Assembly: GCA_965113315.1 (NCBI GenBank) | Contig: OZ220372.1 | Source of the DNA: Podarcis vaucheri | Lineage: Eukaryota | Length of the DNA stretch: 64,000 nucleotides | Direction: 5' to 3' (one strand) | Shown: piece by piece, positions 1-64,000 of the stretch | Numbering within the stretch: the first letter of the stretch is position 1 | Layout of the letters: every line of letters begins with the position of its first letter | Notes under the pieces: model-generated | Told to the model about the DNA's origin: nothing | The model's input: the letters and a program-made list of their open reading frames with translations, nothing else | Database searches by the model: none | Program-made: the position numbers and the translations under genes

Positions 1-389
1 AGCGCAGCGTGTCTTCCCCACTGTCCTCGGACCTCCTCCGAAGGCTGGCGGTGGGTCAGAGTGACCTCCTCCCACCGCCAGGCTTTGGAAGGATGCTCCG
101 AAGCCTACAGCGGGAGGAGGGCTCTCCGCCCCACCGCCAGCCTTCGGAAGGCTCCTCCGAAGCCTGGCGGTGGGGCGGAGAGACCTTCTCCCCGCGCCAG
201 CCTTCGGATGGCTGTCCTGAAGACTTGTGGTGGGAGCAGTGGCGTAGCGTGGGGGGTGCAGGGGGGGCCTGCCGCACCTGGCGCAACATCTGGGGGGCGC
301 GGAAGAGACTCGAGTGCTAAAATCCACGGATTAGGGGGCGCAAATTACTTGCCTTGCCCCGGGTGCTGAGAACCCACGCTACGCCACTG
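1..389. mobile_element. GC-rich non-autonomous DNA transposon (hAT-like MITE), probably continuing beyond the window start
   Basis: 17-bp inverted repeats CAGTGGCGTAGCGTGGG (237) and CCCACGCTACGCCACTG (to 389); 1-236 holds short GC-rich repeats resembling those at 17940-18270. Confidence 0.6.
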
Positions 390-639
390 CCATAGGTGGT
401 ATTAAAATTCATAGTCTACAAGGTCTCCTGCTAAGAAATAGTGTCTTCAATGGCTGATAACAACAACTATTATTACTACTAGCAATAGTAGTAGTAGTTA
501 GCCAAAATGTATATTTAAATAGAAGTCAGGCTAGTGGTAAATCTGGATTGGACCTTGCAACTCTGCAGAACAAAGCAAAAATCCTATAGGCCATGCAAAG
601 CTCTTGGGACATTTTAGAGAAGTCTTTCTCATTCTGTTG

Positions 640-745
640 CCCTCCAGATGTTTTGGACTACAATTCCCATCTCCCCTCAGCATTGGCCACACTGGCTGGG
701 GCTGATGGGAGTTGTATTGCAGACCACCTGAAGGGAACCAGTTTG
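640..745. repeat. hairpin-type short interspersed repeat (ggactacaactcccatc...gatgggagttgtagtcc family); further copies ~13925-14020, 21200-21300, 25660-25760, 53625-53730, 58075-58150, 60915-61270
   Basis: recurring self-complementary motif at several places in the window. Confidence 0.65.
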
Positions 746-804
746 CAAAAGATGGTTGTAGAGCAGCATTAATATGTTAACTGACTGCAGTGTGGTTTTT
801 AAAA

Positions 805-1101
805 AAAGGTAAAGGACCCCTGACAGTTAAGTCCAGTCACAAACGACTCTGGGGTTGCGGCGCTCATCTCGCTTTATTGGCTGAGGGAGCCGGCGTACAG
901 CTTCCGGGTCATGTGGCAAGCATGACTATGCTGCTTCTGGTGAAACCAGAGCAGCACACAGAAATGCCGTTTACCTTCCTACCGGAGCGGTACCTATTTA
1001 TCTACTTGCACTTTGACATGCTTTCAAACTGCTAGGTTGGCAGGAGCTGGGACTGAGCAACGGGTGCTCACCCCGTCGCAGAGATTCGAACCGCTGACCT
1101 T
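805..1101 (-). mobile_element. Sauria SINE, 5'-truncated
   Basis: (ACCTTT) tail on the minus strand; body similar to the other Sauria SINE copies. Confidence 0.88.
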
Positions 1102-1790
1102 ATTAAAATGCTATAGACATGCAAATAGATCTATCCCATTTGTATTTGGCTCCTGAAGCACTTCCCAATCCGGTACAAATAACAAAACTGCAGCTCACAT
1201 TAAGAAGCCAAACATACTCACTCAGAGAGCAACAGTTCCTTCAGTGTGTAAGGTACAAATGTGACTCACTTGGTTTATTTTTAAACAAATTGAGTTGTAG
1301 AAAACCCCATGTGGATTGAGCCTTTCAACTCTCCTGTCAAAACAACTTAATGCTCAGTTACTGCAATGCATGAATACTCAGAAGTAAATGACAATCACTG
1401 TCTCAATAAACAGACCTTACCTGCCTTCTCCCTTCAACTCATCCTAGTTTTTCAAGTTGTGTGCAAGCTTTAATCTATCCTGCGATACTAATTTTCTGTT
1501 AAACAAAGCCATGAAAAATGGTGACTGTTCTGTAAATGTCAAGATGGGGTTGATAAGGACCTCATTCTCGGTACCACACGTTTAATTTGGAGGAGTGGAG
1601 TTCAGATGCAGCAGAAAGCAGTAAGAGGATTTAGTGAAGTAGTTAGCCAAGCAAATGTATGCCATGAAATCACATGTTCCATGATTTTCTTACACATCAA
1701 AGCTAGGGAAAATGCTAGGCTGATAAGGCTCTGTGGTATTGAAATGTGGCTTTATTCTCACCATTTAATGTTGATTTATTTATTATATAG

Positions 1791-1867
1791 TTTGGCCTTG
1801 GTGTTACCATCCTACAGCTTTTACTACATAAAAGCCAACATTAAGGAAGCATTAACTCAGGCAAAAT
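1791..1867 (+). CDS. CACNA2D1-like: alpha2delta exon: (S)LALVLPSYSFYYIKANIKEALTQAK
   Basis: tatag acceptor, gtaagt donor; matches alpha2delta-1 SLALVLPTYSFYYIKAK. Confidence 0.93.
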
Positions 1868-2806
1868 GTAAGTAGCCGTGACCTTTCTCCAGAATCTGAG
1901 TATTGCTGTGTAGTCTGTAGAATTGTTCTCTTGTCCTTTTTCTAACACAACATTTTTAAAGCCATGACGCTCTTGTGAAGTTCAGCAGTATTGCCATGAA
2001 TTCTGTGCCCCCAGCTCTGCAGCAATGATCCCAAGTCATTGTGTGAGCGTGCAAGGTACAAAAAGTATTCTACACAAGTAGAATATGTTCTGTTACTCAA
2101 ATTGCACTGGTCAACCTTTCTCTCTCATCTCCTTGCTTATGTTTCCTAGAGGAGCAATGCTTTGGATATCCTCTGTTGCTGTCTTTTTAGGGGTCTAATA
2201 GCTAATGTATTGAATAGTCCATCTCCAAGGTATGAGTTGTGCCTTTTGAAATCTAGCCTAGGTCGTGTGCATAGTGTGTCTTAGCTGGAACTCATTGTGA
2301 TTTAGATCAATCTCTGGATCAAGGTTAAATCAGGTTTCCTAAGTTTTGGATTGTAGCTGAATTGTTCTGAATGTCTGTGATATGAGTGGATATAACCTGG
2401 ATTGCGTCTAACGTGGATTCTTTTCTAGTAGTCTCAAATTGTTCCATCAGGTCCTAAGCTGTGTATGGCTTTCAAGCCGTGGAGGCTGGTCCATAAGAGT
2501 GAATGGGGCACTGCCTGACCAGCCTTGCTCTGTCCTAAGCCAGCCCCCACATGCCTGCTTCCCTGTTAGGGGGCAGCACTGCCTGCCAGCTGCCTCCTCC
2601 TTGGGCTAAGTGTTGCTTCTTGTAGCCACTGCTGCTATCAAAGTGTCAGTGAAATTCTCTCAACTCTGACATGTGCTGCATTCCCAGAGTTTAGGCTCAG
2701 GACAAAGCCTATCAGGTGTATTTTAAACTTACTGCAGTTTCCCTAGGATTCTTCAAAGGGAGCCCTATGTAGAACTCTTCTGTCATTTATCGGGGGTGGC
2801 CTAGGC

Positions 2807-3063
2807 CAGGGGTCAGCAAACTTTTTCATCAGGGGGCTAGTCCACTGTGCCTCAGACTTTGGGGGGAGCGGCGGACTATATTTTGGGGAGGGGAAATTAA
2901 TGAACGAATTCCTATGCCCCACAAATAACCCAGAGATGCATTTTAAATAAAAGCACACATTCTACTCATGTAAAAACACGTTGATTCCCAGACCATTCGC
3001 CAGCTGGATTTGGAAGACGATTGGGCCAGATCCGGCCCCTGGGCCTTAGTTTGCCTACCCATG
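2807..3063. mobile_element. hAT-family MITE
   Basis: CAGGGGTCAGCAAACT...AGTTTGCCTACCCATG termini; exact 8-bp TSD GCCTAGGC; second copy at 42549-42800. Confidence 0.9.
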
Positions 3064-4484
3064 GCCTAGGCAGCCCCTCCTGCTTAGAACTGCCCTGCAA
3101 ATTTCCCCTAACCTGGGAATCCTACTTTAGCTGCTATGCTAGCTTGTTTCAAATTTATAATGTGCTCTTTCTTCCCAAAGAGAACCCAGTGCAACTCACA
3201 ATAACAAAATCACATTGAAACAATTTAAAGCAATGCTATAACACATTGCAGGCAACAGTTAAAACCAGTTATGTAAAAATTTCATAAAACTACCAGCCCA
3301 AAGCTTGGATGAAATAAGATGCACTTAGGACAAGCCTACACAATATGTGACCTTGTGTCCCATGCAGGCGAGAAAACCAGGCTGTTTTAGCTTCCTTAAG
3401 GTTGTAGTACATGACTGGTGACTGTGTTTGGCTTGGCAGGTCACACATTGTCCTCACCTACTTTAGGACTTTGGGTCTGACTTTTACTTAGCAGCCATTT
3501 ATCTCCCTCCATTGTAGTCTTTTGAATGTCCCATGTAGTAAGTATTTCTGCATTCCTATTCACATAGGAAAACAGCAGCAATATGCCCCAGGTAGCTGCT
3601 CCATATAATGTAAGAATAAACCATGTGTTGCTGCCAGCTCAAAGCTAGTTTTAAAGCTGTTTCATAGATATGTGATAAGTATATCCTTTTTGCGAGACAT
3701 CATATTGCATGATTCACTTCTGAACTTGGGAGCAGTCTGTAAAATCTTGAGTGCAAGATCAATAATTCTGGGCGAAATTTCTTAGGAGCCCCCTGAGTCA
3801 ATATTTCCATTACACAGATCCTTGAAATAGCTGTATTATATAGAAGGTGCATGAAAGAAAGTGTTGAAAAAAGACATGGGTTGAAGTCTTCAGAGATGTT
3901 TGTCTTTTCTCCAGAGTACAGCTGTAGAGAAAATGAACCTTTGATCTCTCTTTACGCCACAATATTTTTATTCAAGGGGCTGGTTGAATAAAATATTGGT
4001 TTGTGACCCCTTTTGCTTTACCCTGTTTTTTCTGTTTCCCTGCCTTCTCCTTCTGATGGATTATCACAGTCCCAAAGGGCAAGTATATTCTTGTTGCTCA
4101 ATTTCCCCTCTGTTTACTGTTGCTCATATTGTCTGCTTCTATTTCCATTCCTCCTCAATGTTCTCCTTTGTATCCTAAATCTTGGAGCTTCTCCCATGCC
4201 AGTTGAGTATTAGAAAGACAGAGAAGGAAAAATGATGTATTTTCCACAATATGCTTTTCTATTTATGTTGCTCTTTCATGCTTGTTTATTTGACTCTGTC
4301 ACCTCCCAGTTCATAGAGAGCTAAGTAACATATCTTAACCTTGGTACAGTTTACATCTTGTTTTCATCTTGGCATTCTAACTTCTTGAACTTCAGCTACC
4401 ATGTTGTCAGGCAAAGCAAGTGAATAATGTGCCAGCTTTAACTTGCATCAATTATTATAGTGTTCTATTTCTGCATTTGGAAAT

Positions 4485-4672
4485 GGACAGTAAGAGCCGT
4501 TCAGCAGTGGAACAGACTCCCACGAGAGGCAGTGAACTCTCCTTCCTTGGAGGTTTCTAAGCAGAGGTTGGGCACCCATCTGTCATGGATGTTTTAGCTG
4601 AGATTCCTGCACTGCAGGGGGTTGGACTAGATGACCCTTGGAGTCCCTTCCAACTCTAAAATTCTATGATTT
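4485..4672 (+). mobile_element. CR1 LINE 3' fragment
   Basis: cagtggaacagactccc...ggttggactagatgacc...ttccaactc...attctatgatt tail. Confidence 0.85.
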
Positions 4673-5149
4673 CATGTTGCTGTTTTATGATAAGTGAAAA
4701 GGCAGGTAGTGGGGTAATTTTGATTAGCCAGGGGAAACATTATTGACATCTAGATCCTAACCATCTGATGTCTGCAAGGGTTGCCCTAATACTTTAATGT
4801 TTTGTAACCGTTGGCCAGTGTTTTTCTTCATGCATCCCATTACATATTTGGGATGTAGCTATATCTCAACTGAGATTGATTAGGTCGAGCACAAGCATCA
4901 GCGTGCATCCCCAACTAGGCTCCTCCCCTCTTTGGAGACTCATCACACACCAGATTTGGTGCTTTCATTGTGCTTACTTTAAACCAGTTTTTCATCATGC
5001 GCAAGATTAAACCACACTTTCACATTCTGGACATGAGAGATGAGTGAAGAGGGAGCATTTGGTAATAACTCCTTCCTGGCTTCATAAACTATGGTTTGTT
5101 TGGCCTCATCATTCTGCAACATTGTTTTCTCACCTTTTTTAAAGCAGTA

Positions 5150-5391
5150 CAGTGGTACCTCGGGTTACACACACTTCAGGTTACATGCACTTCAGGTTAC
5201 ACACTCCGCTAACCCAGAAATAGTGCTTCAGGTTAAGAACTTTGCTTCAGGATAAGAACAGAAATCGTGCTCCGGCGGTGCGGCGGCAGCAGGAGGCCCC
5301 ATTAGCTAAAGTGGTGCTTCAGGTTAAGAACAGTTTCAGGTTAAGAACGGACCTCCGGAATGAATTAAGTACTTAACCCGAGGTACCACTG
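5150..5391. mobile_element. Tc1/mariner-type MITE
   Basis: TIR CAGTGGTACCTCGGGTTA / TAACCCGAGGTACCACTG flanked by TA; inverted copy at 50816-51049. Confidence 0.9.
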
Positions 5392-8300
5392 TATTTAAAA
5401 AGTCAGAATCTTTTGAAATTCGTTAATGTTACCATGATGTACTCCCTAACTCTAGAGCCATGATTCCAAGTCATTGTGTGAGCTTGCAAGGTACAAAAAG
5501 TACTGTGCACAAGTAGAATATATTCTGTTACTCTAGTTGCACTGGTATAACTTTTCCCCGTCATCTCCTTGCTTACGTTACCTAGAGAAATAGTGCTCTG
5601 GGTATCCTCTATTGCTGTCTTTTTAAGGAAGCAATAGCTTATGTTTTGAATAGCCCACCTGCAAGGTAGGAGTTGTGTATTCTGGAATTTAGCAAAGATT
5701 CTATGCAACACATGATGTAGTAGTTCAACTTGTTTAGGTTTGTGTTGTAGTTTAATTGTTCTGAATGCTTCATGTGGTGTGTGATATGAGCGGACGTAAT
5801 TTGGATTATGCCCTTTTTGGATTTTGTTCAAGTTGTCTTCAAAGTGAGAAGCAAAAAATGAGAAAAGGAAAGAATGTACCGGCATAAGAATAAAAAATGG
5901 AAAGGGGAAAAAAAACTTTAAGGGACACCAAACTATAATTTATTCAGCCTGGACTGAATAAATATGAATAAATCATATTTGTGTTTGCCTTGAGGAATGA
6001 GAGGGAAAAACAGGGAATCATAACTATATCTTCAACTATTACATTTGAGTCTGTACTGATAGCAACCCAACACTACAGAGATCTGCCTGATCTCTTTTGG
6101 GAAAGGAATTCTATACAGTATGTCAAATTTCGGGCCCATACTTACAGGCAAGCCTAGAAAATTTGTAATTATTGTGGTCTGGTGCAGGGAGGAAAAACAG
6201 GTAGTTTTAACCTCCTGAGGGCTGTAGAATGTGAGGGATGACTGTGTTTCGCTTGGAAGGCCGACTTTAGGACTTTGGGTCTGACTTTTACTTAGCAGTC
6301 ATCTGTCTTGCTGATAACTTCCTACATTGCAATCTTTTGTATGTCTCTTGTAGTAAGTACTGTGTGCATTCCTATTAATATTGGGAGGAAAATGTTCCAG
6401 GGAGCAGCAAAATACACCAGATAGCTGTTCCATATTATGTATGAATTAACTGTGTGTTGCTGTCAGAACTGTTTTATACATATGTGGTGGATTATTTATT
6501 TTTGTTTTTGGTGGCCCAGCATATTGCATAATTTATTTCTGGACTTCCTGAACTTGGAAGCAGTCTGTAAAATTCTTGAGTGCAAGATCAATAATTCTGG
6601 GCGAAATTTCTTAGGAGCCCCCTGAGTCAATATTTCCATTACACAGATCCTTGAAATAGCTGCATTATATAGAAGGTACATGAAAGAAAGTGTTAACAAG
6701 ACATGGGTTGAAGTCTTCAGAGATGTTTGTCTTTTCTCCAGAGTACAGCTGTAGAGAAAATGAACCTTTGATCTCTCTTTACGCCACAATATTTTTATTC
6801 AAGGGGCTGGTTGAATAAAATATTGGTTTGTGACCCCTTTTGCTTTACCCTGTTTTTTCTGTTTCCCTGCCTTCTCCTTCTGATGGATTATCACAGTCCC
6901 AAAGGGCAAGTATATTCTTGTTGCTCAATTTCCCCTCTGTTTACTGTTGCTCATATTGTCTGCTTCTATTTCCATTCTTCTTGAATGTTCTCCTTTGTAT
7001 CCTTGATCTCGGGCCAAAAAGTAGGCAAGTCTACCTGAGAGTAAGTACTATAAGCGGGGCACCACCACCCAGAAAGCTCTTTCCTCCGTTGTCACCCAGG
7101 GAGAGCATCCAAAATCTGAATCTCCAAAGATGACAAGGTGTACAGAAAACGTAATGTAGGAACAGGTGTTCATTCAGGTCTCAGTCTATGTGGATGCTAG
7201 TCAACTTGAGTTAATGCACCACTCTCTGCCCCCCCAGCCTCACCTGTCCTGAAGCAGCACCCAATTGCTTGCTTTACATCCAGCCCAGGGGGCGGCTCGC
7301 CTTGTCAGCTGCCTGCTTCATAGTCTCAGTGTTGCCCCTTAGCAAGGAGGAAGATGAGGAGGGAACTAGAATTAGTTGGCTCTGCCCGCTATGGGCTTGG
7401 ACTTGGCCCGCTGTTGGTCTTCCTGCCTTTTTCTCTACCAGTCCCAATGGGCACCAGCTGCAGAAGCTCTATGCATTCCATTGTGTGCTACATTCCCACT
7501 GTTTGGTCTCAGTTTGTAGCCTATTAGGTGTACTTTGAACTTACTGCAGTTCCCTCAACTTATTCACAGGAAGGCTAAGCAGCAGCTCTTGCTTGCCTCT
7601 TCACTGCTGCTGCTTCCCTACAAATTTCTACTTGGTTGAGAATCCTATTCTAGCTATGTTTGTTTGTCTCAAGCTTATAGCCCATCCTTTCTTCCCAAAG
7701 GGAGCTCAGGGCAGTTTAAAATAACAAAAGTATGTAGAAAGGATTTAAAAGCAAACATGTTAGAACTTCATAAAACCATTGGACGAAAGCTTAGATAAAA
7801 TAAGGAAGTTTTTCCCTATTTCCAGAACACAGGTGGGGCAAGCCTATACAATTTGTGACCTGGTGGTCTCACACAGGCAGGTTGAACCTACGTCAGCTTG
7901 TAGTATGTGAGTGATGGAAGTGTTTGGCTTGGCAGGTCACACATTGTAGAGGTCTGCTTTGGGACTTAAGAGTCTATCTAACCTTCTATTAGCAGTCTTC
8001 CGTCTTGCTGCATTGACATCTTTTGTGCGTCCCTTGTAGTATTGTGTGCGTTCTCCACGTCTTATGCTAGTCACATAGGAAAGCTGCTCCAGGGAGCAGT
8101 GAAATGCCCCCAATAGCTGCTCTACATAATGTATGATTGACCCTTTGTTGTTGCCAGCTCAAAACTAGATTTCAAGCTGTTTTGTAGTTATGTGATGGAT
8201 ATATGTTGACAAAAGACATGTGTTCAAGTCTTCAGAGATGTTTGTCTTTTCTCCAGTGTACAGCTGTAGAGAAAATGAACCTTTGATCTCGTTTCATGCC

Positions 8301-9244
8301 GCAATATTTTTATTCAAGGGACTGGTTGAATAAAATATTGATTTGTGACCCCTTTTGCTTTACCTTGTTTCTTATGTTTCCTTGCCTCTTTCTGATGGAT
8401 TATAACAGTCCAAAATGGCAAGTATATTCTTGTTGCTCAATTTCCCTCTATTTACTGTTGCTTATACATGTTGTCTGCTTCTATTTTCATTCCTCCTGGA
8501 TGTTCTCCTTTGTGTCCTTCATCTTGGGGCTTCTCCCATGACAATTTGGTATTCTAAAAATAGAGAAGGGAAAATGATGTATTTTTTCCTCACATACTTT
8601 TGAATTGTTTCTCTTTCCTCCTTGCTTCTTTGACCCTGTCACCTCTCAGTTTATTAAGAAACTCAGATTAACACTTCACCCCAAATTTGTGTTTTCAAGA
8701 ACTCTGAAATGAATTTATGCTAAGTAAAATATTTTACCTGTGGCACATTTTACAAGCCCTTTTGGTTTGCATCTTGACATCCCCATGGCTTCAGCTTTAA
8801 TTGCCATATGGTCATGCTTAGCAGGTCAGTACTATGCCAGATTTACCTTGCACCAATTGTTGCAGTATTTCAGGCTGTGTTGCTGCTATTTCATGATAAA
8901 TACATGAATCTCTCTTTTAATGTGAAAATGTAGATGGTGGGGTAATATTTATTGGCTTTGCTGCTTCCATAGTGCTTACTTTAAACCAGTTTTCCAGATC
9001 TGCACATCCGAATTAAACCACAATTTCACATTTTGGACATGTAAGAAGAAACACAGGGTGAGGCAGAACAGGAGTATGTGGTCACAATGCTCTTCCCCAG
9101 CTTAATAACTTTAGCCTGTTAAGCTGGAGTCATTGTCTGAATGGGTCCTAGGAACCGAGTGCTTTAAAAATGTTGAAATCCACTGCATTTACATACTTAG
9201 TTTTGCTTATAAAAGATTCTGACACTGCATTTTCATCTTTATAG

Positions 9245-9305
9245 TTACGGAAACTCTGAAGCTAGATCGCTTTGATGAATTCGGCTACACCTTTTTAGCA
9301 CCAAG
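9245..9305 (+). CDS. CACNA2D1-like: alpha2delta exon: FTETLKLDRFDEFGYTFLAPR
   Basis: atag acceptor, gttggt donor; homologous to [20 protein letters not shown]. Confidence 0.93.
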
Positions 9306-10004
9306 GTTGGTCATTTTCCTGTTCTGTATACCCAAATGATACATAACAAGTCTCGACTAACAAATGGCGATGATAATAATAATGTTATTATAATAATTTA
9401 TTTCTTTTACCCAACCCATCTGACTGGATTGCCCCAACCACTCTGGGTGGTTTCCAACAAAAATACTACAACAACAACAATAACAACATATATATATATA
9501 ATAAAATTAATTGGATCTAGACCAAGTTAGTTGAACTTCAGTTCCATTGATTTCAAAAAGAACTAAATCATGCCTAACTTGTTCTGTTGATTTCTGTTAG
9601 ACTTTTGTCCCAACTAATTTAGCGAAGATTCAGCCCACTTTAAGATGAGATCATCCATATACTAATAGTATATAGTCTGAAGTCTCCCAATGTTCACACG
9701 TACATAGCCAAAACGACACCACCGACCCTCAAGAGGGTGGCAATATCAGACGCACAGTAACCCCAACGTTTGCAGAAATACAAACAATATTCAGGGGGAA
9801 AGCAAAGGAAATGTTGGATTCCCCTGAAAAGCAGCCCAATGAGGACTGTGTGTCCACATAAAGTAAGAGACTTTTGAGAGGGGAAAAACTGCCTCGCAGG
9901 TGGGAGGGGTAAGGGAATGTTGTTGTTGGAAAAGGCGCATGGAGAAAACGATATGTAGATATAAAATGGTAGAAAGAACCACTCATTCTCCTGATTGTTT
10001 ATTA

Positions 10005-10240
10005 CATTTATATCCCACCTTTCCCCCAAGGGACTCAAGGTGGTGTATTTTGTTCATAGCCCCCTCCTCTCACCCCATTTCATCCCAACAACAATCCTGG
10101 AGATCAGTTAGGCTGAGAGTATAGTGACTGACCCAGGGTTACGCAGCTTAATAGCTTCAGCTGAGATAACTTAATAGCTTAGTCAAGATTTGAATTCCAG
10201 TTTCCCTGCTCCTAGTGTAGTACTCTAACCACCATACTAC
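10005..10240 (-). mobile_element. decayed MIR-like/tRNA-derived SINE
   Basis: caacaacaatcctg...gttaggctgagag...gatttgaattccag...ctctaaccaccatac core. Confidence 0.55.
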
Positions 10241-11334
10241 AAGTTCCATCTGCTGAAATTCCACCTTCTACACAGTTGTTAGAACAACAGCCTCTTAACC
10301 TAATGTTCAGCAGACATTGTATGCTGACTATGGATCACAGGGGCAGAATGGAATGGAGCACCTCACCCATGGCATCTCAGTTCTCTTGAGTGCTGCTGGT
10401 CCCTCTGTAGCCAAAACCTCACCACCTTTCCGCAGGAAAATATCTGGTGGCTTGGGAGCTCCCAGAATTTTCAGAGGTACAAAAAGATTCTGAAAAAGAG
10501 CCATCCGCACACACAGTCAAAGCACCCCAGTGAAGGCTGAGCGTGCAGGTAGAAGCTGTGAGTAGTTGCTATTGTTGAACAATTGGGAGTCAGAATTCTT
10601 GCTGAGTGTGGGCACAAAACCCTGTTTCTATGCACCTATGATTGTATGTGCATCCATTTATATAACCAAAAATAGCCTACCCAAATGCATTATGTGGCCC
10701 AAGATTGGTTACAGAAATGTATAACTTTGGTAAAATTTCATACTTAAATGTTCATATTAGAAGAAGTGTGCTTTAAAATGCTGAGGATCTTTTGTGAGGG
10801 TTTTAATGTTGTGTATTTTTGTGTTTTGTATTGTAAACCGCCCCACAGTCCTCACATCCTCAGGGCGGTATAGAAATTTAATAAAGAAATAAACATAAAT
10901 GAATTTTTAAAAATATATCACAAACCTACGCAGAAATATGACAAACTTTACTTATGTTTGGAAACTGAGAAATTGAAGTTGATGGATTCATCCATTCCTG
11001 TGTCAAGGCTGATCATTCAGAGTGAAAACGCTCTAATCTTGTGTTTCCTTGCTTATAGCATTTAACTTTCCATAATTTTATGCATAACATAATTTTGCCA
11101 TGGAATTTCTCTATGTTGTGAAAGTGATACACTGCAGACTGTAGGCAAGTACTTCTACATGATATGCTACTAAATGAAATGTTGCTACCAAATGTTAGGT
11201 AAATTAGCCAGGATAAAATGCAAACCCAAACCAGCTCAGCCAGAAATTTATGTATTTTTTTTTTGTTTATTTGCTTGCTTGCTTTACTTCATGGATTAAA
11301 AGCAATATTTTAAAAACCTGTTTTCCTTTTCTAG

Positions 11335-11432
11335 AGACTACTGTGGGCCTGTGAAAATAACTGACAACAACACAGCATTTCTTCTGAATTTCAGCGAATT
11401 TATAGATCGATACACCCCCCAAAATCCCTCAT
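11335..11432 (+). CDS. CACNA2D1-like: alpha2delta exon: [32 protein letters not shown]
   Basis: ttctag acceptor, gtaagc donor; homologous to [32 protein letters not shown]. Confidence 0.95.
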
Positions 11433-11824
11433 GTAAGCCTTACTTTTTCATTAAATGAAACTGCTTGCAGGAGATGACAATATAAGTGCAGCAACTGGTT
11501 CCAAAGAAGAAATGTTGATCTGATCATCCTGTTTCCCATAATTACGTATAGTACCAGATCTGTTTACTGGGTTTATGAATGCAAGATTGCAGAGTTTCAT
11601 CCAGTTCATAGGGTTCTTATGTGAAGATAAAAACTGTTCTGACCTTCTTACATGAAGGGCATTTCAAAACCTAATACTTTTTAAAACTTAGCTGGCCTTT
11701 TGATTTTAGAATTTGTCTGTCATTGAAACAGGAGCAACCGATGCCGAACCATACAGGTTTAAAATTGGAAATATTTGTTGAAATCTGACTTCATATTTAT
11801 TATGGGGTATGGTCATAGTATGGG

Positions 11825-12012
11825 GAAGGATCATAACTAAGCACTAGAGTCAGGCTGTGCTTTCAAAAGGTCTCTGTTTCAATCCTCCCCGCATCTCCAA
11901 GTGCAGCTGAAAATGACCCTTCCTTGCTAAAATCTTAGAGAGCCTCTTCAAGTCAGTGTAAGCAGAACTGAACTATATGGACCAATGGTCTGACTTGGCA
12001 GCTTCCTGTGAT
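11825..12012 (+). mobile_element. old tRNA-derived SINE; related copy at ~36820-37005
   Basis: shared 3' part (actgaactatatggaccaatggtctga vs actggaacaaatgggcccgtggtctga). Confidence 0.5.
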
Positions 12013-12045
12013 CTTAATTAACCTTTGGCTTGTTTCCTTTGATAG

Positions 12046-12127
12046 GCAATGATATGGTTATGAGAGCTTTGCTGGATGCAGGATTTACAAGTGAACTTGT
12101 TCAGAACTACTGGAGTAAGCAGGACCC
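12046..12127 (+). CDS. CACNA2D1-like: alpha2delta exon: [28 protein letters not shown]
   Basis: gatag acceptor, gtgagt donor; [17 protein letters not shown] motif. Confidence 0.95.
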
Positions 12128-12386
12128 GTGAGTGTTATTTTCCTCCCCGCTTCCAAACAATATGGCTATTTCTGGGGGTTTTAATGGTGTGTTAAAATAA
12201 TACTGGATCATTTCTGATAATTAGAGCACACAAGGAACACACACGGCATTAAGTATATGAAAATGCACACATTTGTGTTTTAGACTATCTTAGAAAAACT
12301 TGTGAATATTATGTACAAAGGGCTGGCAATCATTGCAAATTCAGTTCAATTCAAATATTTCTGTCTCTCTTTTCTTCCTCCCACAG

Positions 12387-12449
12387 TGAGGGAATTACAG
12401 CACGATTTGTAGCTACGGATGGAGGGATCACTAGAGTGTATCCCAAAAG
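12387..12449 (+). CDS. CACNA2D1-like: alpha2delta exon: EGITARFVATDGGITRVYPK
   Basis: ccacag acceptor, gtaagg donor; TDGGITRVYPK motif. Confidence 0.95.
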
Positions 12450-12476
12450 GTAAGGGTCTGTTTCTTTCTAAGAAAT

Positions 12477-12758
12477 TGTTATGTACTGAGTTGAATAGGC
12501 AGCCAATTGGTCCTAGAACAATAGGATCCAGAATGCAGCAGTCTGATTGGTCCACAGGAGTCACCCAATCTATCTCCAGGTGGAAGGGAATCCGCAACCT
12601 GATTGGCCTCAGGAGAATCCCGGAATTAGCCAATCACGTGGGGTCCATTGTGTAAATAATGTATATAAAGCAGACATTCTGGGGGAACTTCCATTCCTCC
12701 TCACCACATGAGCTGAATATAGAGCATGAAATCTACTCTCGACTCTGAGTATATTTCA
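12477..12758 (+). mobile_element. solo LTR (282 bp)
   Basis: TG...CA ends, exact 5-bp TSD GAAAT, five CCAAT/ATTGG clusters, CACGTG, TATATAAA at 12662. Confidence 0.88.
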
Positions 12759-14135
12759 GAAATACAACAGAGACACTGGCAAAATCAATTTCTTAAGCAT
12801 GACTTTTTAAAAAAATCATTTTATTATAAATATCAATACATTACAAAACAATATATACTTAACATTACATTACATATATTACATACAACGCATACCTCAC
12901 CTAATTTCTTATGCGTGCCTAACTCAGGGTTGGATGGTGGCTGAAGTTCTTGCAAGCCCCCGTTGAAATTGTTGCTTGGTAATGGAATATTAAAGTGAGG
13001 GTCTTCACAACAAATATATTGAATACCCCAAATATAATATTCTGACCCTTAGGGAGGAAACAAAGGGTGGTACTCGGAATCAATGTCCATGGCCTAGGTT
13101 TGATTCCCATACCCAGATATTGAAAATAATATGCCCTTGATTGGCATATTATAAAGTTGTAATTCTCATAAATTACAGTAGATACATTTTAAACAAACCG
13201 TGTTTTTCATATTTTGAAATTCAGTTACTGTACAAGACAAAATGTAACAGGGAAAGCCTGTGCTGAATCATCCTTGTATAGTATAGCCAAGATCCAGTGA
13301 GCTTCCTCAGAACGCAGCCTGTGGAACTGAAAAGGAAAACAAAGGCAGACACAAATCCTTTATCACTAACTTTTTTTTAAAAAAAAAAAGTACCTCGATT
13401 TCAAACGTGGTTTGTTGCTGGTGTTGAAAGGCTGCTATTCAAGAAACATAAGCTCAAATTCCCTTTGGGCATGTGGAATTAGTTGAGCACTTGGCTTATG
13501 TCTGTAACCAGTTTCAGGTTCTCACAGCATTTCAGAGTTAGAAATCAGAATGGGGTTGTGGAGATCCCAAACTTAATAATGGGATTTCCCAGATTGCTCA
13601 TTGTCTCCTGTAGATGGTTGGATTTTGACTGGAGATTAAATAGGAGACATAGCTCATGGACCTGAGACTTCTTGATCTTACGCCAGGTAGAATCCTGGCT
13701 GCCTAGTATTGTTTGAGCAAGCCATTTTCTGTAATGTGAACATATGCAGGGAGCTATATTATTACAATGAGTCACATTTTAAGGTTTCCAGAAACATTAA
13801 CAAACAGTACAATCCTACAGTCTACTCAGAAGTAAATTTAGTTAATTTCAATGGGCCTTACTCCCAAATAAATGGATTGCAGCCTTAGATTTCAATCCTA
13901 GAACCCAATGGTTAGAAGCCTGAGACCCTCCCAATGCTGCTGTTTTGACTCCCATCAGCCCCGGCCAGCAGGGTCAGTGGTCAGGTGGTGAATGTGAAGG
14001 GCCAAATGTTCCTCACACTTTCCTGTGAGTAAGCCCCATTGAATTCAGTGGAGCTTCCTTCAGATTAGGCATGCACAGGATAAGAAAACATGTGAGAATT
14101 AAGACAAAAAGCTGACATTAATGTCTCATGTTCAG

Positions 14136-14239
14136 TGCAGGAGAATATTGGACAGAAAATCCTGAAACCTATGAAGAGAGCTTCTACAAAAGGAGCTTAG
14201 ATAATGAAAACTACATCTTCACAGCTCCCTTCTATAACA
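14136..14239 (+). CDS. CACNA2D1-like: alpha2delta exon: [35 protein letters not shown]
   Basis: ttcag acceptor, gtaagt donor; [16 protein letters not shown] motif. Confidence 0.96.
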
Positions 14240-14536
14240 GTAAGTCACTGGCCACCCAAAATTATCTTGCTAAACTCCAGATACAGTACGTTCTATCCAT
14301 ATTACACAACTATGGAATGTTGAAGACATCTGGAAAAGTATGCACAATGGCTATGAAGATTACCATGTAGCAGTTATGCATGTCTGTTTCTCAAAAGTTT
14401 TAGCTAGAACTCAGGAAATGTTGCCAAAGGATTTGCAGGAAGCTGCAGTTGAGTCAGTGAAGCATGACCCTGATTAGGTTAGGGCTTCCTCTGGCGTTAA
14501 AATTTTAATTCAGTAGCACAATCCTGGGAGGCATTT

Positions 14537-14683
14537 ATAGAATCATAGAATTGTAGGGTTGGAAGGGACTCAAAGGATCATCTAGTCCAACCCCCCGCAG
14601 TGGAGAAATATCCAACTGGCCCATACAGGAATTGGAATGCACGGCCTTGGCATTATCAGCACCATGCTCTAACCAACTGAGCC
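14537..14683 (-). mobile_element. tRNA-head/CR1-tail SINE
   Basis: minus strand reads tggctcagttggttagagcatggtgctgataat... followed by the CR1-type attctatgattctat tail. Confidence 0.8.
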
Positions 14684-14804
14684 ACCTATTCATGGTGAAT
14701 TGCAAACAGGCACAACCTAATCTACAAACAGATACAACCCAATTCATTTGGTTTCTCTCTGACACACGAAAACTGTTTCATAGTCATCTATTAAATGTTT
14801 GGGT

Positions 14805-14860
14805 TTCCTTCCTTCCTTCCTTCCTTCCTTCCTTCCTTCCTTCCTTCCTTCCTTCCTTCC
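14805..14860 (+). repeat. (TTCC)14 microsatellite
   Basis: direct reading. Confidence 0.97.
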
Positions 14861-14869
14861 TAATCTCAG

Positions 14870-14947
14870 GAAGCGTATCTGAAGATGGCATTATGGTCAG
14901 CAAGGCTGTGAAAATAACCGTCAATGGAAAACTTCTGAAACCTGCAG
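14870..14947 (+). CDS. CACNA2D1-like: alpha2delta exon: RSVSEDGIMVSKAVKITVNGKLLKPA
   Basis: ctcag acceptor after (TTCC)n, gtagga donor; GIMVSKAV and GKLLKPA motifs. Confidence 0.94.
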
Positions 14948-15159
14948 GTAGGAAGGAATAATACTGACATTTCTTGACCATTGTTATTGGACATAGTAAA
15001 CAGCAACTGAAGTTCATGTTTTAAAGAGCAAATCTGCATTACTTAGCTTACTTGTAAGTCTCTTTGACCATGCTAAAGGTCCCACAGATTTCTGAATAAA
15101 GCTGTTTATTAGTTTTTCCCTTTTGAGGGAAGATGAACAAAAGAGTATTGGTAAGACCG

Positions 15160-15345
15160 TTGCAATCACTCTTGGATGAAACTGATTACCTTCTCCAATT
15201 TCAATTTGAGTTCAGACCTGATTGTGAGACTAAATTGGTCTTGGTTGCCCTGATGGATGACCTTTGTTGGGAGAAGAACGGTGGGATGCAACACTTGTTC
15301 TTTCTTGGTCTTTCGGTGGCATTTGAAACCAATGACCATGTATCC
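15160..15345 (+). mobile_element. L2 LINE reverse-transcriptase remnant
   Basis: LQSLLDETDYL..FQ..FRP..ET..VLVAL.DDL...LS.AF.T.DH resembles L2 RT motifs. Confidence 0.8.
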
Positions 15346-15391
15346 TCCTTAACTGACTGACTTCCCTTATATATTGTGTATTCCCTGTTAG

Positions 15392-15459
15392 TTGTTGGAG
15401 TAAAAATCAATGTGACCAACTGGATGGAAAATTTCACCAAAATCACTACAAAGAATCAG
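15392..15459 (+). CDS. CACNA2D1-like: alpha2delta exon: VVGVKINVTNWMENFTKITTKNQ
   Basis: gttag acceptor, gtaagg donor; homologous to VVGIKIDVNSWIENFTK. Confidence 0.94.
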
Positions 15460-16274
15460 GTAAGGAACTTGTAGCTTTTCTTTTGAGCATCAATGTGAAT
15501 ACTTCAACTTACATCTAGGATTGTTTTATTGTGTGCTCCTGTGCTACAGCTCAGTATCCAATTGGAAATATTGATTCAAACATTCATACATAAATAAATG
15601 GGCAGAAGTTATGCAGTGGATATAATTGTTACCAATAACCAAGTGTAACATCAAGTGCCTTTGATTGATCATCATGCTGAGTAGAGATGGCCTAAACAGA
15701 GTCTTGCTTTATCCTACCACTGCTTGTCCTTCCACTTTCCCCTCCTTTCCAGGCACCCTCAGATGTACCTAGTGTGGGAGAAGAGGGAATAAAGGGGGAA
15801 TAAGCAGCTGCTAGCTCCTTGGACATTCCTTTCAAGGTGAAGAAAGGGATGTGTGGGCAAGAGTAGTAAATCTGGGAGTAGGACGAGTTACCTACCAGAT
15901 TTGTCAAGAATCCATCTTCCTAATTACCTTTTTCAGCATATGTAACTTTCATTGGAAGTCTGGTAATTCAGGAGTTGCAGAACTAATGCTTTGGCCTAAT
16001 TTTGAGTGTTTTACTTTATGTTGGATTAGTGTGCATCTTCTTGGCTCTTGGAAATGTTTTGAAATATTGTCCTGAGATTTTTGTGGTCTTGCAACAGCAG
16101 TTAACGCAAGCTGTTGAGCAGCAGTGGTGAATTTTGACAAATGTAAATATTCTGCCCAAATACTTGACATTTGACCTGGCTACAAAAGCAGCGTAAGCAC
16201 AACTCTAGATTGAATGTCATCATTCTTTGTTTAACAACAGGTTTCATATGTTGCATTGTATGTCTATTTTTCAG

Positions 16275-16313
16275 TGCAAAAGTGAACTGTGTGGATGTGA
16301 AAAGAACAGTCGG
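16275..16313 (+). CDS. CACNA2D1-like: alpha2delta 39-nt exon: CKSELCGCEKNSR
   Basis: tttcag acceptor, gtaaga donor; C-x4-C-x-C spacing as in CAGPVCDCKRNSD. Confidence 0.92.
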
Positions 16314-16467
16314 GTAAGAATGTGTTCATTAATAAATCATTTGCAGATACTGAAGCCATGTTTGTGGGTGATGTTGTAAGGATGGCATATTTGCTTTGAA
16401 GCACAGACACTATGTCAATGATAAGCATTATCTTACTATTATCCATCACTGGGATACCTCAATCAGC

Positions 16468-16720
16468 AGTGCTATTTTTCTAGAAAAAGAGGTGTTGGAA
16501 CACACACTGAACCCCTTGTACACTTCTAATGGCAATGGCGCCCACCTGAGAGGTGTCGGAACTGAGTTCCAGTGAGTTCCAGCTGAAAAAAGCCCTGAGC
16601 ACAAGACTCTTAATCTCAGAGTTGTGGGTTCAAGCCCCATGTTGCGCAAAAGATTCCCGCATTGCAGGGGTTGGACTAGATGACCCTTGTGGTCTTTCCA
16701 ACAATTCTGATACTATGATT
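16468..16720 (+). mobile_element. small MITE (16468-16596) abutting a tRNA-Lys-derived SINE with CR1 tail
   Basis: cagtgctatttttc...gaaaaaagccctg termini; then gactcttaatctcagagttgtgggttcaagcccca head and ggttggactagatgacc tail. Confidence 0.65.
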
Positions 16721-16961
16721 ATCTTGCTGCCATTGAGACATGTTTTCTTTGCACCAATCCAGAGTGCTCATATGTGCAGTCACATCTAAACTGAGACTAA
16801 GATGAACAATCCCAGCTACTCATATTCATTCCCCTCTCTTGGATGCATTGTGTTATCTCCACGGCATCCGACTGAGTATAAAGATCCTGCCATCAAACCA
16901 ATTACACAACAACAAAAATTGGAACCAAAATACATTATTAGAGCATTGTCATTATTTATGA

Positions 16962-17324
16962 GGGGACGCGGGTGGCGCTGTGGGTAAAACCTCAGTGCCC
17001 AGGACTTGCCGGTCGTATGGTCGGTGGTTCGAATCCCCACGGTGGGGTGAGCTCCCGTCGTTCGGTCCCAGCTCCTGCCCACCTAGCAGTTCGAAAGCAC
17101 CCTTAAGTGCAAGTAGATAAATAGGGATCGCTTTATAGTGGGAAGGTAAACGGCGTTTCTGTGTGCTGCACTGGTGCTGGCTCGCCAGAGCAGCTTCGTC
17201 ACGCTGGCCACGTGACCCGGAAGTGTCTCCGGACAGCGCTGGCTCCAGGCCTCTTAAGCGAGATGAGCACGCAACCCCAGAGTCAGACACGACTGGCCTG
17301 TACGGGCGGGGGTACCTTTACCTT
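16962..17324 (+). mobile_element. Sauria SINE, full length
   Basis: gggacgcgggtggcgctgtgg head, acctttacctt tail, 11-bp TSD ATTATTTATGA. Confidence 0.93.
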
Positions 17325-17460
17325 ATTATTTATGAATGCAAACAACAGCAATGAAATAATTGGTGCTGTATCGAGAGAAGGATCAAATAAATAAGAGTTA
17401 AAAGCTGCATATGTTTCAATTTTGTCTTTAGCAGCTACAAGAGAGTGACTGATGCCAGTA

Positions 17461-18401
17461 CAGTGGTACCCCGCAAGACGAACGCCTCGCGAGACGAAAA
17501 ACTCGCAAAACGAAAGGTTTTTTCGTTTTCAAGTTGCCTCGCAAGACGAATTTCCCTATGGGCTTGCTTCGCAAAACGAAGCTTGCCCCGGGGACAGCGG
17601 GTCTTCTCTTTTGAAGCAAGGGGCTGCGGGGAGATAGCAATCTCCCTGCAGCCCCTTGCTGCAAAAGACGTCCGGGGGAAGCAGGGAAGCGAAGCGCTTC
17701 GCTTCCTGCTTCCCCCGGACCTCTTCTGAAGCAAGGGGCTGGGGGGAGATCGCAATCTCCCTGCAGCCCCTTGCTTCAAAAGAGGTCCGGGGGAAGCGGG
17801 AAGCGAAGCGCTTCGCTTCCCCGCTTCCCCCGACGTCTTTGGCAGCAAGGGGCTGCGGGGAGATGGCTTCTCCCGGTGCTCCGAAGCCGGGCGGGGGGGC
17901 AGGGGACACCTCCCGCCGCAGCGGGGACACCTTTTGAAGGCAGGCGGGGGGGGAGCAAAGACTTTGGCCGCCCGCCTTCAGAAGAGGTCCAGGACCTCTT
18001 CTGAAGGCTGGCGGGGGGCAAAAGTCTTTGTCCCCCCTGCCTGCCTTCCCAGGGGCTTTTAAATCGCCCCGGACAGCGGAGAAGTCCTCCGCTGTCCGGG
18101 GCGATTTTAAAATGCCGCCCGGCAGCATTTTAAGATCGCCCGGACAGCGGAGAAGTCCTCCGCTGTCCCGGGGTTTTTTAAAATGCTGGGGGTGGAAAGA
18201 AAAGCCCTTGTCCCCCCCCCAGCCTTCAGAAGAGGTCCGGGGACAGACTGTCCCCGGACCTGGTCTGAAGGCGGTTTCCCTAGGAACGCATTAATTGATT
18301 TTCAATGCATTCCTATGGGAAACCGTGCATCGCAAGACGAAAAAACCGCAAGACGAAGAGACTTGCGGAACGAATTAATTTCGTCTTGCGAGGCACCACT
18401 G
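17461..18401. mobile_element. Tc1/mariner-type MITE with expanded GC-rich palindromic interior
   Basis: TIR CAGTGGT.CC.CGCAAGACGAA flanked by TA; a 230-bp version lies at 44198-44427. Confidence 0.88.
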
Positions 18402-18713
18402 TACTACAGTTTATGAGTAGTTGGGGGGGCAGTAGCCTTTTCTTCATGAAATGATGGGCAATAGCAAATGATTTCTTCCTTTTTGTTTATCTTCAGTGAG
18501 TGATATGATCATTAAGAAAACTGCTAACTATTATTTTATAACTGGAAAGGTAACTACAACTGCAGTCCTATACACATTTACCCAGGTGGTAAAACTCATT
18601 CTCCTTAGGCTGGCATGGGGCTGCTGGTGCTCAGCTCAACAAATATGTTCTGAATTGTGACTATAAAGCAAATAATAATTTCCCCCCTATTGTCCTCCTT
18701 GTCTTTATTGCAG

Positions 18714-18785
18714 CATGTTGACTGTGTTATCCTTGATGATGGAGGATTTCTCTTGATGACAAATCAGGAATGGGATATGCAAGAG
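18714..18785 (+). CDS. CACNA2D1-like: alpha2delta exon: HVDCVILDDGGFLLMTNQEWDMQE
   Basis: tgcag acceptor, gtaagt donor; DCVILDDGGFLLM motif. Confidence 0.96.
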
Positions 18786-19079
18786 GTAAGTGTGATACAG
18801 ATCAAGTTGTCTGTCAAGTTGTCTTACAATCAAAGTGCTGTCTATTTTATCAAATCAAATTACAAGCTTTTAGTTTGACTTAAGATTTCAGATTTCATAA
18901 TAACCAAATTAGAACAGCCAGGACAACTCTCTCATTCAGAATCTGTATCCATGACAAGAGTACAGGACTGTGCAAGCCAATCTTTTTTCCTTCACCCTTG
19001 ATCATAAAGTGTGTTATGTGAAAATAGAACAGGGTACAAACTTAATGTTCACTTTTTGAAACATTAGGTGTACCCGAAC

Positions 19080-19390
19080 ACAGCAATCCATTGAAACCTG
19101 CACTTCTCTGAATTTTGCATTGCAGTTCTCCAGCCAAGTCACATTTATAAAAATTTATACACTAGGATAAAATGTACATAAAAACTTATACATTAATGAA
19201 GATTTTAAAATGCATTGCATTAGGGGACATTGCTTTGCATGAATGTGCTATGTTGGGCAAAGTTGCATGTAAATGCTCATTTTAGGAGAAATTCAGTGAT
19301 GGATTTTCCAGAAGACTGATGTGAAAATGAGAACTCATTGGAAAAATGAGAAACAGAGAGGAACCAAAGTGGACAGATTCACTTGTCCCT
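19080..19390. repeat. unclassified interspersed repeat; related copies ~10690-11000, 57700-58060, 63890-64000
   Basis: shared gcagttctccagccaa and aaatgc.tatatt motifs. Confidence 0.5.
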
Positions 19391-19481
19391 AGTTGTGGCT
19401 GATACACACCTGCCTTATGCATATCACTGAAAAGAGCATCAAATGAACCTCTGCTATGAACTTACACAAATGTGTCCCCCC

Positions 19482-19512
<31 letters not shown>

Positions 19513-19640
19513 TTATACCCCGCTCATCTGGCTGGGTTTCCCCAGCCACTCTGGGTGGCTTCCAACAAAAGTTTAAAAATACATTAAAACATCAGTCATT
19601 AAAAACTTCCCTAAACAGGGCTGTCTTCACATGTCTTCTA
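19482..19640 (-). mobile_element. L2 LINE 3' tail with (TAA)n; similar tail at ~9375-9460
   Basis: reverse complement of the 3' end seen at 47520-47703. Confidence 0.8.
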
Positions 19641-20590
19641 AACTATAATATTTATTTATTTATTTAAAACCTTTATATCCTGCCTTTCAAAAGTGCTCCA
19701 AAAGTGGCTTACATGTAAATAGAATACAGATTCCTAGACAAACTCAAAACATTATTATGCACACACCATCAATAAGTATATAATTTTGAATTTAAAACTC
19801 ACCTGCTCTGCTCTCTGACTGACTGAGCCGAAAGACCGAGCCTAAAACAAACCTTGTGTGTCCTAAGTGCAGTGAGTAGGACTGAACTGAGAGTGGGAGG
19901 GGAGTCGAAGTTGCTGCCCGGTGTGTGGGATAGAGAGGGAGGGAGGTCAGGGAAACAAAAAGCAGCTTTATGTGCGCATGAAATGTATATAATATGCAAG
20001 CACACCGTTTTTGTTGTTCATTTTAAAGATGTGTATTTTAATGGAAATGAAGGGGAGGGGAACTTGGATCAAATTGACATCCAGAAGTGAGACATACATT
20101 AGAAAACAACTGTGTGGATTAGCCTGACGTCAAAAGAAATTGTAATGTTCCATCCCTAGATCTAGCCTTCTTTAAATCTATACCTATAAAGTAGTTAACT
20201 ATTGGGTTCAGGCTTTGAATTAATATGTCATTTCTCCTTTTTTTATTGCTCTTTTTACTTAGATGAAGAACCTTGCATTTGTAATAATTCATTGCCATTC
20301 TACAGGCAGTTTTGACGCTCTAGGGCAAAGCTTCCAAGTACTGTATTCTCAGCTATATTGCACCCAAAATGTTGCTGGTTGCATTATTTGTTAATTAAAA
20401 AATCACACATTAAAAATAACGTTTAATTTTTTAAATTATTGTTTTTTCTGTGTTTTTAACAATTATTGTTTTAATCTGAAAGCCACATTGAGTCCTATCA
20501 GGGTGTAAATATAAGAACTATTATGTCTTCCAGTCTGTTTGAAGAGAAGCGTCTTTCTTTCTTTTTAAACAATCTCTTTTCCTTCATTAG

Positions 20591-20743
20591 ATCGGAAAAT
20601 TCTTTGGTGAGATTGACCCTGGCCTCATGCGAAATCTCATCAACATGTCCTTATATGCCTTTAACAAGTCTTATGACTATCAGTCTGTGTGTGACCCAGA
20701 AGAAGAAGCAAAGCAAGGAGCCGGACTCCGCTCTGTCTATGTG
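20591..20743 (+). CDS. CACNA2D1-like: alpha2delta exon: [51 protein letters not shown]
   Basis: attag acceptor, gtcagt donor; FFGEIDP and [12 protein letters not shown] motifs. Confidence 0.96.
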
Positions 20744-20760
20744 GTCAGTATCCTCTTGCC

Positions 20761-21136
20761 AGGATGCAGATGGTGCTGTGGTCTAAACCACTGAGCCTCT
20801 TGGGCTTGCTGATCAGAAGGTCAGCGGTTCGAATCCCCGCGACGGGGTGAGCTCCCGTTGCTCTGTCCCAGCTCCTGCCAATCTAGCAGTTTGAAAGCAC
20901 ACCAGTACAAGTAGATAAATAGGTACTGCTGTGGCAGGAAGATAAACAGTGCTTCTGTGCGCTCTGGTTTCCGTCACGGTGTTCCGTTGCACCAGAAGCA
21001 GTTTAGTCATGCTAAACTGACCCAGAAAGCTGTCTGTGGACAAATGCCGGCTCCCTTGGCCTGAAAGCGAGATGAGTGCCACAACCCCAGAGTCACCTTT
21101 GACTGGACTTAACTGACCAGGGGTCCTTTACTTTTA
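20761..21136 (+). mobile_element. Sauria SINE
   Basis: full body; 9-bp TSD CCTCTTGCC. Confidence 0.9.
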
Positions 21137-21365
21137 CCTCTTGCCTTTGCCCAGTCAGTATTATCCCTCCATGTGTTTAGACCAGGCCAGTCTATGTGGT
21201 GTCCTCGCAATAGTATTGGACTGCACCTCCCACCAACCCCAGCCATCATGGCCAGGAGTCAGGGATGACTGAAGTTGTAGTCCAACAAACAGCAGGAGGG
21301 AAGCAGGAGGGAAGAATAATTCAGAGATTATTCTAACCGTATATCAATTGCCTTTTATTTTCTAG

Positions 21366-21418
21366 CCTACGATAGCAGACATATTACATCTCGGGTGGTG
21401 GGCCTCTGCAGCCGCTTG
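21366..21418 (+). CDS. CACNA2D1-like: alpha2delta exon: PTIADILHLGWWASAAAW
   Basis: tctag acceptor, gtaagt donor; GWWA.AAAW motif. Confidence 0.95.
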
Positions 21419-21984
21419 GTAAGTTGAACTTTCCAGGTAGGGTTTATTATACATTTGAACTTGTGAGGGCCTTGACCGAACGATGTATACAGAATGAATT
21501 TGCCCAGCTGAGATTTCACCCCACATTCTTCTTGTTCAAATTTAGCTGAGCATTAAATAATGTCACTGCAAAATAGGGCTACAAAATCTTTTCCCAGAGG
21601 TTCCTGAAGATATTTACGAGGTGTGCAACTCAACATAAATTAAGAACCCTTGTTTTTGCAATGAAAGTGAACTTCTGCATTGGAGGGTAATCCAGAGAGG
21701 AAACCCAAACATGACTGAATATTTAAAAAACGGGTTATCAGTGATGATATCAGACACAGAGGTGTCTGGACTCAGTTTGGACTTTGGGGTGTTATTGTTC
21801 TTTTCACCTGGTTTCTTGAAATGTTCTTCGTAATGAAATCTAGGAAGGGAGCTGGTAGGAAAGAGGGGGAAAGACGAAGGGGATCAGTTACCATTTAATA
21901 AGGAGAAAAGGGAAAAGGCAGATTTCAACAAATCCATGCAGTGAAACAGGGAAAGCTATGCTTCAAAGAGGAGCAGGCGATCCT

Positions 21985-22010
21985 TCCTCTTCTTCTTCTT
22001 CTTCTTCTTC

Positions 22011-22053
<43 letters not shown>
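21985..22053 (+). repeat. compound (CTT)n(ATT)n microsatellite
   Basis: direct reading. Confidence 0.95.
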
Positions 22054-22054
<1 letters not shown>

Positions 22055-22212
22055 CAGGAATGTTCTCTGGGTTTGCTCTGCCATCTCCTGCTCCAGTTCA
22101 CACAGTGAATTCTCTGCCCCACTCCTAGAGCTAAAGCCTGTGTGATTTAGGCACTATCCCTCCTCACAGCTCCTTACTCTCTTGTTCCCTTGCTTTCCCC
22201 CTGTGTATCTAG

Positions 22213-22268
22213 GTCTATCTTGCAGCAGCTTTTTCTGGGCCTCACATTCCCACGTTTTCTTAGTGCCG
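22213..22268 (+). CDS. CACNA2D1-like: alpha2delta exon: SILQQLFLGLTFPRFLSA (end of alpha2)
   Basis: tctag acceptor, gtaagt donor; homologous to SILQQFLLSLTFPRLLEA. Confidence 0.95.
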
Positions 22269-22354
22269 GTAAGTGAAGAATCAGGTGTCAGAGACATTCC
22301 TTTGCTTTTATAATCAGGCTTCTCACAGAGCTGAACATGTTCTCTTTCTCACAG

Positions 22355-22484
22355 TGGAAATGGAGGAGGAAGACTTCAGTGCCATCCCATCTAAACAGAG
22401 CTGCATTACAGTACAAACTCAGTATTTCTTTGCCAATGATGAAAAATCATTTTATGGCATTTTAGATTGCATAAACTGTTCTAG
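22355..22484 (+). CDS. CACNA2D1-like: alpha2delta exon: [44 protein letters not shown] (start of delta)
   Basis: cacag acceptor after an 86-nt intron, gtaggt donor; KQSCIT.QTQYFF and LDC.NCSR motifs. Confidence 0.96.
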
Positions 22485-23273
22485 GTAGGTATTTCCTTAG
22501 AATTACGAAATTATGTCAAGTGCCTCTGACGCTTTCTTAATAGTGTTCTGATATTAAAGAAGCAACTGAGTTATTCATGTGAAACTATCAGTTATGAAGT
22601 AGATATAGATACAGATGATATAAATATAGATGTGTATGAATGCATTTACTTAAAATTTTTTTAACCTACCATTCATGCTTATGGATAACAGGACAGTGTA
22701 CAAAAGGCACAGCCAGCAGATCTTAACAAAATAAAATACCAAAAATTCCCACATGCACACGGGTAATCAAATAAAGCACATCTTTAACAGGTTTTAAACA
22801 GGTTTTAACCTTGCACTGAAAAGATTGCAATATTGGTGCCGGTTATATTCACTGTGGGGTGAATATTCCACAGCTGTGGTATCACCACAGAAAAGCCTCT
22901 CTCCCTTATTTCCACATAATGTGTCACTCTTAGTAAAGACACCCAAAGATGAGTTCACCTTGCTGCATTTATATATACTTCAGTAGCAATGGGCATCATG
23001 TTTTACTGTCCATATTGCTTGGAAATAGAAAGTTTGATTTTGTTGAGCAGAAGACAGGTTCTGAATATATAATATATATTATATATCTTTTCTCTGCCCA
23101 ACTGAGGTGGGGAGATCTTTGCACAAAATCAGGTTATTTGTAGCTTATGGTGCAAAAGTTGCATTAAGCCTTTGGAGTTTACCTGGTTGTCAAAAGTACT
23201 TATAGAAAATTGCCTACAAGTTCCTTTCCCCCCAGCATTAAACATTTGTTCTGTGCTTCATTTCTGTTTGCAG

Positions 23274-23386
23274 ACTTTTTCACGCAGAGAAGATTTCCAA
23301 TACAAATTTAGTATTCATAATGAGTGACACCAAACATATGTGCCGTCACTGTGATACAAGGCCACTGATGCAAGCAGAGAAGCCTG
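23274..23386 (+). CDS. CACNA2D1-like: alpha2delta exon: [37 protein letters not shown]
   Basis: tgcag acceptor; donor is U12-type GTATCCTTT. Confidence 0.95.
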
Positions 23387-23510
23387 GTATCCTTTGAAGT
23401 TTAAGTTTATGTTGAATTTGTGTTTGCTCACAAAATAACACCACCACACATTTCTGTAGAACCCCCAGTATCTGATTTTTAGCTGCTCCTAAAACTTGGA
23501 CGAGTTAGTG

Positions 23511-23513
<3 letters not shown>

Positions 23514-23549
<36 letters not shown>
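23514..23549 (+). repeat. (CA)n microsatellite; others at ~30274-30304 and ~40865-40893
   Basis: direct reading. Confidence 0.95.
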
Positions 23550-23551
<2 letters not shown>

Positions 23552-25027
23552 GGACTGGAAACTGTTTCTGTGAATAGTGGATCAACACAGGCATGTATCT
23601 CTTCCATTTCTCAGCTAATGTGAGATACCCACTCCATGCTAGCACCCTGCTTGGATGATCTTAATATATAACACAAACACAAAAACACAATATTGTTGGA
23701 ATAAAAAACCCTTAAGAGAATGATTGACACACTTAAAGGAGGGAATTCAACATACCACTAAGGATATTGCTGCTGCAGCACAAGCATTTTTCCTTCCTTG
23801 ATTTTCCCTCCCCCTCCCCCTGTGCATTGTTCTGGGACTTCTCCTGACACACACAAACATCCAGGCCAATTTGTTGGGCACACAGAAGGAAAGCCCCATT
23901 GCGCTAGCAGAAGTTCTTCTGCTAGCTTCTGTTAGCAGGCCTGATTAGTTTATTGTTGCCTAAAATTTCCATGTTTTATTGTACAGTACCTGATATGCTG
24001 CTTTGCCATACATTCATGGCCATGGTCTTCTCTGCCATGAAAACAGTAAAGATGTTCTAAATCTCACATATTGTGCTCACTCCTCCAAACACCCACACTT
24101 TGCCTTGATATTTCAGCCCCAAGCCTCTCCATCTTCAAGTTAGGACCACACAAATTCCCTTTCAAGTTACCCTTTTCTCCCACCTACTTTAGACTTAATA
24201 TGCTGCCTGTGGTATGAAAAGTTACAGGATCTCATCAGGAAGATATAGGACATGCAACAACTGGAAATGAAGCAGTATGTCTGCCACAGCTACTACAGGC
24301 ACAAACAGTACTGAAATCAGAATCACATATAACTGCTCTGATATAATCATGAATGCACAATAAAAAGGGCACCTGGAGGGATAAATCCAGCCTTCTAATA
24401 TTTATTTGATGTCTAGCCAATCCAGGGGCTTCATAATTTCTGCCAAACTCAGGGGTTGATGTAGTACGCCATTTTCCCCTGCTGTGCTTGAATGACCTCT
24501 GGTGTCTATACACAGAGGCAAATAGCCAACAGGTGAACCCTGAAACAGGGTCTCTTCCAGCTCGAATTGACGAACCCAAATTCTCCAGGTTCAGCCTCCT
24601 TCAAATAGGCTGAACTGAATTGGCTGCCATTAATGAAGGAGAAGCATTATTTCCTGCTGGGGATTGTGGGACTTTAACACAACATTTGTAGCTAAGGAGA
24701 GGCCTGGAATGGTATCTGGTGTGTTGTTAAGAGCCACACACTCTCTGGTATGCCCTCCACAAAACCTTTTTCACTAGGGAAGGGGGAGGACTGGCAGGGA
24801 AGGCAGAATGGTAGCTAAATAGGGCTTTCCAAGGGTTCACACTGAGCACCCAAAATCCTTCATAGTTTCTCAAGCATTCAACTGGCACACTTGAAAAAAA
24901 CAGTTTATTGAGGGGTCTCACACATCTCTAGGTGGGTGGAGCCACACACACAGTCCATAGAACCTCACTAGGCAAGGCTCCCAGTTCAAACCCTGCAATT
25001 CCTCACTCTCTTTGTGTTTTCTAGTTT

Positions 25028-25089
25028 TTCTTCTTCTTCTTCTTCTTCTTCTTCTTCTTCTTCTTCTTCTTCTTCTTCTTCTTCTTCTT
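25028..25089 (+). repeat. (TTC)20 microsatellite
   Basis: direct reading. Confidence 0.97.
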
Positions 25090-25135
25090 GCAAATGTGAA
25101 CATTCCATTATCCATGTTCCTTAACTGACATTCAG

Positions 25136-25218
25136 ATGAGGGGCCAAACCCCTGTGAAATGGTTCAGCAACCCAGATACAGAAAAGGGCCCGATGTCTGC
25201 TTTGATGATGATATTGAC
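25136..25218 (+). CDS. CACNA2D1-like: alpha2delta exon: [28 protein letters not shown]
   Basis: ttcag acceptor, gtaagt donor; [20 protein letters not shown] motif. Confidence 0.96.
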
Positions 25219-25796
25219 GTAAGTTTGCTTTTCTAAGAAATGGAGGAAATGCCTTCCCTGCACTAGGAAAAAAAAAGTTTTTTTTAAATGATTAGTTTGC
25301 ACCTTGAAATGCCCATTGATGTTAACCTATCTTCCATTAAATTGACTGTTGACTCTGAACCATAGTCACTCTATTTCAAATGTTCCCATGATTAACATAG
25401 AATTAACAGCTGCTTTTTTTCTGCGTTGCCTTTGCTGCAATTGCTGTGCTTTCACACATGATTCTTTTAAAGAGGGAGGTAGGGCAATATTTGCTACCAT
25501 TCTGTGCATCATGGTAACTGCTTGGCAATCTTGTCATCAGAACCTTTGAAAAAAAATGCCTAGAAAACTCTGTGGCTTTTCTTTTGGTCCTGAAGATACA
25601 GTGTAGTTGCCTAGTCCCAGTCTTCCCTGTGAATAGTAGATCTAGTGGATCAAAAGTAAGGGGTGGGGAACCTGTGGCCCTCCAGATGTTTCAGTCCCAG
25701 CCAGGTCAGAGATGATGGAAGTCCAACAACTTGGGGGGAACTGGGTTCACAGCCCCTGATCTAGATTAATTGGATTAATTCTAAGGGCTGCCATAT

Positions 25797-26140
25797 TGTG
25801 GTTCCATGGACAGTGAGGTGGTTGAGGAGCGAGCAGGTAGTAAGTAAAGACTATGAGACATGTGTTGGATTGAAATTAGACCACAACTTTATTTGGCATT
25901 GGCATTGGGCGTGCAGCCAGTGATCAACCAACCCACTTGCCGGTTGATTGACAGCTGTGGTTGACCATCGTTAGCGGTCCTCAATGGTGTGAACTGCTTT
26001 TGGCGTGCCCTGTGGCCCATCAGCCCTTGACTTGGGCTTCTGGATAGGAAGCACCACCCTCCAAGATTCCTTAAGGGAACCCCCCTTTCCTCCCATTCCT
26101 GCTAATGATCCAAACCAATGCCTCTTCTGCCACTAGACTT
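25797..26140 (-). mobile_element. decayed terminal-repeat element related to the one at 38997-39827
   Basis: ccacaactttatt is the reverse complement of the aataaagttgtgg motif of that element. Confidence 0.5.
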
Positions 26141-26645
26141 GGTGATCCTGGTAGAAATTATTCCTGTACCAAAATTTGAGAGTCCCAGATCTAGACTATA
26201 CTATACATTTTTTTTTAAGAACATGAACACAAATGGGTATTTTTTGTTGTAAAGTGTCTGCCACATTGAGAACATTGGATCACCCAATTTTAACAGTAAC
26301 ATTCATGTGCTGGAGATAGTTGGCAGAAACATTGGGAGAAACAACTATTAGCCCATCTCCATGCTCTTGATCCTGGATATGTTGTGTGTGAAAGTACAAG
26401 GAGTCTTGCTCACTAGCTTGTTGTGCTATTATCTGTGTTAACTGTGTCTTCTGTAGTTGTATTAGTGTAATATTTTACTTAAGTTTACTTTGCAATCCTC
26501 ACTGTGAAATTCTTTGCTCTTGGGTGAATGCTTTCACATTAACTCTGCTAACTGCCAGCAAACTGCATGAAATCTCATCTTGTATGTGTTTCTTTCTGTG
26601 TTTTCTTTCCTTTCCTCTACTTGCTATTTTGCCCGTTATTAATAG

Positions 26646-26734
26646 GATCAGCCTATATGCACAACGAGTCGTGCCTCTGCCATGATGTCCGCTCCTATCT
26701 CCATTTTTCTGCAAGTTTTCATGTGGTGTGGATG
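26646..26734 (+). CDS. CACNA2D1-like: candidate alternative exon DQPICTTSRASAMMSAPISIFLQVFMWCG(W); frame stays open to TAA at 26819 if the donor is not used
   Basis: ~85-nt AG-free pyrimidine-rich acceptor region, phase-0 fit to the previous exon, gtcagt donor at 26735; encodes Cys, small residues and a hydrophobic stretch like the canonical tail. No transcript evidence available. Confidence 0.5.
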
Positions 26735-27914
26735 GTCAGTTACTTTCTCTAATTTTGTGTTTCATTTTGTTTTTCAAAGTTTAGCATTTTTGTTAGTGTA
26801 TCACAGAAACATGTATTAATTGGGTGCCTTGGGGTGGTGGTGGGGAAAATAACTTGGAGCAAATGGCTTTATTTATTTATTGGGCTTGTTCAGGAGCTAT
26901 TTTCCCCCTGAGAATAGATTGGGAGCACATCCTCCTTTCCTGAATGGGAGAGTCTGTGGTTATTTGAAAAGGGTTTAATCTTCTGGGTAGTAATTCAGTT
27001 AATTTAGACATTCCCTTCTCTCTGTGGCAAGTAGAGAGACTGCACTCCCAAGGATAATCAGGGAAGACAGATACAGTTCTAAAGAGGCCACAAGATAAAC
27101 AGCCATAGTAATTTGGTGTGTTAACTTTGGAAGTGAATCCTATTGTTTCAGAACATGCTTAGAATCACAATCTGAAGACAGAAATGTATTGCATATTGTT
27201 CTTTCCTGGTCCAGCACTGTAGCAGATTGCTAACTTTAAGACTTCGCAGTCCACCCTCGCCGCTCCTAAGGAGCGGTCTGTGATAGAGCACACCTGGTTC
27301 AGTCCCTAGCAAGTTTCTAGTTAGGATAGATGGCATTTGCCCAGAGGGACCACCACAACTGCTCCTGGCAATCCTTTGTTACTTATTTTGTATCCATGAT
27401 AAGAAATCTGAAAAAGTTTGAATCTCTAAATTGGAGTCATGCCGACATTCTTAGTTGTTGGGAGGGTTGTGAGACCAATAGAATAGAGACTAATCATGTT
27501 TTGTTCTTGCTCCTATTAAGAGGTACGACTTCACAATACCGGCACTAGCCTTTTTTTTCTGAGCCTAACAAAGGAAACAAGCAAACAAAAATAGAATATT
27601 AAATATAATATTTAAATATAGTTCGCTAAAATTAAAAAGCTGTTGCTGCCTAAGAGTACAAGCATTTTAACATTTTCTTTCAATAAGGGGCTTGTGGCAT
27701 TTTCACAATCATACAGCTGGGCTACACATTACAAAGTGAATACAATATTTTCAACATTGAACTTGCTTTGTAATATTAAGCTGCTCTTCCCTTGTGAACC
27801 ATACTTTCCTGTGATTTTCCCTCAGTTGTGATCTGAGGCTAGAAGAAGTGAAGCGAAAGAGAAATTTGTCTGGGGGGCACACCTCTGAGGGGTTAATCAG
27901 TAAGGCAGTTGGAG

Positions 27915-28290
27915 TTAAGCACCCCTTCCCTTCTGCTGGTTCCGTCTGTCTTCAGAGTCAATGGAGTGCACTTCTGGGGGTAAAGTCAAACTGCTGTGTT
28001 AGCATCACTCAAATTACTTCCCCAGGGCAGTGTCCATAGAAGTCCTAGGCTGCTGAGATGACAAGACCCACTCTCGGCCCCACTGATGAGGTCCAAAGGA
28101 GAGCACCAGCTTGGCTGCAGGAGTTGCCCATAGGAGGCGTACATAGTGCTATCCAGCTGTCTTAGGGTTTACTCCTGAGTCTTTTCTTCTCCAGATGATT
28201 TCCTGCCAGGCAGCAAAGGTTTAGGACCAGAATTTTTCTTCTCCTAGATAGGCTCCTTAGCCTGGTTGACGAGCCCCATATGGGAAACCT
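27915..28290 (-). mobile_element. decayed RTE-type LINE 5' region
   Basis: recalled similarity (ggcaccagcttggctgcaggagttgcc; gacgagcccc); not verified. Confidence 0.4.
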
Positions 28291-30270
28291 CTCCCCCCCC
28301 AAATGCCCCTTTACATTTATGCCATCTGACCCATATACCATGTCATTCCACCCTGAAAATCCTCAGTCCTTATTTGTGCATAGTGCTGAGGACAGGATCC
28401 TAGTTGTTGGAAATTGTATGTTTTATAGACAAGGTTAAACCTTCTTTTAACAGGCTGGATCTAGACACATCAAAGAAGTGTTTCAGTTTAAAGCACTGTA
28501 AATTTAAAGAGGGAAAACAGATAGAGAAAAACGGGACTCCACACCGCCATCTTTACCAGTCTAGCTGAGTCCATATTTTCAGGCAATTTTACCTGCTGCA
28601 AAACACATCCTTCAAATAGGGCAAACTCTACAATTCTATGGCCTCAGGAGGTGTGGGGAGCAGCCACCCCCACCCCCTGCCTTAGAAATAAGTGAGTGGC
28701 CTCATTCATTCACTTCTCAAGTAGATGTTCATTTAATCTAGTGAAGTAACAGGTGCGCCTCTCCTTCCACCCAAGCCTAGTGCATCATGTGAACTATGTG
28801 CTTCACATGGAGTCTTCTATGTGCAAAAGCTGGCACGCTTTGCTCCTCAAAAAGGGAAGGGAATCATTGGTTGAATCAGGACTGTTTGCATGCATGCCTT
28901 TGTACGGCGAATCTCTCCCACATGTGTGGTTCTAGTATCTGGTGAAAGCAGTGCATCCTGCCCCGTGGGATTTTGGTCATCACCTGGTAAGCGCATGACC
29001 TGGCTAACTTCCAGCCATTGTCACCATGGGCTGAGGTGGTCCTGGTCATGCTAACTCAGGCTGCACTGCTCAGCATATGCTGGCCTTACCACCACAACTG
29101 CTCCTAAAGCTACTCTAATAAGAGCTCATCTCTGCCAAGTTCTGCTTGTGATACTGGCATGCTTAGGGCCATCTCTGTGCATTTGAGTCACAGCTAGAAG
29201 TTGTCACAGATTAACAAACTCTTTTCTTATTTATTAATTTATGGGAAGCTCTAACAAAAACCAGATTCCCCAGGAAAGGATTCCCCTGGGAAGCTCAAAC
29301 TAAAAACAGATACTTAATTTTATTAGGTATATTTGTTTTTTTAAACTGTTGATTTTGATAACTTTACATTATCTACTTGCTTAAAGTTTGATAACTTTAC
29401 ATTATCTGCTGTTGATTTTATCGGTATTTTTATCGGTATTTTCTTGTAAACTACTTAGAGGTGGTTGTTTTCTGATTAAACAGTATATGAATAGGGTTCC
29501 TAGACAGTCCTCCTTCCCAGCCACTCACTATAACCCGACCAACTAGGTTTCAGTATAATTTGCTGCATCATGTGGCATCTGAAGATGCCTTGAGCAGCCA
29601 GGACGTTACATACAAAGGCATAGCTTATGATATTGCAGAGCTATATACTAATTATACTGGTATGTGATAATGCATATTTTTCTATATAATATATAATACA
29701 GAATATTGTATGTATGCCCTATAATGGATATTTGATTACAAGCACTGTATGCCTGCTGAACTGGGGTGAAGATGGATGAAACATAAATATGGCTCACATA
29801 AAACTTTTTAGCTGCTGTGCAAACTGATTCCAGCAAATGAAGTGTTTTCTAGTCATCTGTCTGAATCTTCCTATGTAGTTCAGTGAGGCATTTTGCATTT
29901 TTAGAACACTGTTTGAATGTTCAGTTCTTAATTCTTCACCTTTATTGATTTAAAAAGGAAACTGCTCCAGGAAATGAGTGGAGCAGGTTTTCTCTTAGGA
30001 AAGTCGAGGTTGCTGGGCAATCACTGGTTCTGCTCTAGGATTGCAGGACTCCAGTTTTCAGAGGTCAAGCTTGGAGAAGGAAGGTACATTTGGACTCAAA
30101 GTAGTGAGGGTATTTCCAGAGCAGCCCTACTGCTCTTACATCAATCCTTACCCTTAACTTATCTTCCTAGAGTCCCACTAGAGGGAGACATCATCCTGGC
30201 CATCTCTTAACATTGAATAGAGAAAAATCATAAAAGTGGGAATGGGTTTCTGTTTGTGTTGTGTATGTAG

Positions 30271-30306
<36 letters not shown>

Positions 30307-30559
30307 TAAGAACAGTTGCTAGACTTGATATCTGGTGTCTATCTCTAGAGATGCACTGTTTCTTCAAGATATTGGGGGTGGGAGACAAATTAGTTTCTGG
30401 CATTTGTTTACCTTCTGTTGTGCACAGCTTGTTTGATAACTTTTTGAAAATTAACTTCGTATTCTATAAACGCTCTTTATTCTATGGGCACAAAACAAAA
30501 AGACCACCTGTGCCCCAGTGGCTTCAAGTTACAAAAAAAGGAGATTCCAACCAAACATC

Positions 30560-30746
30560 AGGAAAAAACATTCCGACAGTGAGTGCCTATTTGACAATGG
30601 AATCTCTCAGGAGGTTGTGGAGGTTTTTAAGCAGAGGTTGGATGGTCATCTGTCATGGACACTTTAGCTGAGATTCCTGCATTGCAGGCGGTTAGACTGG
30701 ATGACATTTGGGGTCACTTTCAACTCCACAATTCTACGATTCTATG
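30560..30746 (+). mobile_element. CR1 LINE 3' fragment
   Basis: ggaggtttttaagcagaggttggatgg...attctacgattctatga tail. Confidence 0.85.
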
Positions 30747-33700
30747 AAAACTATCCCACCCCACTCTTTATCCAGAAGCCTCCTGCCCCAATCTTCTACC
30801 AAGGATCAGGAGACCCTTCTGAATGGGGTTGAGATGAGGAGGAAGGGGGGAATGGCCCCAAATGTCACCTTCTGTGGGCAGGTTTTCAGTGATCCTCATT
30901 TTCTCCTCTACGCCGTCATTTCACAATCCACTCCATTCAGCAAGGTCTCCAGCACCCGAGAAGAGACTGTGGGGGCTTCAGGGGGAGCTGTTTGGGGAAA
31001 TTTTCACCCTGTGCAACCCCTTTCGCAGGCATTTCTTTTGTTCTGGGAAGGTGCTCTGGCGAACGTCAAAGGGATATGTGGGGCGAAGATGCTTTGCACT
31101 GCCCCTCCCTGGTGATCCTCAAAGGGATGTGGCAGGGCCCTGAATTCTTGAGGAGCCTGACCCCTTCCTTGAAAATATGGGGGGTTCCCCCCTGCCCCCC
31201 CATGGTGCGCCTGAGCAACAATGTGGCACAATCACTACAGGGGTGTTGTTTTACTAGGTGAGTGCAATTTGAAAATGGGTCCTGCTCTATTTATCCTACA
31301 TGTTTCATATGGGAGTACAGGCCCGGCCTTTTCTTGAGGTCAGTGAAGTCATCCCAGTGAAGCCTAGAATATCTAATTCCTTGCAAGACTTCACTGAAAC
31401 CTACAAAATGCACCACCAGCCATTTTTATTCCTTCAGACATTACCTTGAATTGCTGCTCTCCCTCGATTGCACCCAAGCTGTCTCCCGTTAATGCCTGCA
31501 ACTTCTGCAACATAGTTGTGCTGAGGGATGTACGTCACCTGCAACACTCCCTCCCAGTTTGGGTTGTGCGTAACTAGTACCATGCATAACCATACCATCG
31601 TGCCGCTGCAAGTAATGCATGAAGCGGGCATTAGAGGAAGAGAAACCACCCTCTCCTTGGTGGAAAGTGCCCTGCTCTGCCCAGCCTGCCTCAAGCATGG
31701 CTTGTACTTAAAGCAACACAATCCGTTTTGAACAGAAGAGCACAACTATCCCTTCCTCCTAATCATTTGTCAGTGTATCATTGACTGAGAAGCACTCAGG
31801 AGGGGAAATGAATCAGGAGATATACTAAACCACAGTGATCATTCACAAGAAATGTGTATTTCCCAGTTCTGCTTTGATTTCTTGGGCAGGATCCCAACCT
31901 GCAGATGGCACAGCACAGTGATAGGTTTCTTGGAGTGGAAGGCGGAACTGGCAGTCTCCTGACTAGGGGAGACCTGATGCAGCTGGTGACAATTTTGAAA
32001 CTTGCAGCATAGGAAGAATGGCAATCTGCAAAACAAACTTTTAATTGAAAACTTCTCCATTAATTCTGATTTTAAAAAAAAAACGTGTTGGCAGAGATGT
32101 ACTTACCAAGGGCTTTAACGGGCGTTTGGCATGTCTTAGTGCAACATCACCCTCTCAGAACAATGAACCAAAGTTTAAATGGACGGAAAAGCCACGTTTT
32201 GTGAAAACTAAACAGTTCCCAATAACAATTTGTGTAAACAAGTGTTATCTCTGAATGCTTCAAAACTTTTTGTAATGAATATTGCAAAAGACCAACAGCT
32301 AAACACAGCTGCTAAATCTCCAGCCTCCTTCTCAATGCCCAGACCTGCTCTTAGCAGAGCAGGCTCCAGAATGCCATAAGCTCAGGTGGAGCTCAAAGCT
32401 GCCTGACGCAGTGAGGAGGAGCAGCAGCACAAACACACAAGTAGAAGACCCTGAGAAAGCACATTGTTGCTTTTAAGTTTACTCTTCCTACTTAATTAAT
32501 TCTTTTTCATTTCCTAATGGGAGGGGGGCAGTGCTGACAAAAGCCTGACTAATTTCTTTTCTGAAATTAGCCCTGGGTTCGGGAGCAACAAAAGGCTATA
32601 ATGGGTATTAAATGATCCTGCAAAGCTACAATAACATATTGAGTCAGAGGCTTACATGTGATCTCTTTTGGATGTGCATTTTAATACTAATTTTTTTAAT
32701 GAGGTCAAAGATTCTCTGGACATCCCAGAAGTGCTACTAAGTTCCTTGCCAACATCATGAGTTATTTGCATTTTCTGAAGGCAAATCTATAAGGGTTTTT
32801 TGGCTTCCTCTTGCTTGAGTCACTCACTATTAAGTTCCACAGAACCTTTCTGCAGAATTTATATGTGCACTAAGTACGAATGCAGAATAGCCTCCTAGCA
32901 GAAATACTGGGCAAACTTCATCTCTAGACACATGTACATTTCAAGCAAATAAAAACCCATTGCAGAGAAATTTGCATTAGGAAAGACACAAGCTGAAAGA
33001 GCTAAGCCACATTTTTAGATTATCAGCAAATAGTATGCCTGCTTCCATGAAGTAATCATGTGAGCAACACAGATGTAGCAAGAAACTATGTGGCCCATCC
33101 TCTGCCAATGTGAAAAAGATAAGTGCCACAAGATAGACCACAAGATGGTCCCAGTGCATTCCTCCAGCTTAAGAGATCCAGTTCTCCCCGAGGGTAACCC
33201 AGTCTAGTGATGTTTCTCTCCAAAGCCCCATCCCATGCCCGGTTTAGAGATATTAGGAATATTAGATAGAGAGACAGCAAACCCAGTTTAGTGTGCTTTC
33301 TGTGTCTCTGGAGGCATACTGAATATTTCAGGACTGTAAATGTTTTTCATTTGGTAGGACACTACACTACGCTCACTCACACACACACCTGGAAAGATTT
33401 ATCCTTTAATTTTAAATTGCAAACACTGACCAAGTTCCAACACTTCAAAGAGCTGAGATGCTCACACTCTTCTGACATACTGTTTGCCTTCAGATAAATA
33501 TTTTTGAAGAGATTCCTATGAATTCATACATCTGAGAGCTGTTCCTTTGGATTCAGACATCCCCATATATTTTCTTCTTTTTAAAAAAATCCATGTGAAT
33601 AACCAGTTCTGAAACAGCATTTTCCGTGCAGATGATTCCACAGTAGTCATTCCAAAAATACTTTAGTGCAGAGTAGAAGTTACAGTAGAAATTGGTTCTT

Positions 33701-35240
33701 CAGACATATTTCACTCCTTATCTTGTTGGAAGTTTCCTTGTCCATGTCTCTTAATTCTTTATTTCATTCTAATCTTGGCTGGGCCTTTTCTACCCTTTGT
33801 ATAAATCTTCAGATGCTTTGAAAATCAAACATTCATACGCATAATCTAAACTACATATCATTTTCAGTGAAAGGGAGCTTTCAAAATTCTTTTAATAAAT
33901 TCACTTGTTATCTAGAAAAACAAATAAATTGGCTAAAGATCTTAAGAATTTTGAATGATAACATTTATGGTAGATATTATTTTTAAAAATATACAAATAA
34001 AAAATGGAACGAGAAAAATAGCATTACTCACATAGGCATGTTTTCAAAGGTGTTTGCATCAGGGCAAACTTTTAAAAAGTTCTACAGTCCTAAGGAGAGC
34101 AGCTTTTGCAGGGAAGACATGGGGGAACTGCAGTGGGTGGGCATGATCATCAAAAAGGAAAGTGTGCATGAAAGAAAGTGTGTTCTGCTCAGGCAGAAAT
34201 ACATTTGGAGGCATGCCATAATAGGTAATGCTGAGTTAAAGCAGCAGCAGCAGCAACAACAACAACAACAAAAGATTTCATTTATTCAAAATAATATTAA
34301 ATCAGCTCTAAAGTGCCTTGCCGTATGTTCTTTTCATGCACAACTCCATCCCAAAAAATTATTAAAGGAGACCAAGTTTCAGAAAAAACAACTGGGTGAG
34401 CATAGCTTCCCATCCCACAACCATCTGGAACATGTTAACGTATTCATTAAAGCAGTCTGCAACACTTTTCTCAACCACTCAAGCCATTTTTCCAAAATTT
34501 TGCCAGTAAAGATTCTGGCTGTCAACTAACAGAGTAAGTTTTAGTTCACTGAACAAGCTTACTAATGGATTATACTGGATTTTATAAAAATGTATATTCT
34601 TAATCACTCCTAAGTTATTTTGCCAATACATTTTCAGCCTCCTATGTCTCCACCATGTGTGAAGATAGGTGGCATCCACTCAACGATATCTTACACAATT
34701 CCCAGACAGCATACATTTTTGTTAATTTGGGAGGTTTAAGTTTTCTAGAATTCTTCTCTCAAAAATATGTGTAAAGAATAGCTATGATGAAACTTGCATA
34801 TATAATTCCAGTGTTCTTCTAACTTGAGCATCTCCAGAACTCTTTCTCATTACTTGATTATATTACTTCATTTTATTAACAGTAGAATCCATACATTTAG
34901 ATAACAGGCTCCTATAAAATTTCATATTCATCACCAAATGTTCACACTCAGTTAACAGCTTGGTAGTATAATCTTAGTAAATAAATTTCTGTGTTTAAGG
35001 TACTAAAGGAGGAGGAGGTTTTTTTTATCAGTTGAGGAAAGACCAATTGGTTTTTGTTTAGTTTCATGAAAGAAGCTCTGCTACAGCATGACACAACACA
35101 GACACAAAGAGTGGGAGAGGGAGCCAAACTAAACAACCCTAAAAGTTCAGTATATCATCTGATCTTATTCCAGATAGGGTTGTGTGCCAAATAGAATGCA
35201 AAATTTTCCTGATGGCTTTATTAACTGGTACCTGCATTAT

Positions 35241-35590
35241 AGCGGGACGTGGGTGGCGCTGTGGTCTAAATCACTGAGCCTCTGGGCTTGCCAATCAGAA
35301 GGTCAGCGGTTCGAATCCCCACAATGGGGTGAGCTCCTGTTGTTCAGTCTCAACTCCTGCCAACCTAGCAGTTCAAAAGCACGTCAAAGTGCAAGTAGAT
35401 AAATCAGTACCGCTCCAGCGGGAAGCTAAACGGCGTTTCCGTGTGCTGCTCTGGTTTCACCAGAAGCAGCTTAGTCATGCTGGCCACATGACCTGGAAAA
35501 ACTCTGCGGACAAATGTCAGCTCCCTTGGCCAGTAAAGCGAGATGAGCGCCGCAACCCCAGAGTCGTCTGTGACTAGACTTAATTACATA
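35241..35590 (+). mobile_element. Sauria SINE
   Basis: head and body intact; 11-bp TSD ACCTGCATTAT. Confidence 0.9.
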
Positions 35591-37648
35591 ACCTGCATTA
35601 TTGAAATAAAGTAAATACCCAAGTATTTGGATTTGGAAAGTGGGGGGGGGGGAGCAAACATATGGATGGTGTCCCAGTGGCTTAAATGGCAGCTCCAACC
35701 TTCAGGTGTTAAAGGCAGAACTCAAAGACTTGAGACTCAGGTCCAGTGTCAAATACTTCATCTCCATCACTCAGCTGCTCTGAAACCCTGGCCCAACCAA
35801 GGTTGGAATTCCAAGCTTGGAATGGCCAAAAGCAGAAGTATTGGCATTCTGGAAAGTGCCTTGGATTCAAAGGATCCTAAGCTGTCCTGGTCTCTTGAGG
35901 GGAAATGTAGACATGCTTCTGAAGTTAAAATATCCAGGGCTCCTGAAATATGATCTAGTTTTAGTAAAAGGGTTGCCAACCTTTCTGGGCCAGTGGGTAC
36001 ATTTGGAATTCTGAGAAAGTGCTGTGGGTGCCAGTCAAAAGGCGACTGCTGTGGGGGGTGGGGCATGGCATAACACAAAATGGCTGTTAACTTCTAAAAG
36101 AAGAGAAAGTGAAAGGACCACAAAATGGAGCAGGCACCCCCCTCCATCAATGGGGAGAACAGACTTACATCAACCGCCACCAAAAGCAGAGAGAGAGAGA
36201 GAGAGAGAGATACAAGCTAGGAAAAGTAAACAATCTTTTAAATCAACCAACCTGTCCAATGATAATTAGCAGGTCTATCATGACCTCTGCATTGATTATA
36301 AGCTATTACAATTTTGGACAATTCTGCCCAATTATCTTGTAATTTTGACTGTGTTCTGTAAAAAAAAAAAAGGGAAGGGGGAGAAAAAGATACAATATGT
36401 TGGTTTTTATTAACCTAAGCATTTCCCATTCTGTAAAGAACCAACCACAATTCTTTCTGCAACCAAACGATTGCTGCTAATAATTTAACTAACCTATAAA
36501 ACAGCACTCCCAAGTTCAATTTATGCCTTTTGGGTAGAATTAGACAAATATATTTGAGTTCCATTGGATGACTGGGAAAAGAAGCTGTTGTTCTTGGTAC
36601 CATTACTGCTTGGTTGCTTTGAGTTGGACCAATGCAGGCTAGGGAAGTCCAATGGCAGGTTCAGATGAATCAATCAAAACCTCTGAGGCTTGTGCAAGTT
36701 GCCAACTAAATTGAATAAAACCAGAAAGATCTGAAAAGTGAGTTGTGCACCCAGTTATTGAGTCCGTTTCATTATCACGTGACCAGGGACACCATAAATC
36801 CCAATATGATGTGAGGTTAGGGGCTGCCCTTAACTCAACATTAAAGCACTTACTTGGAAGACATTACATCCCAGGTTTAATCCTTGACATTGCCTGTTGA
36901 AAAGGATGGGAGGAGCATCTACTGAATGTCAAAGAGTCACCACCAGCAAGAGTAGACAACACTGGAACAAATGGGCCCGTGGTCTGATGGTGTAAGCCAG
37001 AGTCATATGATGTAATTGCTTCCAAACCGGCTATGACTGAATTAAATATGTGTTTACAAACTGACAAATGGCAACAGTAACAACTAAACTGCACTTGTTA
37101 TTTTTAAGAACACAAGTTCTTTATTAATCGAATGTACATGCATACTGTACATGTGGTAAGCTACAAGAATGACCCTGTGAAAGTGTTTTGCTGTGGTAAG
37201 GTGTGTAATGTGATTGTGCTCTATTAACATTTCCATGCAGATTAAAATATGTATGTGTTGTCTTCTGTCAGTTGCAAGTTGGGGGGGTGTGTGTGTGACA
37301 AAAATCACTCTCCCAAGTAAGTCAAAGACCCTTTTCATATAACTGCAAGTTGAATGGTGACAAAACTGAGTTTAGGCAGTCACCACCAATACCAGGGGCT
37401 GGGCCCATGTGTCAGAGCATTTTGGCACACATGTTAATGATCTGACTTTACCCTTCCTAGGGTAAAGAGCTGCTCATTTTGGATACAAATACTTTAGTGA
37501 ACCTGTTAAAAGTTTGGTCCCCATGTGGGTCACCTCTGTGAGGATGAAACACACGAGTCATCACATGGTGAGAGAGCAATTGGAACGGGCTTGTAATTTC
37601 AGCTAATACTGACAAATCTCTTTATTTCTTTTTCTTTTTTGCCTACAG

Positions 37649-37765
37649 GAGGATGCATCAGACTGTGGTGGGGTCTCTGGATTGAGCCCATCACTATGGT
37701 CTATGGTAGGAATTCAGCTTATCCTGCTCTGGCTGTTATCTGGCAGCAGACACTGCCAGTTATGA
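37649..37765 (+). CDS. CACNA2D1-like: terminal coding exon: EDASDCGGVSGLSPSLWSMVGIQLILLWLLSGSRHCQL* (GPI-anchor/hydrophobic C-terminus)
   Basis: long T tract then ctacag acceptor; TGA at 37763-37765; homologous to EDYTDCGGVSGLNPSLWYIIGIQFLLLWLVSG. Confidence 0.96.
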   Translation, partial: EDASDCGGVSGLSPSLWSMVGIQLILLWLLSGSRHCQL

Positions 37766-38996
37766 CCCTGTTAAAACCAAAACCTGCGTAATAAATCAAG
37801 ATCCTGCCAAAATGTTAGCCCACCATTTCATTTGGAAAAGGAGGGTCCGTCTGCTCAGACCGCAGATCAATGGCAATGCCCATTACTTGATATATTCTTT
37901 GGGAAAGACTCTGAAGGCACCCATCGTGACTGCATGTTGGCGTGTCAGATCTGTAAACGTGTGTGAATGCTGCATCATCTAGGCCATTGGAACTGAATTC
38001 TCTATGTGCTTTATTGAAGAATTGCGGTTTCTGTGCTTTTGAAGACTTTTCTGTAAAAAGGGCTCCCCTTTAAAAGGTGATGACATGGTTTCGGTTAATT
38101 TGACCTGAGTTTTCAATTGGTTGCACTCTTTTTTCTTTAACATGAATGCTTTGTAAGGGGGAGAAGGAAACCCGGCCATTTCCTTAGCACTCTTATTTAG
38201 TGTACTGATGTTTTAATGTCTGCTTTCAATATCACTTGTGTCCAGAATGCAAAATAGACTTTGATCCAGAGTTGTTTCAGACTGGCTAGACCTCTACAGA
38301 GATTCAACATGACTTAAAATGCCTTATGATGAATGATTTCCCCCAGCCAAAATTGGTCTAAAAGGGTGGCCAGGTTGAGTAGGTTCATGAAATGAATACA
38401 ATTTTTTAAAAGGCAAAAATGAAACAACATAATGTCTAAGTAGAAGGGTTATTGAGAATGTCATCCTTCGGCAGAAAATGTGGTTTTCATCCCAAATTTG
38501 GTGTCCATTTCCTCATTGCACAGTTGTTGATGTCCACATCAAGGTTCCTGTTCTCAGAACAATGACTTACTGCTAGCCAAGTCCTCCAAAATGTTCAGAC
38601 ACAAAGTTTGTGAATAAAAATGTCTTCGTGAATATTGAACGTTGGTTTCCAAGGGTATTTTGCATGATGTTGAAGCTGCTCCTTTTGCTGTTTCTTTCAG
38701 TTTGGTTTGTTTCCTTTATTCTTTTGATGGTAGAGTATAGGTTTTGGGATTTTTTGTTTTTGTTTTTTTGAAAAGGTAACTGGGTGATTCTTTTGTTGTG
38801 TGAGAAACCAAATATTGCAATGTGATGCAATTTGATCTTAAGTTATATATTGTTAAACAGATATCTGAATATACTGTGCAATGTAAAAGTGGAAAGGGGG
38901 TATGGTACGTTTATCTGTCTGCACAAATAAGGAAAAGATGGGTTTTATGCAGGTGAAAACACCTAAAATTCTATCTACAGGTGTTTTAAATAATGA

Positions 38997-39827
38997 CCGC
39001 TCCCCGCATAAAATGGGGGGCGCCCTTTGCGTGGACGTGCGCAGCCCCTGGATCTGGAGCGGCCCCAACAGCATAGGCTTGGCTTTGCCTTCCCTCAGGT
39101 GGGATACCTGGAAGTCTCCGCCTACCCCAGTCAGTTGTCCAATCCCACCTGGGGGAAGCGTTGCCAAGGAGATCAGGCCAGGTGGGGGAGGGATTACCTG
39201 CCCACACAATAGAGGGAGGATCTTACCTGGGAATCCTCACTTGGCTCCAGAGCTTCTCCCACCCTACCCATCCTCAGTTAACATCTTATTTTGCAGGTTA
39301 ACTTTTCTTCACAGGTATGCGGATGCTGCTACGTTAAGGTCGCTGTCAAAGGGCCGGAAACGAATTTCCCTGCATTGGCAGGTTTCGCCTTTCCCGTAGC
39401 AAAATGTCACAACTTTGGCAGTATCAGGCCTTGGGCGGAATCCTTTTGTTCTTCTTCCTCTTGCAGCGGCGATACCAGGGTTCCCCGTTAAAGGGGTTTC
39501 TGAAGGGAGGCTTTGACCGTACGGCGAAAGGTCGTCATTGCTCTCCCCTGCGGTGGTGGCGTAACGGGGGCGGCTATCTCTGCTTGAACATATGTTCTCC
39601 AGAGCCGGCCCATCCCCCCCACACACACTGGATAACCCTGATGCTCCCTAGGTCCCCGGCTGGGGACTGGGGAGGGAGAACGCCCAATGCCTGAGCCAAG
39701 GTCTACCCACATTTGAAATTTAATAAAGTTGTGGCCAATTTAATCCCATAGCACGTTGTCTTGAGTCATTATTCCACATGACGGGGGGGGGGGCGCTCAG
39801 GATCTGGGGACTCCGCCTGTCCACGCA
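38997..39827 (+). mobile_element. GC/CpG-rich terminal-repeat-like element (solo LTR or DIRS/Ngaro-type repeat) in the 3' UTR region
   Basis: sharp GC shift; AATGA on both flanks; AATAAA at 39722; 41-nt imperfect inverted repeats at 39026-39066 and 39789-39829. Confidence 0.7.
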
Positions 39828-40861
39828 AATGAAATCAAATTACAGGCATTTAGTTTTGAAGAGCATGTATGCTCAGATTTGTATCTGGTAGATTCTTGTT
39901 TGTTTCCATTGCAGTTAGTATCTACCTATTAGTACCTACAAAGCATTCACCTTTTTATTATTTTACAGTTAAAATGTGCTGAATTCAACTAAAACTGTGC
40001 TGGATTTTACTAAAACAGTAGCAAAACCTGAACAAATGGGGAGCCTTGAATCTGTATGTATGTTCAATGATACTTGATTGTCAATAATAAAAAATACTGT
40101 TTTTATACAAACCTGGTGATGAATCGGATAGGTGAAGGAAAATAACAGTAAAGAATATTGTAGATGCAGGATAAAATATGTTCTCACCCTCATATATTTC
40201 AGAACTAACCAGTATTTCAAGACAGCTAAACCAATGAATGTTTAACTTTACTGATATTGTAGAAATCTGCTAACAGCTGCAGTGTGCTATTTACTTTGTA
40301 TAAGAAACCCCACTTTTTATTTTAAAAAAATGTAATATAATAGTGCTGTTAAATGGCTCTCATCTAATGTTGAGTCCAAACTTCTATGAAAATTATTGAG
40401 AATGCATTCATATGCAATGACAGTTTTTTAAAAAGAACAACAACATTCAATCCATATTTATATATGGATTTAAAGTTTCTGGTTTTAGTCTTGTCCAACA
40501 TTGAATTATTTTCTTCTTAAGTACCCTTGCTTCTAGCTTTACTATGAAAATCAGAGGTTATAGAAGAGCAACATTATGAGCACAGTTCTTTAACAGCTTG
40601 TTTGTAAAGTCATGTGGTAAATAAAAGAACAGTTTCAATGGATTTGTAGGAGGCAGTTGTGTAATCCCAAGGAAACATGAAAATGGTGGAAAGAAAATAA
40701 CTCAGGAGAGTCTCATTCTGCTGCACTTTTGTTGCCTTTACCCAATTATCATCAGAGCCAGAATGATTAGCTTATCTCAACTAATATTCTCTTTATGAAG
40801 AAGACACTCACGAGGCAGGAAAGTTTGTTTGGCAAGTATTTATTTGCATCTTAGTTTCAAA

Positions 40862-40895
<34 letters not shown>

Positions 40896-42548
40896 AACAG
40901 GTGGCAGTTAAGTATTGTGTTTTCATTATTATTTTTCTGAAATATATTAGGAGTAAAATTGCAACGTTGTTGGAGTGAATTCGACTTCATCTTGCTAGGA
41001 GCTGATTGTGCCTTGGATGGTTAGACCAGTGGGGAGAGCTGCATCTTATGAATTCCTCTGCTGGATCAGGCCATTTGTCCACCTGCTTCAGCATTCTGCC
41101 TAACAATGGCTGGGCACAGGTGTTTAAGAGAACTTGACCAGAGCAGGAGGGATACACCAATCCCTCTTCTTAATTCCCAAGATTTTAGTAGTGAAAATCA
41201 TCTCAGCCCAGCATCGGAAAGTCCCCTAAAAGAGCTCACAAAGAAATCCCCTATTTAGGTACAATCTCTTAGGGTGCTGAGACAATTGGCTGGGATAACA
41301 TCAGCATGAAGAAGCTCATGAATTTAAAAATGGTGCAGAAGGAGCCACCAGCTGGCCAGCAGACAGCTGTCAAAAAAAGGCAAAAGAGAGAGTGGCCTTA
41401 AAAAGAGAGAGAGAGAGAGGATTTAGTGCATTTCATAACATCCCACAAGCACTATGTTGACACAAACAAGGGTTCGCATATGAACATTAGATGCAGCCCT
41501 AGTGAATATAGAGGGCCATTTATCAAGTGATAAGTATAGCACAAGTATAGCATGACAGTAAGCACTGGTAAGACAATTGGTAAATGTAACTGTGTTAAGT
41601 ATAGAGAAGAAGGTTGTGTTTACACTGGCAGTTTATTCTGGAATTCAGTGTTCACTCACTTTTTATGGTAGATCCAGATGTTCACTATCAGCCCCTTGCA
41701 TTCTGGTATTTCTGTATTATTCTCCCACCTTTTTTCAGTCCTGCTTTAGGGCAAACATTTTTATTACTTCAAGCATACATGCAACGTCAGCAGCTAGTGT
41801 GGACCAACAAAACACTACGGAGGTATTTCAGGGCTACTGTGACTTTCATTAGAAGCCACAACATCCTGCTGGTACTGCCTCTAACTGTTTCCTGTTCAGT
41901 AAAATGGGGACATTCATTGTTCCTTAATCAATCACCTCTTGTTCCCTGCAAGGGGGACAGATTAATCAGTGGCTTTCTCTCATTATTCTTATCTTTTAAA
42001 ATTACACAATAAAGAAGAAAATGAATGAAAGAAACTACTTGTAAACTTGCTGAACTAATTGAAGAGAAATCCATCAGTAATGCCATGGCTTCACTGAACA
42101 GGAATCAAGTAGAGGCAGAAGCTTCTAACTAATGCTGCAGGGGACGTCTGCTGAGAGGGATCTTAGTCATGGAAATGGGTCTTGGAGGATAATCTAGTGA
42201 TGGCATTTCTAGCGGAAAAGGAAGGTTTCAGTGGCTGTGGAAGCAGCTAACAATTTTTAACTGATCAGAAACCTGTTGCAAATTCTCTTTACTGTTTGTT
42301 AAGATGATCCCGGCAACTGGCTTGCTTGCACAGTGCTTAAATGTAATTTGCTTCATACTCGGTGGAGAATAGGAGAATCCTGACAAACATATCTGAGAAA
42401 TTAGAATAGAAGAACTGATAGTTACACAAACAGGAGCAAGCACCTTCTTACTGCCAAACACATTCACATGTGTACATAGTCCAGGAAAGAGCTAGTTCTT
42501 AATTTGTATTAAAACAATGTTTAAAAGAATGTCCACTATGTCTTAGAG

Positions 42549-42800
42549 CAGGGGTCAGCAAACTTTTTCAGCAGGGGGCCGGTCCACTGTCCCTCAGTCC
42601 TTGGGGTGCCTGGACTATATTTTGGAAAAAATAATAATGAACAAATTCCTGTGCCCCAGAAATAACCCAGAGATGCATTTTAAATAAAAGGACACATTCT
42701 ACTCATGAAAAAACAAGCTGATTCCCGGACCGTCCACGGGCCGGATTGAGAAGGCGATTGGGCCGGATGCGGCCCCCGTGCCTTAGTTTGCCTACCCATG
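42549..42800. mobile_element. hAT-family MITE (same family as 2807-3063)
   Basis: same termini; TSD tcttagag/tcttagcc. Confidence 0.88.
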
Positions 42801-43354
42801 TCTTAGCCTTAGAGGCGCATCAATGGCCTTCTGTTAGTGAAGTCCCTCTAGCCTATCAAAGCTTTTCTCCCTAGTAGCCTTGTGTGGCTCTCATGTGACC
42901 ACACAGCCAAGGGCCAGTCAGCCCAGCTGGAAAGAGGGCAGCAGCTCAGCTGTCTGGGTGAGGCCTGTTTCCTTTGTCACTTATTGTAACGCTCCTGGCA
43001 AACTAACACGTAGTTTGACATCAGTGGGGAAAAAGCAAAGCTTTCACTTTGGCCCTACGTATTATTCATAACGTTCAGTTACTGGATTTTGTCTGGTGGT
43101 TTGCAGAAAACTTTTTCTTTTTTGCTGATAGTGTGCAAATAGTATCCAGTTGTTTGATGTTTAAACAATGCCGTGTGTGTGTGTGTGTGTGTGAGACACA
43201 CATACATATTAAGGGGGGAACTTGCCATGACATTGTGAATGTCTCTCACAGTATGAATAGTGGAAGGACAGGTCTTAGAAATAATTTATGTGCTAAAAGA
43301 GAGTAACTTGCAAATCGTCCTTGCAGCCTCTCCTCCAAGACTTGGCTATTGCGC

Positions 43355-43459
43355 GCTGGTCTTGCTCTGCGGCTTCTCATGGGCATCTGTTTGGCCACTG
43401 TGAGACTAGGATACTGGACTAGATGGGCCTGATCCAGCCAGCTCTTCTTATGTTCTTAA
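43355..43459 (+). mobile_element. CR1-like 3' tail (cttatgttctta type)
   Basis: ggccactgtgaga...ctggactagatgggcc...tgatccagc...cttcttatgttctta. Confidence 0.65.
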
Positions 43460-44197
43460 CAATCCCTTTTCATAGTCATTGGCTTGGGAAGCACAGGTTA
43501 TAAAAATATATATTGTAAAAGCGGAAAATGAAAAAGTTTATATAGGTTTGAAAATGTTTAGCTGTACCAAGGGATATGGAGAAGCTCTTTGAACTGTTTT
43601 CATTTCTGCAGTAGCCATGAAGCCCCTCTGCATTAACCAACAACAAGTGAGTCAAGGCATTCTAGTTTTGCCCTTTTTTAAAAAAGGAAAAGCGAGAGCA
43701 GCTCGCAGATCGAGTGGTTTAGCTGCTCCCCCCCCCCTGCACCCCCATTAGAACAACCAGCAATACTGCCAAAACACGGAGTGTGGCCCATATTTGTACC
43801 AGGTTTTCAACATGACATATACTTCACGGGTTTGACTGAGGAATATATTTTTTTTTTTAGGTCTTGTACCTTTAAAGACTTTAGTATGATCTCTTTATGT
43901 GTTTCTAATGCGTGAGGCTTTATTGCTTAAACTTGACAAGGAAAACAGTGTTGCTGCCATTTGTAAGTTTTCGTATACTATTCCTTTTACTGACTTTAAG
44001 CACTGGCCTTACTGCATTCAAATAGGCAGTATCCCGTTTTTAAGTGACCTTTGCAACCCAAGTGTTACTTGCTGTTTTAAACTTTGCAGTATCTTTGAAA
44101 GGACATGGAGATCTCTCATTCCATTCTGCATTGAAGCTTAGAAAAAGTAGGCTCAGCTTGAATGTTTCCAGAAGTCTGCTTTTACATGTTACTTATA

Positions 44198-44427
44198 CAG
44201 TGGTGCCCCGCAAGACGAATGCCTCGCAAGACAAAAAACTCGCTAGACGAAAGGTTTTTTCATTCGCGATTTGCCTCGCAAGACGAATTCCCCTATGGGC
44301 TTGCTTCGCAAGACGAAAACGTCTTGCGACTTTGTTAAACCGTTTAAACCGTGCTTCGCAAGAAGAAAAATTCGTTAGACGGCAAAAATTGCGGAACGAA
44401 TTAATTTCGTCTTGCGGGGCACCACTG
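44198..44427. mobile_element. Tc1/mariner-type MITE, short form
   Basis: TIR CAGTGGTGCCCCGCAAGACGAA, TA flanks. Confidence 0.9.
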
Positions 44428-45659
44428 TACTTTAAAGGGGTGTGGAGATGCACTGCTGGCCTCACCCCAACATTGTGAGCATGATTAGCCGCACGCCTGA
44501 CATCCCTGTGTCTGCAGTAGGGAAACCTATACATGTAGCTCTCTGCACTCGAACTCTGATTGTACAGAGGTCTACTTGCATCAGATTCCCCACTGCAGTT
44601 GTCCACACTCAACCTGTGGGTCAGGCTAGTCAATGTGCACTAGGTCTGAGGCAGTGCCTGCATTTGGGTCCTGGACCCCTTAGATGGGCTGAGCCCACCT
44701 TGCACATAAATCACACGTGAATGCATCTCTTTTGGTGTTATTGCTGCTTCTCTGTGCTCAACTCCCATGTTGTGTCAGTACTTCCCACACTGGTGGGATT
44801 GCAAAACTGGTGTTTGGCAGTACCATCGTAATCCAGGCAATTCATCTGATCTGGAACTTCAGACATTATTAGTGGTGCAATGTGGAAGGTGACCACAGAG
44901 TGGTGACAAACAGGTAGAAAAGGAAATGTTTTAACTGAGCCATCTTGCAATGTCCAACCAAACTAGCACATCCAAAGAGTGATAACACCATTGCTCAGAG
45001 TCCTCTGTTGTATTTGAAATATCTCCACACACACACATGAGGCAACTGAATCACATGCTTAATATAAAGTTTACTGTGATCTCCAGACCTGTAACACTGG
45101 CCAAGGTTCTGGGTTGCTAGTTTGTTTTGTTTTCTTTCATACCACAATGTTAATATTGTTAATATCAGCTGTAGACTATTGTAAAAAAAAAAAAAAAAGC
45201 GTTCAAAAAGTGTCCAGAGTTTCAGAAGTTGGCTGCTGCCTGCTATCAGCAATTTGGTTATCTATCACTCTATGTGTTCTATAACACAGAAGTCACATCT
45301 TGGGAAAGTATTTATTTTGCTAAAAATAAAGTGCTGCCATCTCACTAAAATGCTAACTGGATTTGCAATTCAGATCTAACAAAGCTATCCAATTGTCTTA
45401 AGCTTTATGGGATATCATGCTTAGGGAGCTATTTTTATTGAAATGTTAAATATACAGTCTAGCAAAAAAAAAAAGATGGAGGGAAATGCTCTGAAGTGGA
45501 CAGATAGAACTTTTCTCCCTTTTATTGTGTTCTCTTGACACTTTTGTGAATTTGAGAAGCCTGGAATAAGGAACAAATGCAAAACATTTTGTAAAAATTT
45601 GTACAATACTGTTATAAAAAATTTATAATCCTGAAAATTGTTGTGTTTAATTATTGTGG

Positions 45660-45730
45660 AATAAACAGTATATTCAGAATAAAAGTTTATCATTTGAAAT
45701 CAAGTACTGTTCTTGTGTTACTTTTTAAAA
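45660..45730 (+). terminator. candidate distal polyadenylation site
   Basis: AATAAA at 45660-45665 and 45678-45683, upstream TGTA motifs, downstream tgttcttgtgttacttttt. Confidence 0.45.
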
Positions 45731-47177
45731 AATGGGTCCAGTCAGCAGAGATAACGAATGGCCATTATCATTTTTATGAATAATTTCTACTCAGAATTCC
45801 TACACATTAAAATTGAAGTATCATATACACAAAGAGCACACAAAAAACTGACAAAAGCTGAGCAGGTTGAAAGTGTCCCCAAACATTTTTAGCCGTGGTG
45901 TCGGTGTGGGTGCCCTTCCTCTGGATCCATCTCCTTATGCCCCCAGCACCTATCAGGAAGGGGCCCTCAGGTAATGATTCCCTCGCCGGGGCCCCAGTGG
46001 AGCCTCTGCTGTCCTGCAACACTGCCGCGCCAAAAGGGATGAGTGGGCTTGTTGTCTTATAATGGCAATGGTGTCTACCTGATAGGTGCCAGAACTGAGT
46101 TCCAGCTGGAAAATGAAAGTTGTGAATGGTCATATCTACAGTGCAATCAGAAGTACCTTCCAGAGAAGATTGGACTGAGTCTATATTGCAGGAGACTTAA
46201 TCAGATTCCAAATTGTGGGAATCCTGGAATTATGTGGCCATTTTGTGGCGGGGGGGGGGCAGGGAATATACTGAAATTGAGCTTATTCCATTGGGCATCA
46301 AGAAGAGGCTCCAGGATGCAGTCAGGCTTGGCTGCCCATGTGCTGATAATATACTGCTACTGAGTCCTATACTCTTCCCTTTCTTTTCTGCCCGATCAGA
46401 CGTCTTAAAAAAATGTTTTCGTTAATTTTTGGAAAGGCAAAAACAAACAAGATCAGACATTAAAGTGTGAGAGAGGCACAAAACTGAAGCTGACCTCATG
46501 TATTGAAGCACGTTTAGAGATTTATTTTTAATGTAAGATAGAGCTGTCAAAACATGTGCTGGGAACTGCTGCCGACCTTCCCTCCTGGCAGCTGAGTCTC
46601 TGCAAGCACACCCGAAGAGCCCCTCCAGCACGCTTCCTAGTGCATTTGCCAACCTTCCTGCCGCCTTGCCCCTCCTCTTCATCCTGGGAAGCAACAGCAG
46701 CGCTGGAGCTGTCAGGAGGTCAGGGGAGCCCACAGCTGCCACTACGCTGCCTGCTCCTGAGGGCTGCTCTCTGGTCCCTGTTCTCTGGCTCCAGCTCTGT
46801 GTCTTCTGCTTTCCCCAAGTTGAGTGAGGTGGGAAGCCTGTTCTCCCCTTTAGGTTTTCCCCTGCATAATCTAGATCCCTACATGAGCTTCTGAAGAGGG
46901 AAGCCTTCTCTATGCAGAGTCCCCTCCCCCACCTGTCCCTCTCATAAAACTGCCATCATGTGAGGCTTAAAACCTGACTGGAGCTGCAGAGAAAGAATGA
47001 ACAAGAACTATGATCTTATTAGGCCCAATTATTGCACGCCAGATGAGCACAGCGCCCCAACTTTTGCCTCTAAGCTTAATGCCACCTACCATAGGAGCCA
47101 ACTCCTAGAGGCAGAGGGATCTTCGCCCTCCCCCTAAAATATTTGAAGGGGCAGGGAGGCCCCTAGTTGATGCACAT

Positions 47178-47649
47178 TGCAGCTAGACTGGTGACTGGGG
47201 GCAGCCGCCGAGACCATATAACACCGGTCTTGAAAGACCTACATTGGCTCCCAGTACGTTTCCGAGCACAATTCAAACTGTTGGTGCTGACCTTTAAAGC
47301 CCTAAACGGCCTCGGTCCAGTATACCTGAAGGAGCGTCTCCAACCCCATCATTCTGCCCGGACGCTGAGGTCCATTGCCGAGGGCCTTCTGGCGGTTCCC
47401 TCATTGCAAGAAGCAAAGCTACAGGGAACCAGGCAGAGGGCCTTCTCAGTAGTGGCGCCCGCCCTGTGGAACGCCCTCCCACCAGATGTCAAAGTGATAA
47501 ACAACTACCTGACATTCAGAAGACATCTTAAGGCAGCCCTGTTCAGGGAAGTTTTTAACGTGTGATATTTTACTGTATTTTTGGTTTCTATGGAAGCCGC
47601 CCAGAGTGGCTGGGGAGGCCCAGCCAGATGGGCGGGGTATAAATAATAA

Positions 47650-47703
<54 letters not shown>
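47178..47703 (+). mobile_element. L2 LINE 3' fragment (ORF2 C-terminus plus (ATT)n tail), apparently inserted into an older element (~47090-47791)
   Basis: AARLVTG..RRDHITPVLKDLHWLPVRFRAQFK..VLTFKALNGLGP.YLKERL is a typical L2 ORF2 C-terminus. Confidence 0.92.
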
Positions 47704-47705
<2 letters not shown>

Positions 47706-50170
47706 AATGTGTGTGACCACATCATGTGATCAATTATGCAGGGCGGGATTCACCTGGGTCCCTCCAATATTTTATTCAAGTTGGCACCCCTGCTGCCCAC
47801 TAACATTTTGTTTGGTTGTCTGCCTGGAACTTCAAAAGGAGGACGAGAGGTGGTGTCCAGGCACCTGAGAGGCTGCCATACCTGGCTGGTGTGCTGCTCT
47901 TGGTCAAGTGGGTCACAGTGGCCTTGCCAGGGTTCAGCAGCTCCTGTGTGCTTTTATGCTTCGTTTTAGGACTCCTTAGCAAAATCTGTCCGTCTCCAGA
48001 AGAATCCCGTTTTAAAGATTTCATTGTATTGCCTATAGATAAAAAGTTACCCATTGTGTCACTTTTTTAATCTTTATTTTCAGAAATGGTTTCAAATGTC
48101 TCTGGCTCTCCCCTCTGTGGAATTATCTTGGGAGTAGGAAAGGTGGAACAACGGAGTAGCCCAAGATAGGTATCTTTATTGTTTCCAGAAGACGCTGACT
48201 CATGCAAATTGATATCTTATTCCTATAACTTTTGTTAAAACCTTAAAAAAAAAAAACCCATTTTAGTGCATTACCAAACTGTAAAGCTATGCTTCCCTGG
48301 AGTAACTGGCTTTTATGATGGCTTTCAAAATTCCTGCACCTTCAGCTGAAAATAAAAACCCACCTGATGTCTATAGCTCCACTATAGGGTTGAAATGATT
48401 TCATTTTACAACAGATTCTCTGCAGCAAACACACACTCTATCTCCAGTGTGAGTTGCTAGCACGGAGTTCTTGATGTCTTGCAAGCCTCTACTGCTGTCT
48501 GCAAGGATACTTCCTGGCTTCCCGCAGCACATCCCCTTCCCAATCAAGGCCCAGGCACGTTCCATTCAATTTTCATTGACAGTATTATTCATTGTTTGCC
48601 AAAGCAAAGTCCTAGAAGTGAAATACATGATCAAAGCCACAACCAACGATTCTGGAAATCAGTGACTTTAGAGCATCTGGTTATAACTTTGGGAAGTAAT
48701 GTAATCTGTAGCAATGTAGGCAGATGTCTACTGAAAACACGGGGTGGGCTAACTTCTTTTTAAGCTTCAAAAGGTTATTTCCGAGACAACTAAACTTCAT
48801 GAACCAAACTCTTACAGATTCCCAAGGTTACATATATTCAGCCTAGGCCTGTATGGAATTGAGGAAAACATATGCTGAAGAAAAGGAAAGAAAAGAAATC
48901 TTAGTCATCTGAATGTTTCTCAAGTGACTTCAGTAGTGTTTTGTCTTGTGGTCTAAGATACAAGATTAATGCTTTTGAGGTCATTCATCTTGGGCTATCA
49001 TATTGTTGGTACCAACCAAAAGAAAATGTATTAATTTAAAACATAGAAGATCCTGAAATGTCCCTTCATGTTCCTAATCAACTTTTTATTTTGTTATGTG
49101 GATGCCGCAATGTTCTTTTGTGGCTATGGCCGATAGCTGACACATATAAAGTTTCATTCATTCATTCATTTCTAAAAAGCATCTGTAATATATAAAGTAA
49201 GACACACTGTTCTTATCAGGTTTTCTGATGCTTGGCCTTGTTATAGCCTGGGCATACCTAAAATGAGCTTTATCTATGTTTTGACAAAAGGGAGTATAGA
49301 TTGAATAGCCTTCGGTTGCAGTGTATACTAAACTTACACTAGGTGTTATGCTGCTTGTTTAGTTGCCCCTGAAAAACCTCTTCTGCATCTATGTAGCTCA
49401 CTACATGGTTTGGCCTTATTGCATGGGAAATCTTCATGCTAAGCATCTCATCATCAGCCCAGCAGTGACCAGCACACTGAGTCAGAGGCTGAAGGGTCAC
49501 TGGCTAGGGAGCCAGCCTGGGTTCTTGTCTCTGAGCATGGTGCTGGGGCACATTGAACCTTAGGCTCTGAAAAGCATGCCACAGCATCTAGGACCCATAA
49601 AATCAGAGTCAGGACCCTCACAAGCACTGTCCCTTAAGTCTGGGCATTCAAGTGCCCAATACAGCTCAGTACCTTTCCAATCCAGCAGTTCAGGGGGCAC
49701 ACTAGGCCAGAAGAACCGAGTGCATCCCACAGGACCTCACCAGCTCAGCGGTGTAGGCAGCATACCAGCCAGGAAGCCACAGAATGGAGATGTGTTTGGC
49801 TTTAAGCCAGAAGGTTGACTATTAAGGTGCTCAATGTGAATCCTATAAAAGTTATGCTGAAAACAGAGGCTCACAGGACCTCAGTTCATCTCCAACATTT
49901 GTTGGAAAAAGTTGCTACCTAGACGCTCTTCTTGGTGCTGTAACAACAACTGGCTTGTGTTGCTGCCAGTTGGGCTTCTCCATGGGGCCAGAACAGGACA
50001 TACAGTAGCAGCCCTGTGGAAGCTGGAGCCCCAGTTGCTTCAGGTGAGCAGTGAATGGTGGCAGAATCAATTGGGCATTGAATGGTAGCATAATGTGCTG
50101 AATGTGTGTACCAAATTTAATTCTAAGATATCTGTGCTCAATGGAGTTATCACATTACAAATGTACATAA

Positions 50171-50526
50171 AAAGGTAAAGGTACCCCTCCCCGTACGGGC
50201 CAGTCTTGACAGACTCTAGGGTTGTGCGCTCATCTCACTCTATAGGCCGGGAGCTAGCGCTGTCCGCAGACACTTCCGGGTCACATGGCCAGCGTGACAA
50301 GCTGCATCTGGCGAGCCAGCGCAGCACACGGAACGCCGTTTACCTTCCCGCTGGTAAGCGGTCCCTATTTATCTACTTGCACCCGGGGGTGCTTTCGAAC
50401 TGCTAGGTTGGCAGGCGCTGGGACCGAACGACGGGAGCTCACCCCGCCGCGGGGATTCGAACCACCGACCATGCGATCGGCAATTCCTAGGTGCTGAGGT
50501 TTTACCCACAGCGCCACCCGCGTCCC
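50171..50526 (-). mobile_element. Sauria SINE, full length
   Basis: 14-bp TSD ACAAATGTACATAA. Confidence 0.93.
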
Positions 50527-50685
50527 ACAAATGTACATAAGGAATGACAAATGGAGGCATTGAAACAAAGGCCTCACTGTGCTTTTTGAAGATGAAAATC
50601 CAAATAGATATTAATATATTATAATTTATTTTATTACTTCAGGTGCATGGTTGTAAGACTTAAGACTAGTTCATAAGGTCCAGAT

Positions 50686-51178
50686 CCGAGGGCCTTCTGG
50701 CGGTTCCCTCACTTTGAGAAGCAAAGCTACAGGGAACCAGGCAGAGGGCCTTCTCGGTAGTGGTCCCCGCCCTGTGGAACGCCCTCCCATCAGATGTCAA
50801 AGAGATAAACAACTACAGGGGTACCTCGGGTTAAGAACTTAATTCATTCTGGAGGTCCGTTCTTAACCTGAAACTGTTCTTAACCTGAAGCACCACTTTA
50901 GCTAATGGGGCCTCCCGCTGCCGCCGTCGCACAATTTCTGTTCTCATCCTGAAGCAAAGTTCTTAACCCGAGGTACTATTTTTGAATTAGCGGAGTCTGT
51001 AACCTGAAGAGTCTTGAACCTGAAGCATCTGTAACTCGAGGTACTACTGTACCTGACATTTAGAAGACATCTGAAGGCAGCCCTGTTTAGGGAAGTTTTT
51101 AATGTGTGACATTTTAATGTATTTTTAATCTTTAATCTTCCCCAGAGTGGCTGGGGAAACCCAGTCAAATGGTTGGGG
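50686..51178 (+). mobile_element. L2 3' fragment interrupted by a mariner MITE (50816-51049)
   Basis: uninterrupted counterpart at 47380-47640; TA duplicated at the insertion. Confidence 0.88.
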
Positions 51179-52322
51179 AATGAATGAATGAATGAATAGA
51201 ATAGTGCCTTCATGTACAGCTCCTACAAGTATGATTCCTGGTTTTGTGTACATGTACTGTTCCAACCCATGCAGCTTCTAAGGGGCAGGTGAAGATTTAA
51301 CGGCCAAAAGATGGGCTAGAAATATACAAATGAATAACATCTAGACCATCTGTAATTCACACATTTGCCCAAGCTGCCCCTTTTCGGCAGCACAAATACA
51401 TGACATGACACAAATGACATGTAACACAAAGGTCCACACCTAACCAAGTATAGCAACATTAAGAAACGTTTGTCTAGTTTGATCTTGCTTCACCTTTGTT
51501 CATGCTCACAATGAAATGCTTTCAGGATGCTTCAAAGAACATGCACACAGTAATATGCTTACCACTTCCTTCAAGGTAGAATTTATTTTGCTGCCATATC
51601 ATTCATTTGGTATGTTTTTCAATGCCAACACTGGACTGGTGGGTGGGAAGAGACAGAGACAGGTAGGTGGTCCTAATTGTATGGAGCAATCTTTTAATCT
51701 ATAATAAAAAACACATGCAAGTTTCTTTCTCACAAATAAAGAAAAGAAAAAGCTGAGAGTCAAAGGAACCCCTGTTTGCATTATCCAGTATATAGCAAAA
51801 CCAGAAATTAAACTGCTGTTTGAAAGATTAAGACATTGCAAGTCTGATATGGCACATTCTAGTCTAATGAGTCCTGGAGGAAAGCATGTGAATTAAATAG
51901 ATATTGAAATACAGGATGAAAGCTGAAACCATTTCACAAAAGAACCCATTTACTTATTTCACTTCCCATTAATATTATAGAAAAGAAAAACAGTTGACCC
52001 AGTTCCCAATCGTGCCTAAGTCAAGTCACCAATTCATAATGACCGAGAATCAGGAGAGTCATACATTTTGAGCTGAAGGGAATTGGAGATGTTGGCTTAG
52101 GATCAGCAATGAAAGCTAAAAAATAAAAATAAATGACTAACACATGAAATAAAAAAAAAAGCATACAGTATGCAAACTTCTGGCAGCTGCACTATGCATT
52201 CAACAGTGAATATACTCTGCTCAGATAGACTCATTCAGAGAAAAACAACAGGCTTCTTACCATTATTCTAGTCACATTAAAATGATCTTGAAGAATGTTT
52301 ACCTGCGGGTAGTAAGTCAATT

Positions 52323-52691
52323 GATAGGGACGCGGGTGGCGCTGTGGGTAAAAGCCTCAGCGCCTAGGGCTTGCCGATCGAAAGGTCGGCAGTTCGAATC
52401 CCCGCGGCGGGGTGCACTCCCATTGTTCGGTCCCAGCGCCTGCCAACCTAGCAGTTCGAAAGCACCCTCGGGTGCAAGTAGATAAATAGGGACCGCTTAC
52501 AAGCGGGAAGGTAAACGGCGTTTCCGTGTGCGGCTCTGGCTCACCAGAGCAGCGATGTCACGCTGGCCACGTGACCCGGAAGTGTCTCCGGACAGCGCTG
52601 GCCCCCGGCCTCTTGAGTGAGATGGGCGCACAACCCTAGAGTCTGTCAAGACTGGCCCGTACGGGCAGGGGTACCTTTACCTTTACCTTTT
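52323..52691 (+). mobile_element. Sauria SINE, full length
   Basis: 13-bp TSD TAGTAAGTCAATT; (ACCTTT)n tail. Confidence 0.93.
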
Positions 52692-52773
52692 TAGTAAGTC
52701 AATTAACATCTTTTTGGTTTATGTTTGACTCTCAGCATAATCCTGAGATAATCCTGGGGAGGGGGCATTGCAG

Positions 52774-53477
52774 TGTGAGATCCACTGCTGCAGAGATGTT
52801 GACGTAATCCCTTCCCATGACAGCATGGCCACACTTGTGGGGAAGGGCATGTGCGAAGGAGCTGCATTTAGACCCCAAGGAAAGACCAAGAAGAAGTCCT
52901 AGACTAGGTTGCTTTATTAAAACAACTTCAAAATCTGTCAGGAGTGATCCAGCAGTAAATCACACAATGAAAGTTGGAGTTAACTCTTTTTAGCAAAAAC
53001 ACAATCTGCCAGTCTTGGTGAAGTGTCAGGCCTAATGAGCACAGCAACTCATCCCTGGAAGCAGTTGCTAAGACTGAAGGCCCCTGCCTCCCCACAGATG
53101 CTCCCCTCCTCTCCAGGGTTTTTTCCAAGCAATCAGAGTCCGTGTCTGCAGCCACTCTCTTCTCCCCCCTTTCCATGCCTCTTCTGGTTTCTGGGAGACA
53201 AGCGGGGGAGGGGAGCTTGTCACAGCCTGACTCACTGCTGCCTCTTGACCTCCCTCATCCCATTCAGATCCTGACTGGACTCCTCTCTGCCACAGACTCC
53301 CCTAGCTCACTAAGCCATGTTGCCTCCTCAGCTTCTGACACCTCCTCTTCCCAGTCTTCTCCTTCTTCTCGTTCTGACCACTCATCCTCATCCTCCCACC
53401 GCTCCTCCCTGGCCTCCCTTGGTGGTTCTCCAGCTGGTTCCTCCCACCATTCCTCTGTGTCCAACCAGTCATAGACA
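52774..53477 (-). mobile_element. solo-LTR-like element with acidic Trp-rich short ORF
   Basis: TG...CA ends; minus-strand AATAAA near 52915; no clear TSD. Confidence 0.6.
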
Positions 53478-55364
53478 GTATCACACAGGTGAACAGAGAG
53501 AAAGGACTAAAAGCAGAGGTATTTCTATGTATTTAAAAACTCAGGTTAGGGCAAAAGCTCAATATGCAATTTTGCAAACAATTTTCATATGCTAATTTTG
53601 TATACAAATATAACTTTATACCAGGTGTGGCCTCCAGATGTCCCTGCATGATTCCCATTAGCCCCAGCAAGCTGGCCAATGGTCAGGGTTCATGGAGATT
53701 GTTGAAGGCTAGAGAAGCCCCATGCCCTAGTTAGACCTCTGAGCAAACTGAGATGGTGGGTAGTGCTTTGCTGCATGCCTATCTTTAAACAGCAGGAAAG
53801 GGCAGGAAATCTAAGATCCAGAGCTCAGGTCTGCTGCCCACCCCCAGGCCACTCACTAACAATGGCCCTGCATACCAGAATATGCCATGGCTACCTGTTT
53901 CTCTTGAAAATGCCTAGAGTCCTGTACCCCCTGGCATGCGTACCTTCTGTTTGGTTGTAAGAAAGTACCTGTTATTTAGAACCAGGTGTATTAGTGCCAT
54001 ATGCTGGAGCAGTGTGAGTTATGTTGGGTCAAAGTCTAGATAATAGAGGTGCTTGGGGAGCAGCAGCAGACAAAAGAGGTTTTCCAAAAAACAGAGTTGA
54101 GAAAGTAAGCAAAAGGACCATTTTATGGGTAACTCCTGAAGGGTTCTTTGAGTAGAGATGCATCCAAAGAGTCTGCTCAATGGATTGCTTCAGCTTTCAG
54201 GAGAAAGGTAGGGGAGTTCCAGTGGGAATTGCTTTTCTGACCAAGACAAGGCTTTATAGAGACCACAGGATATTGGAGGCTAGTAGCTTGCCTTGCAGTA
54301 GTCTATATATTTTGCTATTTTGAGCTTTATAATGCCTAGGTCATAACGACCTTTCCAACAATCACAATTAAAGCAATTATAATTAAAATTAAAAAATCCA
54401 TGAGAGGGGGAAAGCCCGGGGCTCCTTCTTCATATGAGGACCTGCATTCTGATGAATTTGCGGCTCTCAACCCCTATGTAAGGTCAGATACAGTATCATC
54501 TTGGTCCTTGTCTTTCGGCACTAGACCTGTGGAAACACTTGCACAAAAGGAATCGCTTTGTTCCTTTAACACAGTCCAGACAGGAAGAGTTGTTTGTATC
54601 AGTGCACTTCCTGTGAAACCTTAACCTGTTCTCAGAAGGGGTTGTTTCTTAGAAATCTCAGTTATGAAGTCAAAGCCAGGAGATTTCCTGCTTTTTAAAG
54701 AACAATCTCTGCAAATTGCCATTGGAGCTATGACACGTGTTTCCAGGGGATAGTACCGAGATAATAAGGAACAGGAACTCTATTGCCTCTATTGCCAAGA
54801 TCTTGTCTTCTGTATAGCGTAACTGGTAAATTATGCCATTGATCAGACCATAATTTAAAAGTAATATAATTTTTAATTAGATGATATGCTTCTACTTAAA
54901 CTTAGTAATGCTTCTGTTTCAGCTTTGTGGCCAATATTGCATCTCCATTTATACTTGTCAAGCAGTCATCTTTACTTATCTTTTTATTTCTTCTTTGTGG
55001 GTTTGGGTGCAGGAGATATAAAACTAGGATACGTGGTTTCTTCTGGAAGTCACCCAATCCAACTACAGACTTCTAAATATTGTTATTTTACAAGTTAACA
55101 ATCCACTGGTCTTAGTTTACCATTGGAGAATTTGCCAGGGAATACCACGGAAATGCCAAATGTGTATGCTTTCCATTTTACAGTAATAATTTGCAACATC
55201 CCGGGTTATAATGTGGTAATCCCTCATCTCTGGGGTTCCCTAAAATACTGGCATATAATGATTTATAGTTATTTATGACTGGAAATAGCTGTGCTGCCAA
55301 GAAAGAAAGAAAAGTGATTTTAAAAATGACAAGAAAAAGAAGTTTGAGGGCAAAGATTGGGAAA

Positions 55365-55801
55365 TGTAATAGGTATGAGTTACTCGTGCGTAAGCTGGTG
55401 CCTTTCTCGGTTAATTTTGCCTTGTTAAACCTTTCTGACTGCACAGCCCCTTCTCATCGTGGCTGCCTCAGTCACTGGCAGAATCCGTCAGTGGGCGTTT
55501 CTTGAACCTCTTCCAACATAAAAGTTGTTTGACACCCAGTCTCCTCCTCCTCTCACTGCGCGGGAGTCTTCTGCGCAGGGAAGGCGTGGGTAACGGAGGA
55601 CCTGGGCTCTCCTCACTGATGTCCAGTGAAGAGTCCTGGAGCCCTCTCTCCAATTCCCCCGTCTGCCCCCCTTCATCCCTGGTGTTGCGCTGATTGGCTT
55701 CCCCCTCTACTGAGCTGTTTCTCCCCCTGCTGCTGGGTCCTTCGCCAGCATCATCTGGGAGCCTCCCCTTCGCCTCTCACTCCGATGTCAGTTCCCTGAC
55801 A
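55365..55801 (-). mobile_element. solo LTR (437 bp)
   Basis: TG...CA ends with exact 5-bp TSD GGAAA; orientation inferred. Confidence 0.85.
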
Positions 55802-56210
55802 GGAAATAATAAAACTAACAATGCCACAGTGCAGTTCCCTTCCAATACATCCAATGGTGTCTTCTGTGCTGTTTTACAGCATGCATAGCAGTCACGTTAC
55901 AGAAGTTAGTCAGACAGGAGAATTAACCACTCAGGTGAGCAGCATAATGCCTCCAGAAGAAGCACATGGAAGCTCCTCTTCTGTGAAGACGTATTGCAAA
56001 ATCCACCCTGCACCTAATAACTGAAGAACCTGCAGCAATTGTTTGCATGTCCGCATTTTAAGCTATTTATTTTTCCATGCACACACACCAGTAAGTCTTT
56101 GGTAATGTAATGCTTCATGAGCTTCCTAGCTGCTTCCAGTTAAACCTTACATGAGGTTTACTCCTCTTTGAGTCCCACATGTCCCCCAAATCCCTTGCAC
56201 ATCTCTATGC

Positions 56211-56331
56211 AGGAGGTCTTTAAGCAGAGGCTTGACAACCATATGTCAGGAGTGCTCCGATGGTGTTTCCTGCTTGGCAGGGGGTTGGACTCGATGGCCC
56301 TTGTGGTCTCTTCCAACTCTATGATTCTATG
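56211..56331 (+). mobile_element. CR1 LINE 3' end
   Basis: near-identical to the reverse complement of 60955-61075; attctatg tail. Confidence 0.88.
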
Positions 56332-59057
56332 CATGAGATTGCTGCTGAAACCTTCACTCTTTCATACTAGAGGTTCTCTTCATCATAGGACACCCTCTGA
56401 TCAAATGTTCTATGTTTTTCTAGTCTATGGCCTACCATTAACCCCCAAAATCTTCAACATCCTCCTGCCTTTGCCTGTTTACTCCCAGGAAGGAAGTACT
56501 GGGCAATTAGCCTTTCACTGGATAACCCTTTCCCTGGTGTCTTCCCTTTCATTATCACCAGTGCTTTTCTTCTAGGAAAAGGGCGTTGAAACTGCGTACC
56601 CTTCAGTACCTCCAGGGGGGAAAGCACTGGTTATCAAACACACTTGGGATTATTTCACACTCCTGAAATTTCCCTCAGTCTTTTTAATTTATCTCTCCTC
56701 CAGCTCTGTGCTTGACTCAACAGACTTCTCCTTCCCTGCTACCCTAATAGCCTGGTCCCCTCGCCCCTCCCCCATACACACGTCTAGCTTTCATTTTCGT
56801 ATTTCTTCACATACACATCTACTACTAAAAGTGCATTCTGGTTTTCTCTCTCTCAGTCGCATTTCTCTGGAATCTTCAGCCTTTCATACCTTCACACATC
56901 CGTGCATCACCTTACACCTTCCTCTCCTCTCTCTTTTCATCCACAATCACACCCTGTCACTTACTCTGCTGCTTTGCACTCATTTTCTATTTCCCCGATG
57001 TCTCTCTCGTTTAATGAGCCTTGCAACCCACCACTGCTGCTCCACCCACGCTTCCTCTAACCTCTCATCACACCATCCAAAGTGTCCCTCTGCTGGCGCC
57101 TGGGTTCTGAGCGGTTCCCCTCACCTTCCAGGCAGATCACCAACATGGGAAGGCAGTGAGCTCTCTTCTCCTCACACCTTCCTGCCATGAATCCCTCCAA
57201 CAGCATACCTGGCAGCATTCTTCACAATGCTATTCACATTCGGTGTCCCTCAGGGATTAGCAGTTCATCACACAAAGGGCCCCGGCCCAGGGTTCAGCAA
57301 TGTCTCCTCAAAATTTACACTGTCCTCCTTAGCAGCCAAGCCCTACGGGTGCATATGTTCCTACAGTCCTAAAATGGGACTGCAGATTCTCTTCAGCAAA
57401 ATCGGTATCTCAGGACTTTTCTTTCTTGGGAACTTGCAGGCTGTACTTTGACATAATGATAGATTATGGCTTTATGTTACAAGACTGAGCCTAGGCAAAC
57501 TTTGGGGTTCATGTGTTCCCTTTCTCTCTTTGGTGCAGTTGCAAGGAGGAAACAAGAAACTCTGCTACCTTTATTAATATTACTAATAAAAGCAATTTAA
57601 CACTATGTCCTAACACTAAATTATGGCAAATCTTAACCATGATTTACTGAAACAAATCCGGCTTCAAACCCTGGTTTGTTTCAGTAAGTTTTTGTTTTTA
57701 AGGCTAACTACACCTCGTCCAAAAAATGCAGCTATCCTTCAAAATTTAACCTTGTCCAAATTTTGCAATATAGTCCTTCAGCCAAGTTATTGTGTACAAA
57801 ATGCATTTGCTAGGGTAAGGGTAAAGGGTGTGTAAAAATGCATATATTAGTGAAAATTACCGTATGTGCAAAAATAGTATTGTATTAAGGGGAAATTGCT
57901 TTGTGAAATTATGCATATTCATTGGAATTCACACTAAAATGCTGATGAATGTTCATGAGAACTTCATTTTTTAAAGATGCACATAGTGATGTGGAGAGAG
58001 TTGAACTAAAAAACAGAAAAACGAGAAACTTAGAGAAACAAAATTTGACAGTCGTAATTCCAACTAACTAACCTGCATCCCCACTGCAATGTTGATGGAC
58101 TAGAGTCCCTATCATCCCAACCCATTGGGTTGGGGCTGATGGGAGTTGCTTTAAATTTTCAGCAATTAAGTACTGAAGACCTCACTTCCCACATCAAAAC
58201 TCAATGGTGACAGTGACACGATGGCCATAGGGACATTTTCCACCCACATATGTTTCTCTTATAAGTGACAATTGGGTCATTGCTTGTAAAGCACAAGCTC
58301 CAGATTTATTTGTAAACATGTCTGGACACTGGGGCTTGAGTAGTAAATGTGCAATTCAGATGTTATCATTGTATTTCCCAAGTCAGGAGCCAGTTTATAA
58401 TAGAAAACAGTTGATATCTGACATCTGCTCTTAGGCCATCTACACTTCTCCTGGAGTGATGTCAGTAATCTAACCATACACACACACAAATGTTTACTGT
58501 GAATTCATTCCACTCCTTTATTTAAATGTCCTTAAAAAAACACAGAAACAAGCTAGGATGGTCATTTTCGGTTGTGCCTACTACCCCCACATGGGGAAAG
58601 TTGTTTTTTTAAAAAACAAAAACAAAATTCTCTCCCACTTCTCTATCTGTAAGGATCCTCTGAAAATTTTACTAAATGGAGATTTACAGTTGGTTTTATT
58701 TTGAAGGTATTTAATGAACTTAATGGATTATGTAAACTGCCTTGAGTGCCATTTGGTTTATTATTTATTTATTTCATTACAATTTATACACTGCCTCATT
58801 GTAAAATTAAAATTAAAATAAAAAATCTTGTGTACTACGCCACTTGAGGCATATGTGTAGGCTATTATTTATTTCATAAAATTTATACACCACTTGACTG
58901 CTAAACAAAAACCCTCAAAGCTGTATAGAAAAAAGACAAAACAGTAAATTTATCTATAAGAAATCAATGAGACTTGCTCTGTTGTTAAATTTTACAGCGG
59001 TCACTGGGGCATAAATTTGCTTCTCAGTCCTCTAAATATAATGATCCAGGAGAAGTC

Positions 59058-59226
59058 CCATATTTTTCGCTCTATAACACGCACCCGACCATAACACGCA
59101 CATAGTTTTTAGAGGAGGAAAATCCGTAGGCATGCCACCCGTAGGCATTCCCTCCATAACATGCACAGACATTTCCCCTTACTTTTTAGGAGGAAAAAAG
59201 TGAGTGTTATGGTGCAAGAAATACAG
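59058..59226. mobile_element. pogo/Tigger-like MITE
   Basis: imperfect TIR ccatatttttcgctctataacac / gtgttatggtgcaagaaatacag. Confidence 0.6.
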
Positions 59227-60452
59227 TACTTACCCACTGAGGAGAAAAGGCAATCTGTACATGCACTGAACCTTGGTACTGGAAACAATTTATGGAGGTA
59301 GTTGCTGCACTTAGAACCTCAGTGTTCATGGGACGGGGGTTGCATGCTAGCACATGTGTCCAAAAGACTGGACCAGAGTTTATAATGGCATGTTGGAGCT
59401 TTCCTTTGATTAGCTGTAGATTTGGGAGAGGCAAAAACCACATGATCGATCTTTGGAAGTTGTACTTCAGGGACTGTGTAAAAGCTTGTTGAAATCACAG
59501 GATATTTTATGTTTTCAGGAAACCACCACAGAAATAAATCCAGAGGAACTGAACTTAAGATCCTTGTCATTAGAATTTTCTCAGAGGGCCTCAGATTATT
59601 TTCTGGCTTCGATTTCATAAGGGGCAGGTCATTTGGCATGACTTATCAAAGATCTGCTCTCATGTCACCCCTTCTTCTTGCAGATGGCTGCTGCTTAGCA
59701 TCTCCTCCAGCCAGGAAAGTCAGGAGTAGAAACTTCCTTTCTGTAGTTGAAGCCAACAGGACTTCTCAGCCAGCTGGCATTGTCTAGGTAGTCTGTCTTT
59801 ATCTGTTCCATGTTGCAGGAATCCACCACTAATTCCAGCAATCTAAGCAGGCAGAATGTAACAAAGCATGGAAGAAAAATGTTCCTCTGCACAAACACAC
59901 ACATACACAAACACTTTTTTGTGCCAGGCATAGCCATTAGAAATCACCAAAAGGTCCATATAACAGCCAACATCAATAGAACCTTTTTTACTACCTTTGT
60001 TAAGCAAAGGTACAGCATAAGCTAAAAAACTGCATCTCATTGTTATAATGTCATAATTTTTGTATTGTTTCAATGACCTCCATGGAAGGTTCTGCTGTGC
60101 TTATTCAATGATTCTGAAAGATGCAAGATGTGTAAACAAAAACTAACTGTGGCAAAAAGAAGTCTTGGTAACCATAATACATGAAAACCAATTGATTTGG
60201 GCTCCTTTTTCTTGCCTCCTGGTTTCTAAGCCCTAACTATTTTGACCATGCAACTATGGAAGCTAAGCCTTTTTTCCACCCTCTTTTTTAAAAAGAAAAA
60301 AGAAAATGAAGGTTGAGATTCTTTGGATGCTGGTGACCACACAGAATTTCAAGGGTGGAGGAAAAGAATTGCCCAGATTTACACTAAACCGTTAGTTGAT
60401 TATCATCAGAATAAACCCAAATTCTTGGATTGCCATGTTCATAAATGCCTAG

Positions 60453-60806
60453 GGAAAGGTAAAGGGACCCCTGACCATAAGGTCCAGTCGTGGCCAACTC
60501 TAGGGTTGCAGCGCTCATCTTGCTTTAATGGCCGAGGGAGCCGGCATACAGCTTCCGGGTCATGTGGCCAGCATGACTAAGCCACTTCTGGCAAAACCAG
60601 AGCAGCGAACGGAAATGCTGTTTATCTTCCCGCCGGAGCAGTACCTATTTATCTACTTGCACTTTGACGTGCTTTCGAACTGCTAGGTTGGCAGGAGCAG
60701 GGACCAAGCAACGGGAGCTCACCCTGTCGTGCGGATTCGAACCGCCGACCTTCCGATCGGCAAGTCCTAGGCTCTGTGGTTTAACCCACAGTGCCACCCG
60801 CGTCGC
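60453..60806 (-). mobile_element. Sauria SINE, full length
   Basis: 14-bp TSD TCATAAATGCCTAG. Confidence 0.93.
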
Positions 60807-60933
60807 TCATAAATGCCTAGCGCATGTTAAAAAACAATAATGAAGCAGCATGGCTCTTTTATTTAACAGCCATCACTGCCATCTTCTACTAGGCAGCCTG
60901 GCAGAGTTAGACAATGTGGTGTCCTCCAAATGT

Positions 60934-61158
60934 TAGAATCATAGAATCATAGAATCATAGAATCATAGAGTTGGAAGAGACCACAAGGGCCATCGAGTCC
61001 AACCCCCTGCCAAGCAGGAAACACCATCAGAGCACTCCTGACATATGGTTGTCAAGCCTCTGCTTAAAGACCTCCAAAGTAGGAGACTCCACCACACTCC
61101 TTGGCAGCAAATTCCACTGTCGAACAGCTCTTACTGTCAGGAAGTTCTTCCTAATGTT
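60934..61158 (-). mobile_element. CR1 3' fragment with (TAGAATCA)n tail inserted into a hairpin repeat
   Basis: AATGTT on both sides; the host repeat resumes as ggactacaactcc. Confidence 0.85.
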
Positions 61159-64000
61159 GGACTACAACTCCTATCATCCCTGACCACTGGCCGTACTGGC
61201 TGAGGCCATGCTGTCTTAGGGAGTTGGAATCCCACAACAGCTGGAGCGCCCCACGTTGGTTATCAGTGCTGCAGAGTAAGTCACTCTTGATTCTTCAGCT
61301 GAAATAGTCACTTAGCATCTGTGTATCGTGCTCAACGGCCAACTGAACATTGCCCTACATTTCTTGTTTTTGTTTTATTGCTGATGTTGCATAATATCCC
61401 ATGTGAGCCTCAGAGAGGAAGGCGGCACACAATGTGTCTAAAGAAGAGGAACCACCGGGAGACAGTTTCTTGGCTACGCCTTTGAGAACTCAGCCTCGCA
61501 TACTCTGTCCAAACTGAGAAGATGAACAGGAAGTGAAAGTGACCGTTAGGTCACTGTGGCCATCTGCATGGCCAAATGCATAAAATGAGATCAGTGACAC
61601 GAGACTAGTTTGCCACCACTTGGGTTGCCAAGACAGAAACCTTGCTATTTATTAGATGGTTCTTCTCTTAAGTGGCTGCGGTGGTTAGTGGATTGGATTC
61701 TGCATAGAGCTAATAGTTTCCTTGCTAGCTATTCAATATCTGGAGGGAAATTTTGTGTGGAGCCAATGGCTTCTGTATGGGTGTGCATCAAATTTGTATT
61801 AGTCTCTTACAAAAATCGAAACATGGAGTCTTTGGGAACATTAGAGATGCATATGTTTGTTGTGGCTTATACCACAATAAGCTATAATAAATCTGTTCAC
61901 CTCTAAACTACCATAAGACATGTCTATATGTGTGTTATCTGAGTCTCATGCTTTAAGGGAAAGGGGCAACTCTAGTTGGCTTGCCATGTTCAGTTCCTAC
62001 TCTCTGTGTCGAGGTGGAGCACCTCAGGCCCCAGGAGACAAATGTGGACCTCCAAGCCTCGCTAGCTATACCATGGGACTTTATACCACATTCTGTCCCT
62101 GGATGCATCTCCTTTCACCAGGACAGGACAGGCCCTTCACCCTCCTTGTGTGTTTTAGCTTGGCTGGACTATGTCACTGAACTCTGAAAATGCCTCTTGC
62201 CTTCCATTAAAGGAGGATAAAGAGGGATATGTGAGCGTGTATACATACTAGTCTACTGTACAAAGGCATGATTAGCATTAGTTGCTTTGTCCACTTTCGC
62301 CTCCCTCCCCCATCATATGACTCCTGAAAGGTTGCCCAGGAGGGACTGCAGCCCTCGGGCTGAAAAGTGTTCCCCACACCTGCCGTTTGTCATAGTGAAG
62401 GGAAGGCATTAAAATGAATGCATGTCGGTATATGTTTTTTGTCTGCAGACTGAATCCAACCAAGTAAAGCAAGGATGGAGGCAAACAAAAGGATTGTTTT
62501 GTTTAAAAAACAAACAAAAAACCAACCACTTTTAACCAGGAGAAATAGTAAAGATGGCTACAACTCAGAGCCTTTCCAAACTCTTGGAACTTTGTTTTAA
62601 ACTGCTAATTCCCTCCTCAAATGTTACTCCCAGCTAGCTCTACTCAAACCTCTGCCGTTGTTTAACATGAACACTCCCCCCCCTCAGTATTTCTCTGCCT
62701 AAGCTTTATTTAACCCTTACTTTAGTTTAAAACTATCATTTTCATCTCAATGTCCTCCATTCCTGCTTTCCTCAACCTCCTACTATTGTTTAAATTTCTC
62801 TCTACCTTCCTGCTCCCATGCCATAGTAACTGATGTTGTGCCTTCATTTTTACTTCCCTACCCAACTGTGATTTCATGCAAATCCAGAATTTGCAAAATC
62901 CAAAATCTACTACAGATCCTCCAATGAAGGCTTTGTGATGACATTCTTACATTTTTATTATATAGAGAGCAAAATGCAAGGTAGCATCCTCTTAGAAAGG
63001 AAGCATTCTATGCCAGTGAATGATCCCTTGGGTCACTAATGGATTATTCACACATCTGAGAATGATGTTAAGATGCTTCTGAAGTGCAATGTGATTCCAG
63101 TTGTAGCAATTACCTTCTGCTCATATTTCCTTTGTCAGTCTCTTGGGACTTCCACAACAGCCTATTAGCCAGCTGATGATGGAAGGACCTGTTGTAAATC
63201 AATGATAAGTTTGATGCTTCTAGGTGAGGTGGAGAAAACAGAGCTATGGGCCTCAATATTTTTTGCTGAGCAAATGCCAACGGATGAATGGTATGCAATG
63301 AATAACAGGGTGAAAGTTAGTTTTTTCTGCTTGTGAATTTCTATCTGATTTAAAAGTAGGTTTTTTCTGCTTGGCATGTAGAAACTTTTCTCTCAGGGTA
63401 AACAGGGCACACATTGAAAATCTCATCTTAACAGAAAGCTCAGCTTTTAATAAAACAGGAGGATACACAAAAAGAGTTACACACACAGACACAAACATGA
63501 TGCAATCCCCAGAAACCCTGTACCAAGAATTCAGTTTTAACATTACAAACCACTAATGTGAACTGCAAGAGTCTAAATATAAAGAAAGAGAGGAAAAGAA
63601 TCAAGCACGTGCTGGATATCCTTTGCTTTCCCTTTGATGGGTTTCCTACCGTGATTAGCAGTCTGAATGGTAAAATGTAGTTGTAAGAGCATGTGCATTT
63701 TGAATTAGAAGCTAGAGGTTTGCATTTCAGCCGGCTGAAGAAAAGGCTTTTGTTAAACAAATATTCAATGTGTTTGATGAATTGAATCTGTGCATTTTGC
63801 TTGGAACTAAGCGGCATTGTGTGAAGTGGAGATTATTTTCCAAGTAGGGATGGAGAAGGAATTCACTTCAGTCTGCATTAAGACCAAATCTATCAAATCC
63901 ACACTTTCCAAAACAATATGCAAACAGAAACACAGCTATTCTTTAAAATTCACACGTATCTGAACTTTGCAATGTAGTTCTCCAGCCAACCAGTGTTTAA

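Follow-up and report, generated by a model that had tools for sequence, protein, structure and literature searches.

Positions 26646-26734 of a 64,000-nt stretch of Podarcis vaucheri DNA (contig OZ220372.1 of assembly GCA_965113315.1; the window in what follows) probably represent the lizard orthologue of a genuine 89-nt cassette exon of tetrapod CACNA2D1, flanked by the penultimate and last coding exons, a reading to which we assign a probability of about 0.85 on the basis of sequence comparison. Judged by the reading frame, inclusion of this exon is predicted to replace the canonical GPI-signal tail of alpha2delta-1, with complete loss of the latter. Both this swap and the location of the new stop in the last exon had been part of the original prediction, and they agree with annotated isoforms. 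The same prediction had regarded the exon as hidden and as not known from mammalian CACNA2D1, which is contradicted by RefSeq/GenBank models such as Varanus komodoensis X1, X3 and X4 (XP_044279352.1, XP_044279354.1, XP_044279355.1) and Equus asinus X18 (XP_070363463.1) and X20. The exon is therefore already in the databases as RefSeq models, mammals included, and in Podarcis vaucheri it is likely to be spliced into mRNA as well.

Gene context and splice signals

The exons in the window belong to the 3′ part of CACNA2D1 (alpha2delta-1) and follow each other in the correct protein order when searched by tblastn with Varanus alpha2delta-1, residues ~651-1136 of which align collinearly with the window in 17 blocks between 1786 and 37762; most of these blocks show 80-100% identity. 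The constitutive penultimate coding exon (Table 1) is identical to Varanus alpha2delta-1 in 27 of 27 residues (tblastn, 25135-25215) and ends in phase 0, which bears out the phase-0 join to ...CFDDDID that had been proposed for the alternative exon. It is followed by the last intron of the gene, which spans 12,430 nt (25219-37648). The canonical last segment beyond this intron encodes the canonical alpha2delta-1 type of hydrophobic GPI-signal tail (D-C-G-G ... hydrophobic ... S-G-S-R-H-C-Q-L) and shares 34 of 38 residues with the tail of Varanus X5, placed by tblastn at 37643-37762, as well as 32 of 38 with Alligator and 29-30 of 38 with the mammalian tails compared (equid, elephant shrew).

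Upstream of the candidate exon the intron contains an AG-free stretch of 85 nt (26559-26643), 72% of which is pyrimidine, and the acceptor reads AG/GAT, with 26646 as the first base of the exon. The CTAAC within the acceptor region may serve as a distal branch point and the TGCATG as an RBFOX site. The GTCAGT donor hexamer also occurs at 20744, where it serves as the donor behind a true alpha2delta-1 exon (20591-20743) that matches alpha2delta-1 proteins with E down to 2e-19. The AG-free stretch, CTAAC, TGCATG, acceptor and donor are all found exactly where the original prediction had placed them.

If the exon is skipped, the protein would end with the canonical 38-residue tail, in which a spacer separates the D-C-G-G omega region from a hydrophobic stretch. 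If it is included, the encoded sequence, which begins with D-Q-P-I-C-T-T-S-R-A..., continues into a hydrophobic core and closes with ...W-C-G, would provide a new tail, in which a Cys is followed by the cluster T-T-S-R-A-S-A of small residues and a short spacer leads to a hydrophobic core of 12 residues with W-C at its end. As a length of 89 nt is not divisible by 3, translation would then proceed out of frame through 11 codons of the last exon up to a TGA. The lizard comparisons were done exon by exon, and the sole join, that of the 89-nt exon with the start of the last exon, was made as a frame check; its translation ends with W-C-G-W followed by R-M-H-Q-T-V-V-G-S-L-D-stop. Because this stop lies within the last exon, nonsense-mediated decay (NMD) is not expected and the mRNA should be stable. 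Inclusion may be regulated via the conserved intronic flanks, namely the UGCAUG upstream of the exon, the long pyrimidine tract with its putative distal branch point and the sequence directly following the donor.

Table 1. Features of the CACNA2D1 3′ region in the window that bear on the candidate exon.
Feature	Position	Strand	Description
Penultimate coding exon of CACNA2D1, constitutive	25136-25218	+	83 nt; phase 0 end ...CFDDDID; donor GTAAGT at 25219
Acceptor region of the 89-nt exon	26548-26645	+	CTAAC at 26548; TGCATG at 26564; AG at 26644-26645
Candidate alternative cassette exon	26646-26734	+	89 nt, i.e. 29 codons and 2 bases; between penultimate and last coding exons
Donor of the 89-nt exon, then intron	26735-26819	+	GTCAGT at 26735; in-frame TAA at 26817-26819
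Last-exon start as predicted to be read after the 89-nt exon	37649-37685	+	one base out of frame, 11 codons, TGA at 37683-37685
Canonical last coding segment	37649-37765	+	38 codons (E-D-A-S-D-C-G-G ... C-Q-L), TGA at 37763-37765

Conservation of the alternative tail across tetrapods

The first match was obtained from a word search of mammalian alpha2delta-1 proteins, which returned two Equus asinus isoforms whose C-terminus matches the candidate exon and has the same frameshifted ending. Primate or human-type alpha2delta-1 was also among the proteins returned by the searches. A search with the 41-residue Equus asinus tail retrieved 18 full-length alpha2delta-1 proteins carrying it, from the genera Varanus, Gopherus, Mauremys, Crocodylus, Alligator, Gavialis, Equus, Diceros, Rhynchocyon, Rhinophrynus, Discoglossus and Ambystoma. 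Cluster members added Varanus X1 and X4, Mauremys X1, Alligator X1, Gavialis X1 and Dugong, together with an Alligator ‘alpha-2/delta-1-like’ X1 model from a second alligator assembly. Annotated isoforms with the tail include Gopherus evgoodei X6 (XP_030416337.1), Mauremys reevesii X1 and X5, Alligator mississippiensis X1 and X3, Gavialis X1 and X4, and Ambystoma mexicanum X3 (XP_069483906.1). The alternative tail is thus present in RefSeq/GenBank models of at least 16 species, all of which are computational and some of which may be propagated by protein homology, and these cover monitor lizard, turtles, crocodilians, mammals (donkey, rhinoceros, dugong, elephant shrew), frogs and axolotl. Conservation, which the original prediction had proposed as a check, was found at the protein level in a squamate, turtles, crocodilians, mammals and amphibians, but the protein search with the 41-residue tail returned no bird or fish protein and, among mammals, only the four species named. 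Among Logan (read-assembly) proteins of ~590-1880 aa and of 31-100 aa none carried the tail, the protein collection searched contained no own-species isoform with it, and no sequencing dataset containing 25100-26850 was on record as RNA.

In the annotated full-length isoforms, taken from a monitor lizard, two turtles, four crocodilians, four mammals, two frogs and an axolotl, 23-28 of 29 residues of the alternative C-terminal segment are identical to the translation of 26646-26734. Compared residue by residue with the isoforms of 13 species, the identity amounts to 28/29 for Varanus, whose isoform X1 (residues 1096-1134) is placed by tblastn at 26646-26762, to 27/29 for turtles and crocodilians, to 23-24/29 for mammals and to 23-25 of 28-29 residues for amphibians. 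The conserved peptide reads D-Q/E-P/L-I/L-C-T-T-S-R-A ... S-A-P-I ... L-Q-V-F-I/M-W-C, with 19 of 28 columns invariant. In the same comparison 18-26 of 27 residues are identical in the penultimate exon and 29-34 of 38 in the canonical last exon; by this measure of sequence identity the conservation of the 89-nt exon equals or exceeds that of the constitutive exons that adjoin it. Over 28 codons it is free of indels across amphibians, reptiles and mammals, and the substitutions are conservative, with I/L/F/M exchanged in the core and S/C/T/A in the cluster of small residues. A single change private to the window, from Phe to Ser in the hydrophobic core, is lineage-specific.

The position of the alternative exon in the gene and its phase agree in all models compared, and the reptile ‘X1’ models include the exon. 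Annotated isoforms of turtles, crocodilians, Varanus and donkey likewise read the last exon out of frame: in Gopherus and Mauremys the models continue from ...WCGW with KIRQTVVGSLD, the window from ...WCGW with RMHQTVVGSLD. Exon, acceptor, GTCAGT donor, phase and frameshifted last-exon stop, as originally proposed for the lizard, hence all have their counterparts in annotated isoforms of other tetrapods.

Less likely readings: constraint on RNA, read-through and chance

The conservation could also stem from an ultraconserved splicing-regulatory or non-coding element that resembles an exon by accident, such that inclusion would be rare, the tail functionless and the constraint placed on RNA or DNA rather than on the protein. 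Conservation does extend for at least ~24 nt past the donor into the intron, where three mammalian models agree fully with the lizard in their read-through codons, and this points to a constraint that acts partly on nucleotides rather than on protein. In addition, 6-8% of the words sampled from 25100-26850 recur in several small contig sets of other organisms, as would be expected if some part of this interval formed an almost identical core, and the exon appears in very few mammalian models and in no bird models. However, an accidental resemblance would have to explain why the frame is open and why phase and splice junction coincide in every spliced model from amniotes, the lack of indels over 28 codons, the conservative nature of the residue changes and the presence of the exon in the reptile ‘X1’ models, so that we regard an element of this kind as improbable. 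A poison (NMD-triggering) exon of the classical type was rejected, since with its stop in the last exon inclusion creates no target for NMD.

More doubtful still is an alternative terminal exon, in which the donor at 26735 would be ignored, translation would proceed to the TAA at the end of a 57-residue, more hydrophobic tail, and the transcript would be closed by intronic polyadenylation. The phase-0 frame from 26646 is indeed open for 57 codons if the donor is disregarded, as the original prediction had pointed out, and a read-through of the donor is likewise seen in the models from Diceros, Rhynchocyon and Dugong, which share the first eight read-through codons (W-S-V-T-F-S-N-F) with the lizard. 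Beyond these eight codons, however, the lizard and mammalian read-through sequences diverge, and the three models, the only ones to use the read-through frame, come from non-Gnomon pipelines, whereas the donor is used in every NCBI Gnomon model, from Varanus, turtles, crocodilians and donkey alike. Moreover, no AATAAA is found downstream and the nearest ATTAAA lies ~780 nt off at 27598. A word search with the 57-residue peptide gave no candidate among proteins of 31-100 aa, a size range that has no bearing on full-length isoforms.

Taken alone, the features of the window are not beyond chance for a 12.4-kb intron. AG-exclusion zones of at least 85 nt precede 2 of its 829 AG sites, the candidate acceptor among them, and about two are expected by our own estimate from the AG frequency of the intron. 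At least 29 open phase-0 codons follow 23% of the AG sites and at least 57 follow 7.5%, and of the open frames of at least 29 codons 11.5% are as hydrophobic as the candidate or more, 7% also having an early Cys. Nor was a repeat or a resemblance to the canonical last exon found in the interval: blast detected no other copy of the candidate exon within the window (with 26549-26590 masked) that would speak for a transposon or repeat origin, and a duplicated copy of the last exon was rejected, as blastn and blastp gave no match and the best local alignment score of 17 was reached by 70% of shuffles (P = 0.70). The proposed mirroring of the canonical tail therefore holds for the layout, but not for the sequence, in which similarity is undetectable. 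It is because of the cross-species match that the candidate stands far above chance: a pseudo-exon assembled from an intronic AG, a pyrimidine tract and an open frame devoid of biological role is hardly credible, given a peptide 79-97% identical to annotated isoform tails of at least 16 tetrapod species at the same position and phase, and a neutral intron would not stay so alike over the ~300 million years or more that separate the lineages compared.

Membrane anchoring and related systems

As an orthologous cassette exon, the interval probably encodes an alternative C-terminal membrane-anchoring signal. GPI signals are composed of a small omega residue, a small residue at omega+2, a spacer of ~6-10 residues and a hydrophobic stretch at or near the C-terminus (PMC3112168). 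The canonical tail of alpha2delta-1 is regarded as a cleaved signal of this type, while the dispute over transmembrane versus GPI anchoring is unsettled (PMC5043047; PMC3112168; PMC12303104). On the alpha2-delta disulfide that the original prediction had assigned to the DCGG Cys, the papers searched gave nothing relevant. According to a rule-of-thumb script, the alternative tails contain a conserved S-R-A triplet, usually accompanied by A-S-A, a spacer of 4-7 residues and a 12-residue core with a KD of 2.1-2.4. Every alternative tail combines the S-R-A triplet with a spacer of 6-7 residues and a core whose distance equals that in the canonical tail. Beyond the core there are 12 residues in amniotes, 19 in Rhinophrynus and none in Discoglossus and Ambystoma. 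In the amniote tails an uncharged run of 21 residues extends between an Arg and a Lys/Arg, with 11 residues thereafter; in the Discoglossus and Ambystoma models the run comprises 19 residues without any tail beyond, the protein ending exactly at the end of the core.

From these sequence properties it appears an even matter whether the new tail acts as another signal for GPI attachment, the omega site of which would lie within the conserved S-R-A triplet. Since both tails are GPI-signal-like by rule of thumb, the switch may be from GPI to GPI rather than between GPI and transmembrane anchoring. We consider it a rather unlikely, tentative option that the new tail is retained as a membrane-spanning or membrane-embedded anchor, so that tetrapods would make two differently anchored alpha2delta-1 proteins. 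The hydrophobic core, with its invariant Gln and Trp, is as conserved across tetrapods as the neighbouring constitutive exons. For a signal that is simply removed by cleavage, conservation of this degree would be unexpected.

The alpha2delta-1 protein is the target of gabapentinoid drugs and, as a subunit of CaV1 and CaV2 channels, has a key role in their trafficking; most functional work on it has employed cDNAs from mammalian brain or muscle that encode the canonical tail. An exon that is conserved from amphibians to mammals and would replace exactly the anchor signal represents a natural experiment, which seems to have been overlooked in the literature searched: the search, outside of which most subscription papers lie, found no account of a C-terminal alternative exon of alpha2delta-1 and no splicing of this protein described other than in regions A, B and C and at exon 19. 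The annotation of Podarcis vaucheri, too, may lack this true, orthologous and database-known exon. GPI versus type I transmembrane anchoring has been argued since 2010, and the anchor decides on the access of the C-terminus to membrane partners (PMC3112168, PMC12303104). If the new tail were a retained anchor, this could reconcile the long dispute over the topology, and it would bear on the claimed binding of the alpha2delta-1 C-terminus to membrane proteins, e.g. NMDA receptors (PMC3112168, PMC12303104).

With the annotated tetrapod isoforms the lizard exon shares the gene, the exon position and the peptide, and in amniotes also the ...W-C-G-W junction and the out-of-frame last exon; two amphibian models differ in that the stop is located inside the alternative exon and not in the last exon. 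In other proteins, too, splicing decides between a GPI-anchored form and one that is transmembrane or attached by other means, as in NCAM-120 versus NCAM-140/180 and in acetylcholinesterase H versus T. In these cases, as proposed here, an alternative 3′ exon swaps the C-terminal hydrophobic signal and leaves the ectodomain unchanged, but for alpha2delta-1 the alternative form is known here from its sequence, and both tails, canonical and alternative, look GPI-signal-like by rule of thumb. Within CACNA2D1 itself, the splice regions A, B and C correspond to exon 18a, to a second, alternative acceptor in front of exon 19 and to a cassette exon, respectively (Angelotti & Hofmann 1996; Lana et al. 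2014, both as reviewed in PMC5043047). Their use is known to be tissue-specific (PMC5043047), and exon 19 is regulated by MBNL. These regions and the C-terminal exon have the gene and alternative splicing in common; however, regions A, B and C are situated far upstream in alpha2 and give in-frame insertions, none of which touches the C-terminal anchor signal. Finally, CACHD1 is an alpha2delta-like, true transmembrane protein (PMC12303104), in which an ectodomain of the alpha2delta type is carried by a non-GPI anchor in vertebrates. Although it is the product of a separate gene and not a splice form, its existence makes a transmembrane-anchored form of alpha2delta-1 biologically plausible.

Signals and chance level of the candidate exon

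Recomputation at three named places recovered all coordinates and features originally predicted for the candidate exon (see table). The hexamer of its donor also directly follows 20591-20743, as had been predicted, and this segment was verified as a true α2δ-1 exon. It is not the antepenultimate one, since the Varanus alignment (tblastn) places several coding blocks between 20744 and 25135 (~21366-21419, 22214-22267, 22354-22485 and 23248-23385).

Features around the alternative exon of CACNA2D1
Feature	Position	Strand	Remark
Penultimate coding exon	25136-25218	+	phase 0 at end, ...CFDDDID
Last intron	between 25218 and 37649	+	12,430 nt
CTAAC	26548	+	distal to acceptor
TGCATG	26564	+	upstream of alternative exon
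Pyrimidine tract	85 nt preceding acceptor AG	+	without other AG, 72% pyrimidine; recomputed
Alternative exon acceptor	exon start 26646	+	AG/GAT; recomputed
Donor GTCAGT	26735	+	defines 89-nt exon
Phase-0 open frame	TAA at 26817-26819	+	57 codons; recomputed
Last coding exon, canonical α2δ-1 tail	37649 start, stop 37763-37765	+	translated
Last exon after 89-nt inclusion	TGA 37683-37685	+	11 codons one base out of frame; recomputed

AG-exclusion zones of at least 85 nt precede 2 of 829 intronic AG sites, with a chance expectation of ~2 by our own estimate from the intron AG frequency, while 7 intronic AG sites combine a zone of at least 50 nt with a pyrimidine-rich tract. At least 29 open phase-0 codons follow 23% of all intronic AG sites, and at least 57 follow 7.5%; among open 29-codon frames, 11.5% match or exceed the hydrophobicity of the candidate, 7% also with an early Cys. 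No second copy of the candidate exon was found within the window, and comparison with the canonical last exon detected similarity neither in DNA nor in protein; 70% of shuffles equal the top-scoring local alignment between the tails. The proposal that the alternative tail mirrors the canonical one thus holds for the layout, but not for the sequence. Judged by window features only, the candidate would be a plausible pseudo-exon, not beyond chance.

A long (CTT)n/(TCT)n microsatellite (25040-25092) is located ~45 nt upstream of the penultimate-exon acceptor and extends its pyrimidine tract. Reading through the donor of the same exon (25219-25236) yields V-S-L-L-F-stop, and an ATTAAA is present at 25336. 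The Monodon model P0159 shows a similar short read-through end after the penultimate exon, and the partial Camelus ferus model P0105 has an aberrant tail past it. An anchor-less intronic-polyadenylation form ending after the penultimate exon is conceivable, as are annotation artefacts in those models.

Occurrence and conservation in tetrapods

Related sequences decide the matter and indicate that the alternative exon is real and was located exactly by the original prediction. Among proteins of 31-100 residues, a word search gave no match to the read-through peptide. The constitutive exon 20591-20743 (51 aa) then served in a representative search to gather α2δ-1 proteins, and the stretch immediately preceding the tail of one of them, P0023 from Propithecus, was the query of a further word search. 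This listed 120 mammalian isoforms, two of which, Equus asinus X20 and X18 (P0130 and P0133), have a divergent C-terminus that is recognisably the lizard candidate exon, with the same out-of-frame ending. With the 41-residue Equus tail as sole query, 18 full-length α2δ-1 proteins were returned, from a squamate (Varanus komodoensis X3), turtles (Gopherus evgoodei X6, Mauremys reevesii X5), crocodilians (Crocodylus porosus X4-X6, Alligator mississippiensis X3 and X5, Gavialis gangeticus X4-X6), mammals (Equus asinus X18 and X20, Diceros bicornis, Rhynchocyon petersi) and amphibians (Rhinophrynus dorsalis, Discoglossus pictus, Ambystoma mexicanum X3). Further carriers among cluster members are Varanus X1 and X4, Mauremys X1, Alligator X1, Gavialis X1, Dugong dugon and, from a second alligator assembly, Alligator “alpha-2/delta-1-like” X1. 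Sister isoforms of the same species and clusters carry the canonical tail, indicating that the two tails are alternative forms of one gene. Far from being hidden, as first supposed, the exon already appears in publicly available computational gene models for at least 16 tetrapod species, squamate and mammals included. In P0220 (Capra hircus) a 6-residue insert, V-R-Y-L-E-N, is seen at the penultimate/last exon junction.

Searches with the lizard sequence were run exon by exon, and the joining of exons was limited to a local frame check. Residues 1096-1134 of Varanus X1 align by tblastn to 26646-26762 of the window and the canonical tail of Varanus X5 to 37643-37762; ahead of these tails, the two proteins align to one shared set of 16 collinear exon blocks (1786-25215). 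The per-exon identities of 80-100% to Varanus α2δ-1, together with the diagnostic tail, count against the gene being an extra paralogue and not CACNA2D1. In peptide identity the alternative exon is conserved at least equally with the neighbouring constitutive coding exons (see table), with 19 of 28 alignment columns invariant, zero indels and conservative changes. The window itself has a private Ser at codon 19 (26700-26702), where 13 of 13 other species have Phe (S-A-P-I-S versus S-A-P-I-F), the sole private change within the hydrophobic core.

Residues identical to the window (canonical tails only for species whose own or close relative's canonical isoform could be compared)
Group	Alternative exon	Penultimate exon	Canonical last exon
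Varanus	28/29	26/27	34/38
Turtles and crocodilians	27/29	21-23/27	32/38 (one alligator model)
Mammals	23-24/29	19/27	29-30/38
Amphibians	23-25 of 28-29	18/27	31-32/38

Amniote spliced models share the break after W-C-G-W, followed by the out-of-frame last exon, in agreement with the predicted shift of the last exon to an early stop. Rhinophrynus likewise continues into the out-of-frame last exon from a slightly different exon end, and the models of Discoglossus and Ambystoma stop immediately after ...W-C. In the Rhinophrynus isoform 3-T3 (P0254) a donor internal to the alternative exon is used (...I-L-L-Q, then the out-of-frame last exon).

Squamate, turtle, crocodilian, amphibian and mammalian proteins carry the peptide without indels; neither the protein search nor the cluster members gave a bird or fish protein with the alternative tail. 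Mammalian models with this tail come from four species only, while reptile “X1” models carry it. This absence and scarcity may reflect lineage differences in use (low inclusion) or exon loss. Since no protein marked as Podarcis vaucheri was among the results of the tail search, the exon is possibly missing from the annotation of this species.

In three non-Gnomon mammalian models (Diceros, Rhynchocyon and Dugong) the donor is read through, and their first eight read-through residues are identical to those of the lizard, so that at least ~24 nt of intron 3′ of the donor are conserved between lizard and mammals. This conservation points to a splicing-regulatory constraint on the flank. Together with the upstream UGCAUG and the long AG-free pyrimidine tract with its distal CTAAC, it suggests regulated inclusion. 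None of the contig sets sharing sampled words of 25100-26850 is recorded as RNA. One organism, probably the source genome, contains all of these words. Small contig sets (38-148 Mb) of three other organisms contain 6-8% of them, and those of one further organism, for which four raw RNA runs are also on record, 37-46%; such partial sharing is compatible with an ultraconserved core, perhaps at a capture-probe locus, or with transcribed sequence.

The alternative tail as a probable membrane-anchoring signal

Upon inclusion of the exon the whole 38-residue canonical tail, including the D-C-G-G omega region, is swapped for a tail of ~41 residues. Nonsense-mediated decay is not expected, as the stop lies in the last exon, where it had been predicted. 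The new tail is probably an alternative membrane-anchoring signal. Its layout was scored by rule of thumb, following the GPI-signal rules as summarised in PMC3112168. On this scoring an S-R-A triplet is kept in every species, usually with A-S-A too, and a spacer of 4-7 residues precedes a 12-residue hydrophobic core, which lies at a similar distance from the exon junction (residues 18-30) as that of the canonical tail (residues 20-31). The tail may serve as a second GPI-attachment signal, with an omega region, then the spacer, then the core, a reading to which we give a probability of about 0.5. The Discoglossus and Ambystoma models have zero residues past the core, which is the classical GPI-signal form. 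Alternatively, though with less likelihood, the tail might be retained as a transmembrane anchor: in amniotes the core lies inside a 21-residue uncharged run, from Arg to Lys/Arg, with 11 more residues behind it, an arrangement that would suit a short-tailed transmembrane helix just as well, and the core is strongly conserved, which we would not expect for a simply cleaved signal. However, the residues past the core vary from 0 to 19 across species, and their identity is set by the shifted frame in which the last exon is read; they are therefore unlikely to carry function, which favours a GPI-attachment signal over a transmembrane anchor.

Comparison with known splicing and anchoring

In reviews, the alternative splicing described for α2δ-1 is confined to regions A, B and C, which correspond to exon 18a, an alternative exon 19 acceptor and a cassette exon, respectively (PMC5043047; PMC7351808). 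CACNA2D1 splicing papers that name their event refer to exon 19, while others leave the exon unspecified; the literature searched for any CACNA2D1 exon that is C-terminal, penultimate, ultraconserved or linked to RBFOX gave nothing on 26646-26734. Nor did it yield confirmation of the proposed α2-δ disulfide of the D-C-G-G Cys. The canonical tail is regarded as a cleaved GPI signal with Gly1060 as omega site, with published dissent in favour of a type I transmembrane topology (PMC3112168), and a recent review finds C-terminal interactions with NMDA/AMPA receptors hard to reconcile with cleavage of the tail (PMC12303104). The alternative exon is thus already known from public gene models, and a functional description of it appears to be absent from the literature searched. 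Other proteins, such as NCAM and acetylcholinesterase, are well-known cases in which a C-terminal anchor signal is swapped by the use of an alternative 3′ exon.
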